From: a bacterium
GTDB lineage: Bacteria; Electryoneota; Electryoneia; Electryoneales; Electryoneaceae
Length of the DNA stretch: 64,000 nucleotides
Direction of reading: 5' to 3'
Assembly: GCA_963675295.2 (NCBI GenBank)
Contig: CAXXKJ010000002.1
Span: forward strand, 2,464,001-2,528,000
The notes below the pieces were generated by a model that was not told the origin of the DNA, searched no databases, and saw only the letters and a program-made list of their open reading frames with translations. Below are positions 1-64,000 of this stretch, piece by piece (positions within the stretch are counted from its first letter, which is position 1; each line of letters opens with the position of its first letter). A program made the position numbers and the translations under genes.

Positions 1-2
1 TG

Positions 3-248
3 AGTGTCAACAGCAAGCTGATCATCTTCCAGGCGTTCTACAATTCGGAGAAGGACGACCTGGAAGGCCTCGAGAACGAGGATTACTGGCAGTCGCCGGA
101 CATCGACTGGGAGACGGTGTTCACCGCGAACATCACTAAGGTGATCATGGTCAACCTGACGACCCGTCTGCTGTACGACAAGGAAATCGACAAGGGCGGC
201 CGGTTCAAGGAAACGCTGGCGGTTGGTGTTACCTACACGTTGTTCTGA
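3..248 (+). CDS. C-terminal fragment of an outer-membrane beta-barrel protein (DUF3078-like), truncated by the window edge
   Basis: Frame-3 translation ...DIDWETVFTANITKVIMVNLTTRLLYDKEIDKGGRFKETLAVGVTYTLF*; alternating beta pattern and terminal Phe. Confidence 0.7.
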   Translation, partial: SVNSKLIIFQAFYNSEKDDLEGLENEDYWQSPDIDWETVFTANITKVIMVNLTTRLLYDKEIDKGGRFKETLAVGVTYTLF

Positions 249-273
249 TCCCGAACAGCTAGTTAATGCTGTC

Positions 274-301
274 AAAGCCCACTCATCCGAGTGGGCTTTT
301 T
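274..301. terminator. Intrinsic terminator between convergent genes
   Basis: aaagcccactc-atcc-gagtgggcttttt hairpin with A/T tails on both sides. Confidence 0.8.
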
Positions 302-333
302 GCGTATTCATCGTCTTGGAACGAGGTTCGGCG

Positions 334-2862
334 CTATCTCAGCAGCAGGACTTTTTGGACGTCGCTGCCAGTTCGATTCATAGTTGCCTGAATGAAATAC
401 AGACCACTTGCGTACTGCGAAGCATCCCAGCTCAGGGTGTGCGATCCCGTGTTGAGATGATCGTCCACCAGTGTAGCGACTTCACGTCCGAGTACATCGA
501 ATACCCGCACCTCGACCCGGGCTGTTTCCGGAAGGTGCAGTGTAACGCTGGTTGTCGAGTTGAACGGATTCGGCTGAGCTGCGGACAAATGAAGGCTACC
601 TGCAACCTCAGCGGTGTCCTCGCGGCCTGCTCCTTCCGACCCTCGCAGTGCTTCGAAACCGGTCAATGTCCACTCGTGGAAACCAGCATGACTGTCCCTG
701 GCGGCGGTTACCTCAAAGGGGAACTCATCTGTCCCCGCGATGTAATCGTAGAACTGTCCGGCGCATAGGTGGTAATTGTACTCACCGACTGGGGCATTCA
801 TCGGGATGGTTTGCTGGAGATCACTTGCGCCGATGATGGTTCCTGGTCCCATCAGTCGTGTGAGGAGAGTGATCGGCCCGTACAGATTCCCATTGGGTAG
901 TTCAACCCAGGTCCAGATATCGATACGATAGGGGGAGGGCAGGTAGCTGACCAACTGGGCGTCGTAGCTAAAACTTCCCCCGCGCGGTACGGTCACGGGT
1001 TCGTCGGTATCCAACGAAACACTGATCCAGCCCAGATCCATGCCATCAAAACAATTGTAGATATCGAATGATATCGAATTGGTCACGAATGCGAAATTAT
1101 TGTTGAGTGCGACGCCGAGTGAGGCTAAGTCGCGGTTGTAAAATCCTGTTTCAACCGGGTTTGTGGGATCGCTGATATCCAGCATGCGCATCCCGTTGAA
1201 GCTGTTGGCGAGGCAGACATAATGCTGGAAGACGGACAGGTCATTAATCACCTCGTCGGAAGCCGTGGTGGAAACCAGAACCGGTGCGCCTGGGTCGCTG
1301 ATGTCAACCACGCACATACCCAATGCGTCGTCGCACAAGTACGCATAACCGTTCTGAACTTCGATCGTTCGCGTCTGGGATAGATCCGGCAGGGTTCCGA
1401 CCAGTATCAGTTCTTCCGGATCGGACACGTCGTAGACTTCGAGACCTTCCGGGTCACAAGCCATGTACAGGTAGGGCATGTCAATCGCAATGTCTGAACC
1501 GTCCCCGGTCTCAGTCATTGAGATGAAGCTGGGGTAGAGTGGGTTGACAAGATCGTAGATTCTTAATTCGTCCCCGCCGAGCTTGACGTAAATGTATCCG
1601 TCCACGATCTCAACAGACACTGGTAAGATCTGGCCGAACAGGTTGACGACTTCAGGATGCTCAGGATCATGCAGACTGATGATCGCGACGCCGTCCCGGT
1701 CAGGGACGTACGCATACCCCTCGTGGAGTGCAATCGAATGGCCATGATAGTCGATGTAACAGGAACCGACCGTAACCGGATGCGACAAATCGCTGATATC
1801 GACGATCCGGAATGAATCCCAGAAATCGATCAGATAAGCGAACTGGCCGTCCAGGACGACATTCGTGAGTTGAGTTACAGAACCGTACCGACCAGTCTCA
1901 ACAGGCTCGGTCGGGTCGGATACGTCAATGGTCATTAATCCGTTTTGCTGCGTCGTGATGTAAGCCGATTCGCCTTCCACCGACACGTCACGGATATGGT
2001 CCTCAGAGGCAAACTGTCCGATTTGCGTCGGATCGGCTGGATCGCTGATGTCAATGATATTCATCCAGCCGTTTGAAGTTCCGGAAACAAAGGCATAGTC
2101 GCCGGATACCGCCATGGCGCGCACAAAACCAGAGTTTTCATCCCCAACCTCAAGCGGAGCAGATGGATCGGTCACGTCATACACGTGAAAGCCCGGTGAG
2201 GAACTGCCAACATAAACGTAGTTATCCCGGGCGACGACGGCGTAAAGCAGGCCGAACTGATCTGCGGATCCAAGCAGGGCAGGGTTGGCCGGATCGCTTT
2301 GAACGTCGAGGATATTGAACGTGCGCAGGGATGTGAAATACAGCAGCCCACTCTGCAGATCCATGCCGAGGCTGGTATAATCGACCTGGTAGGATCCCAG
2401 CAGGGTCAGTGATACCGGATCACTGATGTTGATCACCAGGATTTCACCGTTGTCGCAACCGGCGCATGCGAGCTGTGCATCAACCGTGACAGACATGACG
2501 CGGTCGGGAGTGTCGAGGTAGCTGGTTACATAAGGAGTAGTGGGATCGCTTACATCAATCATCCAGAACCGGTTCTGATTATCGCCGACACAGGCGTAAT
2601 CGCCCTGCAGATCCAGCACGTAGGCGTCCAGCGTCTCGGTGCATCGCCCGACTTCATAGGGTGCTGTGGGATTTCTGAGGTCGACGATACACAATCCAGA
2701 AGTTCTGGTCGTGATGTAGGCGAGGCTGTCACGGACAATCACGTCCTGAGTGTTATCCCATTCGTCGTAAAGGGTGCTGACGAGGGAGACGTTGAGGCTG
2801 TCCTGTGCAAGGACGGGCGCAGAAAGCAATATGCAGAAAAGGCAGATGGCAACGAATCTCAT
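334..2862 (-). CDS. Secreted LVIVD-repeat (beta-propeller) protein with T9SS type A C-terminal sorting domain
   Basis: Signal peptide MRFVAICLFCILLSAPVLAQ; many xIxDVSDPxxP repeats; C-terminal QPNPFNSTT...VFDVLGREV...SGLYF...KVLLLR. Start chosen at ATG 2862 (ORF track extends to 2898). Confidence 0.85.
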   Translation of the reverse strand: MRFVAICLFCILLSAPVLAQDSLNVSLVSTLYDEWDNTQDVIVRDSLAYITTRTSGLCIVDLRNPTAPYEVGRCTETLDAYVLDLQGDYACVGDNQNRFWMIDVSDPTTPYVTSYLDTPDRVMSVTVDAQLACAGCDNGEILVINISDPVSLTLLGSYQVDYTSLGMDLQSGLLYFTSLRTFNILDVQSDPANPALLGSADQFGLLYAVVARDNYVYVGSSSPGFHVYDVTDPSAPLEVGDENSGFVRAMAVSGDYAFVSGTSNGWMNIIDISDPADPTQIGQFASEDHIRDVSVEGESAYITTQQNGLMTIDVSDPTEPVETGRYGSVTQLTNVVLDGQFAYLIDFWDSFRIVDISDLSHPVTVGSCYIDYHGHSIALHEGYAYVPDRDGVAIISLHDPEHPEVVNLFGQILPVSVEIVDGYIYVKLGGDELRIYDLVNPLYPSFISMTETGDGSDIAIDMPYLYMACDPEGLEVYDVSDPEELILVGTLPDLSQTRTIEVQNGYAYLCDDALGMCVVDISDPGAPVLVSTTASDEVINDLSVFQHYVCLANSFNGMRMLDISDPTNPVETGFYNRDLASLGVALNNNFAFVTNSISFDIYNCFDGMDLGWISVSLDTDEPVTVPRGGSFSYDAQLVSYLPSPYRIDIWTWVELPNGNLYGPITLLTRLMGPGTIIGASDLQQTIPMNAPVGEYNYHLCAGQFYDYIAGTDEFPFEVTAARDSHAGFHEWTLTGFEALRGSEGAGREDTAEVAGSLHLSAAQPNPFNSTTSVTLHLPETARVEVRVFDVLGREVATLVDDHLNTGSHTLSWDASQYASGLYFIQATMNRTGSDVQKVLLLR

Positions 2863-3002
2863 GATATCCCCCATTTGAGCCGTTTCAGCCAAGTGCATTA
2901 GTACAAAGTAAGGAACAGAAATGTGCAGGTGGTCAGGAAGGATCGATTTATTTGAATCTGGATGCTGGAATGTTGAAAGGAAGGGAAGCGCGGGGAAACG
3001 AG

Positions 3003-3035
3003 AAAGGAATCCGCCTAAATTGGCGGATTCCTTTT
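3003..3035 (-). terminator. Terminator downstream of tRNA-Pro
   Basis: aaaggaatccgcc-taaatt-ggcggattcctttt inverted repeat directly after the tRNA CCA end. Confidence 0.85.
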
Positions 3036-3038
3036 GAA

Positions 3039-3115
3039 TGGTCGGGGTGACTGGATTTGAACCAGCGACCCCCTACTCCCGAAGCAGGTGCGCTACCGGG
3101 CTGCGCTACACCCCG
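3039..3115 (-). tRNA. tRNA-Pro (anticodon CGG)
   Basis: Minus strand CGGGGTGTAGCGCAGCCCGGTAGCGCACCTGCTTCGGGAGTAGGGGGTCGCTGGTTCAAATCCAGTCACCCCGACCA; 77 nt, TTC T-loop, encoded CCA. Confidence 0.97.
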
Positions 3116-3145
3116 ACTCATCTGCCCGTTTTCCGGGCGGCTTTA

Positions 3146-3174
3146 ATTATAGACTCCTCGACCGGCTCTGTCAA
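3146..3174 (-). promoter_or_regulatory. Consensus sigma70 promoter of tRNA-Pro
   Basis: Minus strand TTGACA-17 nt-TATAAT, a perfect consensus ~30 nt upstream of the tRNA. Confidence 0.9.
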
Positions 3175-3236
3175 TGCCGTTTCTCCCCGCAAGAGACACC
3201 ATCTAAGACGACCCGCAACCCGTGAAAATCAGGGCA

Positions 3237-3269
3237 TAAAAAGAGGAAACCGGCCGGAGGCCGGTTTCC
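3237..3269 (-). terminator. Intrinsic terminator (minus strand) upstream of the tRNA promoter
   Basis: ggaaaccggcc-gga-ggccggtttcc 11-bp stem followed on the minus strand by tcttttt. Confidence 0.8.
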
Positions 3270-3318
3270 CTGGCATGGGGACAGCGTTAAGGGGATTACG
3301 CTGTATAGGGGTCGTAGT

Positions 3319-3622
3319 AAAAAAGAGCCGGTGAACTCACGGAAACCGTTGGGATAGGAATCACCGGCTCTTCAGCCTGAACCCGTGCGAGTGAACCGTG
3401 CAAATCAAATGCGCCCATCGTCGGACAGCAGTCAGTCGTCAAATCATGGGAGAAGATGCTCGTCAGCAGTGCAAGGTGGCCCGTGCAGGAATCAGTGCGT
3501 GTCAACCGTACAGTGTTCAGTGCGTGTTAACCGCTCAGGTAACCGTGCGTGTAAGCAGTAGCGTCTCGCCGATGGATGCTGTGAAAGAACCAAACCGTAA
3601 CTCGTGCAACTCAGGGTTCACT
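3319..3622 (-). ncRNA. Candidate sigma54-dependent repeat-motif sRNA (~300 nt)
   Basis: Sigma54 promoter at 3632-3647; terminator-like stem 3323-3372 plus U6; repeated ACGGUU and GCAC(G/U) motifs; no credible ORF. Confidence 0.6.
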
Positions 3623-3631
3623 CGTACACGC

Positions 3632-3647
3632 TGCAATTCATATGCCA
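3632..3647 (-). promoter_or_regulatory. sigma54 (RpoN) -24/-12 promoter
   Basis: Minus strand TGGCATATGAATTGCA = TGGCA-N6-TTGCA, with exact GG-N10-GC spacing. Confidence 0.75.
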
Positions 3648-3857
3648 TCGACTCAAAATCGGACATCCGGGTGGGGTATTTCGGGGCGAAACGTGAAGCA
3701 AATGTCAGTCCAGAATGTTAGCGTCGTGTTAAGAGGCCGTCCTGATTAAGGGATACAGCCAAATTCACAAGCTGTGGCGCGAAGGAGCCGCTCTGGCTCT
3801 CGGGGGACTGAAGCGGGCAGTCATTCTCACAGGCAACGGGATCTGACCGTGAATCTC

Positions 3858-3892
3858 GTGCATATCGTGCACAGCGCGCGCAAAAAATGCAC
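3858..3892. promoter_or_regulatory. Tandem palindromic sites, putative enhancer (UAS) for a bEBP
   Basis: GTGCA-tatcg-TGCAC (3858-3872) and GCGCA-aaaaa-TGCAC (3878-3892), 20 bp apart, ~240-270 bp upstream of the predicted sigma54 TSS. Confidence 0.55.
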
Positions 3893-3909
3893 GCGATGCG
3901 TCCGAGGCG

Positions 3910-6210
3910 CTAGAACTCAGCACTGACGCCAATTGAGGGCAGCAGGCCGATGGATTCGTCCACGATTGCCCGGTTTTCGCGTTCATCCCAGCGCGGAGCT
4001 CGTTCGTAGGGATTCTGATACACGTTCTGAACGTCAACGTACGCGATCAGGGTCCAACGATCAAAGAACCAGCGGCGGTCAACGCGCACGTCCAGGCTGT
4101 GGTTGATGCCGGTACGTTCGGTGTTGAACTTGGCAGGATCCTGGCTGCCGTCCGGCTCGAACGGGGTGTACGGCGACCCGGTGGCAAGGCGGAACTTGAA
4201 GGAGGTTTCCCAGTGGTTGCTGAAGATGAAGCCGCCGCCAATGTTGAACAGCCAGCGCTGATCGAACGAAGATGGGCGTTCGATCCCGTCCAGCGCGGTG
4301 AAGTAGGTTTCACTCCACGTCAGGCTGGCGATCGCGTAATGCGGATTGTCGCCGGCCCGTTTTTGCGCGAACAGCTCGACACCGCGTGACCAGCCTTCAC
4401 CCGCGCTGACCAACCTGTCGAATCCATACGCCGCGAAACCGTCCTGCGTGCCGCTGTAGCCCGCGCCGGTACTGGCGAGCACCAGCCATGGACGGTCCAG
4501 ACTCGCTGGATAGTTAAAGTAGTCCTTGTAGAATCCTTCGACGCTGACTTTGACATCACTGCGCAACAGGTAATCGACTCCGGCGACCAGTTGGTCGGCA
4601 CCGATCTGCTCCAGCTGCGTGTTCGCCGGTTCGCTGAGCCAGACATAGCTCGGTGCCTGGTGGTAGCGTCCGACGGACAGAGTCAGGTTGCTGCGTGTGG
4701 TCAGCGGATAGAGAGCGGACAGGCGAGGTGAAAACGCGAATCCGTCATCGAGCAGGTCGAAGTAGTCGGCGCGGACACCGCCGGTCAGCCGCAACAGCCC
4801 GAACCGGCGTTCGATCTCGGCGTACGCGGCGGACTTGAATGACGACTGCTGGTACGCTCGGTCAAGGTCCAGCGAACCGCCGTAGGTGTCGTCATAATCG
4901 GGCAGGTCGACGTTGACATCGACAGCGGCGAAGGTTTGCTGAACGCCGGTGGTCAGGCGTGTGTCGTCATCCAGGTCGACCACGACTTCGCCGGTGACCG
5001 TGGTTTCCTGCTCGCGGGAATCGTTGCTGAAGATTTCGGCCAGCAACGTATCGCGCTGAGTGATCTGAAAGTCCTGCAGCGAATGGCTCAGTCCGACGGT
5101 CGAATAGCCCCAGTCGAAGAAGTGCTGCCATTTGAGCCCGCCGAGGGACAGGATCTGGTCGGATTCCGGGACACGGGAATTGTCGTAACGCTGATCGGCG
5201 TCGTCGTTGAGCAGGACGACGTTGTCGAGCGCGGCGATGCCGAGCACGGTAATGCGGTCACGATCGGTCAGTTGATAATCGGTACGCGCGAGGAAGTCCC
5301 AGTATTCCGGCACGAAGGCGAAGCCGGCGGACTTGAAGATGAAATCAAGATAGCTGCGTCGGGCGGAGAAGATGAACGATCCGCGGTCGCCGTCCACCGG
5401 CCCCTCAAGGTTGAGGCCGAACTGGGACGCAGAGATGGTCGCCTTGCCGCCGATGCGGTCGTCACGGCCCTCTCGCAGATCTACCCGCAGTACGCTAGAC
5501 AGCTTATCGCCGTATTCCACGCCGAACCCGCCGGTGGAGAAGGTGGTTTCCTCGATGAAGTCAAGGTTGATAAAGCTCTGCGGGCCGCCGGTTGCACCCT
5601 GGGACCCGTAGTGGTTGATGTTCGGGATTGGGAAGCCGTCCACGATGAACAGGTTTTCGCTCGGCGCTCCGCCGCGCACGATCAGATCGTTCCGTCCCGG
5701 TGAAACCTGCGCGATGCCGGGCAGGATCGAGATTGCGCGGACCACGTCTTCAAAGCCACCAGGCAGACGGCGGATCTCTTCATTGCCCTGTACCACGGTG
5801 CTGATCTGGGTTTCGTCACGTGAAGAGAAGAATCCGGGGGTGAAGGTGACCGTTTCCAGCTCGACGGCGGATGGTTCCAGTTGCACATCGAGTTTGATCG
5901 GACGCGCCGACGAGATCGAGATGTCGGTTTCCACGACCTGCGCGAACCCGACGGCGGAAAACTGGATCGCGTAGACGCCGGGCGGCACGTTGGCCAACTG
6001 GTAGTTGCCATCGAGATCGGAGGCAGTCCCGCGTTCCGTTCCGAGGATCAGGACGTTGGCGCCGGCAATCGGCTCGTTGGTCTTGGCGTCCGTGATGGTG
6101 CCGTGTATCTCACCGGACGGCTGGGCGTGGCCCAGACCGGTGAACCCGGCCAGTAGCAGTGCAAGGAAGACAGGAAAGCGTACGAACGCAGTTGCGAATC
6201 GGGTGTTCAT
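3910..6210 (-). CDS. TonB-dependent receptor with N-terminal carboxypeptidase-regulatory-like domain
   Basis: Signal peptide; GTITDAKTNEPIAGANV; plug motif VRGGAPSENLFIVDG; C-terminal IGVSAEF. Start at ATG 6210 (track 6252). Confidence 0.9.
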   Translation of the reverse strand: MNTRFATAFVRFPVFLALLLAGFTGLGHAQPSGEIHGTITDAKTNEPIAGANVLILGTERGTASDLDGNYQLANVPPGVYAIQFSAVGFAQVVETDISISSARPIKLDVQLEPSAVELETVTFTPGFFSSRDETQISTVVQGNEEIRRLPGGFEDVVRAISILPGIAQVSPGRNDLIVRGGAPSENLFIVDGFPIPNINHYGSQGATGGPQSFINLDFIEETTFSTGGFGVEYGDKLSSVLRVDLREGRDDRIGGKATISASQFGLNLEGPVDGDRGSFIFSARRSYLDFIFKSAGFAFVPEYWDFLARTDYQLTDRDRITVLGIAALDNVVLLNDDADQRYDNSRVPESDQILSLGGLKWQHFFDWGYSTVGLSHSLQDFQITQRDTLLAEIFSNDSREQETTVTGEVVVDLDDDTRLTTGVQQTFAAVDVNVDLPDYDDTYGGSLDLDRAYQQSSFKSAAYAEIERRFGLLRLTGGVRADYFDLLDDGFAFSPRLSALYPLTTRSNLTLSVGRYHQAPSYVWLSEPANTQLEQIGADQLVAGVDYLLRSDVKVSVEGFYKDYFNYPASLDRPWLVLASTGAGYSGTQDGFAAYGFDRLVSAGEGWSRGVELFAQKRAGDNPHYAIASLTWSETYFTALDGIERPSSFDQRWLFNIGGGFIFSNHWETSFKFRLATGSPYTPFEPDGSQDPAKFNTERTGINHSLDVRVDRRWFFDRWTLIAYVDVQNVYQNPYERAPRWDERENRAIVDESIGLLPSIGVSAEF

Positions 6211-6287
6211 ATCGTCTCTGATCGGTGAACGGTCGTAGAATAACTGTTTCATTTAGACGCAGATGCCGGTCAGAAGTTGCCTCGAAA

Positions 6288-7166
6288 TTATCCGATACGG
6301 AATGGCGTGGAGACCGTGCCCTCGAACACCTTCACCGCTTCGCCCTCGAGGATCGCGTATTCCCAGTCCTTGCCGATGGTAACCGCGAGCATGCCGCCCG
6401 GCATGCGGACGGTGACCGGTTCATCGTACGGGAACATGTTCTGCGCTACCGCGGCTCCAACGGCGGCGATGGCGCCGCTACCGCAGGCGAGGGTCGGGCC
6501 GACACCGCGTTCATAGACGACGAGTGCGAGTGTGTCCTCGGCTTCACGGCGCGCAAAACCGACATTCACGCCTTCGGGGAAGATGTCCGTGTGGATCGCC
6601 ATGCGGCTTCCGATCTCGTGAACGTCTTCACCTTCCCACATCTCTGTGTTGAAGAGGACGAAATGCGGATTGCCGACTCCGACGGCGGTGCCATAGAACG
6701 GTTCGGCGAGGCCCGGCACGGAGACAGGCACGTGAATCGTCTTTGCGCCACCCTTGAACTGTGCGTCTTTCGGATCGAAAGAAGGGACCGGCATCGAGAT
6801 CTGGATGCGGTCGTTTTCGACGAATCGTGCCGCGACGATCCCCGCGCCGGTGAGGATGTTGACGCTGTCGGCGTCCTGGATCGGTTCGCCCAGGTCGGCG
6901 AGGTAGCGCATCAGGCAGCGCAGGCCGTTACCACACATCTCAGCGGGGGAACCGTCTGCGTTGAAATAGCCCATGCGGTAGTCGGCGCTACCGGAGTCGC
7001 GCACGGCGACGATGAGGCCGTCCGCGCCGATGCCGTGGTGACGGGTGCACAGGGATGCGATGGTGTCGCTGTCCAGCGCGGACCAGATTCGACGGTCGTC
7101 ATCGAGGTTGTTCACCATGATGAAGTCGTTTCCGGCGCCGTGATATTTGAAAAAGGATAAAGTCAT
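6288..7166 (-). CDS. dapF: Diaminopimelate epimerase
   Basis: FFKYHGAGNDF, GIGADG, EMCGNG, GNPH, ERGVGPTLACGSG motifs; start at ATG 7166 preferred over 7214. Confidence 0.95.
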   Translation of the reverse strand: MTLSFFKYHGAGNDFIMVNNLDDDRRIWSALDSDTIASLCTRHHGIGADGLIVAVRDSGSADYRMGYFNADGSPAEMCGNGLRCLMRYLADLGEPIQDADSVNILTGAGIVAARFVENDRIQISMPVPSFDPKDAQFKGGAKTIHVPVSVPGLAEPFYGTAVGVGNPHFVLFNTEMWEGEDVHEIGSRMAIHTDIFPEGVNVGFARREAEDTLALVVYERGVGPTLACGSGAIAAVGAAVAQNMFPYDEPVTVRMPGGMLAVTIGKDWEYAILEGEAVKVFEGTVSTPFRIG

Positions 7167-7172
7167 GAAATC

Positions 7173-7318
7173 GGGCTCTGGGCTTGGGGCTCGGGGGCTC
7201 TTGGTTTTGGCCATAGGCGACAGACTATGGGCTGCAGGCTATGGGAACTGATTACTGACAACTGCACAGTGAATACGGATCGCTACCAACTGTTCACTGA
7301 CAACTGAGCACTGGCAAC
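7173..7318. repeat. Stacked degenerate heptamer tandem arrays (three unit types)
   Basis: gggctcn x4 (7173-7200); ctatggg-like x5 (7211-7245); (a/c/t)actgnn x10 in register (7246-7318). Confidence 0.8.
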
Positions 7319-7331
7319 ATACCGATTTCCA

Positions 7332-8156
7332 TCATTCCGGTTGCCGCCAACCGCCGGAGACGTCGAGCACCGCGCCGGTCACGTAGGATGACGCGGGCGA
7401 CAGCAGGTACAGGATCGCGTCGGCGATATCTTCGTAGCTGCCGTGGACGCCAAGTGGATGATCGGAACTGGCGTTGGTTTCACGCGCGGTATCGCGATCA
7501 ATATCCTTGTGCACGATGTGGCCGGGCGCGATCACGTTGACGGTAATGCCGTGCTTGACTTCTTCAAGGGCCAGCGTGCGAGCGAGCGCAACGAGGCCGG
7601 CTTTTGCGGCAAGGTGCGGGCCGTGGTCGACCATCGGCGTCGTGTACTGTGCGCCAGCCATGGCCATGCCGATGATCCGTCCACCCTTGCGGGCGAGGCG
7701 GAGGTCCGGCAGGGCGGCTTGAACGCACTCGAAGAAACTGGTCAGGTTGCCGTGCAGCATCGAGTCAAATTCAGCACGCGAATGCTTGCTGATGGGTTTC
7801 CTCACATAGGGTCCGGCGAGATGCAGCAGGCCGTGCACATTGCCGAGGGAGGCGTGAATCCGGGCGACGGCGTCCGAGGCGACATTTTTCTTGCTCAGGT
7901 CGCCGTGGGTGACCAGCGCGGACCCGCCGGCATCGCGGATTTCGTCCACCAGCTTTTCCGCCAGCTTGACGTTCTTGTTCGCGTGCAGGGCGAACTTGAG
8001 GCCGGTAGCTTCATGCAGTTTGCGGCAGATTCCGGGCCCGAGGCCGCCGGAGGCTCCGGTGACCCAGAGGACTCGTCCCTCGAGGCTCGTCAATCCGAAC
8101 GGGTCAGTGTCCGACATCGGCGAACCCGTCGGTCGTCGTATCGCTTTCTTAACCAT
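7332..8156 (-). CDS. SDR family oxidoreductase (atypical active site)
   Basis: TGASGGLG Rossmann motif, ITVNVIAPG, YVTGAVLDVSGG; HLAAK in place of YxxxK; start could be 8117. Confidence 0.9.
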   Translation of the reverse strand: MVKKAIRRPTGSPMSDTDPFGLTSLEGRVLWVTGASGGLGPGICRKLHEATGLKFALHANKNVKLAEKLVDEIRDAGGSALVTHGDLSKKNVASDAVARIHASLGNVHGLLHLAGPYVRKPISKHSRAEFDSMLHGNLTSFFECVQAALPDLRLARKGGRIIGMAMAGAQYTTPMVDHGPHLAAKAGLVALARTLALEEVKHGITVNVIAPGHIVHKDIDRDTARETNASSDHPLGVHGSYEDIADAILYLLSPASSYVTGAVLDVSGGWRQPE

Positions 8157-8327
8157 GCACGGAGAGTACGTAGTTTCCCGGCGTACGGCAAGGGGAATGT
8201 GAAATTTCCGTAACCGCTCTCAGGAGTCGAACTTGCCCGCTCGATCTGGTGACCCGATATTCCGCTCATCGTGAGCGGGACGCTCGTTCACATTCCCTCC
8301 CCGACAATTCAGCAGAATGAGGTTTTC

Positions 8328-10343
8328 ATGGCCGCCCAGACGTTTTCCTGGACCGAGCAAGATGAGGTTTCGGTCAACGCGATCCGGATGTTGAGCGCGG
8401 AGATGGTGCAAAAAGCAAACAGCGGCCATCCGGGGATGCCGATGGGGTTCGCCTTGCCAGCGCATCTGCTGTGGACGCGATTCCTCAAGTTCAATCCGGA
8501 TAATCCGTTCTGGCCTGCGCGTGACCGGTTCATCCTCTCCTGCGGGCACGGCAGCGCGTTGTTATACAGCCTGCTGCACCTCGCCGGGTATGACCTCAGC
8601 GTGGATGATTTGAAACAATTTCGCCAGCTCGGAAGCCGTACCCCGGGGCACCCGGAATTTGGTGTCACGCCAGGCGTGGAGACCACAACAGGCCCACTGG
8701 GACAGGGTGTGGGGAACGCAGTCGGGATGGCGATGGCGCAGCGGTACATCCGTGAATCTCTCGGCCATACCGAACAGTTTAACCCACTCGAGCACTATGT
8801 CTATGTGATCGCCAGTGACGGCGATCTGCAGGAAGGCGTCAGCGCGGAAGCGAGCAGCTTGGCCGGTCGGCAGAAACTGGGCCGGTTGATCATGCTGTAT
8901 GATGACAACAGCATCAGCATCGACGGCGGCACCGACATGGCGTGGTCGGAAGACGTCTGCAAGCGTTACGAAGCGTACGGTTGGCACACACAGTCCGTTG
9001 ATGGCGACGACGCGGAGGCGTTGTATTACGCGATCCAGCGGGCGCAGATGGAGATCGACGCACCGTCCCTGATCAAGGTGTCGACGCACATCGGCTACGG
9101 CAGCCCGAACAAGCAGGACTCGCCGTCCTCACATGGCGCGCCGCTGGGTGACGAGGAGCTGAAGCTGACGCGTGAAAAGCTCGGTTGGACGCTGGAACCG
9201 TTCGAGGTGCCGGACGAGGTCTACGAAGTTTACGCCGAAGTGGCGGATCATGGCCGTGATGCGCACGAGGCGTGGCTGCAGAAGCTGGACACGTGGATGG
9301 AGGGGTTGGCTGGCCGCCGTGAGCTGTGGGATCATCTTGTTGGTGGCGGTGACCGTGATTATGTCACCGAAAAGATGCCAACCGATTTCGAGCTCGACAC
9401 TCCGGTCGCAACGCGTGGCGCGTCGGGCAAGGCGTTGAACTTCATCGCTGAGCGCGACCCGGGCGTGATCGGTGGCTGCGCGGACCTCGCGGGATCGGTC
9501 AAGACGATGGTCAAGGGCGATCCATTCCTGCCGGAAATCAAGGGCGGACGCAACATCTTCTTCGGCATCCGTGAACACGGTATGGGCGCGATCGCGAACG
9601 GCATGGCGTTGTACGGCAGTCTGCGCCCGTACACCGGCACCTTCCTGATCTTCAGCGATTACATGCGTCCGTCGATCCGTCTGGCGGGGCTGATGAACCT
9701 GCCGGTGATCTTTGTCTTCAGCCATGACAGCATTGGAGTTGGCGAGGACGGCCCGACGCACCAGCCGGTGGAACATTACGCCGCCCTGCGAGCGATTCCG
9801 AACCTGTGGGTTGTCCGTCCCGGCGACGCGGCGGAGATGATGTACGGCTGGAAGCTGGCGTACGATCGCACGGACGGTCCGACGGCGATCCTGTCCACGC
9901 GTCAGAAGCTGCCAATCATCGACCGCAGCAAATTCGCTTCGGTGGACAATGTGGCGCGCGGCGGGTATGTGCTGGCGGACGCCGACGGTGGCAAGCCAGA
10001 CTTGATCCTGCTCGCGTCTGGCAGTGAGGTGGGGCTGGTGATGCAGGCGTGGGAGACACTGACCGCGGAGGGCGTCAAGGTTCGCGTTGTCAGCATGCCG
10101 TGCTGGGAAGCGTTCGAAGAGCAGGATAACGAGTACAAGCAGTCCGTGTTGCCGCCGGATGTGACGAAGCGGCTGAGTGTCGAGGTCGGTGTGTCGCAGG
10201 GCTGGGAACGGTATGTCGGCACGGACGGCGCATGCATGTCGCTGGATCGGTTCGGCGCGTCCGCACCCGGTGCGAGCCTGTTCAAAAAGTTCGGATTTAC
10301 CGTTGATGCCGTGGTGGAGAAGGCGAAGGCACTGCTCGGCTAG
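8328..10343 (+). CDS. tkt: Transketolase
   Basis: [46 protein letters not shown]. Confidence 0.97.
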
Positions 10344-10372
10344 GCTTCTTCCCGGAGTTGATCAACGTCAAG

Positions 10373-10406
10373 AATGCCACGGACCGACATCCGTGGCATT
10401 TGTTTT
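10373..10406 (+). terminator. tkt terminator
   Basis: aatgccacgga-ccgaca-tccgtggcatt followed by tgtttt. Confidence 0.8.
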
Positions 10407-10453
10407 GGTATCTGGGGTGATGCAGTCGCAGTGTAGATCGAATCAGCAGGAAA

Positions 10454-10494
10454 CCAGATCCTTCATCCGATACGGCTGGATTCAGGATGACACC
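10454..10494. repeat. REP-like dispersed repeat, copy 1
   Basis: ccagatccttcatccgatacggctggattcaggatgacacc; 39/41 identical to 39156-39196. Confidence 0.85.
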
Positions 10495-10498
10495 GTTT

Positions 10499-10533
10499 GC
10501 CACAGCCCACAACCCGCAGCCCGCAGCCTGAAT
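10499..10533. repeat. Heptamer tandem array
   Basis: gccacag cccacaa cccgcag cccgcag cctgaat, starting 2 nt after the minus-strand stop at 10536. Confidence 0.7.
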
Positions 10534-10535
10534 AC

Positions 10536-11894
10536 CTACCAGTTTATCCGCACGATCTCACCTCGCTGCAGCGCGTCGCCGTTGACGATCATATCCGCAT
10601 CCTGCCCGGTCGTGTCGGGATCGGCCAGATCAGTCGTGGCATCAGCGGAAAGCGCTTTCGCCTGTTCGCCCCATGCCTGCCAGCGTTGCCACAGCTCTCC
10701 ATTCTCGGCTTTAGCGGCATCGGGAACAGAAAGTGCGCCCGCGAGTTTGGCGAAGCGTTTGATGGCATCCTGAGACTTCAGAAGGCGAGACAGAGTCGCT
10801 GGTTTCGCGTCCAGCTTCACGTAAAGGTCGAACTGCTCGGGCTGGTGCGATCCGGTGAGCTGAGTTCCCTCGACGACAACCACGTTCCCCGCCCGCGATC
10901 GCAACGGTTTCCGGTCGCCTGTACTCAAGGGCAGCGACACGTCGATCATGCGGTTGTTCCGATCCCGCAGCAACTCGGACACGGTGTCCCACGGGTACGC
11001 CTGTTGGATCCAGCCGGGGGACGTGTCGGTATCGTGCGCTGGGATGCGCAGATCGTCCATCCGAACCGCAGCCGAGATCACGTTGAGGTCGGTCAGCTCG
11101 TTGAGGATGTGCTGCGTCAATGGGAAGGACAGGGCCGGATGCGGGGAATCGAGCGCGATCACGAACGGCTTGTCCAGCGGACGGAGCTGGTTGGCACGTG
11201 CGGCGATGCGTGCACCCAGTTCCCGCACCGGATTGAACAGGAACAGCAGGTGACGGATATCCTCGACCCAGGTCGCGGTGCCGAACAGTTCGTCACGATT
11301 GCCGTAGCCGTACAATGCCCCGACGGCGGGCAGATCGTTGGCATGCGCGGCATCGACGTCGTAGGCACGGTCGCCGATCACGACCGCTTTGCCGCCCAGT
11401 TCGCGCACCGTATCCGCAATGTGGTCGGCTTTCGTTGACCGTTCCCGATCTCCGATACAGGAGGCACGATCCAGATGTTTGCGGATGTTTTGCGTGTCGA
11501 TCACGGCGTTGAGGTACGGGCTGCCGCAGTTGGATACAAGCGCCAGCTTGTAGCCCCGTCGACGCAGGGTTTCAAGGGTGTGGATGGTGCCGGGGAAGGT
11601 GATGCGCTCGTTCTGCAGTTGCTGGTGTTCTTCCTCGAAAATGATCGCGCGGAAGGCTTCCCAGTCGTCCACATGCCGGTCATCGAGCAGGCTGCGGTAG
11701 AACACGTCCGACGGAGCGCCGATCCCGGCGACGAGCTGTTCGTCGGTCATCTCCGGGGCGGTTTCGCCGTACTGCTGGTAGAAGCGGGTGAGGCCGTTGC
11801 GCAACGACTTCAGCGCAATTTTACCGCTGCTGATGAGCGTGCCATCCATATCGAAGATGAGGGTGCGCACACCCGCGAGATCCGGATGAATCAT
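10536..11894 (-). CDS. HAD-family hydrolase fused to a degenerate uridine-kinase-like domain
   Basis: FDMDGTL, LVSN and IGDRAYD HAD motifs; C-terminal half VIALDS...RMDD...VVVVEG resembles a P-loop kinase topology. Confidence 0.8.
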   Translation of the reverse strand: MIHPDLAGVRTLIFDMDGTLISSGKIALKSLRNGLTRFYQQYGETAPEMTDEQLVAGIGAPSDVFYRSLLDDRHVDDWEAFRAIIFEEEHQQLQNERITFPGTIHTLETLRRRGYKLALVSNCGSPYLNAVIDTQNIRKHLDRASCIGDRERSTKADHIADTVRELGGKAVVIGDRAYDVDAAHANDLPAVGALYGYGNRDELFGTATWVEDIRHLLFLFNPVRELGARIAARANQLRPLDKPFVIALDSPHPALSFPLTQHILNELTDLNVISAAVRMDDLRIPAHDTDTSPGWIQQAYPWDTVSELLRDRNNRMIDVSLPLSTGDRKPLRSRAGNVVVVEGTQLTGSHQPEQFDLYVKLDAKPATLSRLLKSQDAIKRFAKLAGALSVPDAAKAENGELWQRWQAWGEQAKALSADATTDLADPDTTGQDADMIVNGDALQRGEIVRINW

Positions 11895-11933
11895 GGTGGA
11901 GTCGTACTCCGGTCAAGGTCTGTTTGAAATGAA

Positions 11934-11959
11934 ACAAGCCCGGATGATTCCGGGCTTGT
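11934..11959 (-). terminator. Hairpin/terminator downstream of the LVIVD lipoprotein gene
   Basis: acaagcccgga-tgat-tccgggcttgt. Confidence 0.65.
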
Positions 11960-11986
11960 GAAGGTACATCATCCAGTACGCAAGTC

Positions 11987-13114
11987 CTAGTACAGCAGAC
12001 GCACGGTTGTCAGCCCGTCCAGTTCCGAGCTGATGATCGCGAGGCCCTCGTCCACGAAGATCAGGTCGGTGGGATTTCGCAGCTCGATCCAATCCATCAG
12101 CACCGGATCGGATGGATCGCTCACGTCGAGGAAGTAGACCCCGTCGAATTCGTCAATCACCGCGAGCCGGTGTTCGTTGATTTCGACTCGGAAGGCGTGG
12201 TCCAGTCCGTCAATCTTCCACGTTGCGACCAGCTCCGGGGTAGTGATGTTGGTGGCGTCGATGACTGACAGGCCGCCGATGCCATCCGCGACGTAGACGT
12301 AGCCGTCTTCGTAAACCAGCCCCTGAGCCTCGCCCGGAGTGTCGATGTCGGACAGCCAGATTCCGTCCTCTTCTTCGACGGCGTCGGAGATGTCGGCAAA
12401 ACCCACACCGTAGTCTTTGAGTCCGACGGCCACGGTGTAAATGTCTTCCATCACGGCGACACCGGCCTCGGCAACACCCGGCCAGTTCAGCGTCATCCGC
12501 TCATCCCAACTCATGACACGGAGGGTGTCCACCGGGAAAACGATTTTATCGGTCGAATCGAGGTACACGTTGAATACCTGGATGCCGTCGGAACCGTCAC
12601 AGACCAGTGTGCGGGCCACGTCCACCAGCGCCCACGGTGCATCCGTGAAGTTGCGGCTTGTCGCCGAATCCTCAAGCGCGAAGCTGAGGATCTCGGTGAC
12701 CCCACCGCTGCCGAACGTCGTCGACAGGTCATTTTCGAGCGAATCGAGGAAGTAAATGATGTTGATGTCACTGAGTGCCACAACAATGGCGTTCACTTCC
12801 GGAATCGCGTTGACCATCTGGGCGCGGTCGCCCGTGTGCAGGACACGGGACAGCACCAGGTTCGTCGGGTCGGAGGCGTCGTAAATGCCGACACCGCCCG
12901 AACGTTCCGCGACATACAGTGTATCACCTTCGAGATCCATATCCATCGCCCAGCCGCGGGTGCTGTAGTGGCCCTTTACATCGTAATAGGATGTTGGACT
13001 TGTGTCGCCACCGCCGTAAGGGGAGGACGGTGATCCGCAGCCGCTGATGAATGCCATCAGCATCAGGCTGAGGAGCAGACCTGGGAGCAGTCGAATCAAA
13101 GTGGTGCCGTTCAT
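11987..13114 (-). CDS. LVIVD-repeat lipoprotein
   Basis: Lipobox ISGC; YVADGIGGLSVID and FLDVSDPSDP repeats. Confidence 0.8.
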   Translation of the reverse strand: MNGTTLIRLLPGLLLSLMLMAFISGCGSPSSPYGGGDTSPTSYYDVKGHYSTRGWAMDMDLEGDTLYVAERSGGVGIYDASDPTNLVLSRVLHTGDRAQMVNAIPEVNAIVVALSDINIIYFLDSLENDLSTTFGSGGVTEILSFALEDSATSRNFTDAPWALVDVARTLVCDGSDGIQVFNVYLDSTDKIVFPVDTLRVMSWDERMTLNWPGVAEAGVAVMEDIYTVAVGLKDYGVGFADISDAVEEEDGIWLSDIDTPGEAQGLVYEDGYVYVADGIGGLSVIDATNITTPELVATWKIDGLDHAFRVEINEHRLAVIDEFDGVYFLDVSDPSDPVLMDWIELRNPTDLIFVDEGLAIISSELDGLTTVRLLY

Positions 13115-13143
13115 GGGTGCTTCCTTTGCGCGTGCAATTGCAG

Positions 13144-14571
13144 TCAACGTGAACGTTGCAAAGTAGAATCTTCCTGATTCTCACGCAACCGGAGTCGGCG
13201 CAGAGCACCGATTACGTAGAAACTGCCGGTTGCGACGATCAAGTCATCCGGATGAGCCAGTTCAAACGCCAGGTCAAGCGACTCGTGCAGCATGACCGTC
13301 CGGCACTCAAAGCCGCGTTCGCGCACGATTTCCGCCAGCTCATCCGCTTCCATCGAACGCGGGGATTCGGCGCGGGTTGCGAGCACCAGCCTCGGCGCGG
13401 TGCTGAAGCAGTCAAGGAACTCCTTCGGATGCTTGTCTCGGTTCATGCCGAGGATCAGGATACGCGGACGTTTCGGAAAGATCTCATCGAGCAGGTTGCT
13501 CAACGCTGTCGCGCCCTGATCGGTGTGAGCACCGTCGATCATCAGGGTCGGATTATGGCCGAGGATTTCCCCGCGTCCCGCCCAGCGAGTCTTTGCCAGT
13601 CCGGTGCGTATATCGTCTTCGCTGATGCGGAAGTGACTGTCAAGGTGAAGCCGGTCTGCGGCGGCGACGGCAACAGCGGCGTTCTCCGCCTGGTGCCTGC
13701 CGAGCAGTGGAGTGCGGATGCCGGTGTGGGTACGTGACGGTGTGCTGACAGTGAATTCGGTTCCCTCCGAAGAAACCAACACGTTTTCAATTCGGATTTC
13801 ATGTCCCAGCCGCCAGCATTCGACGCCAACCTCGCGGCAGCGGTCCTCGAGCACACGCAGGGCACTCTCGGGCTGATGAGACACAATCGCCGGACCACCA
13901 GGTTTGATGATCTGGCCCTTGTCGTCCGCGATTTTCTCGACGGTATCGCCCAGGATATGGGTGTGGTCGAGTCCGATCCGTGTGATGATCGACAGCAGGG
14001 GGGAGACGACGTTGGTTGCGTCCAACCGCCCGCCCATGCCCACCTCGACCAGTGCCACGTCAATGTCCGAATGCTGAAAGGTGACGAACGCCAGCGCGGT
14101 CAGCAGTTCGAACACGGTCCGGTAGTTGGCCTGGCTCATGCGTTTGTCGGCAATCGGACGGATATGTTCGTACATCTCGGCGAAACGGTCTCGGGTGAGG
14201 TCATTTCCATCGATACGGATGCGTTCACGGACCTCGACGAGATGCGGCGAGACTGTCATTCCGGTGCTGGCACCCGCCTGCAAAAGGATCGCCTCGAGCA
14301 TCGCTAGCGTTGACCCTTTGCCGCGCGTACCGGTGATGTGCACTGTTGGTTTCGCGAGATGCGGATTGTCCAGTTCGGCGAGAAACGCCCGGTAAGAGTC
14401 GAGCGAGCGATCAACCCGTGCGAAATTGACGGGATCAAGCGCTTCAGTGTTCAGCCTTCCGTAGAGGTGCAACAGGGCGGAGGCGTAACCATCGTGCAGA
14501 GTGAATCCAGCATCAAACTCCGCGGGATGTGTATTCGGTGCGGGCAGTGGGCCGCGGGTGGGTTCGCTCAT
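13144..14571 (-). CDS. folC: Folylpolyglutamate synthase/dihydrofolate synthase
   Basis: HITGTRGKGST, SPHL, EVGMGGRLDATN, DHTHILG, DGAH, TGSFY. Confidence 0.95.
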   Translation of the reverse strand: MSEPTRGPLPAPNTHPAEFDAGFTLHDGYASALLHLYGRLNTEALDPVNFARVDRSLDSYRAFLAELDNPHLAKPTVHITGTRGKGSTLAMLEAILLQAGASTGMTVSPHLVEVRERIRIDGNDLTRDRFAEMYEHIRPIADKRMSQANYRTVFELLTALAFVTFQHSDIDVALVEVGMGGRLDATNVVSPLLSIITRIGLDHTHILGDTVEKIADDKGQIIKPGGPAIVSHQPESALRVLEDRCREVGVECWRLGHEIRIENVLVSSEGTEFTVSTPSRTHTGIRTPLLGRHQAENAAVAVAAADRLHLDSHFRISEDDIRTGLAKTRWAGRGEILGHNPTLMIDGAHTDQGATALSNLLDEIFPKRPRILILGMNRDKHPKEFLDCFSTAPRLVLATRAESPRSMEADELAEIVRERGFECRTVMLHESLDLAFELAHPDDLIVATGSFYVIGALRRLRLRENQEDSTLQRSR

Positions 14572-14578
14572 GGATAGG

Positions 14579-15310
14579 TCAGAATGGCCTGTGAAGGAGT
14601 TTCAGCACCTGTTCGATGCGCTTTTTGTTGAACGCCGGCTCGTGGCGCATGTTTATCACATAGCGTGCGTCGACGGAGGTCAGCCGCGCGAGTTCACGGT
14701 CCTCTTCATAGATGGCAAACTTGGCGATACCAATCAGTTGCGGCATCTTCATGCGTAGGGCACGGAGTTCATCCGAATCGAGGATGGCATTCACAATTGG
14801 AAATGATTCCACGTGCGAGAGGATTGACAGGTAGCCCTCTTCCTCGGTGTTGAGCGCGTTGATCAACGCTTCGAGGAAACGCTTTGGATCGCCGGTAACA
14901 TGCGCGCGCTGCAGACCCATCCGTTGCATGTAGGCAAGGATCTGGCGACCGCGCATCATGTTGATATCGTAAATGATAAAGTCTTTGAGCGGTCCGGCTG
15001 GCGCTTTCGGTTCGGCAGGCTTGGCCGTTGCGCCGGCACCCTTGCTTCCGGACGGCGCGGGAATGTCGGGATCATCCGGCAGATCCAACTCTTTTTCACG
15101 CCGGGCGATACGCGCTTTCAGTTCGCTGAGACTGCTGCCGTGGGATCGGGGAGGACGTCCGACCGGTCGACCACCCCCGCCGCCACTCGGCGTGCTTGCG
15201 GGAGCTGCGCCACCTCCGCCTCCACTCATCGCCTTCGATACGCGTTCCAGAACTTTCGGGTCGATTTGCTTCCTGAGTTCTTCCAGTTCGCGTTTTTTTG
15301 CTTCGTCCAT
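14579..15310 (-). CDS. Hypothetical protein with Gly/Pro-rich linkers and a possible receiver-like C-terminal domain
   Basis: Clean ORF ending 7 nt before the folC start; natural amino-acid composition. Confidence 0.7.
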   Translation of the reverse strand: MDEAKKRELEELRKQIDPKVLERVSKAMSGGGGGAAPASTPSGGGGGRPVGRPPRSHGSSLSELKARIARREKELDLPDDPDIPAPSGSKGAGATAKPAEPKAPAGPLKDFIIYDINMMRGRQILAYMQRMGLQRAHVTGDPKRFLEALINALNTEEEGYLSILSHVESFPIVNAILDSDELRALRMKMPQLIGIAKFAIYEEDRELARLTSVDARYVINMRHEPAFNKKRIEQVLKLLHRPF

Positions 15311-15580
15311 GAAAATCCCGGGGTCTTGTAGTCCAGCCGAACGCAGCCGTCAGCAGGTGGATTAGCGATGAATGTTTTTTTTGCGAAACCTGTAACCTGC
15401 AAAATGTGAAATCTGAACGAATAAAACAACAGGAGTCAGGTACATTGTGGAAATCATCAGTACTCGTGAAACAGGCTGTGAAACATGCCCCGGACCTTTG
15501 TCTCCGGGCACACCGATGGGTTTTGCAGCGGTGCATGGTGACTGTACCTTGCGGGTTGGCCAGCATTACGGGGAATTCGA

Positions 15581-16354
15581 GTGCCCAAGCTCCACAAGAG
15601 TAACGCGTTGATTCTGAAACGCATCCGTCACGGCGATACCAGCTTGATTCTGCACGCGTTTACACGCGATCATGGACGGGTGCCGTTTATCGCCAAAGGC
15701 GCGCGTTCCGGCGGGAGACGGCCGCCGGTGCCGCTGGTGCCGGTGGTGGAGCTGGAATTCATCTGGGCAACGTCGACCCGGTCTGAATTGCAGCTGCTCC
15801 GTGAGTGGTCGCTGGTGGATGGATTCGGCCCGGTACACGCCGATTTTACCCGACTGGCGTGGGCGCAGGCGGGGATCGAGGTGCTGGGGCGGACGTTATC
15901 CGGTGAGGAGGAACACCGTGACCTGTTCGACCTGACGCTGACCTATCTGCACGCGTTGGGCGAAGCGACCACCCGCTACGAAAACCTGTTCATCCTCTTC
16001 CGGCTGTTTGCGTTGCGCGAACTGGGGTATGAGCTGAGTCTCGATGCGGATGGCGATTCTTCGCAGCCGCTGGTGTTTATCCCGGGGCAGGGGCTAGTCC
16101 CGGCAAGGCAGGTGGACTCGTCGCGGGATGTCGGGATGCGTGTCGCGCCGGGAAGCATCAAAAGCCTGGAAATGCTGCTCAAGCAGGGGTTTGACAATGC
16201 AACCCGCTTCAAGTTGACCCGGGACGCGCACGATGAAATCGACCGGCTGCTGAATGCGGCGTACCGGTATAGTTTCGACCGCTGGGGCAAGCTGGAAAGC
16301 CTGAAGTTGTTGACGCCGTACACGGAATCGCCGTCACAAAGTGAACACCGTTGA
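15581..16354 (+). CDS. recO: DNA repair protein RecO
   Basis: ALILKRIRHGDTSLILHAFTRDHGRVPFIAKGAR N-terminal OB-fold signature; GTG start. Confidence 0.9.
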   Translation: MPKLHKSNALILKRIRHGDTSLILHAFTRDHGRVPFIAKGARSGGRRPPVPLVPVVELEFIWATSTRSELQLLREWSLVDGFGPVHADFTRLAWAQAGIEVLGRTLSGEEEHRDLFDLTLTYLHALGEATTRYENLFILFRLFALRELGYELSLDADGDSSQPLVFIPGQGLVPARQVDSSRDVGMRVAPGSIKSLEMLLKQGFDNATRFKLTRDAHDEIDRLLNAAYRYSFDRWGKLESLKLLTPYTESPSQSEHR

Positions 16355-16378
16355 CAGTGCACAAAACGATCTGAACCG

Positions 16379-18196
16379 ATGACCTTTTTCCGCCGCTACC
16401 TGACGTATCTCAAGCCGCACAGCCTGCGCATCTTCGGGATGTTCCTCGCCGGGCTGGGGTTTGTCGCGCTCTCCGGTGTAGCCTACTGGATGGCGGCGGA
16501 TTTCGTGCAGGCGTTGTTCACAGGTCAGGCTCAGGTCCCGGCGCTACCCGACGAACCGCTCAGCTTCCTCAACCTGACCGACTACCTCGCCCATTACAGT
16601 GCGAACCTGGTGATGGCGGACAGTCCGTTGGATACGTTGAAGCGGGCGATTCTGTTTATCGTGATCGCGTTCGCGTTGAAGAATCTCGCGCTGTACCTGC
16701 AGCTGGTGCTGTCGGCCTCCGTGGAACAACGCATTGCGCGGCGCATGCGGGATGAATATGTCGAACACCTGCTGAACCAGGACCTCGCGTTTTTTCACCG
16801 CCGTCAGTCGGGCGATCTGATCTCGAGCGGCATTAACGATATCACCGTGCTCAACGCCGGCCTCGCGGAGAGTTTCGGCAAGTTGCTGCGCGATCCACTT
16901 ACCGCGATCCTGTTTCTCGTGTTGTTGCTGTCGATCTCGTGGCAACTGACGCTCGCGGCGGTGCTGATCGCGCCGATCACGGGGGTTGTCACCAACGCCA
17001 TGGGTGGCAGCCTGAAACGGAAGTCGAAGCGGACGCAGGAACGTGTCGGCGCGGTCACCGCACGGTTGAGTGAAGCGTTGTATGGCATCCGCATCGTGCA
17101 GGCGTACGGTGGCGAAGACAGCGAGATCCGCCGGTTCGAGCAGGCGACGAACGAGCATTTCCGGCAGGCAATCGGCAAGGAGCGGTTGCGGCGGATTGTG
17201 TCGCCGATGCGGGAGTTTGTCGGCGTGCTGGTGATTGCGGTGATCCTGCTGGTCGCGGGCGGACAAGTCCTCGGCGGGCAATGGCTGGTGGCGGATCAGT
17301 TCGTCCGCTTCCTCGTGTTACTGTTCGGTTTGCTCGCGCCGATTACCAGCCTCGGCGAGGTGCAGGCACGGCTCAAAGTCGCGGAAGGCGCGGCGGAGCG
17401 TGTGTTCGACCTGCTGGACGAACCGTATTCGATCCAGGATGTGGCAGGCGCGGAAAAAGCGTCGCGTCCCGACGCGCAGCCCGGTGTCGAGTGCAAGCAT
17501 GTCAGCCTCGCGTATTCGGATGACCGTGCGTTGGCGCTACGAGACGTGACGGTCACGATCCAGCCCGGCGAGCGGGTGATCCTCGCGGGACGGTCTGGTT
17601 CCGGCAAAAGCAGCTTTCTCAACCTGTTGCCACGTTTTTATGATCCCAGCGAGGGGACGATCCTGATAGGCGGCCGGGACACCAGCAGCCTGCCGATCGC
17701 GAAACTTCGCCGCCTGTTCGGGATTGTCACTCAGGAGATCGTGCTGTTTCAGGATACGGTGGCCGGAAACATCGCGTACGGTTCGCCGGAGGCGTCGCGG
17801 GATGCGATTGAACGCGCGGCGACGCTGGCGCACGCGGACGAGTTCATCCGTGACCTGCCGCAGGGCTACGACACTGACCTCGGTAACCTTGGCGAACGGT
17901 TGAGCGGCGGCCAACGGCAACGGATCGCGATTGCGCGGGCGTTGCTGCATGATCCACCGATCCTGCTGTTTGACGAAGCCACGTCGGCGCTGGACGGCGA
18001 CGTCGCGGGGGAGATCGAACGGACGCTGCGCGAGGTTTCGGTGGGAAAGACAGTACTGATGGCGACGCACCGGCTGGATGATCTCGACCCGGATGAGCGT
18101 GTGCTGTTGTTTGAACAGGGGCGGTTGATCGCGGACATGAAGCACGGCGAATTGCTGCGTTCAGATACCGACTATCACATCCTCGCGCGGCACTAG
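16379..18196 (+). CDS. ABC exporter, fused permease/ATPase (MsbA-like)
   Basis: N-terminal TM helices; GRSGSGKS, LSGGQRQR, LLFDEATSALD, ATHRL. Confidence 0.9.
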   Translation: MTFFRRYLTYLKPHSLRIFGMFLAGLGFVALSGVAYWMAADFVQALFTGQAQVPALPDEPLSFLNLTDYLAHYSANLVMADSPLDTLKRAILFIVIAFALKNLALYLQLVLSASVEQRIARRMRDEYVEHLLNQDLAFFHRRQSGDLISSGINDITVLNAGLAESFGKLLRDPLTAILFLVLLLSISWQLTLAAVLIAPITGVVTNAMGGSLKRKSKRTQERVGAVTARLSEALYGIRIVQAYGGEDSEIRRFEQATNEHFRQAIGKERLRRIVSPMREFVGVLVIAVILLVAGGQVLGGQWLVADQFVRFLVLLFGLLAPITSLGEVQARLKVAEGAAERVFDLLDEPYSIQDVAGAEKASRPDAQPGVECKHVSLAYSDDRALALRDVTVTIQPGERVILAGRSGSGKSSFLNLLPRFYDPSEGTILIGGRDTSSLPIAKLRRLFGIVTQEIVLFQDTVAGNIAYGSPEASRDAIERAATLAHADEFIRDLPQGYDTDLGNLGERLSGGQRQRIAIARALLHDPPILLFDEATSALDGDVAGEIERTLREVSVGKTVLMATHRLDDLDPDERVLLFEQGRLIADMKHGELLRSDTDYHILARH

Positions 18197-18212
18197 GGTT
18201 ACAAGTTGAGAC

Positions 18213-18420
18213 AAAAAAGAACCGCTCGGAGGGTCCGGGCCGAACGGTTCAGGGGCGCCAAGGTGGCGCAAGACGGGATGTGGAGGGTATTCCCGTCGGG
18301 GTAGTAGGAGGCGGTGGGTCAGACCGCCTGTTGTGCTTTCAGTGATAGGACAGCTCAACGGCCCTGGAGGTTGCAGTCTCTGGGAGAAAAAAGAGAGCCC
18401 GGGAGCTGAAGACGACCAAA
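18213..18420 (-). ncRNA. Candidate multi-hairpin sRNA with C-rich loops (5' end uncertain)
   Basis: Four consecutive hairpins ending in a minus-strand terminator with U6; no minus-strand gene nearby to terminate. Confidence 0.45.
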
Positions 18421-18454
18421 CGAAAACGTAACTCAAGACTATTTGGAATGATCC

Positions 18455-19252
18455 ATGATTGATACACATGTCCATCTGACATGGAGAACCTTCGACGGAC
18501 AGGTCGAGGAGGTGGTGCATCGGGCGAAGGAAGCAGGCGTGCGTGCGATCATCGATCTCGGCACCGATGTCACCACCTCGAAGCAGTGCCGTGAGCACGC
18601 CCATCAGTTCGACAACGTCTGGTTCGGCGCGGGGATTCATCCGAACGACGCCGGCAGTGCACGATCCGGCGATCTTGATCTGGTGATGGCGTTATGCTCG
18701 GATGACCGCTGCGTCGCGGTCGCGGAGATTGGTCTCGATTTCTACCGCGATCACACTGAACCGGAGGTTCAGGAACGTTGGTTCGCGGAGCAGTTGCAAC
18801 TCGCGAAGGATCTCGACAAACCGGTGGTGATTCACGACCGGGAAGCGTCGAAGCGGCTGCTGGAGGTGCTGGACGATGTCGGGTACGACGGCATCGACGG
18901 CCCCGGCGGGGTGTTTCACTGTTACGCCGGTGACGAAGCGATGACGAAGCAAGTGCTGGATCGTGGCTTCCACATCTCGTTTACCGGGAACATCACGTAC
19001 AAGAAGTCGGATCGTCCCGAGATCGCGAAACTGATTCCGTTGGACCGGCTGATGATCGAGACGGACAGCCCGTTCATGGCACCGGTACCGCGTCGTGGCA
19101 AGACTAATGAACCGGGCTATGTCGGTTATGTCGCCGGTGCGTTGGCGAAGGCGCACGGCGTCAGCCTGGACAAGGTGATTTACGAGACGACACAGACGGC
19201 GGTGAAGTTGTTCCGTCTGCCGGAAACGTTGCTTGAGGGGCTGGAGGCGTGA
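18455..19252 (+). CDS. tatD: TatD family hydrolase
   Basis: IDTHVH, GIHP, EIGLDF, IHDR, FHCY, IETDSP. Confidence 0.95.
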   Translation: MIDTHVHLTWRTFDGQVEEVVHRAKEAGVRAIIDLGTDVTTSKQCREHAHQFDNVWFGAGIHPNDAGSARSGDLDLVMALCSDDRCVAVAEIGLDFYRDHTEPEVQERWFAEQLQLAKDLDKPVVIHDREASKRLLEVLDDVGYDGIDGPGGVFHCYAGDEAMTKQVLDRGFHISFTGNITYKKSDRPEIAKLIPLDRLMIETDSPFMAPVPRRGKTNEPGYVGYVAGALAKAHGVSLDKVIYETTQTAVKLFRLPETLLEGLEA

Positions 19253-20043
19253 GGAGCAAATCGCGCGGACGAGGACTGGAAGCACGGTCGAAGCGGGTGG
19301 ATGTTGCCCCGTATACGATGCTTGCGCAGTTCTACGACGAGGTCATGGACCACGTCAACTACCGCGCGTGGGCGTCCTACATCGACAAAATGGCGGTCAA
19401 GAAACACGGTCTCCGTCGTGGACGGGCAATCGACTTTGCCTGTGGAACCGGCACGTTGCTGACCTACCTCGCACGGTTGGGTTGGGACACGGTCGGCGTC
19501 GATGCCTCGTCTCCGATGGTCGAGGAGGCGAAAGCGATCAAGCCGCCGCGTGGGCGTGTCATGCAATGGGGCGTGTACTCGTTCCTGGAAACGCCGGATG
19601 TCGAACCGTGCGACCTCGGGATCTGTGTCTACGATTCATTGAACTACCTGCTGGACGAGGAGGAAGTCGCGACGTTTTTCCGCAACGCGCGCCAGGTGAT
19701 CCGTCCCGGCGGATTGCTGGTCGTTGACCTGAGCACCGAAATCAACAGCCGCATCCATTTCAATGGGTCGGCGATGGAGGAACACCTCAAGGGCGGATCG
19801 TACCGCAGAATCACCCGTTACGACGAAGAGGAACGCATCCAGCATAACGTGTTCAACATCTACCCGGACGGCGAGGACACGGTGTACGTCGAACATCATC
19901 AGCAGCGGATCTACATGATCCAGACGGTGTTGGATATCGCGAAAGAGAATGGATTTCAACCGAAGAACGTGTATCACGAACTGACGTTCAAACCGGGTGA
20001 CGAGACCAGCGACCGGATTCACATCGCGGCGGAGCCGGTATGA
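19249..20043 (+). CDS. Class I SAM-dependent methyltransferase
   Basis: IDFACGTG, GVDAS, YDSLNYL, RPGG. Confidence 0.9.
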   Translation: MRSKSRGRGLEARSKRVDVAPYTMLAQFYDEVMDHVNYRAWASYIDKMAVKKHGLRRGRAIDFACGTGTLLTYLARLGWDTVGVDASSPMVEEAKAIKPPRGRVMQWGVYSFLETPDVEPCDLGICVYDSLNYLLDEEEVATFFRNARQVIRPGGLLVVDLSTEINSRIHFNGSAMEEHLKGGSYRRITRYDEEERIQHNVFNIYPDGEDTVYVEHHQQRIYMIQTVLDIAKENGFQPKNVYHELTFKPGDETSDRIHIAAEPV

Positions 20044-20699
20044 TCGAGCTGATGCGGGTGAGCAAAATATATGATCGCGGGCGCGGCGTCCGTGACGTCA
20101 GCTTCCGCATCAACAAGGGCGAATGGGTGCTGCTGGTTGGTGGATCCGGCGCGGGTAAGTCGACGATCCTGCGGATGATGTACGGCGCCCTGCGTCCCGA
20201 CAGCGGGGACGTGATCGTCGGCAGTCACCGTCTGTCACAAGTGAAGGACAAGGATCTACCCACTGTCCGCCGCCTGCTCGGTATCATCGACCAGGATCTG
20301 ACCCTGGTCGCGGATCGTAGTGTCTACCGCAATGTCTCCCTCGTTGGCGAAGTCCTCGGCTGGACGAAAAAACAGACCAAGGTGCAGGCGCTTCGTGTGC
20401 TGAACCGTGTTGGCCTGCACGCCCACCTCGACCAGTATCCGAAGAACCTCAGCCGTGGTGAGATGCGGCGGCTGGCTATTGCCCGAGCGCTGGTCGCGCA
20501 ACCGTTCGCGTTGATCGCGGACGAACCGTTGATCCATCTGGACCACGAGACCGCCACCTCGATTGTCGAACTGCTGGCGAAGATTCACGCACAGGGCACC
20601 TCGATTGTGCTCGCAACCCATCGCGCTGAACTGTTCGACGGCTACCCGGTGCGGAAGCTGTATGTCGAACAGGGTGAGTTGCGGGAGGAGACGCGATGA
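20040..20699 (+). CDS. ftsE: Cell division ATP-binding protein FtsE
   Basis: GGSGAGKST, LIADEP, ATH; overlaps the ftsX-like gene; signature is the variant LSRGE. Confidence 0.8.
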   Translation: MIELMRVSKIYDRGRGVRDVSFRINKGEWVLLVGGSGAGKSTILRMMYGALRPDSGDVIVGSHRLSQVKDKDLPTVRRLLGIIDQDLTLVADRSVYRNVSLVGEVLGWTKKQTKVQALRVLNRVGLHAHLDQYPKNLSRGEMRRLAIARALVAQPFALIADEPLIHLDHETATSIVELLAKIHAQGTSIVLATHRAELFDGYPVRKLYVEQGELREETR

Positions 20700-21538
20700 G
20701 CGGCGGATTCATCCTGCGGGAAGGGTGGGTGGCGTGGCGTCGCAGCGGCCTCGCCGGCAACCTGGCGATGATCGCGCTGGCGGTGGTGTCGGCGTTCATC
20801 ATGCTGTTCTCAGGATTCCAGCAGACGGTTGATATCGCACGGGACCGGTTGCTCGGTGGTTTCGAGATCGAGGCGTTTCTGCAGCCGGGCCGGGAACGCA
20901 ACCTGGACGAGGTGAGTACCCGGCTTGGGAATCGGGACGGTGTCCGTGAAGTCGAAACCATTACCCGGGAACAGGCGGCGGAATTGTTCGCTGAGCGGCA
21001 CGGAGAGGACTTGACCGGCCTGCTCGCCGAGAATCCTCTCCCGGCTTCGGTCATCCTACGGTATGATCCGGGTGCGATCTCGGCAGACCGGTTGGCGATG
21101 GAAGCCGATGAAATTATCGCCGATCCGGACATCGAGGACGTCGCATTTGAGGGTGAGCTGCTCGCCCGATTTGAACAGTTAAGCGGCCAGGTGCTGCTGA
21201 TTGCCGGGATCGCCGGCGCGGTGATCGTGCTGATCTCGGTGCTGTTGACCGTGCAGGCGGTGAAAGTCGCGGCGAAGACCGGCGAATCCTGGGCGCGGGC
21301 GGTGTTTCTCGTTGGCGGGACGCACGGCCAGGTGCGTGGCCCGTTGGCGGTCAGTGGCCTGTTGATGGGACTGTTCGGCGGCTTGATCGGAGTGTTGTTG
21401 ATCGGCGGGGCGCAGTGGTTTCTGGCGTCGTCTCCGTGGATTGCGACTCCGGCGCTCCGTGCAATTGTGTCTGCTCTGGTGCTTCCAGCGCTTGTGGGTT
21501 GGCTTGGGGCGGCCCGGCGAGTGCGTGCCGGTGGTTGA
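20696..21538 (+). CDS. ftsX: Cell division permease FtsX
   Basis: 4-TM layout with large first loop; ENPLPAS motif. Confidence 0.8.
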   Translation: MSGGFILREGWVAWRRSGLAGNLAMIALAVVSAFIMLFSGFQQTVDIARDRLLGGFEIEAFLQPGRERNLDEVSTRLGNRDGVREVETITREQAAELFAERHGEDLTGLLAENPLPASVILRYDPGAISADRLAMEADEIIADPDIEDVAFEGELLARFEQLSGQVLLIAGIAGAVIVLISVLLTVQAVKVAAKTGESWARAVFLVGGTHGQVRGPLAVSGLLMGLFGGLIGVLLIGGAQWFLASSPWIATPALRAIVSALVLPALVGWLGAARRVRAGG

Positions 21539-21549
21539 ACCGTGCTCGC

Positions 21550-21579
21550 TTGACAGGGTTTCAGATCACCCGTTATACT
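21550..21579 (+). promoter_or_regulatory. sigma70 promoter of the hrcA operon
   Basis: TTGACA-18 nt-TATACT. Confidence 0.75.
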
Positions 21580-21622
21580 ACTAAGCTATCGCAGGATTGA
21601 ATTGAGTGGAGCATTTCGTACG

Positions 21623-22678
21623 ATGTCGCACGTGCCAGGACTGAACCGTGACCTGAACGAACGCGAGCGGGCTGTGTTTACAGCCTTGCTGCAGGAGTAT
21701 TTGTTCACGGCGCGCGCGGTGGGTTCTCGCACGTTGAGCAAGCGGCTGGCGATGGAGTTGTCGCCGGCGACGATCCGCAACGTGATGGCCGACCTCGAGG
21801 AGCTCGGACTGCTCAAGCAGCCGCACACCTCGGCGGGCCGTGTTCCGACCAACCTCGGCTACGGGCTTTATGTCGATGCGATGATGGAGCGGGTCGAGGT
21901 CGGGCATGATGAGCGTCAGACGATCATGCGCGCGCTGGAAGAGGTCGCGATCGGCGGGATCAATGACGTGCTTGACCGCACCAGCGATGCGTTGGCGCGA
22001 ACGAGTGCGTTGATCGCGGTGGTGTTGACGCCGCAGCTGGCTGAGGGCATCCTGCACCGGATCGACATGGTCCGGATCGCCTCGGGCCGCTTGATGGTGA
22101 TTCTGACCATTCGGAACGGCTTCGTGCGCAACATCTTGCTCAATATCGCATCCACGCTCGAGGACGCCGAGATTGACGGCGCTGTGCGCGTGCTGAACGA
22201 GCGCCTGGCCGGGTTGAAGCTGGGTGAGGTACGGACCAGCATCGCCCGCCGGATGGCCGGCGTCCAGCAGCAGGGACGCCCGTTGTTGAAGCTCGTGGTC
22301 GATTCAGCGGATCACATTTTCCGCGAGGATCGAGTCGGAGAGATTCATGTGGACGGCGCAAGCAACGTCTTCTACCAGCCCGATTTCGCGGATCTGGATC
22401 AGACGCGTGCGGTGATTGAGGTGCTGGAAGACCGTGACGTGATCCTGCACCTGCTGAACACGGGCCAGCATCAGACAGAACACGGTGTGCGCATCAGCAT
22501 TGGGGAAGAGACGGGTCAACAGGTGCTGGAAGGCTGCAGCGTTGTTGCGGCCAGCTACAGCATCGGCGACACCGAGGGCACGCTCGGCGTCATCGGCCCA
22601 ACCCGAATGAATTACGCGCACCTTTCATCCCTGGTGAAATTCGCCGCGGAAGCGGTTCAACTACGTGTCGAAACCTGA
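21623..22678 (+). CDS. hrcA: Heat-inducible transcription repressor HrcA
   Basis: VGSRTL, SPATIRNVMADLE, PHTSAGRVPT, GVIGPTRMNY. Confidence 0.96.
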   Translation: MSHVPGLNRDLNERERAVFTALLQEYLFTARAVGSRTLSKRLAMELSPATIRNVMADLEELGLLKQPHTSAGRVPTNLGYGLYVDAMMERVEVGHDERQTIMRALEEVAIGGINDVLDRTSDALARTSALIAVVLTPQLAEGILHRIDMVRIASGRLMVILTIRNGFVRNILLNIASTLEDAEIDGAVRVLNERLAGLKLGEVRTSIARRMAGVQQQGRPLLKLVVDSADHIFREDRVGEIHVDGASNVFYQPDFADLDQTRAVIEVLEDRDVILHLLNTGQHQTEHGVRISIGEETGQQVLEGCSVVAASYSIGDTEGTLGVIGPTRMNYAHLSSLVKFAAEAVQLRVET

Positions 22679-22688
22679 GATTTGACGT

Positions 22689-23282
22689 TTGGCAAAGATG
22701 AGCAAGAAAGACAAACAACAGGCTGAAGCGGCGGAAAACGCCGCGTCAACGGCTGAAGAGACGAAGCACATCAACATCACCGATGACGGTGCCACGATTG
22801 AGGAAAATGATCTCGACCGCCGCATCACCGAGCTGACGGAAGAAAACGACCGTCTCCGGGACCAGATGTTGCGTGCCCGTGCGGAATTCGAGAATTTCCG
22901 CCGCCGGAAGATCCGTGAGTTCGAAGAATTCAGCGCGTTGGCCAACGAGAGCCTGATCGAGGATCTGTTGCCGGTGCTGGATGACTTCGCGCTGCTGATT
23001 CACAATGCCGAGGACAAGAAGGACGTTGCCGGATTGCTGGAAGGTGCGAAGCTGATTCAGCAGAAATTCAGCGACACCTTGCGTAAGCGCGGGTTGGAAG
23101 AGGTTGAGGCGGAAGGTAAGCCGTTCGACCCGGAGTTGCACGAAGCGTTGCTGACAACGCCCAGTCCGGACGCCGAACCCGGAACCGTTTTGAATGTACA
23201 CCAGACCGGCTACAAACTCGGCAACAAGCTGATCCGCCCGAGCCGGGTGATCATCGCCGCTGCATCTGACCAGGAAGGCTGA
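22689..23282 (+). CDS. grpE: Nucleotide exchange factor GrpE
   Basis: [31 protein letters not shown]...RP; start 22689 or 22698. Confidence 0.95.
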
Positions 23283-23283
23283 A

Positions 23284-24438
23284 ATGGCCCAGCGAGATTA
23301 TTATGAAGTCCTCGGTGTAGAGCGCAGCGCGGGCGAAGCAGAGATCAAGAAGGCATACCGCAAATTGGCGATGCAGTACCATCCCGACCGGAACAAGGGG
23401 GATGCGGACGCGGAAGCCAAGTTCAAGGAAGTCGGCGAGGCGTACTCGGTTCTTTCCGATGCTGACAAGCGCGCCCGGTACGACCGTTTCGGGCACGCTG
23501 GCCTAGGCGGAGCAGCAGGCGGGCCTGGCGGATTCGGCGGTGGTGTCGACATCGACCCGTTCGAGATCTTCAGCAGCATTTTTGGTGGCATGGGCTTCGG
23601 CGACATCTTCGGCGGCGCGGGCGGTGGACAGCGTGGCCGTCGCACGATGAAGGGCCGTGACCTGCGCGTCGACCTCGCAGTGACCCTCGAGGAAGTCGCA
23701 GAAGGGGTGACCAAGAAGATCAAGGTCAACCGCTACGAGCGTTGTGTCGAATGCGGTGGCTCCGGCGCACGGGACCGTACCGCGACTGAGACCTGCCCGA
23801 CCTGTCGAGGTGCGGGTGAGGTTCGCCAGGTGACGCGGTCGTTGCTCGGCCAGATGGTCAATGTCAGCACCTGCCCAACGTGCAACGGACGCGGCGAGGT
23901 GGTGAAGGATCCGTGCCAGGTGTGTCACGGAGAAGGCCGCAACAAAAACGCGTCGACGATCGAGATCAATGTGCCCGCCGGTGTCGAGAAGGGCAATTAC
24001 ATGACCATGCGCGGCGAGGGACATGCCGGCCCGCATGGTGGTCCGTCAGGCGACCTGATCATCGTGTTTGACATCAAGAAGCATGATCAGTTCGAACGCC
24101 ACGGCGACGATCTGCTTTACGGCCTGCATATTTCGATCCCGCAGGCAGTGCTCGGTGGAGAGGTTGAGGTGCCGACGTTGAACGGGTCGGTCGAGGTGGA
24201 CATTCCCAGTGGCACGCAGGCGGGTAAGATCCTGCGACTGCGTGGTAAGGGGTTGCGACACCTGAACAGTTCCGGCAAGGGTGATTTGCTGGTGCAGGTG
24301 AACGTATACATCCCGACCAAGCTGAGTTCGGAAGAGCGCGAGGTGTTTGAGTCACTGAAGGATATGGACGGTGTGCAGCCTCCGAAGGATGGTGACCACA
24401 GCTTTTTCCAGAAAGTGAAGAACGCGTTCTTCAAGTAA
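23284..24438 (+). CDS. dnaJ: Chaperone DnaJ
   Basis: J-domain HPD, G/F region, four CxxCxGxG repeats. Confidence 0.97.
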
Positions 24439-24449
24439 TCGAGTGAGTG

Positions 24450-24478
24450 ACGGCGTGTTGTCAGCAACACGCCGTTTT
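24450..24478 (+). terminator. dnaJ terminator
   Basis: acggcgtgttg-tcag-caacacgccgt-ttt. Confidence 0.8.
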
Positions 24479-24521
24479 GTTGACCTGTGCCATTCGCCAA
24501 GATCCAACGTGGGGATCAACG

Positions 24522-25154
24522 ATGAATCGGGAGCAACGCAAGCCGTCGTTCGCACTGACCGAGATGGAGAAGCGAACTCTCTTCGTGCTGGCGTTGCTGC
24601 TGGTAATCGGGCTGGTCGCAAAGCAGGTTTTGCGGTGGACAGATGGTGGGGAAGGCGTCGTAATCCAAGGCGCTCCGCCGGTTGCGGCGCTTCCGGAGGA
24701 CTCCATGTCGACGGAAGCACTCCCGGGCGGGAATGCCTCAGGTTCACTGGCACCTTCCACGTCTGACGATGTACCTTCCGTTTTGCATGCCTCCTCTTCG
24801 GGGGAATCCGTTTCGGAGACTCCGGGTGGAGGTGATGGGGATCGGTCTACATCCGATCCCGGGCGCTGGAGCGACGTTTCTCCACAACTGCAGCAGGATC
24901 AGGTCAAAGTACGTGTGGGTGAGGAATCCGCTGAACCGTCAACACGGGCGCAGCGGTTAAACCTGAACACGTGTACGGTGTCCGAGCTGGAGAGTATTCC
25001 CGGCATCGGTCAGGTTCTGGCCTCACGAATCCTGCAGTGGCGAAGCGAACACGGTGCCTTCCAGCGGCTGGAAGACCTCCTGCTGGTTGAAGGAATAGGC
25101 GAGAAACGGCTGGCCACGTTGCGGCAGCATGTCGACGTCCAGCCTGGTCACTAG
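24522..25154 (+). CDS. comEA: ComEA-family helix-hairpin-helix DNA-binding protein
   Basis: N-terminal TM, disordered linker, LNLNT...LESIPGIG...LLLVEGIG. Confidence 0.85.
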   Translation: MNREQRKPSFALTEMEKRTLFVLALLLVIGLVAKQVLRWTDGGEGVVIQGAPPVAALPEDSMSTEALPGGNASGSLAPSTSDDVPSVLHASSSGESVSETPGGGDGDRSTSDPGRWSDVSPQLQQDQVKVRVGEESAEPSTRAQRLNLNTCTVSELESIPGIGQVLASRILQWRSEHGAFQRLEDLLLVEGIGEKRLATLRQHVDVQPGH

Positions 25155-25175
25155 TGGAGAGTAAGGGGAAGCACG

Positions 25176-26456
25176 ATGGCTGAAACCCGTCACTATGAAC
25201 CACGCGGCAGTTGGATTTTGAAGATCCTGATTGTGATTCTCGTTGTCGCCCTGGTCGCGAGCGTGCTCTATCCTCAGAAGTTGTGGCAGAAGCAGGACGA
25301 GTTGACCGCGGCGAGCCGTCTCACGATGGACAACCTGAACTTTGTGGTTCAGCGCTATCATGAGGCAACAGACAGCTACATCGCGGATCTCGACAGCCTG
25401 CTCCGGTTCATGGAGAACGATTCGATCGCGGTCAAGCGCGCGACGTTCGAAATGGACAAGATGTCGCTGTATGATGCTCCGTACGACTCGTTCATCGTCG
25501 ACTTCTCGGACAAGTTCCACTTCTCCGAAATCATGACGGAAGCGTACAGCCAGGGGCAGATGGTCAGCGAAGACCAGATGGAGAGCGCGCTGGTCGATTC
25601 GATCCTGATCAAGATGATGCCGAAGCCGGAATTTGAAGGTGTTGTCCGTCCGGTGCTGTACAAGATGGTGTCGCCGCAGGATCTGCATTATTACTACCCG
25701 ATGCAGGGTGACGATGACACGCGTTTGATCGTCTGGGGTGACGGCAAGATCACCCGTGACTACCTGCCGTACGAAGAGTACCTCGTCCCATCCAAGGAAT
25801 ACCTGTTGACGATGCCGTTGTCTGAGCTTCGCAACGATCCGATTACCGGTACCGAGTACCTGCTGAACCTCAACACCCGGTTGTCAATCGAAGGCAAGAT
25901 CGATTACAACATGGTCAGCCGCGGTGAGCCGGAAAACCCGGTACTGGGAAAGGAGCTGTACACCAACCTGTTTGTGAACCGGTTGGCGCGTCAGGCTCGT
26001 GCGCGTCTCGAGCAGGACATGCAGAAGGACACCACGCTGTACGAGATGCAGCTCGAACTGCAGGGTGACTACTTCGAGGTGGAAATCGAACTGTTGTCAC
26101 CGCGCAAGACGACGACCGTGGAGGCGAACACCGAAGTGATGACTCCGGTGGATTCGGTAGCATCCTACCAGGATATCGACCGTCTGCGCGACATGCTGTT
26201 CACCGTACAATATGACAGCCTGATCCGTGTCTGGACCGACCTTGAGGCGGTGCAGGATGTGATTGCCAAGCTGACGTACACCGAGACGATCGGTGTGACC
26301 AAGATTGACACGATCGGCGTTACGATCCGTCCGCAGATGGGCGAAGAATACGATCTGCCGTCGGAGGGATTCCTCGAATCGATCTTCACCGTCGGCCCGA
26401 TCGAGAATCCGGGTTACATTGAGAACAACGACTTGTCGTGGAGCGAAACCCGCTGA
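25176..26456 (+). CDS. Hypothetical membrane-anchored protein (pilin-like N-terminal helix)
   Basis: Long ORF with SD, single N-terminal TM and acidic soluble domain. Confidence 0.8.
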   Translation: MAETRHYEPRGSWILKILIVILVVALVASVLYPQKLWQKQDELTAASRLTMDNLNFVVQRYHEATDSYIADLDSLLRFMENDSIAVKRATFEMDKMSLYDAPYDSFIVDFSDKFHFSEIMTEAYSQGQMVSEDQMESALVDSILIKMMPKPEFEGVVRPVLYKMVSPQDLHYYYPMQGDDDTRLIVWGDGKITRDYLPYEEYLVPSKEYLLTMPLSELRNDPITGTEYLLNLNTRLSIEGKIDYNMVSRGEPENPVLGKELYTNLFVNRLARQARARLEQDMQKDTTLYEMQLELQGDYFEVEIELLSPRKTTTVEANTEVMTPVDSVASYQDIDRLRDMLFTVQYDSLIRVWTDLEAVQDVIAKLTYTETIGVTKIDTIGVTIRPQMGEEYDLPSEGFLESIFTVGPIENPGYIENNDLSWSETR

Positions 26457-27868
26457 CCGACGTTAGTTCACAAGAAGCGAAGCGCCCCCCGAGATACCGC
26501 CTGAGTTGGGACTCGCGGGGGCTTGTTCTTGAGGAGCGACAACCGGATCAGACCTACGTTGTCCGGGCGTCCTCTGCGATAACGTTTCCACCGACACCGC
26601 TTGCCGCAACCCATCCTGAGCTGGGCAAGGTTGTTGAACGGACGATTGTCCAGTTTATGCGTGGCTGGTTGCACGGTGTGGAAAAAATCAGTGTGGCGTT
26701 TTCCCCGCCCTGGGGCAACGCCTGGAAGATTCCTGTCGGCGAACTCAGCGGCGAAGATGTTCGCGAGCACGTCGAGTGGGAACTGCAGCAACGCCTGAAA
26801 GATTCCCTGCACAGTAACATTTTTGCCTGGAACCGGGTGAACGGCGAGGCATATGCCGTCGTCATTCGTCCGGAACTGCTGTCCTTCTGGGAAGATCTAC
26901 TCCGAAACCGTGGTCTCGAACTCAGCTCGGTGACCATCACGTCCGGCCTGGTCGAGCAGGAAATCGAAGAGGAAGCGGATCTGCTTCCATTGCTCCATCT
27001 GTGGCAGTCCAAGGACGAACCCGAAAACAACGGCGTTGACCATTCGATTGATGTTCAGCTGCCTTTGGATGACGCTGAGGATGAAGAGGTTCTCGAAGCT
27101 GATGTCGAGGATGAAGAAACAGTTAAACTGAACGCGGATGCCCTGAGCCAGCACCTGTCCGTCGATGAATTGGACGACGTTGAATTTGAGCCGTTAAAGC
27201 CCAGCCGGGAGCGCGGATTCCTGCCGTGGATGCTCGGTGCGGTTGGTGTGCTGGCGGTTGTCGCGGTGCTGATCTGGTTCTTCCGGGACCCGTTGATGGG
27301 CTTGTTGCAACCGTCCGCGGAGACGACCGAACTCGCTGAGTCTGTGCCTGAAGAAGACGGCATCGTAGATCAGGGAACCGGGGTGGCTGAGACTACTCCT
27401 GCAGGGACTGAGGCATCTTCCGCCGTGCTGCAGCAACGTGCGGGGTATGTACTCGACCGGCTGTTCGCTCAGGCGTTTGAGCAGAATGTCAACCTCAGTG
27501 GCGTGATTCTGCAGGGACGGGAAGTGCTGTTTGAGGCCTCCGGCGATGATGCGACGCTGAACGCGTGGAAAGCGGCTGCGTTCTCCGGACTGTCGATGAC
27601 GCCACAATCCTACGAGTCACGCGGCGGATCGTACCAGTTGGATTCGGTCATGCTGCCGGACATCCCGGAAACTCAGCTGACGGTAACCGAATTCGACCTG
27701 CTGGCATCGGATGCCGGCCTGATCGCGACGGGTGCGGGCTTGTACACCGCGAACCGTGCCGCGTTGACCTCGTTGTTCAACCGGATGGCGGAAACGGGCG
27801 AGCGTCCTTGGCGGCTGTCCGTCCACAAAACCGGCGCTGACTCCTACCACGTGTTGATGATGCCATGA
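26438..27868 (+). CDS. Hypothetical bitopic membrane protein (possible PilM/PilN-like)
   Basis: Cytoplasmic N-domain, acidic linker, one TM (WMLGAVGVLAVVAVLIWFF); overlaps both neighbours. Confidence 0.7.
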   Translation: MERNPLTDVSSQEAKRPPRYRLSWDSRGLVLEERQPDQTYVVRASSAITFPPTPLAATHPELGKVVERTIVQFMRGWLHGVEKISVAFSPPWGNAWKIPVGELSGEDVREHVEWELQQRLKDSLHSNIFAWNRVNGEAYAVVIRPELLSFWEDLLRNRGLELSSVTITSGLVEQEIEEEADLLPLLHLWQSKDEPENNGVDHSIDVQLPLDDAEDEEVLEADVEDEETVKLNADALSQHLSVDELDDVEFEPLKPSRERGFLPWMLGAVGVLAVVAVLIWFFRDPLMGLLQPSAETTELAESVPEEDGIVDQGTGVAETTPAGTEASSAVLQQRAGYVLDRLFAQAFEQNVNLSGVILQGREVLFEASGDDATLNAWKAAAFSGLSMTPQSYESRGGSYQLDSVMLPDIPETQLTVTEFDLLASDAGLIATGAGLYTANRAALTSLFNRMAETGERPWRLSVHKTGADSYHVLMMP

Positions 27869-28422
27869 GACTGACCGGCGGGGAAGGAAAAGGCCGGGTC
27901 CTGTTTGACGCTCCAGACAATGTGCGCCCCACCTCCGGCCGGATTCGCGAACAACTGTTTTTCATGCTGCGTGATCGTCTAGAAGGCGCTCGTGTGCTCG
28001 ACCTGTTCGCCGGGACCGGATCGCTCGGCCTCGAGGCAATCGCTCGTGGTGCGGAGATGGCGACGTTCGTTGAGAAAAACCGGGAAGCGCTGCGGGTGAT
28101 CCGCGGTAACCTCGAGCGTTGCAAGTTCACCGACCGCGCCAAAGTTGTCACTGGTGATGTCTACCAACGTTTGCGTCAGCCATTACAACTGCGCGGTCCG
28201 TTCGACCTCATCTTCGCCGATCCGCCGTATGACGATCCCGCGTTGACCGCGTTGCTCGAAGTGTTGCGCGATCAGCGTCTGCTCACTGACGATGGCCTGT
28301 TCGTTTACGAAACCCGCCACATCGTTGATCCGGAGGAGATGGAAGGTTGGATCCTCGACGATGACCGCAAGGTGGGAGGGACACGCCTGCACTTCTACGC
28401 TCCCGACCCTGACTGGGAGTAA
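27865..28422 (+). CDS. rsmD: 16S rRNA (guanine966-N2)-methyltransferase
   Basis: VRPTSGRIRE, LDLFAGTGSLGLEA, FADPPY. Confidence 0.95.
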   Translation: MRLTGGEGKGRVLFDAPDNVRPTSGRIREQLFFMLRDRLEGARVLDLFAGTGSLGLEAIARGAEMATFVEKNREALRVIRGNLERCKFTDRAKVVTGDVYQRLRQPLQLRGPFDLIFADPPYDDPALTALLEVLRDQRLLTDDGLFVYETRHIVDPEEMEGWILDDDRKVGGTRLHFYAPDPDWE

Positions 28423-28428
28423 TTCGGG

Positions 28429-30276
28429 TTACTCGTCCACCGTTTGCCGCACGCCTGGCAATGCCGGGCCGATCCGTGGCTCAACCTTCGGAATGAGCAG
28501 GATCGGATCGCCGTGAATCTGGTACTCACGTGCCATCTCGGTGGCTGGTGGATAGGTGGGGTCGATTCGAACCGCCCACCGAATGTAGTCCGCGACCTTG
28601 ATCGTGAACGTTTCCTGCCGCAGGAATTCTGCCCGTTGGATGAACATCCTCGAATAGTCACGGATGGTTTGCTGCACTAATGGGCGCTCATCTGCCCGCC
28701 GGTATACCGGACCGAGGTTCAGCCCTTCAAACAGGAAGGGGTAGGTTTTTCCCGCATACACCCGCCACAGCAACCCCTCCGGCACCAGCGGCACCTCGGG
28801 TCCCGGATCGAGCTCGGAGCTGAACAACACGCCGCTGGTCAATGACTGCTGGGCGTCCTTAATCCATGCGCTGAAGAACTGCAGGCTGGCGCGTTCACGC
28901 TGGATGGGATCTGTACTGGTTGACAGCGTTTCCCGCAACTCGGCATAACTCGCCAGCGCACGCTCGGTTTGCAGCAACGTATCCAGGTGAAACGATTCGA
29001 GATACCGGGAACAGCTCAGCAATGTCGGATCGACCAGGATCAGGTCAGGCCGAAGATCCATCGCCCGTTGCATATAGAGATACGGCGCCAGCAAGCGTTC
29101 GTGATCGGTTGTCGCGATCAGGGTTTCGTAGCGCTGGGTGGCCATCACGTTACGTGCATGAATCTGCCATAAGTCTTCGCCGTGACGGTTGATCGACGGT
29201 CCCTGAACGAACCAGATCGCGGGAATCAGCAGCCATACGGTCAGGTTCAATCCGCGCGGCAGCCGGTTGAACAGCACTGCCAGCCCGACCGTGGTCAGTC
29301 CCGCCACCAGCATCCCCACAAGGATTGCGGCGAATTGGGTGGAAAACTGGAAGAGGGATGCCAGATTGATGAAACCGAGGACCAGGATGCCGGGCACGAT
29401 CCAGTTTCGCTCGGCACGAATGATGGCAACGACGACAAACAAAAGGGCGACGGGCGTCAGCGCGTGCAGCTTGCTCCACATCAGCAGATTGAACCCGTTG
29501 AGGTCGGCTGGGATGTTCGGCGGTTGACTGAAGAGGCCGTTCAGCGTGAAAACCGGATTCAACGTTGGCAGCAGGAACAGAAACAACGGTATCAGGCCGG
29601 CCAAGAGGGCGGGAATCCACCCGGTTCTGCCGCGTCGTTGCAGCAAGAGCCAGACATGGAGTGGCAACAGGAACACCACAGCGGCGTGCGCGGTAAGCGC
29701 CAGGCCAAACAACAGTGCGGAAAGCAGGCGCGGTCGGTCGTTATCGTACTCCATCACCAGCCACAGAGACGCCAGCACCAGTGCCAACGCCAGCGGGGCC
29801 GGGTTGAGTGTCAGCGCTGCTGTCCAGGTTGTCTGTGTGATCCCGGCCAGCGTTCCGGCAAACATCGCCAGCGAACTCGCACCCCATGGCACGACACGGT
29901 TGATCCCCCGATACATGAACAGTGCGAAGAATCCGGACGCCACAGCCATCAGCACCACATTGAACCATCCAGCGATGACATGCGGCAAGATGTTTGAAAT
30001 CGGAATCGACCCCAGCAGCAGCAGGATCGTGCGGTATAACGGGGAGATCACAGCGCTGGCCGGTTCACCAGTGGCGGTGAGTACATTCGCCCATCCGGCG
30101 GCGACACCAGGACCGACAACGTTGAGTTGTGTCATCCCGTAGGCGCCGAGACTGAACAGAAACGGCACGGCGAAGATGAACCACGGGCGGGGAGTAGGTT
30201 CGGATCGGATCGTCACAGGTTTCGCTTCCTCTTGCTGCGAGAACTTAGCGGCAGGCATCCGGCACGGCAAGCCCAT
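28429..30276 (-). CDS. Multi-pass membrane protein, DUF2723/GT-C-like
   Basis: About 10 TM segments then a soluble domain with RPDLILVD and LVPEGLLWRV; true start may be GTG near 30216. Confidence 0.6.
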   Translation of the reverse strand: MGLPCRMPAAKFSQQEEAKPVTIRSEPTPRPWFIFAVPFLFSLGAYGMTQLNVVGPGVAAGWANVLTATGEPASAVISPLYRTILLLLGSIPISNILPHVIAGWFNVVLMAVASGFFALFMYRGINRVVPWGASSLAMFAGTLAGITQTTWTAALTLNPAPLALALVLASLWLVMEYDNDRPRLLSALLFGLALTAHAAVVFLLPLHVWLLLQRRGRTGWIPALLAGLIPLFLFLLPTLNPVFTLNGLFSQPPNIPADLNGFNLLMWSKLHALTPVALLFVVVAIIRAERNWIVPGILVLGFINLASLFQFSTQFAAILVGMLVAGLTTVGLAVLFNRLPRGLNLTVWLLIPAIWFVQGPSINRHGEDLWQIHARNVMATQRYETLIATTDHERLLAPYLYMQRAMDLRPDLILVDPTLLSCSRYLESFHLDTLLQTERALASYAELRETLSTSTDPIQRERASLQFFSAWIKDAQQSLTSGVLFSSELDPGPEVPLVPEGLLWRVYAGKTYPFLFEGLNLGPVYRRADERPLVQQTIRDYSRMFIQRAEFLRQETFTIKVADYIRWAVRIDPTYPPATEMAREYQIHGDPILLIPKVEPRIGPALPGVRQTVDE

Positions 30277-30349
30277 GGAAGATGGCTCGAGGCACCCACC
30301 GGGCCCCGGCTATCGTGTATATTCTGTTGGTTTTGCATGGAGAAAGACG

Positions 30350-31228
30350 ATGCGGTTGACGATGATGATTTCCGGGGAGATCCCGGAATTGTTCATTTTA
30401 ACGGATGACGGGCGGCATGTTCGTGTCGCGGATCTGCTCAAGGCAGCGGACACGGTTTCGTTTCACCTGCGCGATCCGGAACATCCTGCGATGACGGACG
30501 TTTTCCGCTCGGGGGATGTGTCCGCAAGCCTGGCGTGGCTGGAGCAACTGGCCGGATCGGCTTCAGGATTCGACATCAGCGGCTGGTCTTGGTCGGTTCC
30601 GGATACCGGCGGCTCGCTGTATTGTGTTGGCCGGAATTACGCCGCGCACGCCGCCGAGCTCGGCAACAAGGTTCCGGGCAAGCCGATGTTCTTCATGAAG
30701 TCCCGTGGCTGCCTCACCGCCAATGAATCGACGGTAAATCGTCCGGTGGAAAGCGACCGCGTGGATTACGAAGGGGAGCTGGCGCTGATCATCGGTGAAG
30801 CGTTGCGTGGGCCGATCAACGAACAACAGGCGCGCCGGGCGATTGTCGCAGTAACGTTGCTGAACGACATCTCCGACCGCGCGGAGCAGAACAAGGCGAA
30901 GGACGCTGGCAAGCCGTGGTTCCGTGCGAAAGCCCGGATCGGATTTGCGCCGATGGGGCCGTGGTTGCGTACGGTGGATAAATCGCGGGATCTGCGCGAC
31001 TTTACGTATCAGACAGTATTAAACGGTGAGGTGGTGCAAGAGGGTGATCCGTCGTTGTGGTTGTGGGATGCGGTTACGGTTGTGCGGGATTTGAGCGAAA
31101 CGTCCGGGTTGGAAGCCGGTGACGTGATCGCAACTGGTACACCTGCCGGTGTTGGACCGATGCAGGTGGGCGATGTGGTCGAAGTACGGAGCTCCGAAAT
31201 TGGAACTCTTCGGACTCTCATTGGCTAG
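30350..31228 (+). CDS. Fumarylacetoacetate hydrolase family protein
   Basis: CVGRNYAAHAAE, FFMK, DYEGEL, LNDISDR, GDVIATGTPAGVG. Confidence 0.92.
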   Translation: MRLTMMISGEIPELFILTDDGRHVRVADLLKAADTVSFHLRDPEHPAMTDVFRSGDVSASLAWLEQLAGSASGFDISGWSWSVPDTGGSLYCVGRNYAAHAAELGNKVPGKPMFFMKSRGCLTANESTVNRPVESDRVDYEGELALIIGEALRGPINEQQARRAIVAVTLLNDISDRAEQNKAKDAGKPWFRAKARIGFAPMGPWLRTVDKSRDLRDFTYQTVLNGEVVQEGDPSLWLWDAVTVVRDLSETSGLEAGDVIATGTPAGVGPMQVGDVVEVRSSEIGTLRTLIG

Positions 31229-31507
31229 CCCGGGGTACGGAGCAATCAGGGCGGATTTGTTATCAGTATTTTGGATAAATAAATAAGCAATGTTAACATA
31301 GTGTAGAAAATTGTATAGTCTTCTGCCTCTTTAATTCCGGTGAGCGTGCCGCTCGTATTCCGCAGGTTGGTTAGTTTTCGGGTAAAAACAGCTCGTGATA
31401 GTTGAAAATGCGTGATTTCGGAGGTTGACTTTTTTTGTGGGATAATGTTACATTTGTCGTGGTTCTAGATAAGTTCTCGTTTACTTTTAGCGATAAAATG
31501 CTATATT

Positions 31508-32932
31508 ATGGACACATCCACTTCGCCACAATCCTCACAATTTCGGAAGCAGGTGCTGCGAGAGGCCTTGCCTGAACTGTTGAAAGGAAACAGTTCGGAT
31601 GAGGAGATGATCCAAAGTGCCGCGAACTGGTGGCAAAGCTCTGGACCGAATTCGGTTCCTCCACGCGACTATCTCTACTACATCACGCAGCTTAACGACT
31701 ATGCACGTTGGCGCGCCTCGAAGCTCGGCCAGCTGCATGAGAGTGCCGTTTCGTATTCGGAATCGTCGTTTCTGCCGGACCCTTTCCAGCAATTTCTGCG
31801 CGAACGCTCGTACACTGTTTCCGAGTTGCCTGGCGATACGGGACTGCGGCTGGAACATGGTCTACGCACCCTGGTCGGCGATTCACGTATCTGGCGGGAT
31901 GTAATCGGTGTGGTGCAGGGGGCGGCATTCAGCGACGTACCGACGTTGATCAACGGTGAGGTTGGCACTGGCAAATCGCAAATCGCTCGTGTGATTCATG
32001 ATTCGAGCATGCGTGCGGACAAACCATTCCTCTCAATCCCTTGCCAGTTTCTGTCGCACGAACACTTCAAGCTGCAGATCCGGGACTTGATTTCAGAGTA
32101 TGCGGACGTTTCCGAGCTGCGCGGGCTGGACGCCCTGTTTTCTCAAGTCGGGACGGTGTACCTCGCGGACGTTGACCAGTTGCCGTTACAGCTACAGCCG
32201 ATTTTCGCGGAGCAATTGCGCAAGCGGCACAATCCGGAATCGCCGGGCGGTAATCCGCACACCGTACCTCGGTACATCGCGTCGACAAACGAGGACATTA
32301 ACCTGCTCGCGACGCGGCAGTTGTTCCGTCACGATCTGTTCCTCGAAATCGCGATTCTGCAGATCGATCTGCCACCATTGCGTCACCGGCGGGAAGACAT
32401 CGCGCTGCTGGCCGAGCACATCCTCGGGCAGATGGCGGCAAAATACCGGATCGAGAAGCCGGTCTTGCACATGGACACGCAGCACAAACTGGAACGGTAT
32501 CCGTGGCCGGGGAATCTGTCGGAGTTGCGAACGGTGCTGGACCGGGCACTACTGAAGACGAAACGGATTATCAAGCCGGTGCACCTGTTCTTTGATGCGC
32601 ACAACTGGTTCCCGATGAACACTCGGGACCGGGACGCGATCATCCGCGTGCTGAACGTGTTCGAGGAAGCGGATTTCCGGATTGGTGCGGCACCCATCGA
32701 GCAGCTGATTGTCTTCCTGTTGCAGAAGGATCAGTTACAGTTCAAGGCGTCTGAGCTGGCCGAGATGCTGGATGCCCGGCCGTCAACTGCCCGCAGCTAT
32801 TTGACCAATTTACGCGGGCTGGGTTTTGTAAAGAAACACGGCGACCGCAAATCGACGACGTGGAGTGTGAACCAGGCGCGGCTGCTGGGAGAGGAGCCGG
32901 GCGAGAAATCGAGTCGTGACGACGAAAGCTAG
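31508..32932 (+). CDS. Atypical sigma54-interaction (bEBP-like) AAA+ regulator with C-terminal winged HTH
   Basis: INGEVGTGKS, LPPLRHRREDI, YPWPGNLSEL; no GAFTGA. Confidence 0.85.
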   Translation: MDTSTSPQSSQFRKQVLREALPELLKGNSSDEEMIQSAANWWQSSGPNSVPPRDYLYYITQLNDYARWRASKLGQLHESAVSYSESSFLPDPFQQFLRERSYTVSELPGDTGLRLEHGLRTLVGDSRIWRDVIGVVQGAAFSDVPTLINGEVGTGKSQIARVIHDSSMRADKPFLSIPCQFLSHEHFKLQIRDLISEYADVSELRGLDALFSQVGTVYLADVDQLPLQLQPIFAEQLRKRHNPESPGGNPHTVPRYIASTNEDINLLATRQLFRHDLFLEIAILQIDLPPLRHRREDIALLAEHILGQMAAKYRIEKPVLHMDTQHKLERYPWPGNLSELRTVLDRALLKTKRIIKPVHLFFDAHNWFPMNTRDRDAIIRVLNVFEEADFRIGAAPIEQLIVFLLQKDQLQFKASELAEMLDARPSTARSYLTNLRGLGFVKKHGDRKSTTWSVNQARLLGEEPGEKSSRDDES

Positions 32933-32999
32933 TACCAGCCTGTGGAATGAACCTGGCTGGCGCAATACCCCCCTGATAGCCTGGCTATAGGCTGGACCA

Positions 33000-35147
33000 T
33001 CATTTCCAGAGCAACCAGCGCACTCCCCAGATCTCGGACCGGTGCATGTTCGGATAACCGGGGATGAACTGGTACGGCGTGCTGCGAAGATTACGCACCC
33101 CGAAGTAGGCCTCGAAATTGAAGATCCGCGCGTTGAGGATGGCGTCGTAGAGGATGGCAGCGTCCTGAGTGTAGGACGATGTCTGGTACTCGCCCCAGTA
33201 GTATGCGTTCACGGTAGCCCGGATGCGCAACTGTCCTTCGTAGTAAAAGTCCATGAAGCGCAGGCTGGCCCAGCCGTACGTCTCAGGCACAGGCGCGGTC
33301 GGGGTGATCGGTTCGGCGTAGGTGAACGACCCGGCGGCGCTGATCGGACCCCAGATCGGTGTCCACGCGTACGCCGAGGTTTCGTACGTGGTGTAGTTGA
33401 CCGTGTTCTTGCGTGTCCACGCGATGTCGGATTCAACGTAGGTGATGATCTGATCCCGCCACTGACGCACGCCGCTCATCACGTAGACTTGCCTGTAGTC
33501 CGGCCAGCCCATGGTCACACCCGCACCAGCGTAGTCCGTTTTCACCGGCTTCAGGGTCGGCTCGCCGTAGTAATAGGTTGTGTAGTCGGGGACGGGGAGG
33601 ATGTCCATCCAGCGATCGGGCGTGCGCACCGACCAGTAGCCGGCCGATTCATCCAGTCCCGGGTAACGCCAACTTGACGAGACCAACCCCAGCACGCGTA
33701 GTGAATCGGTAATGCTGTAGGTTGCGGAGGCAGACCCACCGATCAGCATCGTGTCGTCCACGTCCGTCGTATCCGGTTGCAGGCTGATGGTGGAATACTC
33801 GGTGCGCAGCGATCCTTGTAGCTCGAACGGGCCGAAGGTGTATTGATCCTCCGCGCCAATTCCAGCGGTCAAGCGGCTGGCTTGTGGGTCGATGTTGTTC
33901 TTTCGGCGGTTGAACCGTGCGGCGGTCCGTTCAACGTCCGCACGGACGGCCAGGTTGTGACCGTAAAAGCCAGCAACTCCCTGCTGCGCGCGCAGCCCGA
34001 GACGGTTGCCGTCCTCGTCACCGTACCCGAACCCGCTCTGCGAACGCACATACCACGCCGCAACCTCTCGGTACAGACTGTCACCGGGTTCGCCGGAGGA
34101 GAGGCTGATATCGATGTCATTGCGGTGGAAGCTGGAGGTTTTCGTGTCGAACGCCCGTCCCCAGCGGTCACGAGTTTCCATCCATTGCGCGGATAGGACT
34201 CCGACGTTGCGAATGGTCTGCCGTCCTCCAATGCGCAGGTGGCTGGTGTTGGCGACGGTATTGGCGTAGCGGCCTTGGAATTCGGCGATGTTGACCCCGA
34301 TGTGGTAGGCGAAGGCGTCCGTCAACTGGTTGGCGATACGCCAGTCCGCACGTCCGAGCCCGTACCAGCCTTGACGGTAGACGATCCGTGTGACCGGCAC
34401 GCGTTCATAGACGTACGGTTGCACGAGGTTGATCGTCGGACCGCTGGACATGCGGTATCCTGTCGCGGCGGGCTCGTACTCGGCGATCTGGATCTCTTCC
34501 GGGACAAAGGTGCTGAAGTTCGTCGCGCCGGTGAGCGGATCGTCGAACGGCCGCCCACGGAACCAGACGCCGACGTCACGCGGCGATCCACCGGCCGGGA
34601 CAACATAGAACGGTTGCCCGTAGATGTCCGGATGACGTGGGAAAAGGCCCGGCGCGGTGGTGATTGCCTGTCCGGCGTCACGAAAGGTGTGACGTTGGAA
34701 CTCGCGGTTGGTCAGCTTGAACGAGGTCTGCGAGCGGGTAACGGGTGCCGTCGAATCCGGCGGGATAATGGGGGGCAGCGGTTCCGGAAGCACCACCAGC
34801 GAATCGAGTGCGGCGGCGCTGTCGGCGGGCAGCGTCTCTCCGATCACCCGCAACGTATCGCCGGTCACCGAATCTACAACTACAGATTCCACCTGCAACG
34901 AATCCACCAGCAAGCTGTCGGACACACTGTCCGGTTTGACGACAACTGTGGAATCAGCCGGAGTGGTGGGGTTGCTGGACGGCGGCGGTTCCTGCCCCTG
35001 CGCCAGGTGCATCAGCAGCAGCAACGGGAGCAGCACCGAGAGCACAGAGACAAGCCGGAACCTGCGCCGGATTGATGTGTGCACGGTACGTTTCGCCGGG
35101 GATTCCGGCCCGTGGGTGGACGGTGTTGTGGATTCGTGAGTCCGCAT
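33000..35147 (-). CDS. Outer-membrane beta-barrel protein with plug-like domain (putative porin/TBDR-like)
   Basis: Signal peptide, low-complexity linker, beta-strand pattern, C-terminal IWGVRWLLWK. Confidence 0.7.
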   Translation of the reverse strand: MRTHESTTPSTHGPESPAKRTVHTSIRRRFRLVSVLSVLLPLLLLMHLAQGQEPPPSSNPTTPADSTVVVKPDSVSDSLLVDSLQVESVVVDSVTGDTLRVIGETLPADSAAALDSLVVLPEPLPPIIPPDSTAPVTRSQTSFKLTNREFQRHTFRDAGQAITTAPGLFPRHPDIYGQPFYVVPAGGSPRDVGVWFRGRPFDDPLTGATNFSTFVPEEIQIAEYEPAATGYRMSSGPTINLVQPYVYERVPVTRIVYRQGWYGLGRADWRIANQLTDAFAYHIGVNIAEFQGRYANTVANTSHLRIGGRQTIRNVGVLSAQWMETRDRWGRAFDTKTSSFHRNDIDISLSSGEPGDSLYREVAAWYVRSQSGFGYGDEDGNRLGLRAQQGVAGFYGHNLAVRADVERTAARFNRRKNNIDPQASRLTAGIGAEDQYTFGPFELQGSLRTEYSTISLQPDTTDVDDTMLIGGSASATYSITDSLRVLGLVSSSWRYPGLDESAGYWSVRTPDRWMDILPVPDYTTYYYGEPTLKPVKTDYAGAGVTMGWPDYRQVYVMSGVRQWRDQIITYVESDIAWTRKNTVNYTTYETSAYAWTPIWGPISAAGSFTYAEPITPTAPVPETYGWASLRFMDFYYEGQLRIRATVNAYYWGEYQTSSYTQDAAILYDAILNARIFNFEAYFGVRNLRSTPYQFIPGYPNMHRSEIWGVRWLLWK

Positions 35148-35271
35148 CGCGCAGAATATACATGCGGCTGTATCCTGATGCTGCTTGCTGAGGTCTCGCG
35201 GGCACGCCCCGAGCGGCAGAAAACAAAGAACGGGCGGGGGCGAACAGGTCTCCGAGTGGGTCGGGAACAGC

Positions 35272-35300
35272 TTGACTCTTTGGTAGTGGAATCCTATACT
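35272..35300 (+). promoter_or_regulatory. sigma70 promoter of groESL
   Basis: TTGACT-17 nt-TATACT. Confidence 0.85.
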
Positions 35301-35310
35301 TTCGCCCTTG

Positions 35311-35337
35311 TTAGCACTCGCCTCGAATGAGTGCTAA
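35311..35337. promoter_or_regulatory. CIRCE operator (HrcA site)
   Basis: TTAGCACTC-N9-GAGTGCTAA, perfect consensus. Confidence 0.98.
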
Positions 35338-35469
35338 CAGAAAAGCTAGTTCATACATTTCATATAGTTACGACGAACCGCAGTCTTGGTAAATCGGTCA
35401 CCGACTCATTTCCCGGGTGGATTCGTCAAAAAAGTGCAAACCGATTCGATTGATGGAGGAAGCATCACG

Positions 35470-35769
35470 ATGAACGTGCGTCCGATTGACGAGCGTGTGT
35501 TGCTCAAGGTAGTGGAGAAGGATGAAAAGACCTCCGGCGGCATCATCATTCCGGATACCGTCAGCAAGGAACGTCCTCAGATCGGCGAAGTCGTTGCCCT
35601 CGGTGATGACATCGTCAACAAGGATCTCGAGCGCAAGCCGCTGTCGCAGATTGTCAGCGTTGGCGACCAGGTGCTGTTCGCGAAGTACGGCGGCACGGAA
35701 GTCACTGTTGACGACGAAGAGTTCCTGTTGGTCAACCGCAGCGACATTCTCGGTGTGATCGAGAAGTAA
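35470..35769 (+). CDS. groES: Co-chaperonin GroES
   Basis: VRPIDERV, TSGGIIIPD, VGDQVLFAKYGGTEV; SD ggagga. Confidence 0.97.
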   Translation: MNVRPIDERVLLKVVEKDEKTSGGIIIPDTVSKERPQIGEVVALGDDIVNKDLERKPLSQIVSVGDQVLFAKYGGTEVTVDDEEFLLVNRSDILGVIEK

Positions 35770-35873
35770 CTTTGCCACCCCGTTCATTTTCGGATTGTTT
35801 CCCCGGATTGAAGTCCGCGGAAGTGATGAACGACAAAGAGATGTAGTTAAGAAAGTCTAAGGAGATAGAAAAG

Positions 35874-37508
35874 ATGGCTCACAAGATCCTTGCTTTTGAT
35901 CTCGAAGCCCGCAATGGTCTCAAGGCTGGTGTCGACCAGCTCGCGAGGGCAGTGAAGGTTACCCTCGGCCCGCGTGGCCGCAATGTTATTCTCGACAAGA
36001 AGTTCGGCGCCCCGACCGTCACCAAGGACGGCGTTTCGGTTGCGAAGGAAATCGAGCTCGAGGATCCGATTGAGAATATGGGCGCCCAGATGGTGCGCGA
36101 GGTTGCCTCGAAGACCTCGGATGTCGCTGGTGATGGTACCACCACCGCGACCGTGCTCGCCCAGGCGATCCTGAGCGAAGGTCTGCGCAACGTCGTCGCC
36201 GGCGCGAACCCGCTGATGCTGAAGCGTGGCATCGACAAGGCTGTCCGTGTCGTGGTTGACGAGCTGCACAAGCAGATGGTTGAAGTTGGTGGCAGCAAGG
36301 ACCGCATTGCGCAGGTCGGCGCGATTTCCGCCAACAACGACAGCGAAATCGGCAACCTGATCGCCGACGCGATGGAGAAGGTTGGTAACGACGGCGTGAT
36401 CACCGTTGAAGAAGCCAAGTCGATCGAGACGAGCCTCGAAGTCGTCGAAGGCATGCAGTTCGATCGTGGCTACCTGAGCCCGTATTTCGTCACCGATCCG
36501 GACAACATGGAATCGATCCATGACGATCCGATGATCCTGATCTACGACAAGAAGATCAGCGTGATGAAGGACCTGCTGCCGATCCTCGAGAAGGTCGCGC
36601 AGATGGGCAAGGCGTTGATCATCATCTCGGAAGACGTCGAAGGCGAAGCGCTTGCGACGTTGGTCGTGAACAAGATCCGTGGCACCCTGAAGATCGCCGC
36701 CGTCAAGGCTCCGGGCTTCGGTGACCGCCGCAAGGCGATGCTTGAGGATATCGCGATCCTGACCGGTGGCCGTGTGATCAGCGAAGATGCCGGCCTGAAG
36801 CTGGAAAACACCCAGCTCAGCGACCTCGGTTCCGCCAAGCGCGTGACCATGACCAAGGACAACACGACGATCGTCGAAGGTGCCGGCGAAGCTTCCGACA
36901 TCCAGGGCCGCATCGAGCAGATCAAGAAGCAGATCGAAGCGACCACGTCCGACTACGACCGTGAGAAGCTGCAGGAACGTCTCGCGAAGTTGGCCGGTGG
37001 TGTTGCCGTGCTGAACATCGGCGCCGCCACGGAAGTCGAGATGAAGGAGAAGAAGGCGCGTGTTGAAGACGCCCTGCACGCGACCCGTGCGGCGGTGGAA
37101 GAAGGCATCGTCGCTGGTGGTGGTGTTGCCCTGATCCGTGCGCAGAAGGCCCTTGAGGGTCATAAGTTCGATGGTGACGAAGACACCGGCCGGATGATCA
37201 TTCTGCGTGCGATCGAAGAGCCGCTGCGTCAGATCGCTGGCAACGCTGGTTTCGAAGGCGCTGTCGTCGTGCAGAAGGTACGCGAGAACGCATCCGCGTC
37301 TTATGGATTCAACGCGCTGACCGGCGAATTCGAAGACATGATGGAAGCGGGCATCATCGACCCGACCAAGGTCACCCGTTCCGCGCTCGAGAACGCCGCG
37401 TCGGTCGCCAGCGTGCTGGTGATGAGCGAAGCGGTTGTTTACGAAGCGAAGGAAGACAGCCCGGCTCCGGCGATGCCAGCCGGTGGCATGGGCGGCGGGA
37501 TGTACTAA
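35874..37508 (+). CDS. groEL: Chaperonin GroEL
   Basis: [22 protein letters not shown] tail. Confidence 0.99.
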
Positions 37509-37556
37509 GCTACGTTTCGGCGAATGTTAAGTATTCGCCAAGTATCGCCTGAATGC

Positions 37557-37588
37557 AAAGGACCGATCCGTACAGGGTCGGTCCTTTT
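37557..37588 (+). terminator. groEL terminator
   Basis: aaaggaccgatcc-gtaca-gggtcggtcctttt. Confidence 0.85.
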
Positions 37589-38074
37589 GTTGCAGATCCC
37601 GAGACCGGTAGCAGTTCTGAAACGGATGGCAGAACGGTTATAATCACAGTTGCTACGACGCCTGTAGTGGTTGATAAATCCCATGAATTCCATGGAGGTC
37701 GCTGATTGTACAAGTCGCCTAGCGATAAAATCGAAACGTGAAGCCAGGAAATCCTCGCAATTCTTAAAGCTTGGAAATGTACAAGAAATAGCGAAATACC
37801 TTCTTAAGTTTTCGGGATACGTTTTACAGAGTGTCCCGCTTCTTATGTCTGAAACACGAAAGATCCGGAACATTGTGGTACTTCATTTGCAATACGGCTC
37901 GAAGAGTCGAAAACACGAATGTGTGACGCAAGACACTTGGATCTGCGCTGCGTTCGGTGTATTGTTGGTTCTGTAAGTTAGGAATGCCTATCAGAGGACC
38001 CGGCGCTCACCGGACTGATATGGTCGATCAACGTAGAACCTGCCACGGCGCAGGGATTTTTGGAGGATGTTACG

Positions 38075-38908
38075 ATGAAGAAACTGAGTGTGTTTTCTTT
38101 CCTTGTGCTGCTGTTGGGCTTGTCGATCCTGCCGGTTTCGTCGTTCGCGGAGACGAATCCGCAGACTGAAACGGCGTGGGCGGGTGAGTATGAATTCCCG
38201 GGCAGTAACTGGGCGCTGTATTTCACCAAGATGATCCATTGCAACCCCGGTTGCGCGAATCTCGATACCTACACGCTGTGGGGCGGCCAGAACATCAATG
38301 TTGGCACGGTCAAGGTGATCAACCAGCCGTTCGGGAACGACATCTTTGTCCAGATCGAAACCCACGATGGGTGGAAGATGATCGAAACGCATGTTGGTTT
38401 CGGCAACGATCTTGAGGACATCCCCCAGAACGGTGGCGGCAACCCGATCCCCGGCCAGTTCCAGATCAATGAAACTCATGATCCTGGCGTCACGATCGTG
38501 ACGTACCAGATCCCGGTACCGGATGGCTACTGCGGTTTTGAAGGCTACATCGCGACGCATGCCGTCGTGCAGCAGGGTGGCAATGTCCAGTCGCAGCGCG
38601 GCGAGCAGATGGATGTCTTTGCGGCGTCCGAGTCGCTGCCGGCGACGTACGAACTGGCGCAGCCGTACCCGAACCCGTTCAACGCGTCCGCGACAGTCAG
38701 CGTGAACCTGCCGGAAGCGGCTCCGCTGACGGTTGAAGTGTTCAGCGTGACCGGTCAGAAGGTTGCGACGTTGGCCAATGGCGTGGTTGGTGCCGGCCAG
38801 CATGAGCTGCACTTCAACGCGACGAACCTCGCTAGCGGTGTGTACTTTGTGCACGCGATGGTTCCGGGTCACCTGAACGAGATGAAGAAGGTGATGCTGG
38901 TTCGTTGA
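38075..38908 (+). CDS. Small secreted protein with T9SS type A sorting domain
   Basis: SD ggagg, signal peptide, C-terminal PYPNPFN...LASGVYF...KKVMLVR. Confidence 0.85.
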   Translation: MKKLSVFSFLVLLLGLSILPVSSFAETNPQTETAWAGEYEFPGSNWALYFTKMIHCNPGCANLDTYTLWGGQNINVGTVKVINQPFGNDIFVQIETHDGWKMIETHVGFGNDLEDIPQNGGGNPIPGQFQINETHDPGVTIVTYQIPVPDGYCGFEGYIATHAVVQQGGNVQSQRGEQMDVFAASESLPATYELAQPYPNPFNASATVSVNLPEAAPLTVEVFSVTGQKVATLANGVVGAGQHELHFNATNLASGVYFVHAMVPGHLNEMKKVMLVR

Positions 38909-38943
38909 TACGGCGAAGTTGCACAAACGCAGAAGAAACAACG

Positions 38944-38979
38944 ATGCCACGGGTTACGATCCGTGGCATTTTCATTTTT
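38944..38979 (+). terminator. Terminator (same stem family as the tkt terminator)
   Basis: atgccacggg-ttacga-tccgtggcat followed by T-rich tail. Confidence 0.8.
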
Positions 38980-38993
38980 GGTACCGATTCTTT

Positions 38994-39035
38994 TCCTCAG
39001 ACCGTAGTCCTCAGTAGTCAATCGTCAGTTGTCAG
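38994..39035. repeat. Heptamer tandem array
   Basis: tcctcag accgtag tcctcag tagtcaa tcgtcag ttgtcag. Confidence 0.65.
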
Positions 39036-39155
39036 TGTGTGCCCCGACCAGCTTGCTGGTCGGGATTGTCCGCTGGTAGCCAAGTAGGTCAGGCCCGCAT
39101 TGTCGGAACGCCAACAGGGGCATGATGCCGTTTTGACCGGTTGATCAACTTGAAT

Positions 39156-39196
39156 CCAGATCCTTCATCCGATACTGCCGGATTCAGGATGACACC
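39156..39196. repeat. REP-like dispersed repeat, copy 2
   Basis: ccagatccttcatccgatactgccggattcaggatgacacc; 39/41 identical to 10454-10494. Confidence 0.85.
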
Positions 39197-39239
39197 CTGC
39201 CTGCGATGCGTGTTCAGGGATTCATGCCTCGCGGCCAAT

Positions 39240-39274
39240 AGATCGAAGTCCGTAGACAGCAGTCCGCAGCCCAT
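39240..39274. repeat. Heptamer tandem array after the trkH stop
   Basis: agatcga agtccgt agacagc agtccgc agcccat. Confidence 0.55.
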
Positions 39275-39282
39275 GATTCGGT

Positions 39283-40722
39283 TCATTTTTCCCAATACGT
39301 CTTTGTCAGCAGCACGAGCACGGTGTACAGCTCGAGACGGCCGGCGATCATCAGGAAGGAGAGGATCCACTTGGCGAGCATCGGCATGTGGGCGTAATTC
39401 TCGGCGGGTCCGACCTCACCCAAGCCCGGGCCGATGTTGCTGAGGCAGGCGATGGTGCCGATCATCGAGGTCATGTGGTCGACGCCGAGCAGTGCCAGTG
39501 CGAAGGTTCCTGTCGCGAACAGCAGGGCGTAGAGCAGGAAGAACGCGAGCACATTCTGCACGATGTTCGCGCTCAGCACTTTGCGTCCCATGCGAATCTT
39601 GTAGATCGTGTTCGGATGGATCAGACGATGCAGTTCGATCCGTGCCTGTTTAAACAGGATCATCACGCGCACGGCTTTCATCCCGCCGCCGGTGGATCCG
39701 GCCATCCCACCCATCAGCATCAGCGCGACCAGCAGGATTTGCGGGAAAAAGTGCCACAGCTCGAAGTCGGCGGTGGCGTAGCCTGTCGTGGTGCCAATGG
39801 ATACGGTCTGGAAGGCAGCTTCGCGCAGGGCGAGGAGGAACGGCAACCCGTCCAGCAGACGGAACCCGGTTATAACCAGGCTTGCGATCACCATCACGCC
39901 GAGGAAGAAGCGGAATTCGACACTCTGCCAGTACCGTTTGATCTGCCCGCGCATGGCGTAATAGTGCAGGCTGAAGTTGACCCCAGCGATGAACATGAAC
40001 AGTGTGATGATCCAGTCGAAGTAGGCCGACTGGTAGTGCCCGATGGAGGCGTTTTTCGTCGAAAACCCGCCGGTCGCCATGGTGCCGAACGCATGGCACG
40101 CGGAGTCGAACCAGTCCATCCCGCCGAGCATCAGCAGGCCGATTTCCGCAGCTGTGAGGATAACGTAAACCACCCAGAGGATTTCAGCAGTCCCGCGGAT
40201 GCGTGGGGTAAGCTTGTCTGCGGTTGGTCCGGGCGATTCAGCTTTGAACATCTGCATCCCGCCAACGCCGAGAAACGGGAGGATGGCGATGGAGAAGACG
40301 ATAATCCCCATGCCGCCGATCCAGTGGGTGAAGCTGCGCCAGAAGAGGACGCCGTGCGGCAATCCCTCGATCTCGGTCAGGATTGACGCTCCGGTGGTGG
40401 TGAAACCGCTGGCGGATTCAAAAAATGCGTTGGTGACGGAGGGAATCGCGCCGGTAAACAGGAACGGTAGCATCCCAGCGAGACTGATTGAAAGCCAGCC
40501 GAAGGTGACGACGGCAAACCCTTCGCGGATATCGAGGTCGCGGTGTTTGCGGTTGAACCAGATGAACGCGAGACCAGTCAGCGCGGTGACGCCTGCCGCG
40601 GCGAGAATGCCGAGCGCGTCACCGTCTCCATAGATCAGTGCCACTCCGACCGACAGCAGCATCGATGCGGCGACGAAGACGAGGATAAAACCGATGGTTC
40701 GTAATGTGGCGCGATAGTTCAT
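39283..40722 (-). CDS. trkH: Trk potassium uptake permease
   Basis: FESASGFTTTGAS, TMATGGF, TTTGY, GSTGGGMK, SNIGPG, GRLE. Confidence 0.96.
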   Translation of the reverse strand: MNYRATLRTIGFILVFVAASMLLSVGVALIYGDGDALGILAAAGVTALTGLAFIWFNRKHRDLDIREGFAVVTFGWLSISLAGMLPFLFTGAIPSVTNAFFESASGFTTTGASILTEIEGLPHGVLFWRSFTHWIGGMGIIVFSIAILPFLGVGGMQMFKAESPGPTADKLTPRIRGTAEILWVVYVILTAAEIGLLMLGGMDWFDSACHAFGTMATGGFSTKNASIGHYQSAYFDWIITLFMFIAGVNFSLHYYAMRGQIKRYWQSVEFRFFLGVMVIASLVITGFRLLDGLPFLLALREAAFQTVSIGTTTGYATADFELWHFFPQILLVALMLMGGMAGSTGGGMKAVRVMILFKQARIELHRLIHPNTIYKIRMGRKVLSANIVQNVLAFFLLYALLFATGTFALALLGVDHMTSMIGTIACLSNIGPGLGEVGPAENYAHMPMLAKWILSFLMIAGRLELYTVLVLLTKTYWEK

Positions 40723-40726
40723 TGCA

Positions 40727-40761
40727 GAGGAATGAGGTATGAGGTATGAGGCCTGAGGTAA
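40727..40761. repeat. Heptamer array, downstream arm of the inverted pair
   Basis: gaggaat gaggtat gaggtat gaggcct gaggtaa. Confidence 0.92.
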
Positions 40762-40770
40762 AACATCGGA

Positions 40771-41145
40771 TCACCCTTTTTCAATCTCTAACCGAGCACC
40801 GAAAGATCGAATATAACCACGTAACGTTTTGATTGTTTCAGTGATCATTGTATTGATCTGAGAAAAAACAGCTTCTTCCGTGAACTTCAACCTGTAGGCC
40901 AGGGACCACTGGTACTCGACCTCGCGAAGTGAAGCAAAAGCTGTGTGAAGGAATCGCAACGTATCTTGATCTGTCGGTCTGCCAAAGCCCTCTACGATAT
41001 TAGACGGAACCGAAACAGCTGCCCTTCGAATTTGTGAGACAAGTCCAAACCTTTCATCCGACGGAAACTGCCTGGTTGCCTGATAGATCTCGACTGTGAG
41101 AGTGTCTGCCAGCTGAAACGCCTTTAGTGAACGATGATCTCTCAT
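40771..41145 (-). CDS. Four helix bundle protein (TIGR02436 / 23S rRNA IVP-like family)
   Basis: HRSLKAFQ...IYQATRQFPSDERFGLVSQIRRAAVSVPSNIVEG...FLHTAFASLREV; strong SD gaaaggag. Confidence 0.93.
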   Translation of the reverse strand: MRDHRSLKAFQLADTLTVEIYQATRQFPSDERFGLVSQIRRAAVSVPSNIVEGFGRPTDQDTLRFLHTAFASLREVEYQWSLAYRLKFTEEAVFSQINTMITETIKTLRGYIRSFGARLEIEKG

Positions 41146-41164
41146 TATGGATCTCCTTTCTTTT

Positions 41165-41202
41165 CCTCACGCCTCACACCTCACACCTCATACCTCAAGC
41201 CT
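41165..41202. repeat. Heptamer array, upstream arm of the inverted pair
   Basis: cctcacg cctcaca cctcaca cctcata cctcaag cct. Confidence 0.92.
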
Positions 41203-41203
41203 G

Positions 41204-42550
41204 TCATTCAAACAGCTTCATCGCTTTACGGCTGGCGTCCGGCGTACAGAACAACACAACACGGTCTCCTACATAGATTTTGGTGTCTCCGACCGGGATG
41301 ACACCCTGGCGTTCGTGCTCGACCGCTACCACGATCGAGCCGGCAGGGAACTTGATGTCCCGGATCTCTTTGCCGACGACCTTGGAATCTGCGCTGACCT
41401 GGAACTCGAGTGCCTCGGCGTTGACGGCTGCCATATGGCGCAGCGAAACGATACGTCCGAAACGGATGAACTTGAGGATCGCGTTCGAGGTCAACAGGCG
41501 CGGGTTGATCGCTATTTCGAGCCCGATGGTACGGATGATCGGGGGATAGGCGGCGTTGCTGGTCAACGTGATAGTGCGCGGGACTTCGAGATGCCGGGCG
41601 AGCAGACTGGTGACGATGTTGTCTTCGTCATCGTCGCTCAGCGCGGCGAAGATATCCATGTCGATGATGCCTTCGCGACCGAGCAGGTCGATATCAGACA
41701 TCTCACCGATCACGACCTCGGTTTCGGACAGTTCTGCGGCGGCTTCCTCACCGCGTACCGGGTCGGTTTCTACCAGTTTGACCTGCAGGTCCTTGAACTG
41801 CTCGAGCTCGGCCGCGACCATGCGTCCGATGGAGGTCGCGCCGTAGAGCATGACGCGGTGGCTGGTGTCGACGGTGTGCCCGGCGAGGCGAAAGACCTCA
41901 TTCAGGTGTTCGGTGCGGGCGGAAACATAAACATCGTCCCCGAGCAGGATGTGATCCTGTCCGCGTGGAATGATGGTTTCGCCGTCACGGCTGATGGCGA
42001 CGAGACGGAACGACAGCTTGTCCTGCTGCACGTCAATTTCCATCAGCTGCTTGCCGATCATCGGCGAATCTGCCTTGATTTTCAGGCCGACAATGGCGAT
42101 GTGCTGTTCGCAGAAGGTGATCATTTCCAGCACCTGCGGGTAGCGCACGAGCCGGACAATTTCCTTCGTCGCCTCGTGTTCCGGGTGAATCACGAGGTCA
42201 ATACCGAGATCGGAGGAATCGAGGAACGACTGTTCGGAGGAGAATTCGCGATTACGTACACGGGCGATCTTGGTCTTCACTCCGAACTGTTTCGCAATCA
42301 TGCAGGCAAGGATGTTGACCTCATCGACGGTGGTGACCGCGATGATCATGTCCTTGTCCTGAATTTTCGCCTCACGCAGCACGGACGGACTGGTGCCCGC
42401 GCCCTCGATCGCCATGACGTCGAGCTGTTCCTCGATCATCGCGATACGGTGAGGATCCTGGTCAACGACGGTGATATTGTGGTTTTCCCGGCTCAGAAGA
42501 CGAGCGAGGTGCGAACCGACTTCACCGGCGCCGATGATCAGGATATTCAT
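41204..42550 (-). CDS. trkA: Trk system potassium transporter TrkA
   Basis: MNILIIGAGEVG, two RCK_N/RCK_C pairs, IARVRN. Confidence 0.95.
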   Translation of the reverse strand: MNILIIGAGEVGSHLARLLSRENHNITVVDQDPHRIAMIEEQLDVMAIEGAGTSPSVLREAKIQDKDMIIAVTTVDEVNILACMIAKQFGVKTKIARVRNREFSSEQSFLDSSDLGIDLVIHPEHEATKEIVRLVRYPQVLEMITFCEQHIAIVGLKIKADSPMIGKQLMEIDVQQDKLSFRLVAISRDGETIIPRGQDHILLGDDVYVSARTEHLNEVFRLAGHTVDTSHRVMLYGATSIGRMVAAELEQFKDLQVKLVETDPVRGEEAAAELSETEVVIGEMSDIDLLGREGIIDMDIFAALSDDDEDNIVTSLLARHLEVPRTITLTSNAAYPPIIRTIGLEIAINPRLLTSNAILKFIRFGRIVSLRHMAAVNAEALEFQVSADSKVVGKEIRDIKFPAGSIVVAVEHERQGVIPVGDTKIYVGDRVVLFCTPDASRKAMKLFE

Positions 42551-42551
42551 C

Positions 42552-43832
42552 TCAGACTCCAGCAATCTGGTCGAGTCCACCCATGTAGTTCTGCAGGGCG
42601 GCGGGGATCCGTATCCGGCCTTCCGGCGTCTGATACGTTTCCATGACAGCCACCATCAGGCGGCTGGTGGCGAGTCCGGAACCGTTTAAAGTGTGCGGCA
42701 GTTCCGGTTTGCCGTGATCGCCGGCACGGTAACGCAGGTTCATCCGGCGGGCCTGGAAGTCGCGAAAGTTGCTGACGCTGCTGACTTCGAGCCAGGATCC
42801 CGTTCCCGGCGCCCAGACTTCGATATCGAAACAGCGGGCCGCTCCGAACGACATTTCCCCGCAACACAGGTCGAGTACACGATAACGCAGCTTGAGCCGT
42901 TCCAGAATTTCGGTCGCATGGCCGAGGATTTCCAGCTGTGTCTGCTCGGATGTTTCCGGCTCGACGATCTGCACCAACTCCACCTTGTTAAACTGATGCA
43001 CGCGCAGCAGACCGCGTGTATCCGCGCCGTACGCTCCCGCCTCACGGCGGAAACAGGCGGAATATGCGGTGTATTTCAACGGCAACATGTCACCGTCGAC
43101 GATCTCATTGCGGTGCATGTTCGTGATCGGCACTTCGGAGGTCGGGATGAGGAACAGGTCATCCTTCTCCATCAGGTACATGTCCTCTTCCAGCTTTGGC
43201 AACTGGGAGGTACCGAACGCGGAGTCGCGGTTGACAGCAAACGGGACGTACAGTTCGTTGTAGCCGTGCTCACCGGTCTGAATGTCGAGCATGAAGTTGA
43301 TCAGCGCCCGTTCCAGCCGTGCGCCCTTGCCGACGTACAGCGGCCAGCCACCGCCGGTGATTTTCGCTCCACGGGGCATGTCGAGGATGCCGAGACCTTC
43401 CGCCAGCGCGAGGTGATCCTGCAGTTTGAAGTCCGGTGCTGGCTCATCAGGCGTCCATTCACGGACTTCCAGATTTTCGGCTTCGGTCAGGCCTTCGGGC
43501 GCGTTCGGATCGGGCTCAGCAGGCCAGTTGGAGAGCAGTTTGTCCAGCTCGGCGCGAACGTCGCGTTTCTCGTCATCCAACGCGGCAGCCTGTTCGCGCA
43601 AGCTGCGGGCGTGATCCATCTCTTCCTGCGCGTCGCGGCCGGCTTTTTTCGCCATGCCGATCGCCTTGGACGCCTTGTTCAGCTCGGCCTTGAATTCATC
43701 TCCGCGCTGTGTCATCTCGCGCCAGCGAGCGTCGAGTTCGAGAGCCTTGGCGGTGTCGGCGTCAAAACCCTTTCGGGCAATGGCGGCCTTGACATCGTCG
43801 GAGTTCTGGCGCAGGCGTTTTATATCATGCAT
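42552..43832 (-). CDS. serS: Serine--tRNA ligase
   Basis: LIPTSEVP, CFRREAG, RVHQFNKVE, EVSSVSN, HTLNGSGLA; start MHDIK. Confidence 0.97.
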   Translation of the reverse strand: MHDIKRLRQNSDDVKAAIARKGFDADTAKALELDARWREMTQRGDEFKAELNKASKAIGMAKKAGRDAQEEMDHARSLREQAAALDDEKRDVRAELDKLLSNWPAEPDPNAPEGLTEAENLEVREWTPDEPAPDFKLQDHLALAEGLGILDMPRGAKITGGGWPLYVGKGARLERALINFMLDIQTGEHGYNELYVPFAVNRDSAFGTSQLPKLEEDMYLMEKDDLFLIPTSEVPITNMHRNEIVDGDMLPLKYTAYSACFRREAGAYGADTRGLLRVHQFNKVELVQIVEPETSEQTQLEILGHATEILERLKLRYRVLDLCCGEMSFGAARCFDIEVWAPGTGSWLEVSSVSNFRDFQARRMNLRYRAGDHGKPELPHTLNGSGLATSRLMVAVMETYQTPEGRIRIPAALQNYMGGLDQIAGV

Positions 43833-43926
43833 CGGTAAATCGTCCTGAATGTTGTGGGGCTTGTGATCCCCATCCGTGAAAACGGCAGCCAGTGGCTGCC
43901 GGGAAGTCGCTGAAGTGTAACGGTCG

Positions 43927-45345
43927 TCAGTGCCCTTTCCCGGCAAGAACGACGGCAAATGTATGCATTAGAATCTTCATATCAAGGCCGATCGACATAT
44001 TCTCGATATAGAACAGGTCGTACTGGAGTTTCTCGCGCACGTCCGATTCGGTCACATCATAACCCCGCCGAACCTGCGCCCAGCCTGTGATGCCGGGTTT
44101 AACGTTGTGCCGCCTGTTGTAAAATGGGATCCGTTCGACGAACCTCTCAACGAAGATCCGCCGTTCCGGTCTCGGTCCGACGAGGCTCATGTCGCCTCTC
44201 AGCACGTTCCACGCCTGCGGTAATTCATCAATCCGCCATGCCCGCAGCACACGTCCGAGCGGTGTGATCCGTGGATCATCGTTCGTGGCCCAGACGGCAC
44301 CGGTTTTCTCTTCCGCATCCTGGTACATGCTACGGAATTTGTAAAGCTTGAATTCCCTTCCGCGCAATCCAACCCGGCTTTGTACGAACAGCGCCGGCCC
44401 GGGCGAAGTTACCCGGATGATGATACCGATTGCCAACAACACCGGCAGACCGAGAGTCAGCACCAGCAGCGAGACGAACAGGTCGACGATTCGTTTCAGC
44501 ACGACCTGTGTTGGATTCATTGGCGCGAGGAAGACTTCCAGCAACGGCAGTCCGTACAGCTCGCGGCTCTTCGCCATACCGACCAGGATCTGGAAGAAGT
44601 CGGGGACGATCATCACCCGCAACCCGCGCCAGTGGGCGACTTCGATGATTTGTTCGGCTTGTTCGCGCTGTTCCGGTTCCATCGCGATCAGCACGTATTC
44701 CAGGTCCGGATGCTGGTCGATGAACGCTCCAAGCTTGCTTATAGCGATCGCGGGGACATCCTCAGGGGACTCGTCCTCAGGCAGCGTGGCGACAGCCTGC
44801 ACCGCATGGCCGAACTCGGGAGAGACGGTCAACTGTTTCAGCAGCTTCTGTCCGCGTGGCCCGAATCCAGCGATGACGGAACGGAACTGCCCGATACGCC
44901 GCAGGTACAGCGAGCGAATCCAAGTGCGGAACAGGGCGTGCGCCGACCCGGACGCGAGAATCACCAGCAGACCGTAGGTGAGCAGCACCAGGCGGCTGGT
45001 GGTGAACGGATTTTCCGACCACGTGACAATGAAGATGATCACCAGGCCGATGACAACGGCTTTGATGATCTCGATGAATGCTTCGAAGCGTGAAATGCTG
45101 GTTTTACGGCTGTACAATCCGCGCAGAGTGTAGACGATCAGCCAGTAGGCCATCGGCACCAGCGAGAGGATCATGTACTCCCACGAGAGGACGCTGAAGC
45201 CCGGCACGAGCGGGTCGTTGAACAGGTCGGTCTCAAACCGAAGCGACCAAGTGAGGAAAAGGGCGACCTGGAACGCGAGGAGGTCCAGGAGGATCAGAGC
45301 CGGCGCACGGTGCCGGATGATCCAGTTCAGCGTACGCGATCCCAT
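43927..45345 (-). CDS. Polyprenyl-phosphate sugar phosphotransferase (WcaJ-like priming GT)
   Basis: KFRSM, DDPRIT, IDELPQ, GDMSLVGPRPE, KPGITGWAQV. Confidence 0.93.
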   Translation of the reverse strand: MGSRTLNWIIRHRAPALILLDLLAFQVALFLTWSLRFETDLFNDPLVPGFSVLSWEYMILSLVPMAYWLIVYTLRGLYSRKTSISRFEAFIEIIKAVVIGLVIIFIVTWSENPFTTSRLVLLTYGLLVILASGSAHALFRTWIRSLYLRRIGQFRSVIAGFGPRGQKLLKQLTVSPEFGHAVQAVATLPEDESPEDVPAIAISKLGAFIDQHPDLEYVLIAMEPEQREQAEQIIEVAHWRGLRVMIVPDFFQILVGMAKSRELYGLPLLEVFLAPMNPTQVVLKRIVDLFVSLLVLTLGLPVLLAIGIIIRVTSPGPALFVQSRVGLRGREFKLYKFRSMYQDAEEKTGAVWATNDDPRITPLGRVLRAWRIDELPQAWNVLRGDMSLVGPRPERRIFVERFVERIPFYNRRHNVKPGITGWAQVRRGYDVTESDVREKLQYDLFYIENMSIGLDMKILMHTFAVVLAGKGH

Positions 45346-46484
45346 GACGAGAACGATCCGAGCTTGAATCCGTCAATGGAACCTTGATACGCTGCGTGCA
45401 ACATCAGCACCGCGTAGTAACTGTGGGTGAGGATCGGCACAGACTTGTAGCGGCCCAATCCCCGACCGAGAATGGCGAGGAATCCCAGTATGGTGCTGCT
45501 GAAAAAGAAGAATCGTTGCAGGGCGTCAGATCGCCCGAGCAACAGCTTGATGGTTGCGGAGACCAGCATCGCGAGGAGCAGGAACGGCGCACCCCAGCGC
45601 AGGATCTTGTGGCTGATGGTGAGCCACGCCAGCCGTGGAAAGCGGAACGGGTTGAGCACCCAGCGGAACTTGATGATGCCGGCGACGGACTGCTGCACGA
45701 TCCGCATCTTGCGCCGGTGTTCGATCTCGAGGTCCGGTTCCTCGACCTGTTCCCGGCAGATCGCGTTCGGGGCGAACACGGTGCGGTAGCCCTTTACCGC
45801 AATCAGCATCGGCTGCCAGAAATCCTCGTACACGTCTGGCGGCAGGTCGACGAACATGCTGCGTCGGACGGCGTAGATCGATCCCATCGCTCCCAGCGCA
45901 CCGCCTGAGGCCGATTCGGTCTTCTTGTAGAACAGTTCAATGCTGTTCCAGAAAAAACCCTCCGTCGCGCTACGTGAATCACCCTTGTCGAGATAAACGT
46001 GATTCCCGGCGACGCTGCCGACTTTCGGGTCCTGGAACGGTCGCACCAGCTCGCGAAGCGCGTCGTTGTCGAACGGTGTGTTGGCGTCAGAAAAGACGAG
46101 GATCTCGCCCTTGGCGTGTTCACGGACCGCGCGTCGTTGCGCCTCGGTTTTGCCGACGTTTCCGTATTCCGCGAGGAACACACCCTGGTCGGCGAAGCTG
46201 CGTACCACGTTCGGCGTATCGTCGGTGCAGCCGTTGGCAGCGACAATGACGGTGTACTTGTCTTTCGGGTAGTCGAGGGCGACGCTGTTGGCGATTTTAT
46301 CACCGATGACGTCCGCTTCGTTGCGAGCGGCGATAATCATCGTGATCGTGGGCAGTTGATCGTCCGTCTGATCGGCGTAAAAGGGCTCACCTTTACGACG
46401 TGCGCTGACAAGGAGAATCGCCGGGAAAAGGATAAACTGGTAGGCCAGCAGTGCAATTGGCATGTAGAACAGCCATGTCAGCAT
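45327..46484 (-). CDS. Glycosyltransferase family 2
   Basis: IAARNEA, GCTDDT, FSDAN, YEDF, C-terminal TMs. Confidence 0.9.
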   Translation of the reverse strand: MLTWLFYMPIALLAYQFILFPAILLVSARRKGEPFYADQTDDQLPTITMIIAARNEADVIGDKIANSVALDYPKDKYTVIVAANGCTDDTPNVVRSFADQGVFLAEYGNVGKTEAQRRAVREHAKGEILVFSDANTPFDNDALRELVRPFQDPKVGSVAGNHVYLDKGDSRSATEGFFWNSIELFYKKTESASGGALGAMGSIYAVRRSMFVDLPPDVYEDFWQPMLIAVKGYRTVFAPNAICREQVEEPDLEIEHRRKMRIVQQSVAGIIKFRWVLNPFRFPRLAWLTISHKILRWGAPFLLLAMLVSATIKLLLGRSDALQRFFFFSSTILGFLAILGRGLGRYKSVPILTHSYYAVLMLHAAYQGSIDGFKLGSFSSWDRVR

Positions 46485-46487
46485 GGT

Positions 46488-47702
46488 TTATCCTTGAAGT
46501 GTGACCGTTTTCCCGGGCCGATACGTTGGAACAGCAAGATCTTGATAAACTCGCAGCAAGTCCACTCTGAACCGCTCCCAGTTCCATTCGTCGCGCGCGT
46601 GTTTCCACGCCTGCCGTCCCATGGCCCGGGTGCTTGTCGGGTCGAGGATCATCTCCCTGATGCAATGATACAACCGTTGAGCGTCAAATGGGACCACTCG
46701 TCCCATGCCACGCTCCTCGATTTCCTGCTTCGCGAGCGGCATGCTGGCGCAGACCACCGGGGCGATTCCCCGGCTGGCGTAGCTCATCAATTTATTTGCC
46801 GGCCAGATGCGGGAGCTGTGTTCGTCCTCACGCAGAGCGACGACACCAATGTCCATGGTGTCCAGCAAATCTGGAAGTTCCGGGCGATTCACCCAGCCGG
46901 ACAACTTGACACGGTCCCGCAGTCCGGTCCGATCCGCCCAGAGGTCGAACCAGTGGCGGTCGTTTTCGTTGAGGAAGTCGCCTGCGGTCTGGAGGATCAG
47001 CTCCGGGAATTCCGCTGCCAGTTTTTCGAATGCTTCCAGCAGCAGATCCATCCCGCGATTCAAGGTAAAGTAACCCTCATGGCCGAGCACGCGCACCTTG
47101 CCCCGGCGTGAAATCGGTTTCTCTCGAATCTCCGGCGCGGTTAGCACAGTGCGGACGCTGATGAACGGATTCTGCCACAGGTAGTATTTCTGTTCCAGCT
47201 TGTGCGCGGTGATGACGGCATCCACATGCCGCGTGACCATGTACTGCTCGTATTCGAGGAAGCCGTGTACGATTAAACGACGCAGCAGCCGGTTGTTCAC
47301 TGCCGCGGCATAAAAGTATGGCCAGGCTTCATGGGCGTCGAAGATCAGCTTGGCGTCATGCCCCTGGCGAATGCGTCGGCTCTTGGCGTGCGCTCCGGCA
47401 AACAGGGCGGCGTCGCCCTCATGCGCGTGATACACATCCGCTTCCTCCGCGAACGCCAGTTTCAGCAGGGAATAGAGGGTGTAGGCTTTCCGTAACGGTC
47501 CGTTGAACTTCTTTTCATATGTGACGATACGGATACCGTCCTCTTCGAACCGTTGCGGCATGGTGCCGGGATTCGGCGCGATGATGGTGACCTGGTGCCC
47601 GGCGTCGCGCAATGCTTTTGCTTCAAGGTGAAACATGCGCCCGTCAAACGGATGGTGCTGAGCGCACAGTTTCACGATCCGATATCGTTTCATATCGCTC
47701 AT
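46488..47702 (-). CDS. Glycosyltransferase family 4-like
   Basis: HHPFDGRMF, DVYHAHE, FDAHE, RGMD, PANKLMSY. Confidence 0.85.
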   Translation of the reverse strand: MSDMKRYRIVKLCAQHHPFDGRMFHLEAKALRDAGHQVTIIAPNPGTMPQRFEEDGIRIVTYEKKFNGPLRKAYTLYSLLKLAFAEEADVYHAHEGDAALFAGAHAKSRRIRQGHDAKLIFDAHEAWPYFYAAAVNNRLLRRLIVHGFLEYEQYMVTRHVDAVITAHKLEQKYYLWQNPFISVRTVLTAPEIREKPISRRGKVRVLGHEGYFTLNRGMDLLLEAFEKLAAEFPELILQTAGDFLNENDRHWFDLWADRTGLRDRVKLSGWVNRPELPDLLDTMDIGVVALREDEHSSRIWPANKLMSYASRGIAPVVCASMPLAKQEIEERGMGRVVPFDAQRLYHCIREMILDPTSTRAMGRQAWKHARDEWNWERFRVDLLRVYQDLAVPTYRPGKTVTLQG

Positions 47703-49135
47703 TTCGCCACCTTCAGCTGCCGGTCTTCTTCATCCTGCAGCTTTTCGAGCAGCACCGTCGCCGAAGCCGCGAGTAGCATCCAGATGAAGATGAAGCGATA
47801 GTACAGCATGCCGGTGTTGAAGATGCCCACGAACATCACTCCGCTGATGGTGGAGGCGTACGTAATGCCAAGCAACTGAATCAAGCGATCGTTTGCCTTG
47901 AGATACAGCCGGAAGCTCTGGATCCAGATACCGATATAGACAGCGACCATCAGGAACACCATTGGCCAGCCGCCCTTGTAATATGCCATGCCGTACGAGA
48001 TGTCGAAATAGTAGAAGTAGTTCATGGTGTGCACCCAGTTGTTCAACTGACCGCCACCGAGCCCCAGCCATCCCTGGCTGCCGACTTCCTGGATTGCGTT
48101 TCGAAAGTCCCATACACGTGACAGGAACGATTCGTCCGTCATGCTCTGCACGTCTTCCCAGCGGGTCAACAGAACGCTAAGGTCGGCGTTCAGCAGATAG
48201 GCCGCGCCGAAGAGCAGGCCGGCAAAAAGCGCCCCGATTCCAAGGATCAGGATTAGCCACAGGGTTAACGTCCGCGGTGTGAAGCCCTTGCGGAACACAA
48301 AGAGTGTGAAATAGACAAACGCGATAATCACGGCAGCCAGCCACAACGAGCGCTGCTGCGAGAGGAAAACGTGGATCATCGTGATCAGGATCAGGCCGGC
48401 GCCGAGAAATCGGGTCCAGGTTGTCTTTCGCGTGAGGAAAAAGGTCATCGCGAGCGGCACGGTCAGCATCGTGATCTGTGGCTGCCGGTTGAGTGTACGA
48501 TTCAACACGAGGCTGAGGATGTCGGTGTAGTGAATCATGATCAACGAGGCGGTTTCGAACGCCGCGCCGATGCCCAACGCCAGCAACAACCAGTTCCAAT
48601 TCACCATGTTGCCGTGCAGCCGGAACCGTCCCCGCCAGAAGAAATAGGCGAAGAACATGCAGAGGTACGAAATCTCCCAGGTCATGAACTTCAACGGATT
48701 CCCGATCGCCATCCCGCGCAGGTAGGTGAAGGTGCACCAGGCAAGGAACAGCAGAATCAGTTTGCCGAGGAAGTCCGGTCGTGGGGGAGAGTTGTCGATC
48801 GGGTTCGGGTTGACCGTGCGGTCCGCGTAATGCAGGATCACCATCGCGGTAAACGCCGGCATGAACGTCATGATGTGATAGAAGACCGGGTAGTATTCCT
48901 GGTCACTCTGGTTCGACGTCAGCACCATGAAGGCGAGGTAACCAGCAGGTAACAGCCACGGCTTCCACGCGCCCCAGACAAAGAACACCAGCCCGGCAAT
49001 CAGCGCGAAGGCGTAGGATTGACCTCGCATGACGTGAACCGTCGTTGCCGCAGCTGCGAGCAGCAGCAACGCGATTCCGGCGGTGGTCAGAAAGGTGCGG
49101 GTGGAGTTGTCCTGAACTGTCGCCGCGTGCGTCAT
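47699..49135 (-). CDS. O-antigen ligase/polymerase (WaaL/Wzy)-like membrane protein
   Basis: About 12 TMs, LSQQRSLW, SFLSR...WLGLGGG; glycan cluster context. Confidence 0.75.
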   Translation of the reverse strand: MTHAATVQDNSTRTFLTTAGIALLLLAAAATTVHVMRGQSYAFALIAGLVFFVWGAWKPWLLPAGYLAFMVLTSNQSDQEYYPVFYHIMTFMPAFTAMVILHYADRTVNPNPIDNSPPRPDFLGKLILLFLAWCTFTYLRGMAIGNPLKFMTWEISYLCMFFAYFFWRGRFRLHGNMVNWNWLLLALGIGAAFETASLIMIHYTDILSLVLNRTLNRQPQITMLTVPLAMTFFLTRKTTWTRFLGAGLILITMIHVFLSQQRSLWLAAVIIAFVYFTLFVFRKGFTPRTLTLWLILILGIGALFAGLLFGAAYLLNADLSVLLTRWEDVQSMTDESFLSRVWDFRNAIQEVGSQGWLGLGGGQLNNWVHTMNYFYYFDISYGMAYYKGGWPMVFLMVAVYIGIWIQSFRLYLKANDRLIQLLGITYASTISGVMFVGIFNTGMLYYRFIFIWMLLAASATVLLEKLQDEEDRQLKVAK

Positions 49136-49136
49136 C

Positions 49137-50363
49137 TCAGGACGAGCCCCCCGAACGGGTCGGTTTCGCCGAACTCCAGAAGCGGCTGGGCTTCAGCAGC
49201 GTAATGGTGTCGTGGATGTAGCGGTGACGTTCCGGGTCTTCCAGCTTCAGCCGTTCCATGGACTCGTTAAACAACAGGATCGGATACAGCACGAGGAAAC
49301 TGGCGAACAACCACGCGAGCACGATGAATGCACGCCGCGGGCGGCTTTTCTTTTCTGGCACCTGGCCATGGTCGAGGATGAAAATGTTGCTGTCCTCGCG
49401 CATTTCCATGATCCGTGCCTGCTCGAACTGCGGCAGCAGAAATTCGAGGATTTGCGACTGCATCTCGACTTGACGCATGCGGCGGAGGTATTCCAGTCCC
49501 TTGGTCGGGGCGGTGTCCAGCTCGATGAAGATGTCCTGCGCTTCGTTTTCCTGGCTGCGTTCCAACTGGTTGTACTGGCGTCGCAAAGCCTCCACTTCCT
49601 GCTTCGCCTGGATCACCTGGGAGGAGGAGGATGGCAGCGTGGCGGCAGCGACCTCGTAGGCGACTTCTGCCATCGCAAGTTCGCGATAGACCGCGCTGAT
49701 CGCCTCGACCGATACACGCAGTTGGTCTTCCAACGCGAAGACGCCGCTCTCTTCCTGGAAATCTTTCAACGATTCTTCCGCCGCGGCGAGATCCTCGTAG
49801 TTTTTATCCAGCCGGCGTTCGATGAACTCGCGCTGGTTGCGAGCCTGCGCGCGGGAGATCTCTGTAAACCGGGTGCGAGCGTAGTCAACGATAAAGTTCA
49901 CCGTTTCCGCAGCCAGTTCCGGAGTTTCCTCCTCAGCGTTTACGATCAGCAGCCCGACCTCGTTGACTTCCCACCCGATCAGACCCTCATAGCGTTCGTA
50001 GGCAGCTTCCCGGTTTTTCAGCTCGTGTTTTTCCATCCAGCCGAAATGATCGATCGTCGTGTCGCGCAGCTCACGGCTGTCGAGAATCGACAGTACGAGG
50101 TTCATCTCGTCCGAATAGGTTCCGGCGACATTGAGTGCGCCCTGGGCGAGCGACGGCAACAGGCTGGAGAGTCCGAACGAATCGGACGGTGGAGGCAGCA
50201 GGCGCGCCTTGCTCATGAAATATTTCTGCGTGAGCAAGGCGTAGCTGACCGATGCAATCAGCATGATCATCAGGTACAGCACGAAAATGCGCCGGTACTT
50301 TAACAGAACCGCAACGTGATCCCAGAAGGTCATTGCGCGGTTCCGAACAGGTGACTCGTTCAT
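49137..50363 (-). CDS. Wzz/GumC-type polysaccharide chain-length determinant
   Basis: Two TMs flanking a coiled coil; ILDHGQVPEKKSRPRR; start uncertain (50333-50420). Confidence 0.85.
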   Translation of the reverse strand: MNESPVRNRAMTFWDHVAVLLKYRRIFVLYLMIMLIASVSYALLTQKYFMSKARLLPPPSDSFGLSSLLPSLAQGALNVAGTYSDEMNLVLSILDSRELRDTTIDHFGWMEKHELKNREAAYERYEGLIGWEVNEVGLLIVNAEEETPELAAETVNFIVDYARTRFTEISRAQARNQREFIERRLDKNYEDLAAAEESLKDFQEESGVFALEDQLRVSVEAISAVYRELAMAEVAYEVAAATLPSSSSQVIQAKQEVEALRRQYNQLERSQENEAQDIFIELDTAPTKGLEYLRRMRQVEMQSQILEFLLPQFEQARIMEMREDSNIFILDHGQVPEKKSRPRRAFIVLAWLFASFLVLYPILLFNESMERLKLEDPERHRYIHDTITLLKPSRFWSSAKPTRSGGSS

Positions 50364-50534
50364 GTCGGTGATCAGCTCCGAGTGAACAGGTGAGATGCGT
50401 GTCCTGGCCGTAATGGACAACCACGATGAAAGCGGAAAGTAGCTGTCAAAATGGAAGGGTGCAAGGCAGCGTCCCGTTGCGTTTTGCCAGACAAGATACC
50501 CATTGCGGTGTAGCTTGTTCCCATAAACGTGTGA

Positions 50535-52184
50535 TCAGTCCTCTACCGGTTTCATCAGCAGCTTCGGCAGAAACATCAGCAACAGAGCACCCGGAATCAG
50601 TCCGATCCACGGCGACATGCCGAGCCCGGAGGGCAGGTAGCCGAACACAATCGACACTCCCGCCGCCAGCAGGGCGTAGGGGATTTGCGTACGCACATGC
50701 TCAATGTGCTTGCAGCCGCTGGCCATCGAGGAGAGGATCGTCGTGTCGCTGATCGGGCTGCAATGGTCGCCGAATGTGGCCCCGGCGAGTACCGCGCCGA
50801 CAGTTCCGAAGAAGACTCCGTGTACCGGATCGCCCGCGTGCCCGCCAAGACTGGCCATCTCGTACGCTAACGGAATCGCGATCGGGATCAGGATCGCCAT
50901 CACGCCCCATGAGGTCCCGGTGGAAAACGCGATCAGCGCCGCGATCAGGAAGACAACCATCGGTAGCATGGATGGCGCAAGATTGCCGGAAACGAGGTCA
51001 ATAACGTATTCCGCCGTGCCGAGGCGGTCGGTAATGTCGCCCAGCGACCACGCCAGCAGCAGGATAACCATCGCCGGCATCATGGCCTTGACGCCGTCGA
51101 TCAGTGCGTCGGAGACATCGTGAACCTTGATCGTGCCGGGATAAACGGCGAGAATGGCCGCGCTGACCATGCCGAAAAATGAGGCGGCGAGCAACACCTG
51201 GGCGGAATCGGCTGCGCCGAGGATTTCGAACAGGGCCGCGTCCGTACCCGCTCCAGCGCGACCGGAGAGGTAGAGGCCGGCGAAAGTCGTGACGATCACC
51301 AGTCCCACCGGTACCAGGGCCAGCAAGACACCGTATTTGCCCGCTTCCGCGCTGTCCAACGTCTTGCCGGTGTCTTCGGCGGAAGTGTCGTTTCCTTCAA
51401 GCGCCAGCTTCTCCGTGGCCAGCATTGGGCCGAAATCTCGTTTCCACCACGCCACTGCGCCGACAAGAATCAGGGTGAAGATGCTGTACGTCGTGTACGG
51501 AATGGATTGCAGGAAAATGAGGTAGCCGTCCTGAACACTAGGCAGGTGCGCGGTCGCCTCCTCGATAAGACCGATCTCAAATCCAACCCAGGTGGAAATC
51601 ACGGCGATCGAGGCAATCGGCGCTGAGGTTGCGTCAACGATATACGCCAGCTTGGCACGGCTGATTTTCAATCGGTCGGCGTAGGGACGCATGGTGTTGC
51701 CGATCAGCAACGTATTGGCGTAGTCGTCGAAGAAGATGATCAGACCCATCAGCCAGGTGACGAGCATCCCACCGCGCCGCCCTTGGGTCATCTTCTGCAA
51801 CGCCTGGACAATCCCCGCCATGCCTCCGGATTTGGCGAGCACGCCGACCATCGCGCCGAGCATCAGGCTGAAGAGGACGATGGCGGCGTGACCGGGATCG
51901 GCCAGCGCGCTGAGGAACAGGTCGGTGGGGAGCAGCAGCAACGCATCGCCGGGCGAACCGTTTGTCAGCAGGAAGGCGCCGACCAGAATTCCCAGCAACA
52001 AGGATCCAATCACTTCACGCAGCAGGATTGCCAACCCGATGGCGATCAGGGGTGGCAGCAGGGAGGTCCAGGTGGGACCGCCGGAATCGCTGACTCCGGT
52101 CGCGGCGAGCAGTGGAGGAATCGCAACAACGCAGAGCGAGAACAGGAGCAAGGCGATAAATAGACGGCGGCTGGTGTGTACCAT
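50535..52184 (-). CDS. Na+/H+ antiporter NhaC family protein
   Basis: IFFDDYAN, AYIVDATSAP, STGTSWG, GDHCSPISDTTILSS, HVRTQ. Confidence 0.92.
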   Translation of the reverse strand: MVHTSRRLFIALLLFSLCVVAIPPLLAATGVSDSGGPTWTSLLPPLIAIGLAILLREVIGSLLLGILVGAFLLTNGSPGDALLLLPTDLFLSALADPGHAAIVLFSLMLGAMVGVLAKSGGMAGIVQALQKMTQGRRGGMLVTWLMGLIIFFDDYANTLLIGNTMRPYADRLKISRAKLAYIVDATSAPIASIAVISTWVGFEIGLIEEATAHLPSVQDGYLIFLQSIPYTTYSIFTLILVGAVAWWKRDFGPMLATEKLALEGNDTSAEDTGKTLDSAEAGKYGVLLALVPVGLVIVTTFAGLYLSGRAGAGTDAALFEILGAADSAQVLLAASFFGMVSAAILAVYPGTIKVHDVSDALIDGVKAMMPAMVILLLAWSLGDITDRLGTAEYVIDLVSGNLAPSMLPMVVFLIAALIAFSTGTSWGVMAILIPIAIPLAYEMASLGGHAGDPVHGVFFGTVGAVLAGATFGDHCSPISDTTILSSMASGCKHIEHVRTQIPYALLAAGVSIVFGYLPSGLGMSPWIGLIPGALLLMFLPKLLMKPVED

Positions 52185-52300
52185 GACGGTCGTTTTCCCT
52201 GTGTTTGCGACACTCCGGGGATCTCATGGGGTCACAAGCCGTGTTGCACGGTTTTGCGACACGGCCTATATTCCAAATCTATCCCGAAAATGGCAGGGCG

Positions 52301-54886
52301 ATGGTTCTTTTTCGGCGTGCGTCCAGTACGATCCTGGCACTTCTGATTGTTTTCATCCTGGCGACTCTTGGACCCGCATATGCGGCGTTCCCATACCTCT
52401 CTGCGCCTTCCGGCCAGGTATACGATCCGGAATATGGGTTCCTCACCGGCGCGGATACCACTCAAACCCTCTCCTTATCGGGTTCCTGGCAACTGAATGA
52501 CGGCTCGGACGAGTGGCTGGAAGTGCAGGTTCCGGGAAGCTGGCCGACAGGGCAGGGTGATGTCATTCTCCGCCGCCAGTTCAATTTGCCGCAGGACTGG
52601 GCGTTCAACCATCACCGGATCGTGTTCTGGGGTGTTCGTGCGAACGCCGCAGTAACACTCAACGGCCGCCTGTTGAAGACCAGCGAGGGTGACTGGCCAC
52701 GTGTCATCATCGACCTGCCGGCCGACCTGCTACGGTTTGACCGTCCCAACGACCTCCAGGTCGAATTGGACGATCGGCTGTCCGCCAGGGAATCCATCCC
52801 GTTGAAGCCCAAGCTGTACGATTCCCAGTCGTGGTCCGGGATCTTCGGGGATGTGCTGCTGTTGTCCGGCCCGCCGGTGACGGTGGAGGATGTGCACTGG
52901 GCGACTGAGATCAACGAGGAACGTTCCCGCGCCGACTGGACCCTCGGTGTTGACCTGCGCTTGCACGCGAGCACGGAAGAGGACAGCACCAGCACGGTCA
53001 AGCTGTCTGTCCGGGCAGAGATCCAGGCTCCGGGCGATTCCACACGCCGAGCGACCGATCCAGTTGAGATCGAACTGAACTCGCTGGAAACGCAGTCGGT
53101 GTCGTTGTCCGGAAACGTGCGCGATCTGCAATTGTGGTCCACCGCGCAACCGCGTCTGTATACGGTGTATATCGTCGTCACTCTCGGCGAATCCGAGTTC
53201 TCCGTCCCGGTGCGAACCGGCTTCCGACAGATTCGCTGGGCGGACGGGCAAGCGTACCTGAATGGCCAGGCACTGGAAATCCGTGGCATTGACTATCGTC
53301 AGGAGACGGTCGATGGTGGCGGCGCGATAAACGTGCGCCAGATCGAATCCGACCTGACACGGATCCGTAACCAGGGATTTAACCTCGTGCGGATCGTCGG
53401 CGGCGTGCCTCATCCGGCAACGTATTCTTTATGTGATCGTATCGGGCTGATGATACTGCCGGGCACGGGCCTGCGTGCTGTGCCGAACGATCTGTTTGTC
53501 GACGAGGCTTTCAACAGCCGTTTCGAAACGATGCTGCGGCGTGAGATCGAGAGTAATGATCATCACCCGAGCGTGGTGGGGTGGGAGCTGCTTGACTGGG
53601 CGGAGGCGACGCCGGAGCTGTTCGATGTCGCGGACCGCTTCCGTTCCCGATTGCTCGCTGAATCGGACGTTCCGTTGATGATCGGCTTCGCCAGCGATAT
53701 CGCCCGTGATCTGCCCGCCGGCATTGTCGGCATGCGGCATCGGGTGCCATATCGTTTTGGCGAACGCCTGACCCCGCAATCGAGTCCGCACGGCACATGG
53801 ATGGTCGCCGGGTTGGGTGCGTTGGCCAGTCCGCTGCAATTGGCGGAAGATTCGTTGCAGAGTGAAATCCGGCAGTCGGATGCGCTGGTGCGTCAGATCA
53901 ACGCCGTCCGTGAAATGCCGGTCGCTGGTTTCATCATTGACGGGTTCAACGACCGAACGGCGGCGCTTCCGTTGCTGATCGCCGGTGCGCAGCAGGATCC
54001 GGGTGTGATCCGGCGCGGTCTGGTCACCGAACAGCGGGAAGAACGGATTGCGTGGCAACGTGTCGGCGACCTGCTCGGCCAGGTGCGTATCGATGTTCCG
54101 GTGGTGGACGTCAGCACCAGCCAGTTCCCGGTCGAATTCCCGATTGCGACGTTGATCGTCGGCGGCTTGCTGTTGCTGGTGATGCGCCAGAACAACGTGT
54201 TCCGCCACAATTTGCGCCGGGTTTTCGCGCACACCCACGGCTTCTTCGTCGATATCGTCGAACGCCGCTACTTCCAGGGTGGGCAAACGTTCTTCATCGC
54301 GATCATCTTCGCTGCCGGGCAGGCGGTGCTGCTGGCATCGCTGTTGAACCACTCCCGGTTTGAATTCGGGTTGGACTACCTGTTTACGCTGCTGTTCCCA
54401 TTCCCGCAGGCAAAAGCGCTGATGGTGTACGGTGCGTGGCATCCGGTTCACGCGGTGTTGGCATTTACCGCGATCATACTGGTGTTGTGGCTGCTGGGGG
54501 CGTTTCTGTTGCGGATTCTGTCGATACCGTTCCCGGGGCAGTTCCGGTTGCGGCATTCGATTGCGCTGACCTTCTGGTCAGCGACTTGCTTCTTCCCGTT
54601 GATTCCGCTGGGCCTGTTTTTCTACCGGCTGCTCGATTTTCCGTGGTTTCAATGGGTGCAGATTCTTCTCTTTGTCACCTTCTGGTACTGGTTCCTGACA
54701 CGGATGGTGAGTGTGATCCGTGTTGGTTTCCGTGCCAGTTCACGTACAGCCTGGTTGTTAATACTCATCCTGATTGCGATTGGCGCGGGCACGATCACCA
54801 CGGTGTACCGTGGCGGCTTCGCGATCACCGACTACGTTCGTTACTACTCCGACGTTATCCTGCCCTGGCTATCGGGGCAAGCGTAA
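52301..54886 (+). CDS. GH2-like (beta-galactosidase/glucuronidase fold) ectodomain fused to a multi-TM C-terminus
   Basis: SLSGSWQ, VPGSW, WSTAQPRLY, GFRQI, YLNG, GFNLVR, CDRIGL, HHPSVVGW; then about 6-7 TMs. Confidence 0.8.
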   Translation: MVLFRRASSTILALLIVFILATLGPAYAAFPYLSAPSGQVYDPEYGFLTGADTTQTLSLSGSWQLNDGSDEWLEVQVPGSWPTGQGDVILRRQFNLPQDWAFNHHRIVFWGVRANAAVTLNGRLLKTSEGDWPRVIIDLPADLLRFDRPNDLQVELDDRLSARESIPLKPKLYDSQSWSGIFGDVLLLSGPPVTVEDVHWATEINEERSRADWTLGVDLRLHASTEEDSTSTVKLSVRAEIQAPGDSTRRATDPVEIELNSLETQSVSLSGNVRDLQLWSTAQPRLYTVYIVVTLGESEFSVPVRTGFRQIRWADGQAYLNGQALEIRGIDYRQETVDGGGAINVRQIESDLTRIRNQGFNLVRIVGGVPHPATYSLCDRIGLMILPGTGLRAVPNDLFVDEAFNSRFETMLRREIESNDHHPSVVGWELLDWAEATPELFDVADRFRSRLLAESDVPLMIGFASDIARDLPAGIVGMRHRVPYRFGERLTPQSSPHGTWMVAGLGALASPLQLAEDSLQSEIRQSDALVRQINAVREMPVAGFIIDGFNDRTAALPLLIAGAQQDPGVIRRGLVTEQREERIAWQRVGDLLGQVRIDVPVVDVSTSQFPVEFPIATLIVGGLLLLVMRQNNVFRHNLRRVFAHTHGFFVDIVERRYFQGGQTFFIAIIFAAGQAVLLASLLNHSRFEFGLDYLFTLLFPFPQAKALMVYGAWHPVHAVLAFTAIILVLWLLGAFLLRILSIPFPGQFRLRHSIALTFWSATCFFPLIPLGLFFYRLLDFPWFQWVQILLFVTFWYWFLTRMVSVIRVGFRASSRTAWLLILILIAIGAGTITTVYRGGFAITDYVRYYSDVILPWLSGQA

Positions 54887-56359
<1,473 letters not shown>

Positions 56360-56362
56360 GGT

Positions 56363-56411
56363 GATAAGCGGTTGTCGGTACTCGGTAATCGGTTTTTGGT
56401 AACTGAATACT
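56363..56411. repeat. Heptamer tandem array after the guaB stop
   Basis: gataagc ggttgtc ggtactc ggtaatc ggttttt ggtaact gaatact. Confidence 0.7.
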
Positions 56412-56450
56412 GCGACCGACAGTCCAGGTGTGGTGATCGAGGATCGATTA

Positions 56451-56476
56451 TTACCACGGACTAAAGTCCGTGGTAA
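56451..56476. repeat. REP-like perfect hairpin
   Basis: ttaccacggact-aa-agtccgtggtaa, 12-bp stem with no U-tract. Confidence 0.7.
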
Positions 56477-56518
56477 GCTTAGTGGCGCTAAGGCAGGGAC
56501 GACCGAAGCCACAACGAG

Positions 56519-56542
56519 AAAAAGGGAACCGTGGGGTTCCCT
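56519..56542 (-). terminator. rpsT terminator
   Basis: agggaacc-gtgg-ggttccct with a minus-strand U tract. Confidence 0.75.
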
Positions 56543-56578
56543 GAATTGCAGGACAACAGGCTGTTCAAGCTTGAGGGC

Positions 56579-56839
56579 TTAGGCAGCACTCATCGACTTG
56601 ACCAGCTTCGTCAGACGCGACTTCTTGTCGGCCGCACGCTTTTTGTGGATAATGCCCTTACCGGCGACACGGTCAAGAACCTTGCTGGCATCACGCAATG
56701 CCTGCTGCGCAGCTTCGGGGTCCTGAGCTTCGCGCACCTTGCGGATGGCGACACGCATCTTGGTCCGGTAGGCACGGTTACGAGCGTTCTGACGGGCGGA
56801 AGTCCGCATCCGTTTTTCACATGACTTATGCTGTGGCAT
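56579..56839 (-). CDS. rpsT: 30S ribosomal protein S20
   Basis: MPQHKSCEKRMR...KGIIHKKRAADKKSRL. Confidence 0.95.
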   Translation of the reverse strand: MPQHKSCEKRMRTSARQNARNRAYRTKMRVAIRKVREAQDPEAAQQALRDASKVLDRVAGKGIIHKKRAADKKSRLTKLVKSMSAA

Positions 56840-56895
56840 TCTACTTCCTGTACGATGAATCTCGTTTCAACTGTAGCGGGGGAATATACAAGACC

Positions 56896-57672
56896 ATGTC
56901 CGACCAGACAAGAGACACCTACGAGCAGCTCGCTCTGCGTCTCGCCGCCGCGAAACGGGTATGTGTGCTCACCGGCGCCGGCGTGTCACGCGAAAGCGGT
57001 GTGCCGACATTCCGGGAAGCGGACGGTCTCTGGAACAAGTATCGCCCCGAAGAACTGGCGAATGTAGACGCTTTTTTGCGGAATCCCGAGCTGGTCTGGG
57101 AATGGTACTCCTGGAGACGAGAGCTGATCGGCGAGGTCGGTCCGAACCCCGGCCACTATGCCCTCGCGGAAATCGAGAAGTTGGTACCGCATTTCGTGTT
57201 GGCGACGCAGAATGTGGACAATCTGCACCGTGAAGCGGGCAGTGTGAATGTCGTCGAGTTGCACGGCAACATCATGCGCAACAAGTGCCAGAAGTGTGGT
57301 GTGGTGTTCAAAGAGGGAGATCCGGAGAACGAATTTGTCTTCGAAAAAGGAACTCTCCCGGTTTGCAGGTGTGGAAAGAAAGGGCTGCTCCGTCCGGACA
57401 TTGTCTGGTTCGGTGAGATGTTGCCGGAGGAAGCGATTCAGCGGGCTTGGGAAGAGGCCGGGCAGGCTGACGTTTTCCTCAGTGTGGGGACCTCGACGGT
57501 TGTGTACCCCGCTGCGGCTCTCCCGTTTACCGCGAAGCAGGCCGGAGCGTATCTTGTTGAAATCAATCCGAACCCGACTGAGTTGACGCCGCTGGCCGAT
57601 CTTGTCTTTGCTGAACCGTCCGGCGAGGCGTTGCCGAAAGTGGTCGCTAAACTGCGTGAACTGCAGGCATGA
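56896..57672 (+). CDS. cobB: NAD-dependent protein deacylase (class III sirtuin)
   Basis: TGAGVSRESGVPTFR, WYSWR (YxxR), TQNVDNLH, ELHG, RPDIVWFGE. Confidence 0.93.
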   Translation: MSDQTRDTYEQLALRLAAAKRVCVLTGAGVSRESGVPTFREADGLWNKYRPEELANVDAFLRNPELVWEWYSWRRELIGEVGPNPGHYALAEIEKLVPHFVLATQNVDNLHREAGSVNVVELHGNIMRNKCQKCGVVFKEGDPENEFVFEKGTLPVCRCGKKGLLRPDIVWFGEMLPEEAIQRAWEEAGQADVFLSVGTSTVVYPAAALPFTAKQAGAYLVEINPNPTELTPLADLVFAEPSGEALPKVVAKLRELQA

Positions 57673-60600
57673 GCCTGCCGATGTGGAAGCCAGTGTTGCC
57701 GATGATCCCGCGTTTCCGGTCCACCGCGATTGCCATCCTGCTGTTGTCGCTGATGTCGTTGACATTGGCTGGCTGCAGCTATTTCAACGCGTTCTACAAC
57801 ACCAAGCGCGCGTTCTCCGAAGGGGAGACCAAGCGTGAACGATCCACCGACCTCAACTCGCGGCCATCCGAGTACAATGACGCTGTCGAGGCCGGGTCGC
57901 GTCTGCTCGAGATGTACCCGGAGTCGAAGTATGTCGATGATACCTTGTTCATCATGGGGCAGGCGTATTACTGGCTGCAGGATTACCACAAGGCCCGCCG
58001 CAAGTTTGAAGAGCTGCTGAGCAATTATCCGGACTCACCGCACGCCCTCGAAAGCAACATGTGGCTCGGACGGGTGCAGGTGCAGCTGAAGAAGCGCCAG
58101 GAAGCGACCGCGTTGCTGCGTGGCGTGATTGCTGATACCGATGATCCGTATCTCGTCGGCGAATCCCGCTTCGCGTTGGCGGAACTGTATTACGTCGACT
58201 CGTTGTTCGTGAAGGCGGCGGAGGAATTTATCCGCATTCCGGAGATTTCGGACGATGACGAGCTGATCGGCAAAGCGTTATGGCGAGCCGGCGAGTCGTT
58301 GTTCCGGGAAAAACGGTACGTCGAAGCGGCCGAGGAGCTGAAGCGTGCGCTCAAGTACGACCTGACACCGAGCATGCGATTTCAGACACGGCTGCTGTAT
58401 GGCCAGTCGCTGCGGGAGTCCGGCGATCCGGAAGGCGCGCTGGAGATTTACAACTCGCTGCTCAAGGACAAGCGATACTTTCAGGAACACGGCAAGGTTC
58501 GTGTGCAGAAGGGCCTGGCGCTGAACGACATCGGCCAGCGTGAGGAAGGCTTTGACGAGTGGCAGAAGACGATTCTCGACCATCAACGCAGCGACGAAGC
58601 CGCGCAGGCCTATTATGAAATGGGCATGGTGCATCTTGGGACGTTGGGCGAACGTCCGGAAGCGAAGGAGATGTTCGACAAGTCCCGCACGGAGAAAGCG
58701 CGCAGCAAGTATTCGATGAAGGCTGACTCGATGTTGACGATGCTGAACCGTGTCGATGACCTCAACCTCAGCCGTGTCCGCACCCGTCACCGCATCGACT
58801 TCACCGAGCAGTGGGTCGCCAATCCAATCAGCCCGGATGACACCCTCGCGTTCGAGAATGCCGAGTTCTACGACTCCCTCGCCATCGACAGCCTGAAGCT
58901 GATTCCGTTATGGAAGAAGGCGTGGTGGGACAGCACGGTTGTGATCGAGGATACGACCACCGTTGACACCCTTTCCGCCGACAGTCTTGCGTTGGACACT
59001 CTCACCTTGGACAGTCTGGCAACAGACAGCCTCGCCGTGGATAGTCTTTCCAGCGATAGTCTGACACAGGCACGGCTGGCGAGTGATGCGCTGGTTGCGG
59101 ATCTGCTGGCAGCAGATAGTGCGCAGGCGGCGGTTCGTGAAGACGAACTGATCGACTTCTCCGGTCAATCCTTGTCTGCGGAGCAAATGAACGCCGCAAC
59201 GGACGATTCATTGGCAATGGCGGAAGCGGTTGTGGCAGGTGATACGTTGCAGGTAGCCGATGAAGGCGGACCAAGTCCACAGCTGAATCCGATGGGGGAG
59301 TATCAGCAATCCAGCCGGGATTCCGTCACCCACCGGCGGATGGAGATGGACCCCGATGACCTGTTCGGCAATCCGGGTACGGTGATGATGGAGGGCGAGC
59401 CCTCGTCGCCACGTCTCGATTCGTTGCGCCGTGCCGAGATGATGCGTCACAACAACCCGTACGCGATGCCGGATGAGAGCCAGCGTCCGCCGGGGATGCC
59501 GGAAGAGGAGTGGCAGCGTGCGCTCGAGCAGCGGCGCATGATAATGGAAGGGCAGATGGGTCCGGGAGGTCCGATGCGTCCGGGTCCACCGCCGCCGGGC
59601 GAGACCGGTGGTCCTGACGACCGGACCAACCTCAACGCCGGCAAGGAGCAGCAGTCCGGTCTGCCGGGACAGCCTCCGGCAGCGCCGGAACCGGACGTCG
59701 AAATCATCAAGGTGTTCGACATCCAGCCGGTGCTGGACAGTTTGGCGCAGTTCCGGGTCGATTTGCAAGATGCGCGCTTCCAGCTTGGCGAAATCCAGCT
59801 GTTCGACCTCGAACAGCCGGACTCCGCACGGGTGATCTTCCGTGAACTGACGGAACCATCCAACGTGGACAGCGTCCGCGCCCGTGCGATGGTGGTACTG
59901 GCGTATATCGAAAAGCTCCAGGGTGACACGACAGCCGCTGATTCGATCCTGTTGCAGGTTGCTGAGGAATTTCCGGGCACGCGGCAGGGCAACCGGTTGA
60001 TCGAACAACTGGGGATGGTTAAGGAGACTCCGGCTACTCCCGCCGAGCTGGCGTACCGGGAAGCCGAGCGCTTGCTGTTGGATGACGATTCAACGCAGGA
60101 AGCATACACTCAGTACCGCTGGGTCAGCGACACCTATTCCGATTCGGAGTGGGCACCGCGCGCGATGTATGCCGCGGCGTATATCGCCGGTCATTACCTC
60201 GATGACGGCGAAACCGCTGAGGAACTGCTGACCACGCTCATTGACGATTACGGGGCAAGTATTCAGGCGCAGAAGGCGCGCGAGAAGATTTCCGCGTTTG
60301 ATGCGATCCGTTTCGCCAGTGATGTGGATACGGTCGGAATGGCGGAGGAGTTCGCCGACATTGACGCGTTCGGCGAGGATGAGGTCGACGAAATCGCGCA
60401 GATCATTGGTGGCATGCAGGCGTTGTCATCCACGCTTGAAGGACGCAACCTGCTGCCGGCCGAGGTAATTCAGGGGACCGGCGGGGAGGTATTGCTGCGG
60501 TATATCGTCAACACCGACAACACCGCGAGTAACTTCAAGATCGTGATGGAGGACCCGCCGGGCAGCGGTCTCGGACGTGCGATGGTCGCCGGCCTGGAAG

Positions 60601-60716
60601 CGGTTGAGTTCCGTGCTGCGCGTGTGGAAGGCGAGCCGGTTGCGTCGAAGGTGGAACGGCGGTACACGTTGCCGCTCGATGCTCCGCCGAACGTTCGCCC
60701 ATTGCCGAAGCGGTAA
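57669..60716 (+). CDS. TPR lipoprotein (PorW/SprE-like N-terminus) with C-terminal TonB_C-like domain
   Basis: Lipobox LAGC, SYFNAFYN, repeated ...YPxS... TPRs; C-terminal GEVLLRYIV...FRAARVEGEPV; start uncertain. Confidence 0.75.
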   Translation: MSLPMWKPVLPMIPRFRSTAIAILLLSLMSLTLAGCSYFNAFYNTKRAFSEGETKRERSTDLNSRPSEYNDAVEAGSRLLEMYPESKYVDDTLFIMGQAYYWLQDYHKARRKFEELLSNYPDSPHALESNMWLGRVQVQLKKRQEATALLRGVIADTDDPYLVGESRFALAELYYVDSLFVKAAEEFIRIPEISDDDELIGKALWRAGESLFREKRYVEAAEELKRALKYDLTPSMRFQTRLLYGQSLRESGDPEGALEIYNSLLKDKRYFQEHGKVRVQKGLALNDIGQREEGFDEWQKTILDHQRSDEAAQAYYEMGMVHLGTLGERPEAKEMFDKSRTEKARSKYSMKADSMLTMLNRVDDLNLSRVRTRHRIDFTEQWVANPISPDDTLAFENAEFYDSLAIDSLKLIPLWKKAWWDSTVVIEDTTTVDTLSADSLALDTLTLDSLATDSLAVDSLSSDSLTQARLASDALVADLLAADSAQAAVREDELIDFSGQSLSAEQMNAATDDSLAMAEAVVAGDTLQVADEGGPSPQLNPMGEYQQSSRDSVTHRRMEMDPDDLFGNPGTVMMEGEPSSPRLDSLRRAEMMRHNNPYAMPDESQRPPGMPEEEWQRALEQRRMIMEGQMGPGGPMRPGPPPPGETGGPDDRTNLNAGKEQQSGLPGQPPAAPEPDVEIIKVFDIQPVLDSLAQFRVDLQDARFQLGEIQLFDLEQPDSARVIFRELTEPSNVDSVRARAMVVLAYIEKLQGDTTAADSILLQVAEEFPGTRQGNRLIEQLGMVKETPATPAELAYREAERLLLDDDSTQEAYTQYRWVSDTYSDSEWAPRAMYAAAYIAGHYLDDGETAEELLTTLIDDYGASIQAQKAREKISAFDAIRFASDVDTVGMAEEFADIDAFGEDEVDEIAQIIGGMQALSSTLEGRNLLPAEVIQGTGGEVLLRYIVNTDNTASNFKIVMEDPPGSGLGRAMVAGLEAVEFRAARVEGEPVASKVERRYTLPLDAPPNVRPLPKR

Positions 60717-60810
60717 CGGTTTTCATACCATGCAGTACCCTTTCAGCCGTGTTTGCCTGCAAGCACGGCTTTCACGTGAGATCGATCCGGGTCGATACGG
60801 AACAATTACG

Positions 60811-61617
60811 ATGAAATTCCTTGAGGATGCGGTCGTCGTCAGCAACCGGGAAATCCGTCCCGGGATCTGGTCGATTTGGCTGCGCAGTCCGCGGATCTGT
60901 GCCGCTACGCAACCGGGCCAGTTTGTCCATGTCAAGGTGGATGCGACATTGACCCCGCTGCTGCGGCGTCCGTTGAGCATCGGACGGGTGCACGGCGATC
61001 AGCTCGAACTGGTCTGGCGTGTGGTCGGTTCCGGCACGGACATGCTGACGCACATGCAGGCTGGAGCGTCGCTGAACCTGCTCGGCCCGTTGGGGCAGCC
61101 GTTCAGCCGAAATGTTGACGTGTCGCACCGGGTGCTCGTCGGGGGAGGCCTTGGCCTGCCGCCGCTGGTGTATCTCTATGAATGGTTTCATGAACATGAG
61201 ATGCCCGCAACGTTGCACCTCGGTGTTCGTGGCCAAGCGGACATCCCTTTGGCGGACGATGATCCGTTGCTGGACGAGATCAAGATTACCGCGGAAAATG
61301 GGGAGGGGTTCCGCCAAGGGCTGGTCACAGAACCGGTACTGGAACAGTTGCAGAATTTGAAAGACGGCGGATCGTTGAACACGACGGCTCTGTACAGTTG
61401 CGGGCCGTGGGGATTGGTCAACGCGTTGCAGCGTACGATCCCTCACACGGAACTGGCGCTGGCCGAGGTTTCGCTCGAGCAGCAGATGGGCTGTGGCGTA
61501 GGAGTCTGCCAGGGTTGCGCGGTGATTGTCGATGGTGGCGACACACCTTACCAGCTGGTCTGTAGTGACGGACCCGTTTTTCCGTTGGCGGCGGTTCATC
61601 CGCCCGGAGTTGCGTAA
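60811..61617 (+). CDS. pyrK: Dihydroorotate dehydrogenase electron transfer subunit
   Basis: PGQFV, LRRPLSI, GPLG, GGGLG, MGCGVGVCQGC, CSDGPVF. Confidence 0.93.
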   Translation: MKFLEDAVVVSNREIRPGIWSIWLRSPRICAATQPGQFVHVKVDATLTPLLRRPLSIGRVHGDQLELVWRVVGSGTDMLTHMQAGASLNLLGPLGQPFSRNVDVSHRVLVGGGLGLPPLVYLYEWFHEHEMPATLHLGVRGQADIPLADDDPLLDEIKITAENGEGFRQGLVTEPVLEQLQNLKDGGSLNTTALYSCGPWGLVNALQRTIPHTELALAEVSLEQQMGCGVGVCQGCAVIVDGGDTPYQLVCSDGPVFPLAAVHPPGVA

Positions 61618-61667
61618 CTTGTGGTTGTTAAAGAGAGTATCGTTCACCTGAACGGCGACAAATCAAC

Positions 61668-62624
61668 ATGACGGCTACTGCTTCACCCGATCTCAGTGTC
61701 ACACTCGGTTCGCTGAACCTGCACAACCCGTTGCTGGCGGCGTCCGGCTGCTTTGGCTACGGCACGGAATACGACGACGTCGCCGACCGTGACAACCTCG
61801 GCGGCTTCATCACGAAGAGTATTTCTCTGGCACCGTGGAAGGGCAATGACCCGCCGCGTCTGACCGAGGTGTCGCCTGGCCTGTTGAACAGCATCGGGCT
61901 GGCGAATATGGGCGTGGAGAAGTTTTCACAGGAGGTCGCGCCACAGATCGTGCAGGGGAAGTCGAAGGCGATTGTCAGCGTGGCGTGCAAGGTGATGGAG
62001 GAGTACGAGGAGGTTGTTGCGCGGCTTGAGGATGTCGAGGGCATTGCAGGTTACGAGCTGAACATCTCCTGCCCGAACGTGAAAGAGGGCGGGATGGCGT
62101 TCTGCCTCAATCCGAACATTACCGAAGAGCTGGTTTCCCGGGTTCGGAAGCGCACGAAACGCTGGATCACGACCAAGCTGACGCCGAACATGACCTCGGT
62201 GTCGCAGGGTGCGCTGGCCAGCGAAGCCGGTGGGGCGGACGCGGTCAGCCTGATCAATACGCTGGTCGGGATGGCGGTGGACTGGAAGTCGCGCCGTCCG
62301 AGGCTGGCGACGATCACCGGTGGCTATTCCGGCCCGCCGATCAAGCCGGTGGCGTTGGTGAAGGTGTGGGAAGTCTGGAACGCGGTCAAGATTCCGATCG
62401 TTGGCATCGGCGGTATTACAAACTGGAAAGATGTCGTCGAATTCATGATCGTTGGCGCGTCGGCCGTGCAGATCGGGACGGCTCTGTATGCTGATCCGAA
62501 CCTGCCGGAGAAGATCGCGGCGGATTTACGTGAGTACATGCGCAACGAGGGGGTGACATCGTTGAGCGAGGTAACTGGCAGCTTGAAGACGGACCGTGGG
62601 GCGATGGTTGGAGTGCCGGCGTGA
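61668..62624 (+). CDS. pyrD: Dihydroorotate dehydrogenase, family 1B catalytic subunit
   Basis: ASGCFGYG, LNSIGLAN, ELNISCPN, KLTPN, GGYSG. Confidence 0.95.
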   Translation: MTATASPDLSVTLGSLNLHNPLLAASGCFGYGTEYDDVADRDNLGGFITKSISLAPWKGNDPPRLTEVSPGLLNSIGLANMGVEKFSQEVAPQIVQGKSKAIVSVACKVMEEYEEVVARLEDVEGIAGYELNISCPNVKEGGMAFCLNPNITEELVSRVRKRTKRWITTKLTPNMTSVSQGALASEAGGADAVSLINTLVGMAVDWKSRRPRLATITGGYSGPPIKPVALVKVWEVWNAVKIPIVGIGGITNWKDVVEFMIVGASAVQIGTALYADPNLPEKIAADLREYMRNEGVTSLSEVTGSLKTDRGAMVGVPA

Positions 62625-63115
62625 GTGTGCGAACACGCGCATATCAGATCACCCTCACCGTTATCCTCCTGGCTAGCGGACTGTTCTTGTCCGGTTGCAC
62701 CGCCTACCCGGTGTACCGTGACACGCGCAGTCGTGGCTACGATCCGGTGCCGCGTACCCAGCAAAGGCGTGCACCGGAACAGCAGCAAACGCATCCAACG
62801 ACCACGACCGGTGAAGTGCTCACCGGTTTTGCCAGTTATTATGGGCCGAAATTTGTCGGCCGGCCGACGGCGAACGGGGAGATCTTCGATCCGAGGCAGA
62901 TGACGTGCGCACATCGTACGTTACCGTTCAACACGATGCTCAAGGTGACGTTGATCAGCTCGGGCAAGTCGGTGGTTGTGCGGGTGAATGATCGAGGTCC
63001 GTACGCGAAGGATCGCATTCTCGATCTCAGTGAAGCAGCAGCGGAGAGTATTGGATTGAAGGCTGTGGGCGTGGGGTACGTGCAGGCGGAAATACTCGAA
63101 GGAGACAGTGAATGA
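62621..63115 (+). CDS. rlpA: Septal ring lytic transglycosylase RlpA family lipoprotein
   Basis: Lipobox LSGC; ASYYG, TANGE, AHRTLPF, VRVNDRGP, LDLS. Confidence 0.92.
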   Translation: MSVRTRAYQITLTVILLASGLFLSGCTAYPVYRDTRSRGYDPVPRTQQRRAPEQQQTHPTTTTGEVLTGFASYYGPKFVGRPTANGEIFDPRQMTCAHRTLPFNTMLKVTLISSGKSVVVRVNDRGPYAKDRILDLSEAAAESIGLKAVGVGYVQAEILEGDSE

Positions 63116-63963
63116 GTGGGTTCTTCAAAAGCCGCACGTTCCTGTTTGTCTGGGGCATTCCGTTGGTGGTGGCCACAACCTGGTTCGGCGGCTGGTATTT
63201 CGTCGCCGGGATCAGCCTGCTGAGCATTGTCGCGTCGCTGGAGACGATGAAGGTACTCGCTCCGGGCAAGGCGACCTGGGGTGAACAGCTGCTGGTTGCT
63301 GGATTGTGTGCGGTGCTGCCGTTTGCCATAGCGCTGCACGGCATGATCGCGTTGCTGTGGCTGTACATCGCGGGGTTGCTCGGCGCGGGTTCGCTGGCGT
63401 TGTTTCGGCAGCCGGAGGATGGGTTCCGTTTCCTGATCGCTGCCACGTTCACCATGTTCTACATCGGTGTACCGTTCACCTCCGCGCTATTGCTACGTCT
63501 CGATCCGATCTGGCAGACCCACTTTCAGGGCGCTGCGATAATTGTCTACATCTGGGCAGGTGTCTGGGTGACGGATACCTTCGCCTATCTCGGCGGGCGA
63601 CGGTTCGGAAAACGTCCGCTCGCACCGCAACTATCTCCGAAGAAGACGCTGGAAGGCACGGCCAGCGGCATACTGATGGCCCTGGTGTGGACGATTCTCG
63701 CGGGGTATGCGTTGACGGATGTGCTGTCGTGGTGGGATCGTATCCTGCTCGGCGCGATCATTGGCGTGTTGTCGGTGATTGGCGATCTGGTCGAGTCGAT
63801 GCTGAAGCGTGTCGCGAAGGTCAAAGACAGTGGCACACTCTTTCAAGGCCACGGCGGAGTGCTTGACCGTTTCGACAGCCTGCTGTTCGTGCAGCCTGCG
63901 GTGTACCTCTACCTGATCGCTGCGGATGTGCTCAACTCACCGAGCCTGCCGTTGCTCAGATGA
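63112..63963 (+). CDS. cdsA: Phosphatidate cytidylyltransferase
   Basis: DTFAY, SPKKTLEG, GDLVESMLKR, KDSG, GHGGVLDRFDS. Confidence 0.95.
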   Translation: MSGFFKSRTFLFVWGIPLVVATTWFGGWYFVAGISLLSIVASLETMKVLAPGKATWGEQLLVAGLCAVLPFAIALHGMIALLWLYIAGLLGAGSLALFRQPEDGFRFLIAATFTMFYIGVPFTSALLLRLDPIWQTHFQGAAIIVYIWAGVWVTDTFAYLGGRRFGKRPLAPQLSPKKTLEGTASGILMALVWTILAGYALTDVLSWWDRILLGAIIGVLSVIGDLVESMLKRVAKVKDSGTLFQGHGGVLDRFDSLLFVQPAVYLYLIAADVLNSPSLPLLR

Positions 63964-64000
63964 TCAATCGACAGTTCGAATCGGCTCCGGTTTTTTCACC
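63960..64000 (+). CDS. Possible start of the next gene (truncated)
   Basis: ATGA overlap with the cdsA stop; frame open to the window end (13 codons only). Confidence 0.3.
   Translation, partial: MINRQFESAPVFS

Follow-up and report, generated by a model that had tools for sequence, protein, structure and literature searches.

A conserved non-coding RNA gene with a sigma-54-type promoter and a GCAC(G/U)G motif array upstream of tRNA-Pro(CGG): a candidate titrating RNA in Electryoneaceae

What is encoded upstream of the tRNA-Pro(CGG) gene of this bacterium, where a sigma-54-type promoter on the minus strand is followed by repeated short motifs rather than by a protein-coding gene? The initial annotation had proposed a sponge-type small RNA at positions 3319–3647 of the window, by which we mean the whole stretch of 64,000 nt that was analysed. 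We consider it very probable that a genuine, conserved gene for a non-coding RNA lies here, behind a promoter of sigma-54 type. For the more specific reading, that it produces a sigma-54-controlled titrating RNA, we see roughly even chances.

A gene for a T9SS-tailed LVIVD protein flanks the unit on one side; on the other come a TonB-dependent receptor gene (3910–6252, minus strand) and then dapF (6288–7214). Its conserved downstream neighbour is tRNA-Pro(CGG) (3039–3115, minus strand). Upstream of the unit lies dapF in genera g1 and g5, and a different gene is found there in g9 and g4. The TonB-dependent receptor gene intervenes between dapF and the upstream sites of the RNA in the window genome and G001; in G002, G003, and G007 dapF directly precedes these sites.

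The consensus of sigma-54 promoters has GG at −24 and GC at −12. Both dinucleotides are present, in the canonical GG-N10-GC spacing, in TGGCATatgaaTTGCA at 3647–3632 of the minus strand, which is of sigma-54 type by this measure, and this spacing puts the predicted transcription start near 3621. The TGGCA-N6-TTGCA pattern that the initial annotation had read here is indeed present and is the single match in the window. As 0.18 matches were expected and 18 of 100 shuffled sequences contained at least one, the match alone is not significant; its support comes from conservation, with TGGCA(C/T)-N5-TTGC kept in all seven orthologues and the 5-nt spacer varying between species. The genome itself encodes rpoN (PF04552, E = 5e-52), the presence of which had been left to be checked, and has 25 matches to the sigma-54 activator family PF00158, about 20 of them strong.

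A second element lies farther upstream. Four TGCA/TGCG half-sites spaced 9–11 bp apart form an activator-like cluster at 3857–3892 (minus strand, read from the sequence), about 236–271 nt 5' of the predicted start. Three to four (A/G)TGCA-type sites precede the promoter in all seven orthologous loci, and the half-sites are presumably the binding site of a sigma-54 enhancer-binding protein. A regulon search of the own genome for upstream sites plus promoter returned just this locus or unrelated sites, and the strict form of the pattern matched this locus only, which hints at a small, dedicated regulon. No activator gene was found near the RNA, either among the flanking genes in four genera or within about 10 kb in G011, G006, and G007. 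Elsewhere in the own genome, outside the window (C2:451760), six TGCA sites cluster between genes, upstream of a 218-aa ORF, and overlap a −24/−12-like TGGC-N8-GTGCA sequence.

The RNA body up to the first terminator spans about 303 nt (3319–3621, minus strand). It ends in hairpin T1 (3319–3372, minus strand), which has a 12-bp stem, a 26-nt loop, and then U6, seen in the DNA as a run of six T on the RNA strand at 3324–3319. The stem is a 12/12 inverted repeat of 3323–3334 with 3361–3372, in agreement with the stem and U run described before. T1 is followed by module 2 (3271–3314, minus strand), a hairpin of 6–7 bp (3281–3304) with CCCC in the loop and CCCC on both flanks, and by terminator T2 (3238–3270, minus strand), a 12-bp G+C-rich stem followed by a T run. 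The terminator scan listed T2; T1 was not listed because its loop is 26 nt long. Both have the build of an intrinsic terminator, T2 with its G+C-rich stem and U run and T1 with its 12-bp stem and U6. T1 is probably an intrinsic terminator, possibly a partial one, and the transcript unit probably includes the C-rich hairpin and the second terminator, which lie 3' of the end assigned in the initial annotation. The sigma-70-type promoter of the downstream tRNA gene (3146–3174, minus strand) agrees with the consensus at 12 of 12 positions, and its form TTGAC(A/T)-N17-TATA(A/T)T is kept in the orthologues. It marks the end of the RNA unit and is outside the RNA.

This arrangement bears on the idea that the region is a small-protein gene or a leader of the tRNA transcript, which we regard as extremely improbable. 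The minus strand of the window copy does contain short ORFs of 69, 33, and 43 aa, as a coding region would, but among the seven orthologues no ORF is conserved and frame, start, and length all differ, and a Pfam search of the local ORFs gave no match. This agrees with the earlier statement that no credible ORF lies behind the promoter. As for a leader, the tRNA is set off from the RNA by two terminators and by the sigma-70 promoter with its 12/12 match. Rfam searches of the window region (E ≤ 10) and of five orthologous loci (E ≤ 1) found just the tRNA, the outcome that had been named as a mark of novelty, and we describe the locus as a new non-coding RNA family.

A search for homologues beside tRNA-Pro in related genomes had been suggested, and this is where they occur. 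The full unit was found upstream of tRNA-Pro(CGG) in seven of 16 family genomes, belonging to four of 11 genera. What is conserved comprises the upstream TGCA-type repeats, the promoter, the motif array, the C-rich hairpin, and the terminator. A DNA search of 41 genomes detected the element in five of them, at full length only in the closest species and elsewhere as the 3' 100 nt only. A covariance model of the 3' domain, searched over 79 genomes of the phylum, had strong matches in the same five genomes only. Five weak matches of the model (E 8e-5 to 9e-3, five genomes) were found to be ordinary terminators or coding sequence. Diverged members in G011 (genus g9) and G006 (genus g4) were found upstream of the orthologous tRNA-Pro(CGG) in the set of 16 genomes. 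In both, TGCA repeats and a −24/−12 promoter precede a motif array, and the C-rich hairpin and a terminator are there as well; the T1 sequence, which is restricted to genera g1 and g5, is missing.

Both genomes of genus g2 (loci L029 in G014 and L031 in G004) have an element of about 120 nt located about 150–300 nt upstream of tRNA-Pro. Two to three motif copies stand in and before a covarying 10-bp hairpin that is followed by a U run, with GCACGG(UU) before the hairpin and ACGG(G)UU..GCACGG inside its loop. A clean −24/−12 promoter is missing from the g2 element, which may be a relative of the RNA in reduced form. In another seven of the 16 family genomes, no such element was found upstream of tRNA-Pro(CGG).

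No further copy of the unit was found in the 79 phylum genomes. The module 2 pattern had 29 matches in the phylum genomes versus 17 for the reversed control, and array and promoter accompanied it only at the five known loci that fit the pattern. A pattern scan of genome contigs returned only four species, all already known. One locus of a different kind, L021 (G066:C3, about 465,400), holds at least three tandem copies of a unit of about 100 nt, each ending in a terminator-like hairpin.

Metagenomes were scanned as well. The 3'-domain pattern had zero matches. A triple-motif scan had at least 118 matches, and none of the 80 examined pairs a motif cluster with a sigma-54 promoter. Of these 80 loci, 64 (including L106 and L084) represent one gut-metagenome element that is unrelated to the RNA. 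In this element the 3' end of a tRNA is flanked on either side by 11-bp direct repeats, GCACGGTTTCT/GCACTGTTTTT, which look like recombinase arm-type sites. Metagenome contig L144 contains long arrays of units of about 12 bp, CTATCGCACGGT/CTATCACAGAC. In the own genome, outside the window (C2:2770973), a tRNA gene and an integrase-like ORF flank four direct repeats of TGCACC.

The repeated motifs are the most distinctive part of the RNA. The minus strand of 3319–3647 contains five ACGGTT (plus-strand coordinates 3344, 3394, 3504, 3541, and 3593), eight GCAC[GT], seven GCAC[GT]G, three TTGCAC, and zero GGA. The counts of ACGGUU, GCAC(G/U), and UUGCAC given in the initial annotation were reproduced, and the motif is other than GGA, as had been said. 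In the own genome (4.8 Mb), this locus is the sole cluster of at least five ACGGTT within 320 nt on one strand, and nowhere in the genome is GCAC[GT] denser than the eight per 300 nt found here. A cluster of at least four ACGGTT occurs at just one other place in the genome, outside the window at C2:1492128–1492326, where an exact 66-bp tandem repeat has ACGGTT in each of its four units.

The motif array of the window RNA (3344–3598, minus strand) consists of 10 instances, formed by seven GCAC[GU]G and five ACGGUU that overlap. Dinucleotide shuffling gave a mean of 0.55 and a maximum of three instances (1000 shuffles), and the antisense strand has zero. Each of the seven orthologous RNAs has 6–12 instances, compared with shuffle means of 0.27–1.06 and shuffle maxima of 3–5 (1000 dinucleotide shuffles); this enrichment test is partly circular because the motif was defined on the same sequences, although G011 and G006 have little else in common with the window copy. 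The consensus of the 60 instances in the seven RNAs is G-C-A-C-(G/U)-G-U-U-(pyrimidine). We read the core motif as GCAC(G/U)G, often followed by UU and commonly found as GCACGGUU. The motifs first noticed were upheld as strand-specific and conserved, and were refined to GCAC(G/U)G(UU) with a phasing of about 12.5 nt. The sequence between motifs diverges among the seven orthologues. A sponge RNA is expected to repeat one conserved motif many times while the rest of its sequence diverges, and this is the pattern seen here.

The phasing comes from the distances between adjacent motifs. These are 10–14 nt in 26 of 53 cases, and the rest cluster at 22–26, 35–39, 48–52, and 63–73 nt; orthologous spacings are not independent observations, and a relic of a 25-nt tandem duplication is a possible source of the phasing. 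The typical unit is GCACGGUU-N5-GCACUG-N5. Three 25-nt tandem units, starting at 3481, 3506, and 3531 (span 3481–3560), were identified by a repeat search in the window copy, and the 16/17 direct repeat seen earlier is part of them. The phasing of about 12.5 nt may reflect binding of an oligomer or mere tandem duplication.

Could the repeats act as DNA? They might be extra activator sites or relic arm-type sites of a tRNA-targeting integrase, and the upstream sites and the RNA motif do share TGCAC, while GCAC-type direct repeats also occur beside tRNA genes elsewhere, namely in the gut-metagenome element and in the own genome. We nevertheless judge this explanation to be very unlikely. The strand bias of the motif across the seven RNAs is absolute (60 sense versus zero antisense instances), whereas the upstream sites are near-palindromic. 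Moreover, the repeats, which lie 5' of the tRNA, are enclosed by a conserved promoter and terminators; the flanking genes include no integrase; the unit has been inherited at one place across four genera; and its sequence occurs in RNA libraries. The strict strand bias, together with the single copy in the genome, argues for a function at the RNA level.

Evidence on expression comes from public sequencing runs. Among the runs, 24 were listed as holding part of 3200–3920, and 10 of these were recorded as RNA. Four of these ten, from four metatranscriptome studies, each yielded one whole contig of 156–231 nt with 0–1 differences, located inside 3374–3608; strand, ends, and expression level cannot be read from such contigs, and DNA may be present in an RNA library. 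A comparably small share of the query words occurs in seven runs that were guessed to be DNA. None of the near-identical contigs covers 3135–3320 or 3609–4027, and three stop at 3604, 3606, and 3608, positions that contigs from a selection of runs do not establish as transcript boundaries. Contigs of diverged relatives map to the array and T1, and one of them ends 10 nt past the T1 stem. The RNA-library contigs support expression, short of proof.

We then considered structure. The minimum free energy of the RNA is no better than that of shuffled sequences (z = −0.45), which speaks for the titrating reading; base-pair probabilities predict no difference in accessibility between the motifs (0.38) and the rest of the RNA (0.40), which speaks against it. 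Structural support is confined to T1, the C-rich hairpin, and the T2 stems, and covariation is minimal in a set of only seven sequences, two of them 95% identical. T1 has 12 pairs with one compensatory change, G-C to A-U, in two of five sequences; in its loop ACGGUU is invariant and the neighbouring positions vary. Pairing of module 2 is complete (42 of 42 cells paired versus 9.5–47.6% in slid controls) and includes one compensatory pair. This module is the part most widely conserved across genera (7/7 orthologues), with the G003 copy lacking CCCC both in the loop and on the 3' side. The T2 stems covary, differing in sequence among the orthologues with pairing kept.

The complementarity between the 5' end and the 3' domain that the initial annotation had pointed out is real in the window copy, where 3612–3627 and 3385–3400 are 88% complementary over 16 nt. 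It was rejected as a family feature because, although invariant within g1, its 5' arm is not evident in G007, G011, and G006. The 5' part of the G007 RNA (L006 1183–1280) has two copies of a 7-bp hairpin, each followed by CCGAGCACGGUUC, which places the motif directly 3' of a stem.

A different RNA-level function is base pairing. RsaE/RoxS-type RNAs use C-rich loops to pair with G-rich ribosome-binding sites, and by analogy the GCACGGUU units could be redundant seeds for mRNAs or another small RNA, or module 2 could pair with G-rich ribosome-binding sites. The genome does use Shine-Dalgarno sequences, as GGAG, GAGG, and GGGG peak 7–12 nt upstream of crude gene starts; module 2 presents three CCCC runs beside a terminator and has the widest conservation; and searches for CsrA, RRM, Hfq, and ProQ found no known chaperone or titratable protein. 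The target searches point the other way. Complements of the repeat were not enriched in intergenic DNA (42 sites versus 38 for the reversed control), and the seven such sites within 150 nt upstream of gene starts had no common theme. Sites of 7–8 nt for the repeat or for module 2 at −30 to +6 of 3402 crude starts were no commoner than those of shuffled queries; for the complement of the repeat unit, 150 genes were counted versus 126.7 ± 24.8 with shuffled units, and 11 of 60 shuffles were at least as high. The loss of two CCCC runs in G003 also speaks against pairing through module 2. With gene starts taken from a simple ORF rule, these tests are crude; they lower the standing of base pairing, which we hold to be possible but doubtful.

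Next, we looked for proteins that could bind the array. The initial annotation had suggested an RRM, cold-shock, or CsrA-like partner. CsrA, RRM_1, and Hfq had no match in any of the six carrier genomes (the own genome, 92.8% complete, and five others), and ProQ had no match in the own genome. Two of the three suggested classes are accordingly unsupported by these searches, and the third is represented by five cold-shock-domain matches in the own genome, among them four small cold-shock proteins. Cold-shock-domain genes occur in most bacteria. The likeness of UUGCAC to the U1A site fell with the RRM searches, which leave the analogy without basis in these genomes. Since the partner search found none, it is the architecture that points to a sponge.

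Under the titrating reading, the following mechanism is proposed. Sigma-54 RNA polymerase would transcribe a stand-alone non-coding RNA gene, and a dedicated enhancer-binding protein of the NtrC family would activate it from the TGCA-type repeats about 240–270 bp upstream. The transcript would start near 3621 and end at T1 (about 303 nt) or, by read-through, at T2 (about 383 nt). The mostly unstructured array would be its working part, with 6–12 GCAC(G/U)G motifs set apart by multiples of about 12.5 nt and one of them displayed in the T1 loop. Once induced, the RNA would capture, in many copies, one factor that binds single-stranded RNA sequence-specifically, probably an oligomeric protein, and so withdraw it from mRNA targets, following the logic of CrcZ-Hfq or CsrB-CsrA. 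Next to the final terminator, the C-rich hairpin may make the RNA more stable or give it a second activity, by base pairing. Of the original sponge proposal, the non-coding gene with its conserved promoter, its motifs, and its sequence in RNA libraries stood up to analysis; dependence on sigma-54 and an activator, the exact RNA ends, and the titration mechanism are what we infer.

A bolder version can be put forward tentatively, and we think it rather unlikely. The RNA would then act as the decoy in a global post-transcriptional system of a third, undescribed kind, in which new oligomeric single-strand RNA-binding regulators act at GCAC(G/U)G sites about 12.5 nt apart, in a lineage without CsrA, RRM, or Hfq matches (six carriers) or a ProQ match (own genome). 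The system would be switched by a dedicated sigma-54 two-component pathway, and the RNA would be its main or only target.

The locus matters because the carrier genomes show none of the classical small-RNA partner proteins in the searches made (CsrA, RRM, and Hfq in 6/6; ProQ in the own genome). A conserved, apparently expressed RNA with up to 12 motif copies could serve as bait for the RNA-binding regulator of the lineage, and it offers a handle on what one of about 20 sigma-54 activators senses. The narrow distribution and apparent lack of a cultured carrier limit the interest of the RNA. In the literature on Calditrichota, the little-studied phylum to which the family probably belongs, we found no characterised small RNA.

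Several known RNAs resemble the one described here in part. ToxI-type type III antitoxin RNAs bind protein through direct repeats, and consist of exact tandem units with a toxin gene next to them. The present RNA is likewise built of repeats, but these are short motifs set in diverged spacers, and a tRNA gene comes next. A type III antitoxin RNA was rejected as an identification on the grounds that a tRNA gene is found downstream instead of a toxin gene and that no ORF has a family match. GlmY/GlmZ and Qrr are stand-alone small RNA genes with −24/−12 promoters and upstream activator sites; GlmY is a protein decoy, and Qrr acts by base pairing with Hfq. Unlike the RNA studied here, they are shorter and have no repeat array, and no Rfam match connects it with them.

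The closest parallels are in the Csr/Rsm and Crc systems. CsrB, RsmY, and RsmZ share with the present RNA the many repeats of one motif, the terminator end, and the copy of the motif in a hairpin loop. They differ from it in motif and partner, as it contains zero GGA and CsrA was not found in 6/6 carriers, and again there is no Rfam match. CsrB, RsmY, and RsmZ are not known to be sigma-54 dependent. The Crc system provides the parallel in control. CrcZ is described as an RNA of 407 nt with six A-rich, single-stranded stretches that titrate the global translational regulator Hfq and with an RpoN promoter activated by the two-component activator CbrB (PMC4063720). CrcZ and CrcY of Pseudomonas and Azotobacter resemble the present RNA in the sigma-54-type promoter, the length of a few hundred nucleotides, and the repeated short motif. 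In contrast, the motif here is GCAC(G/U)G and not A-rich, Hfq was not found in 6/6 carriers, no Rfam match was obtained, the activator gene is not adjacent, and the phylum is another one. The RNA is not a member of the CrcZ or CsrB/Rsm families because the motif, partner, and covariance-model tests all fail. If its partner belongs to a new protein family, then motif, protein, and phylum would all be new to the decoy principle of Csr and Crc, in which an RNA acts against a translational regulator.
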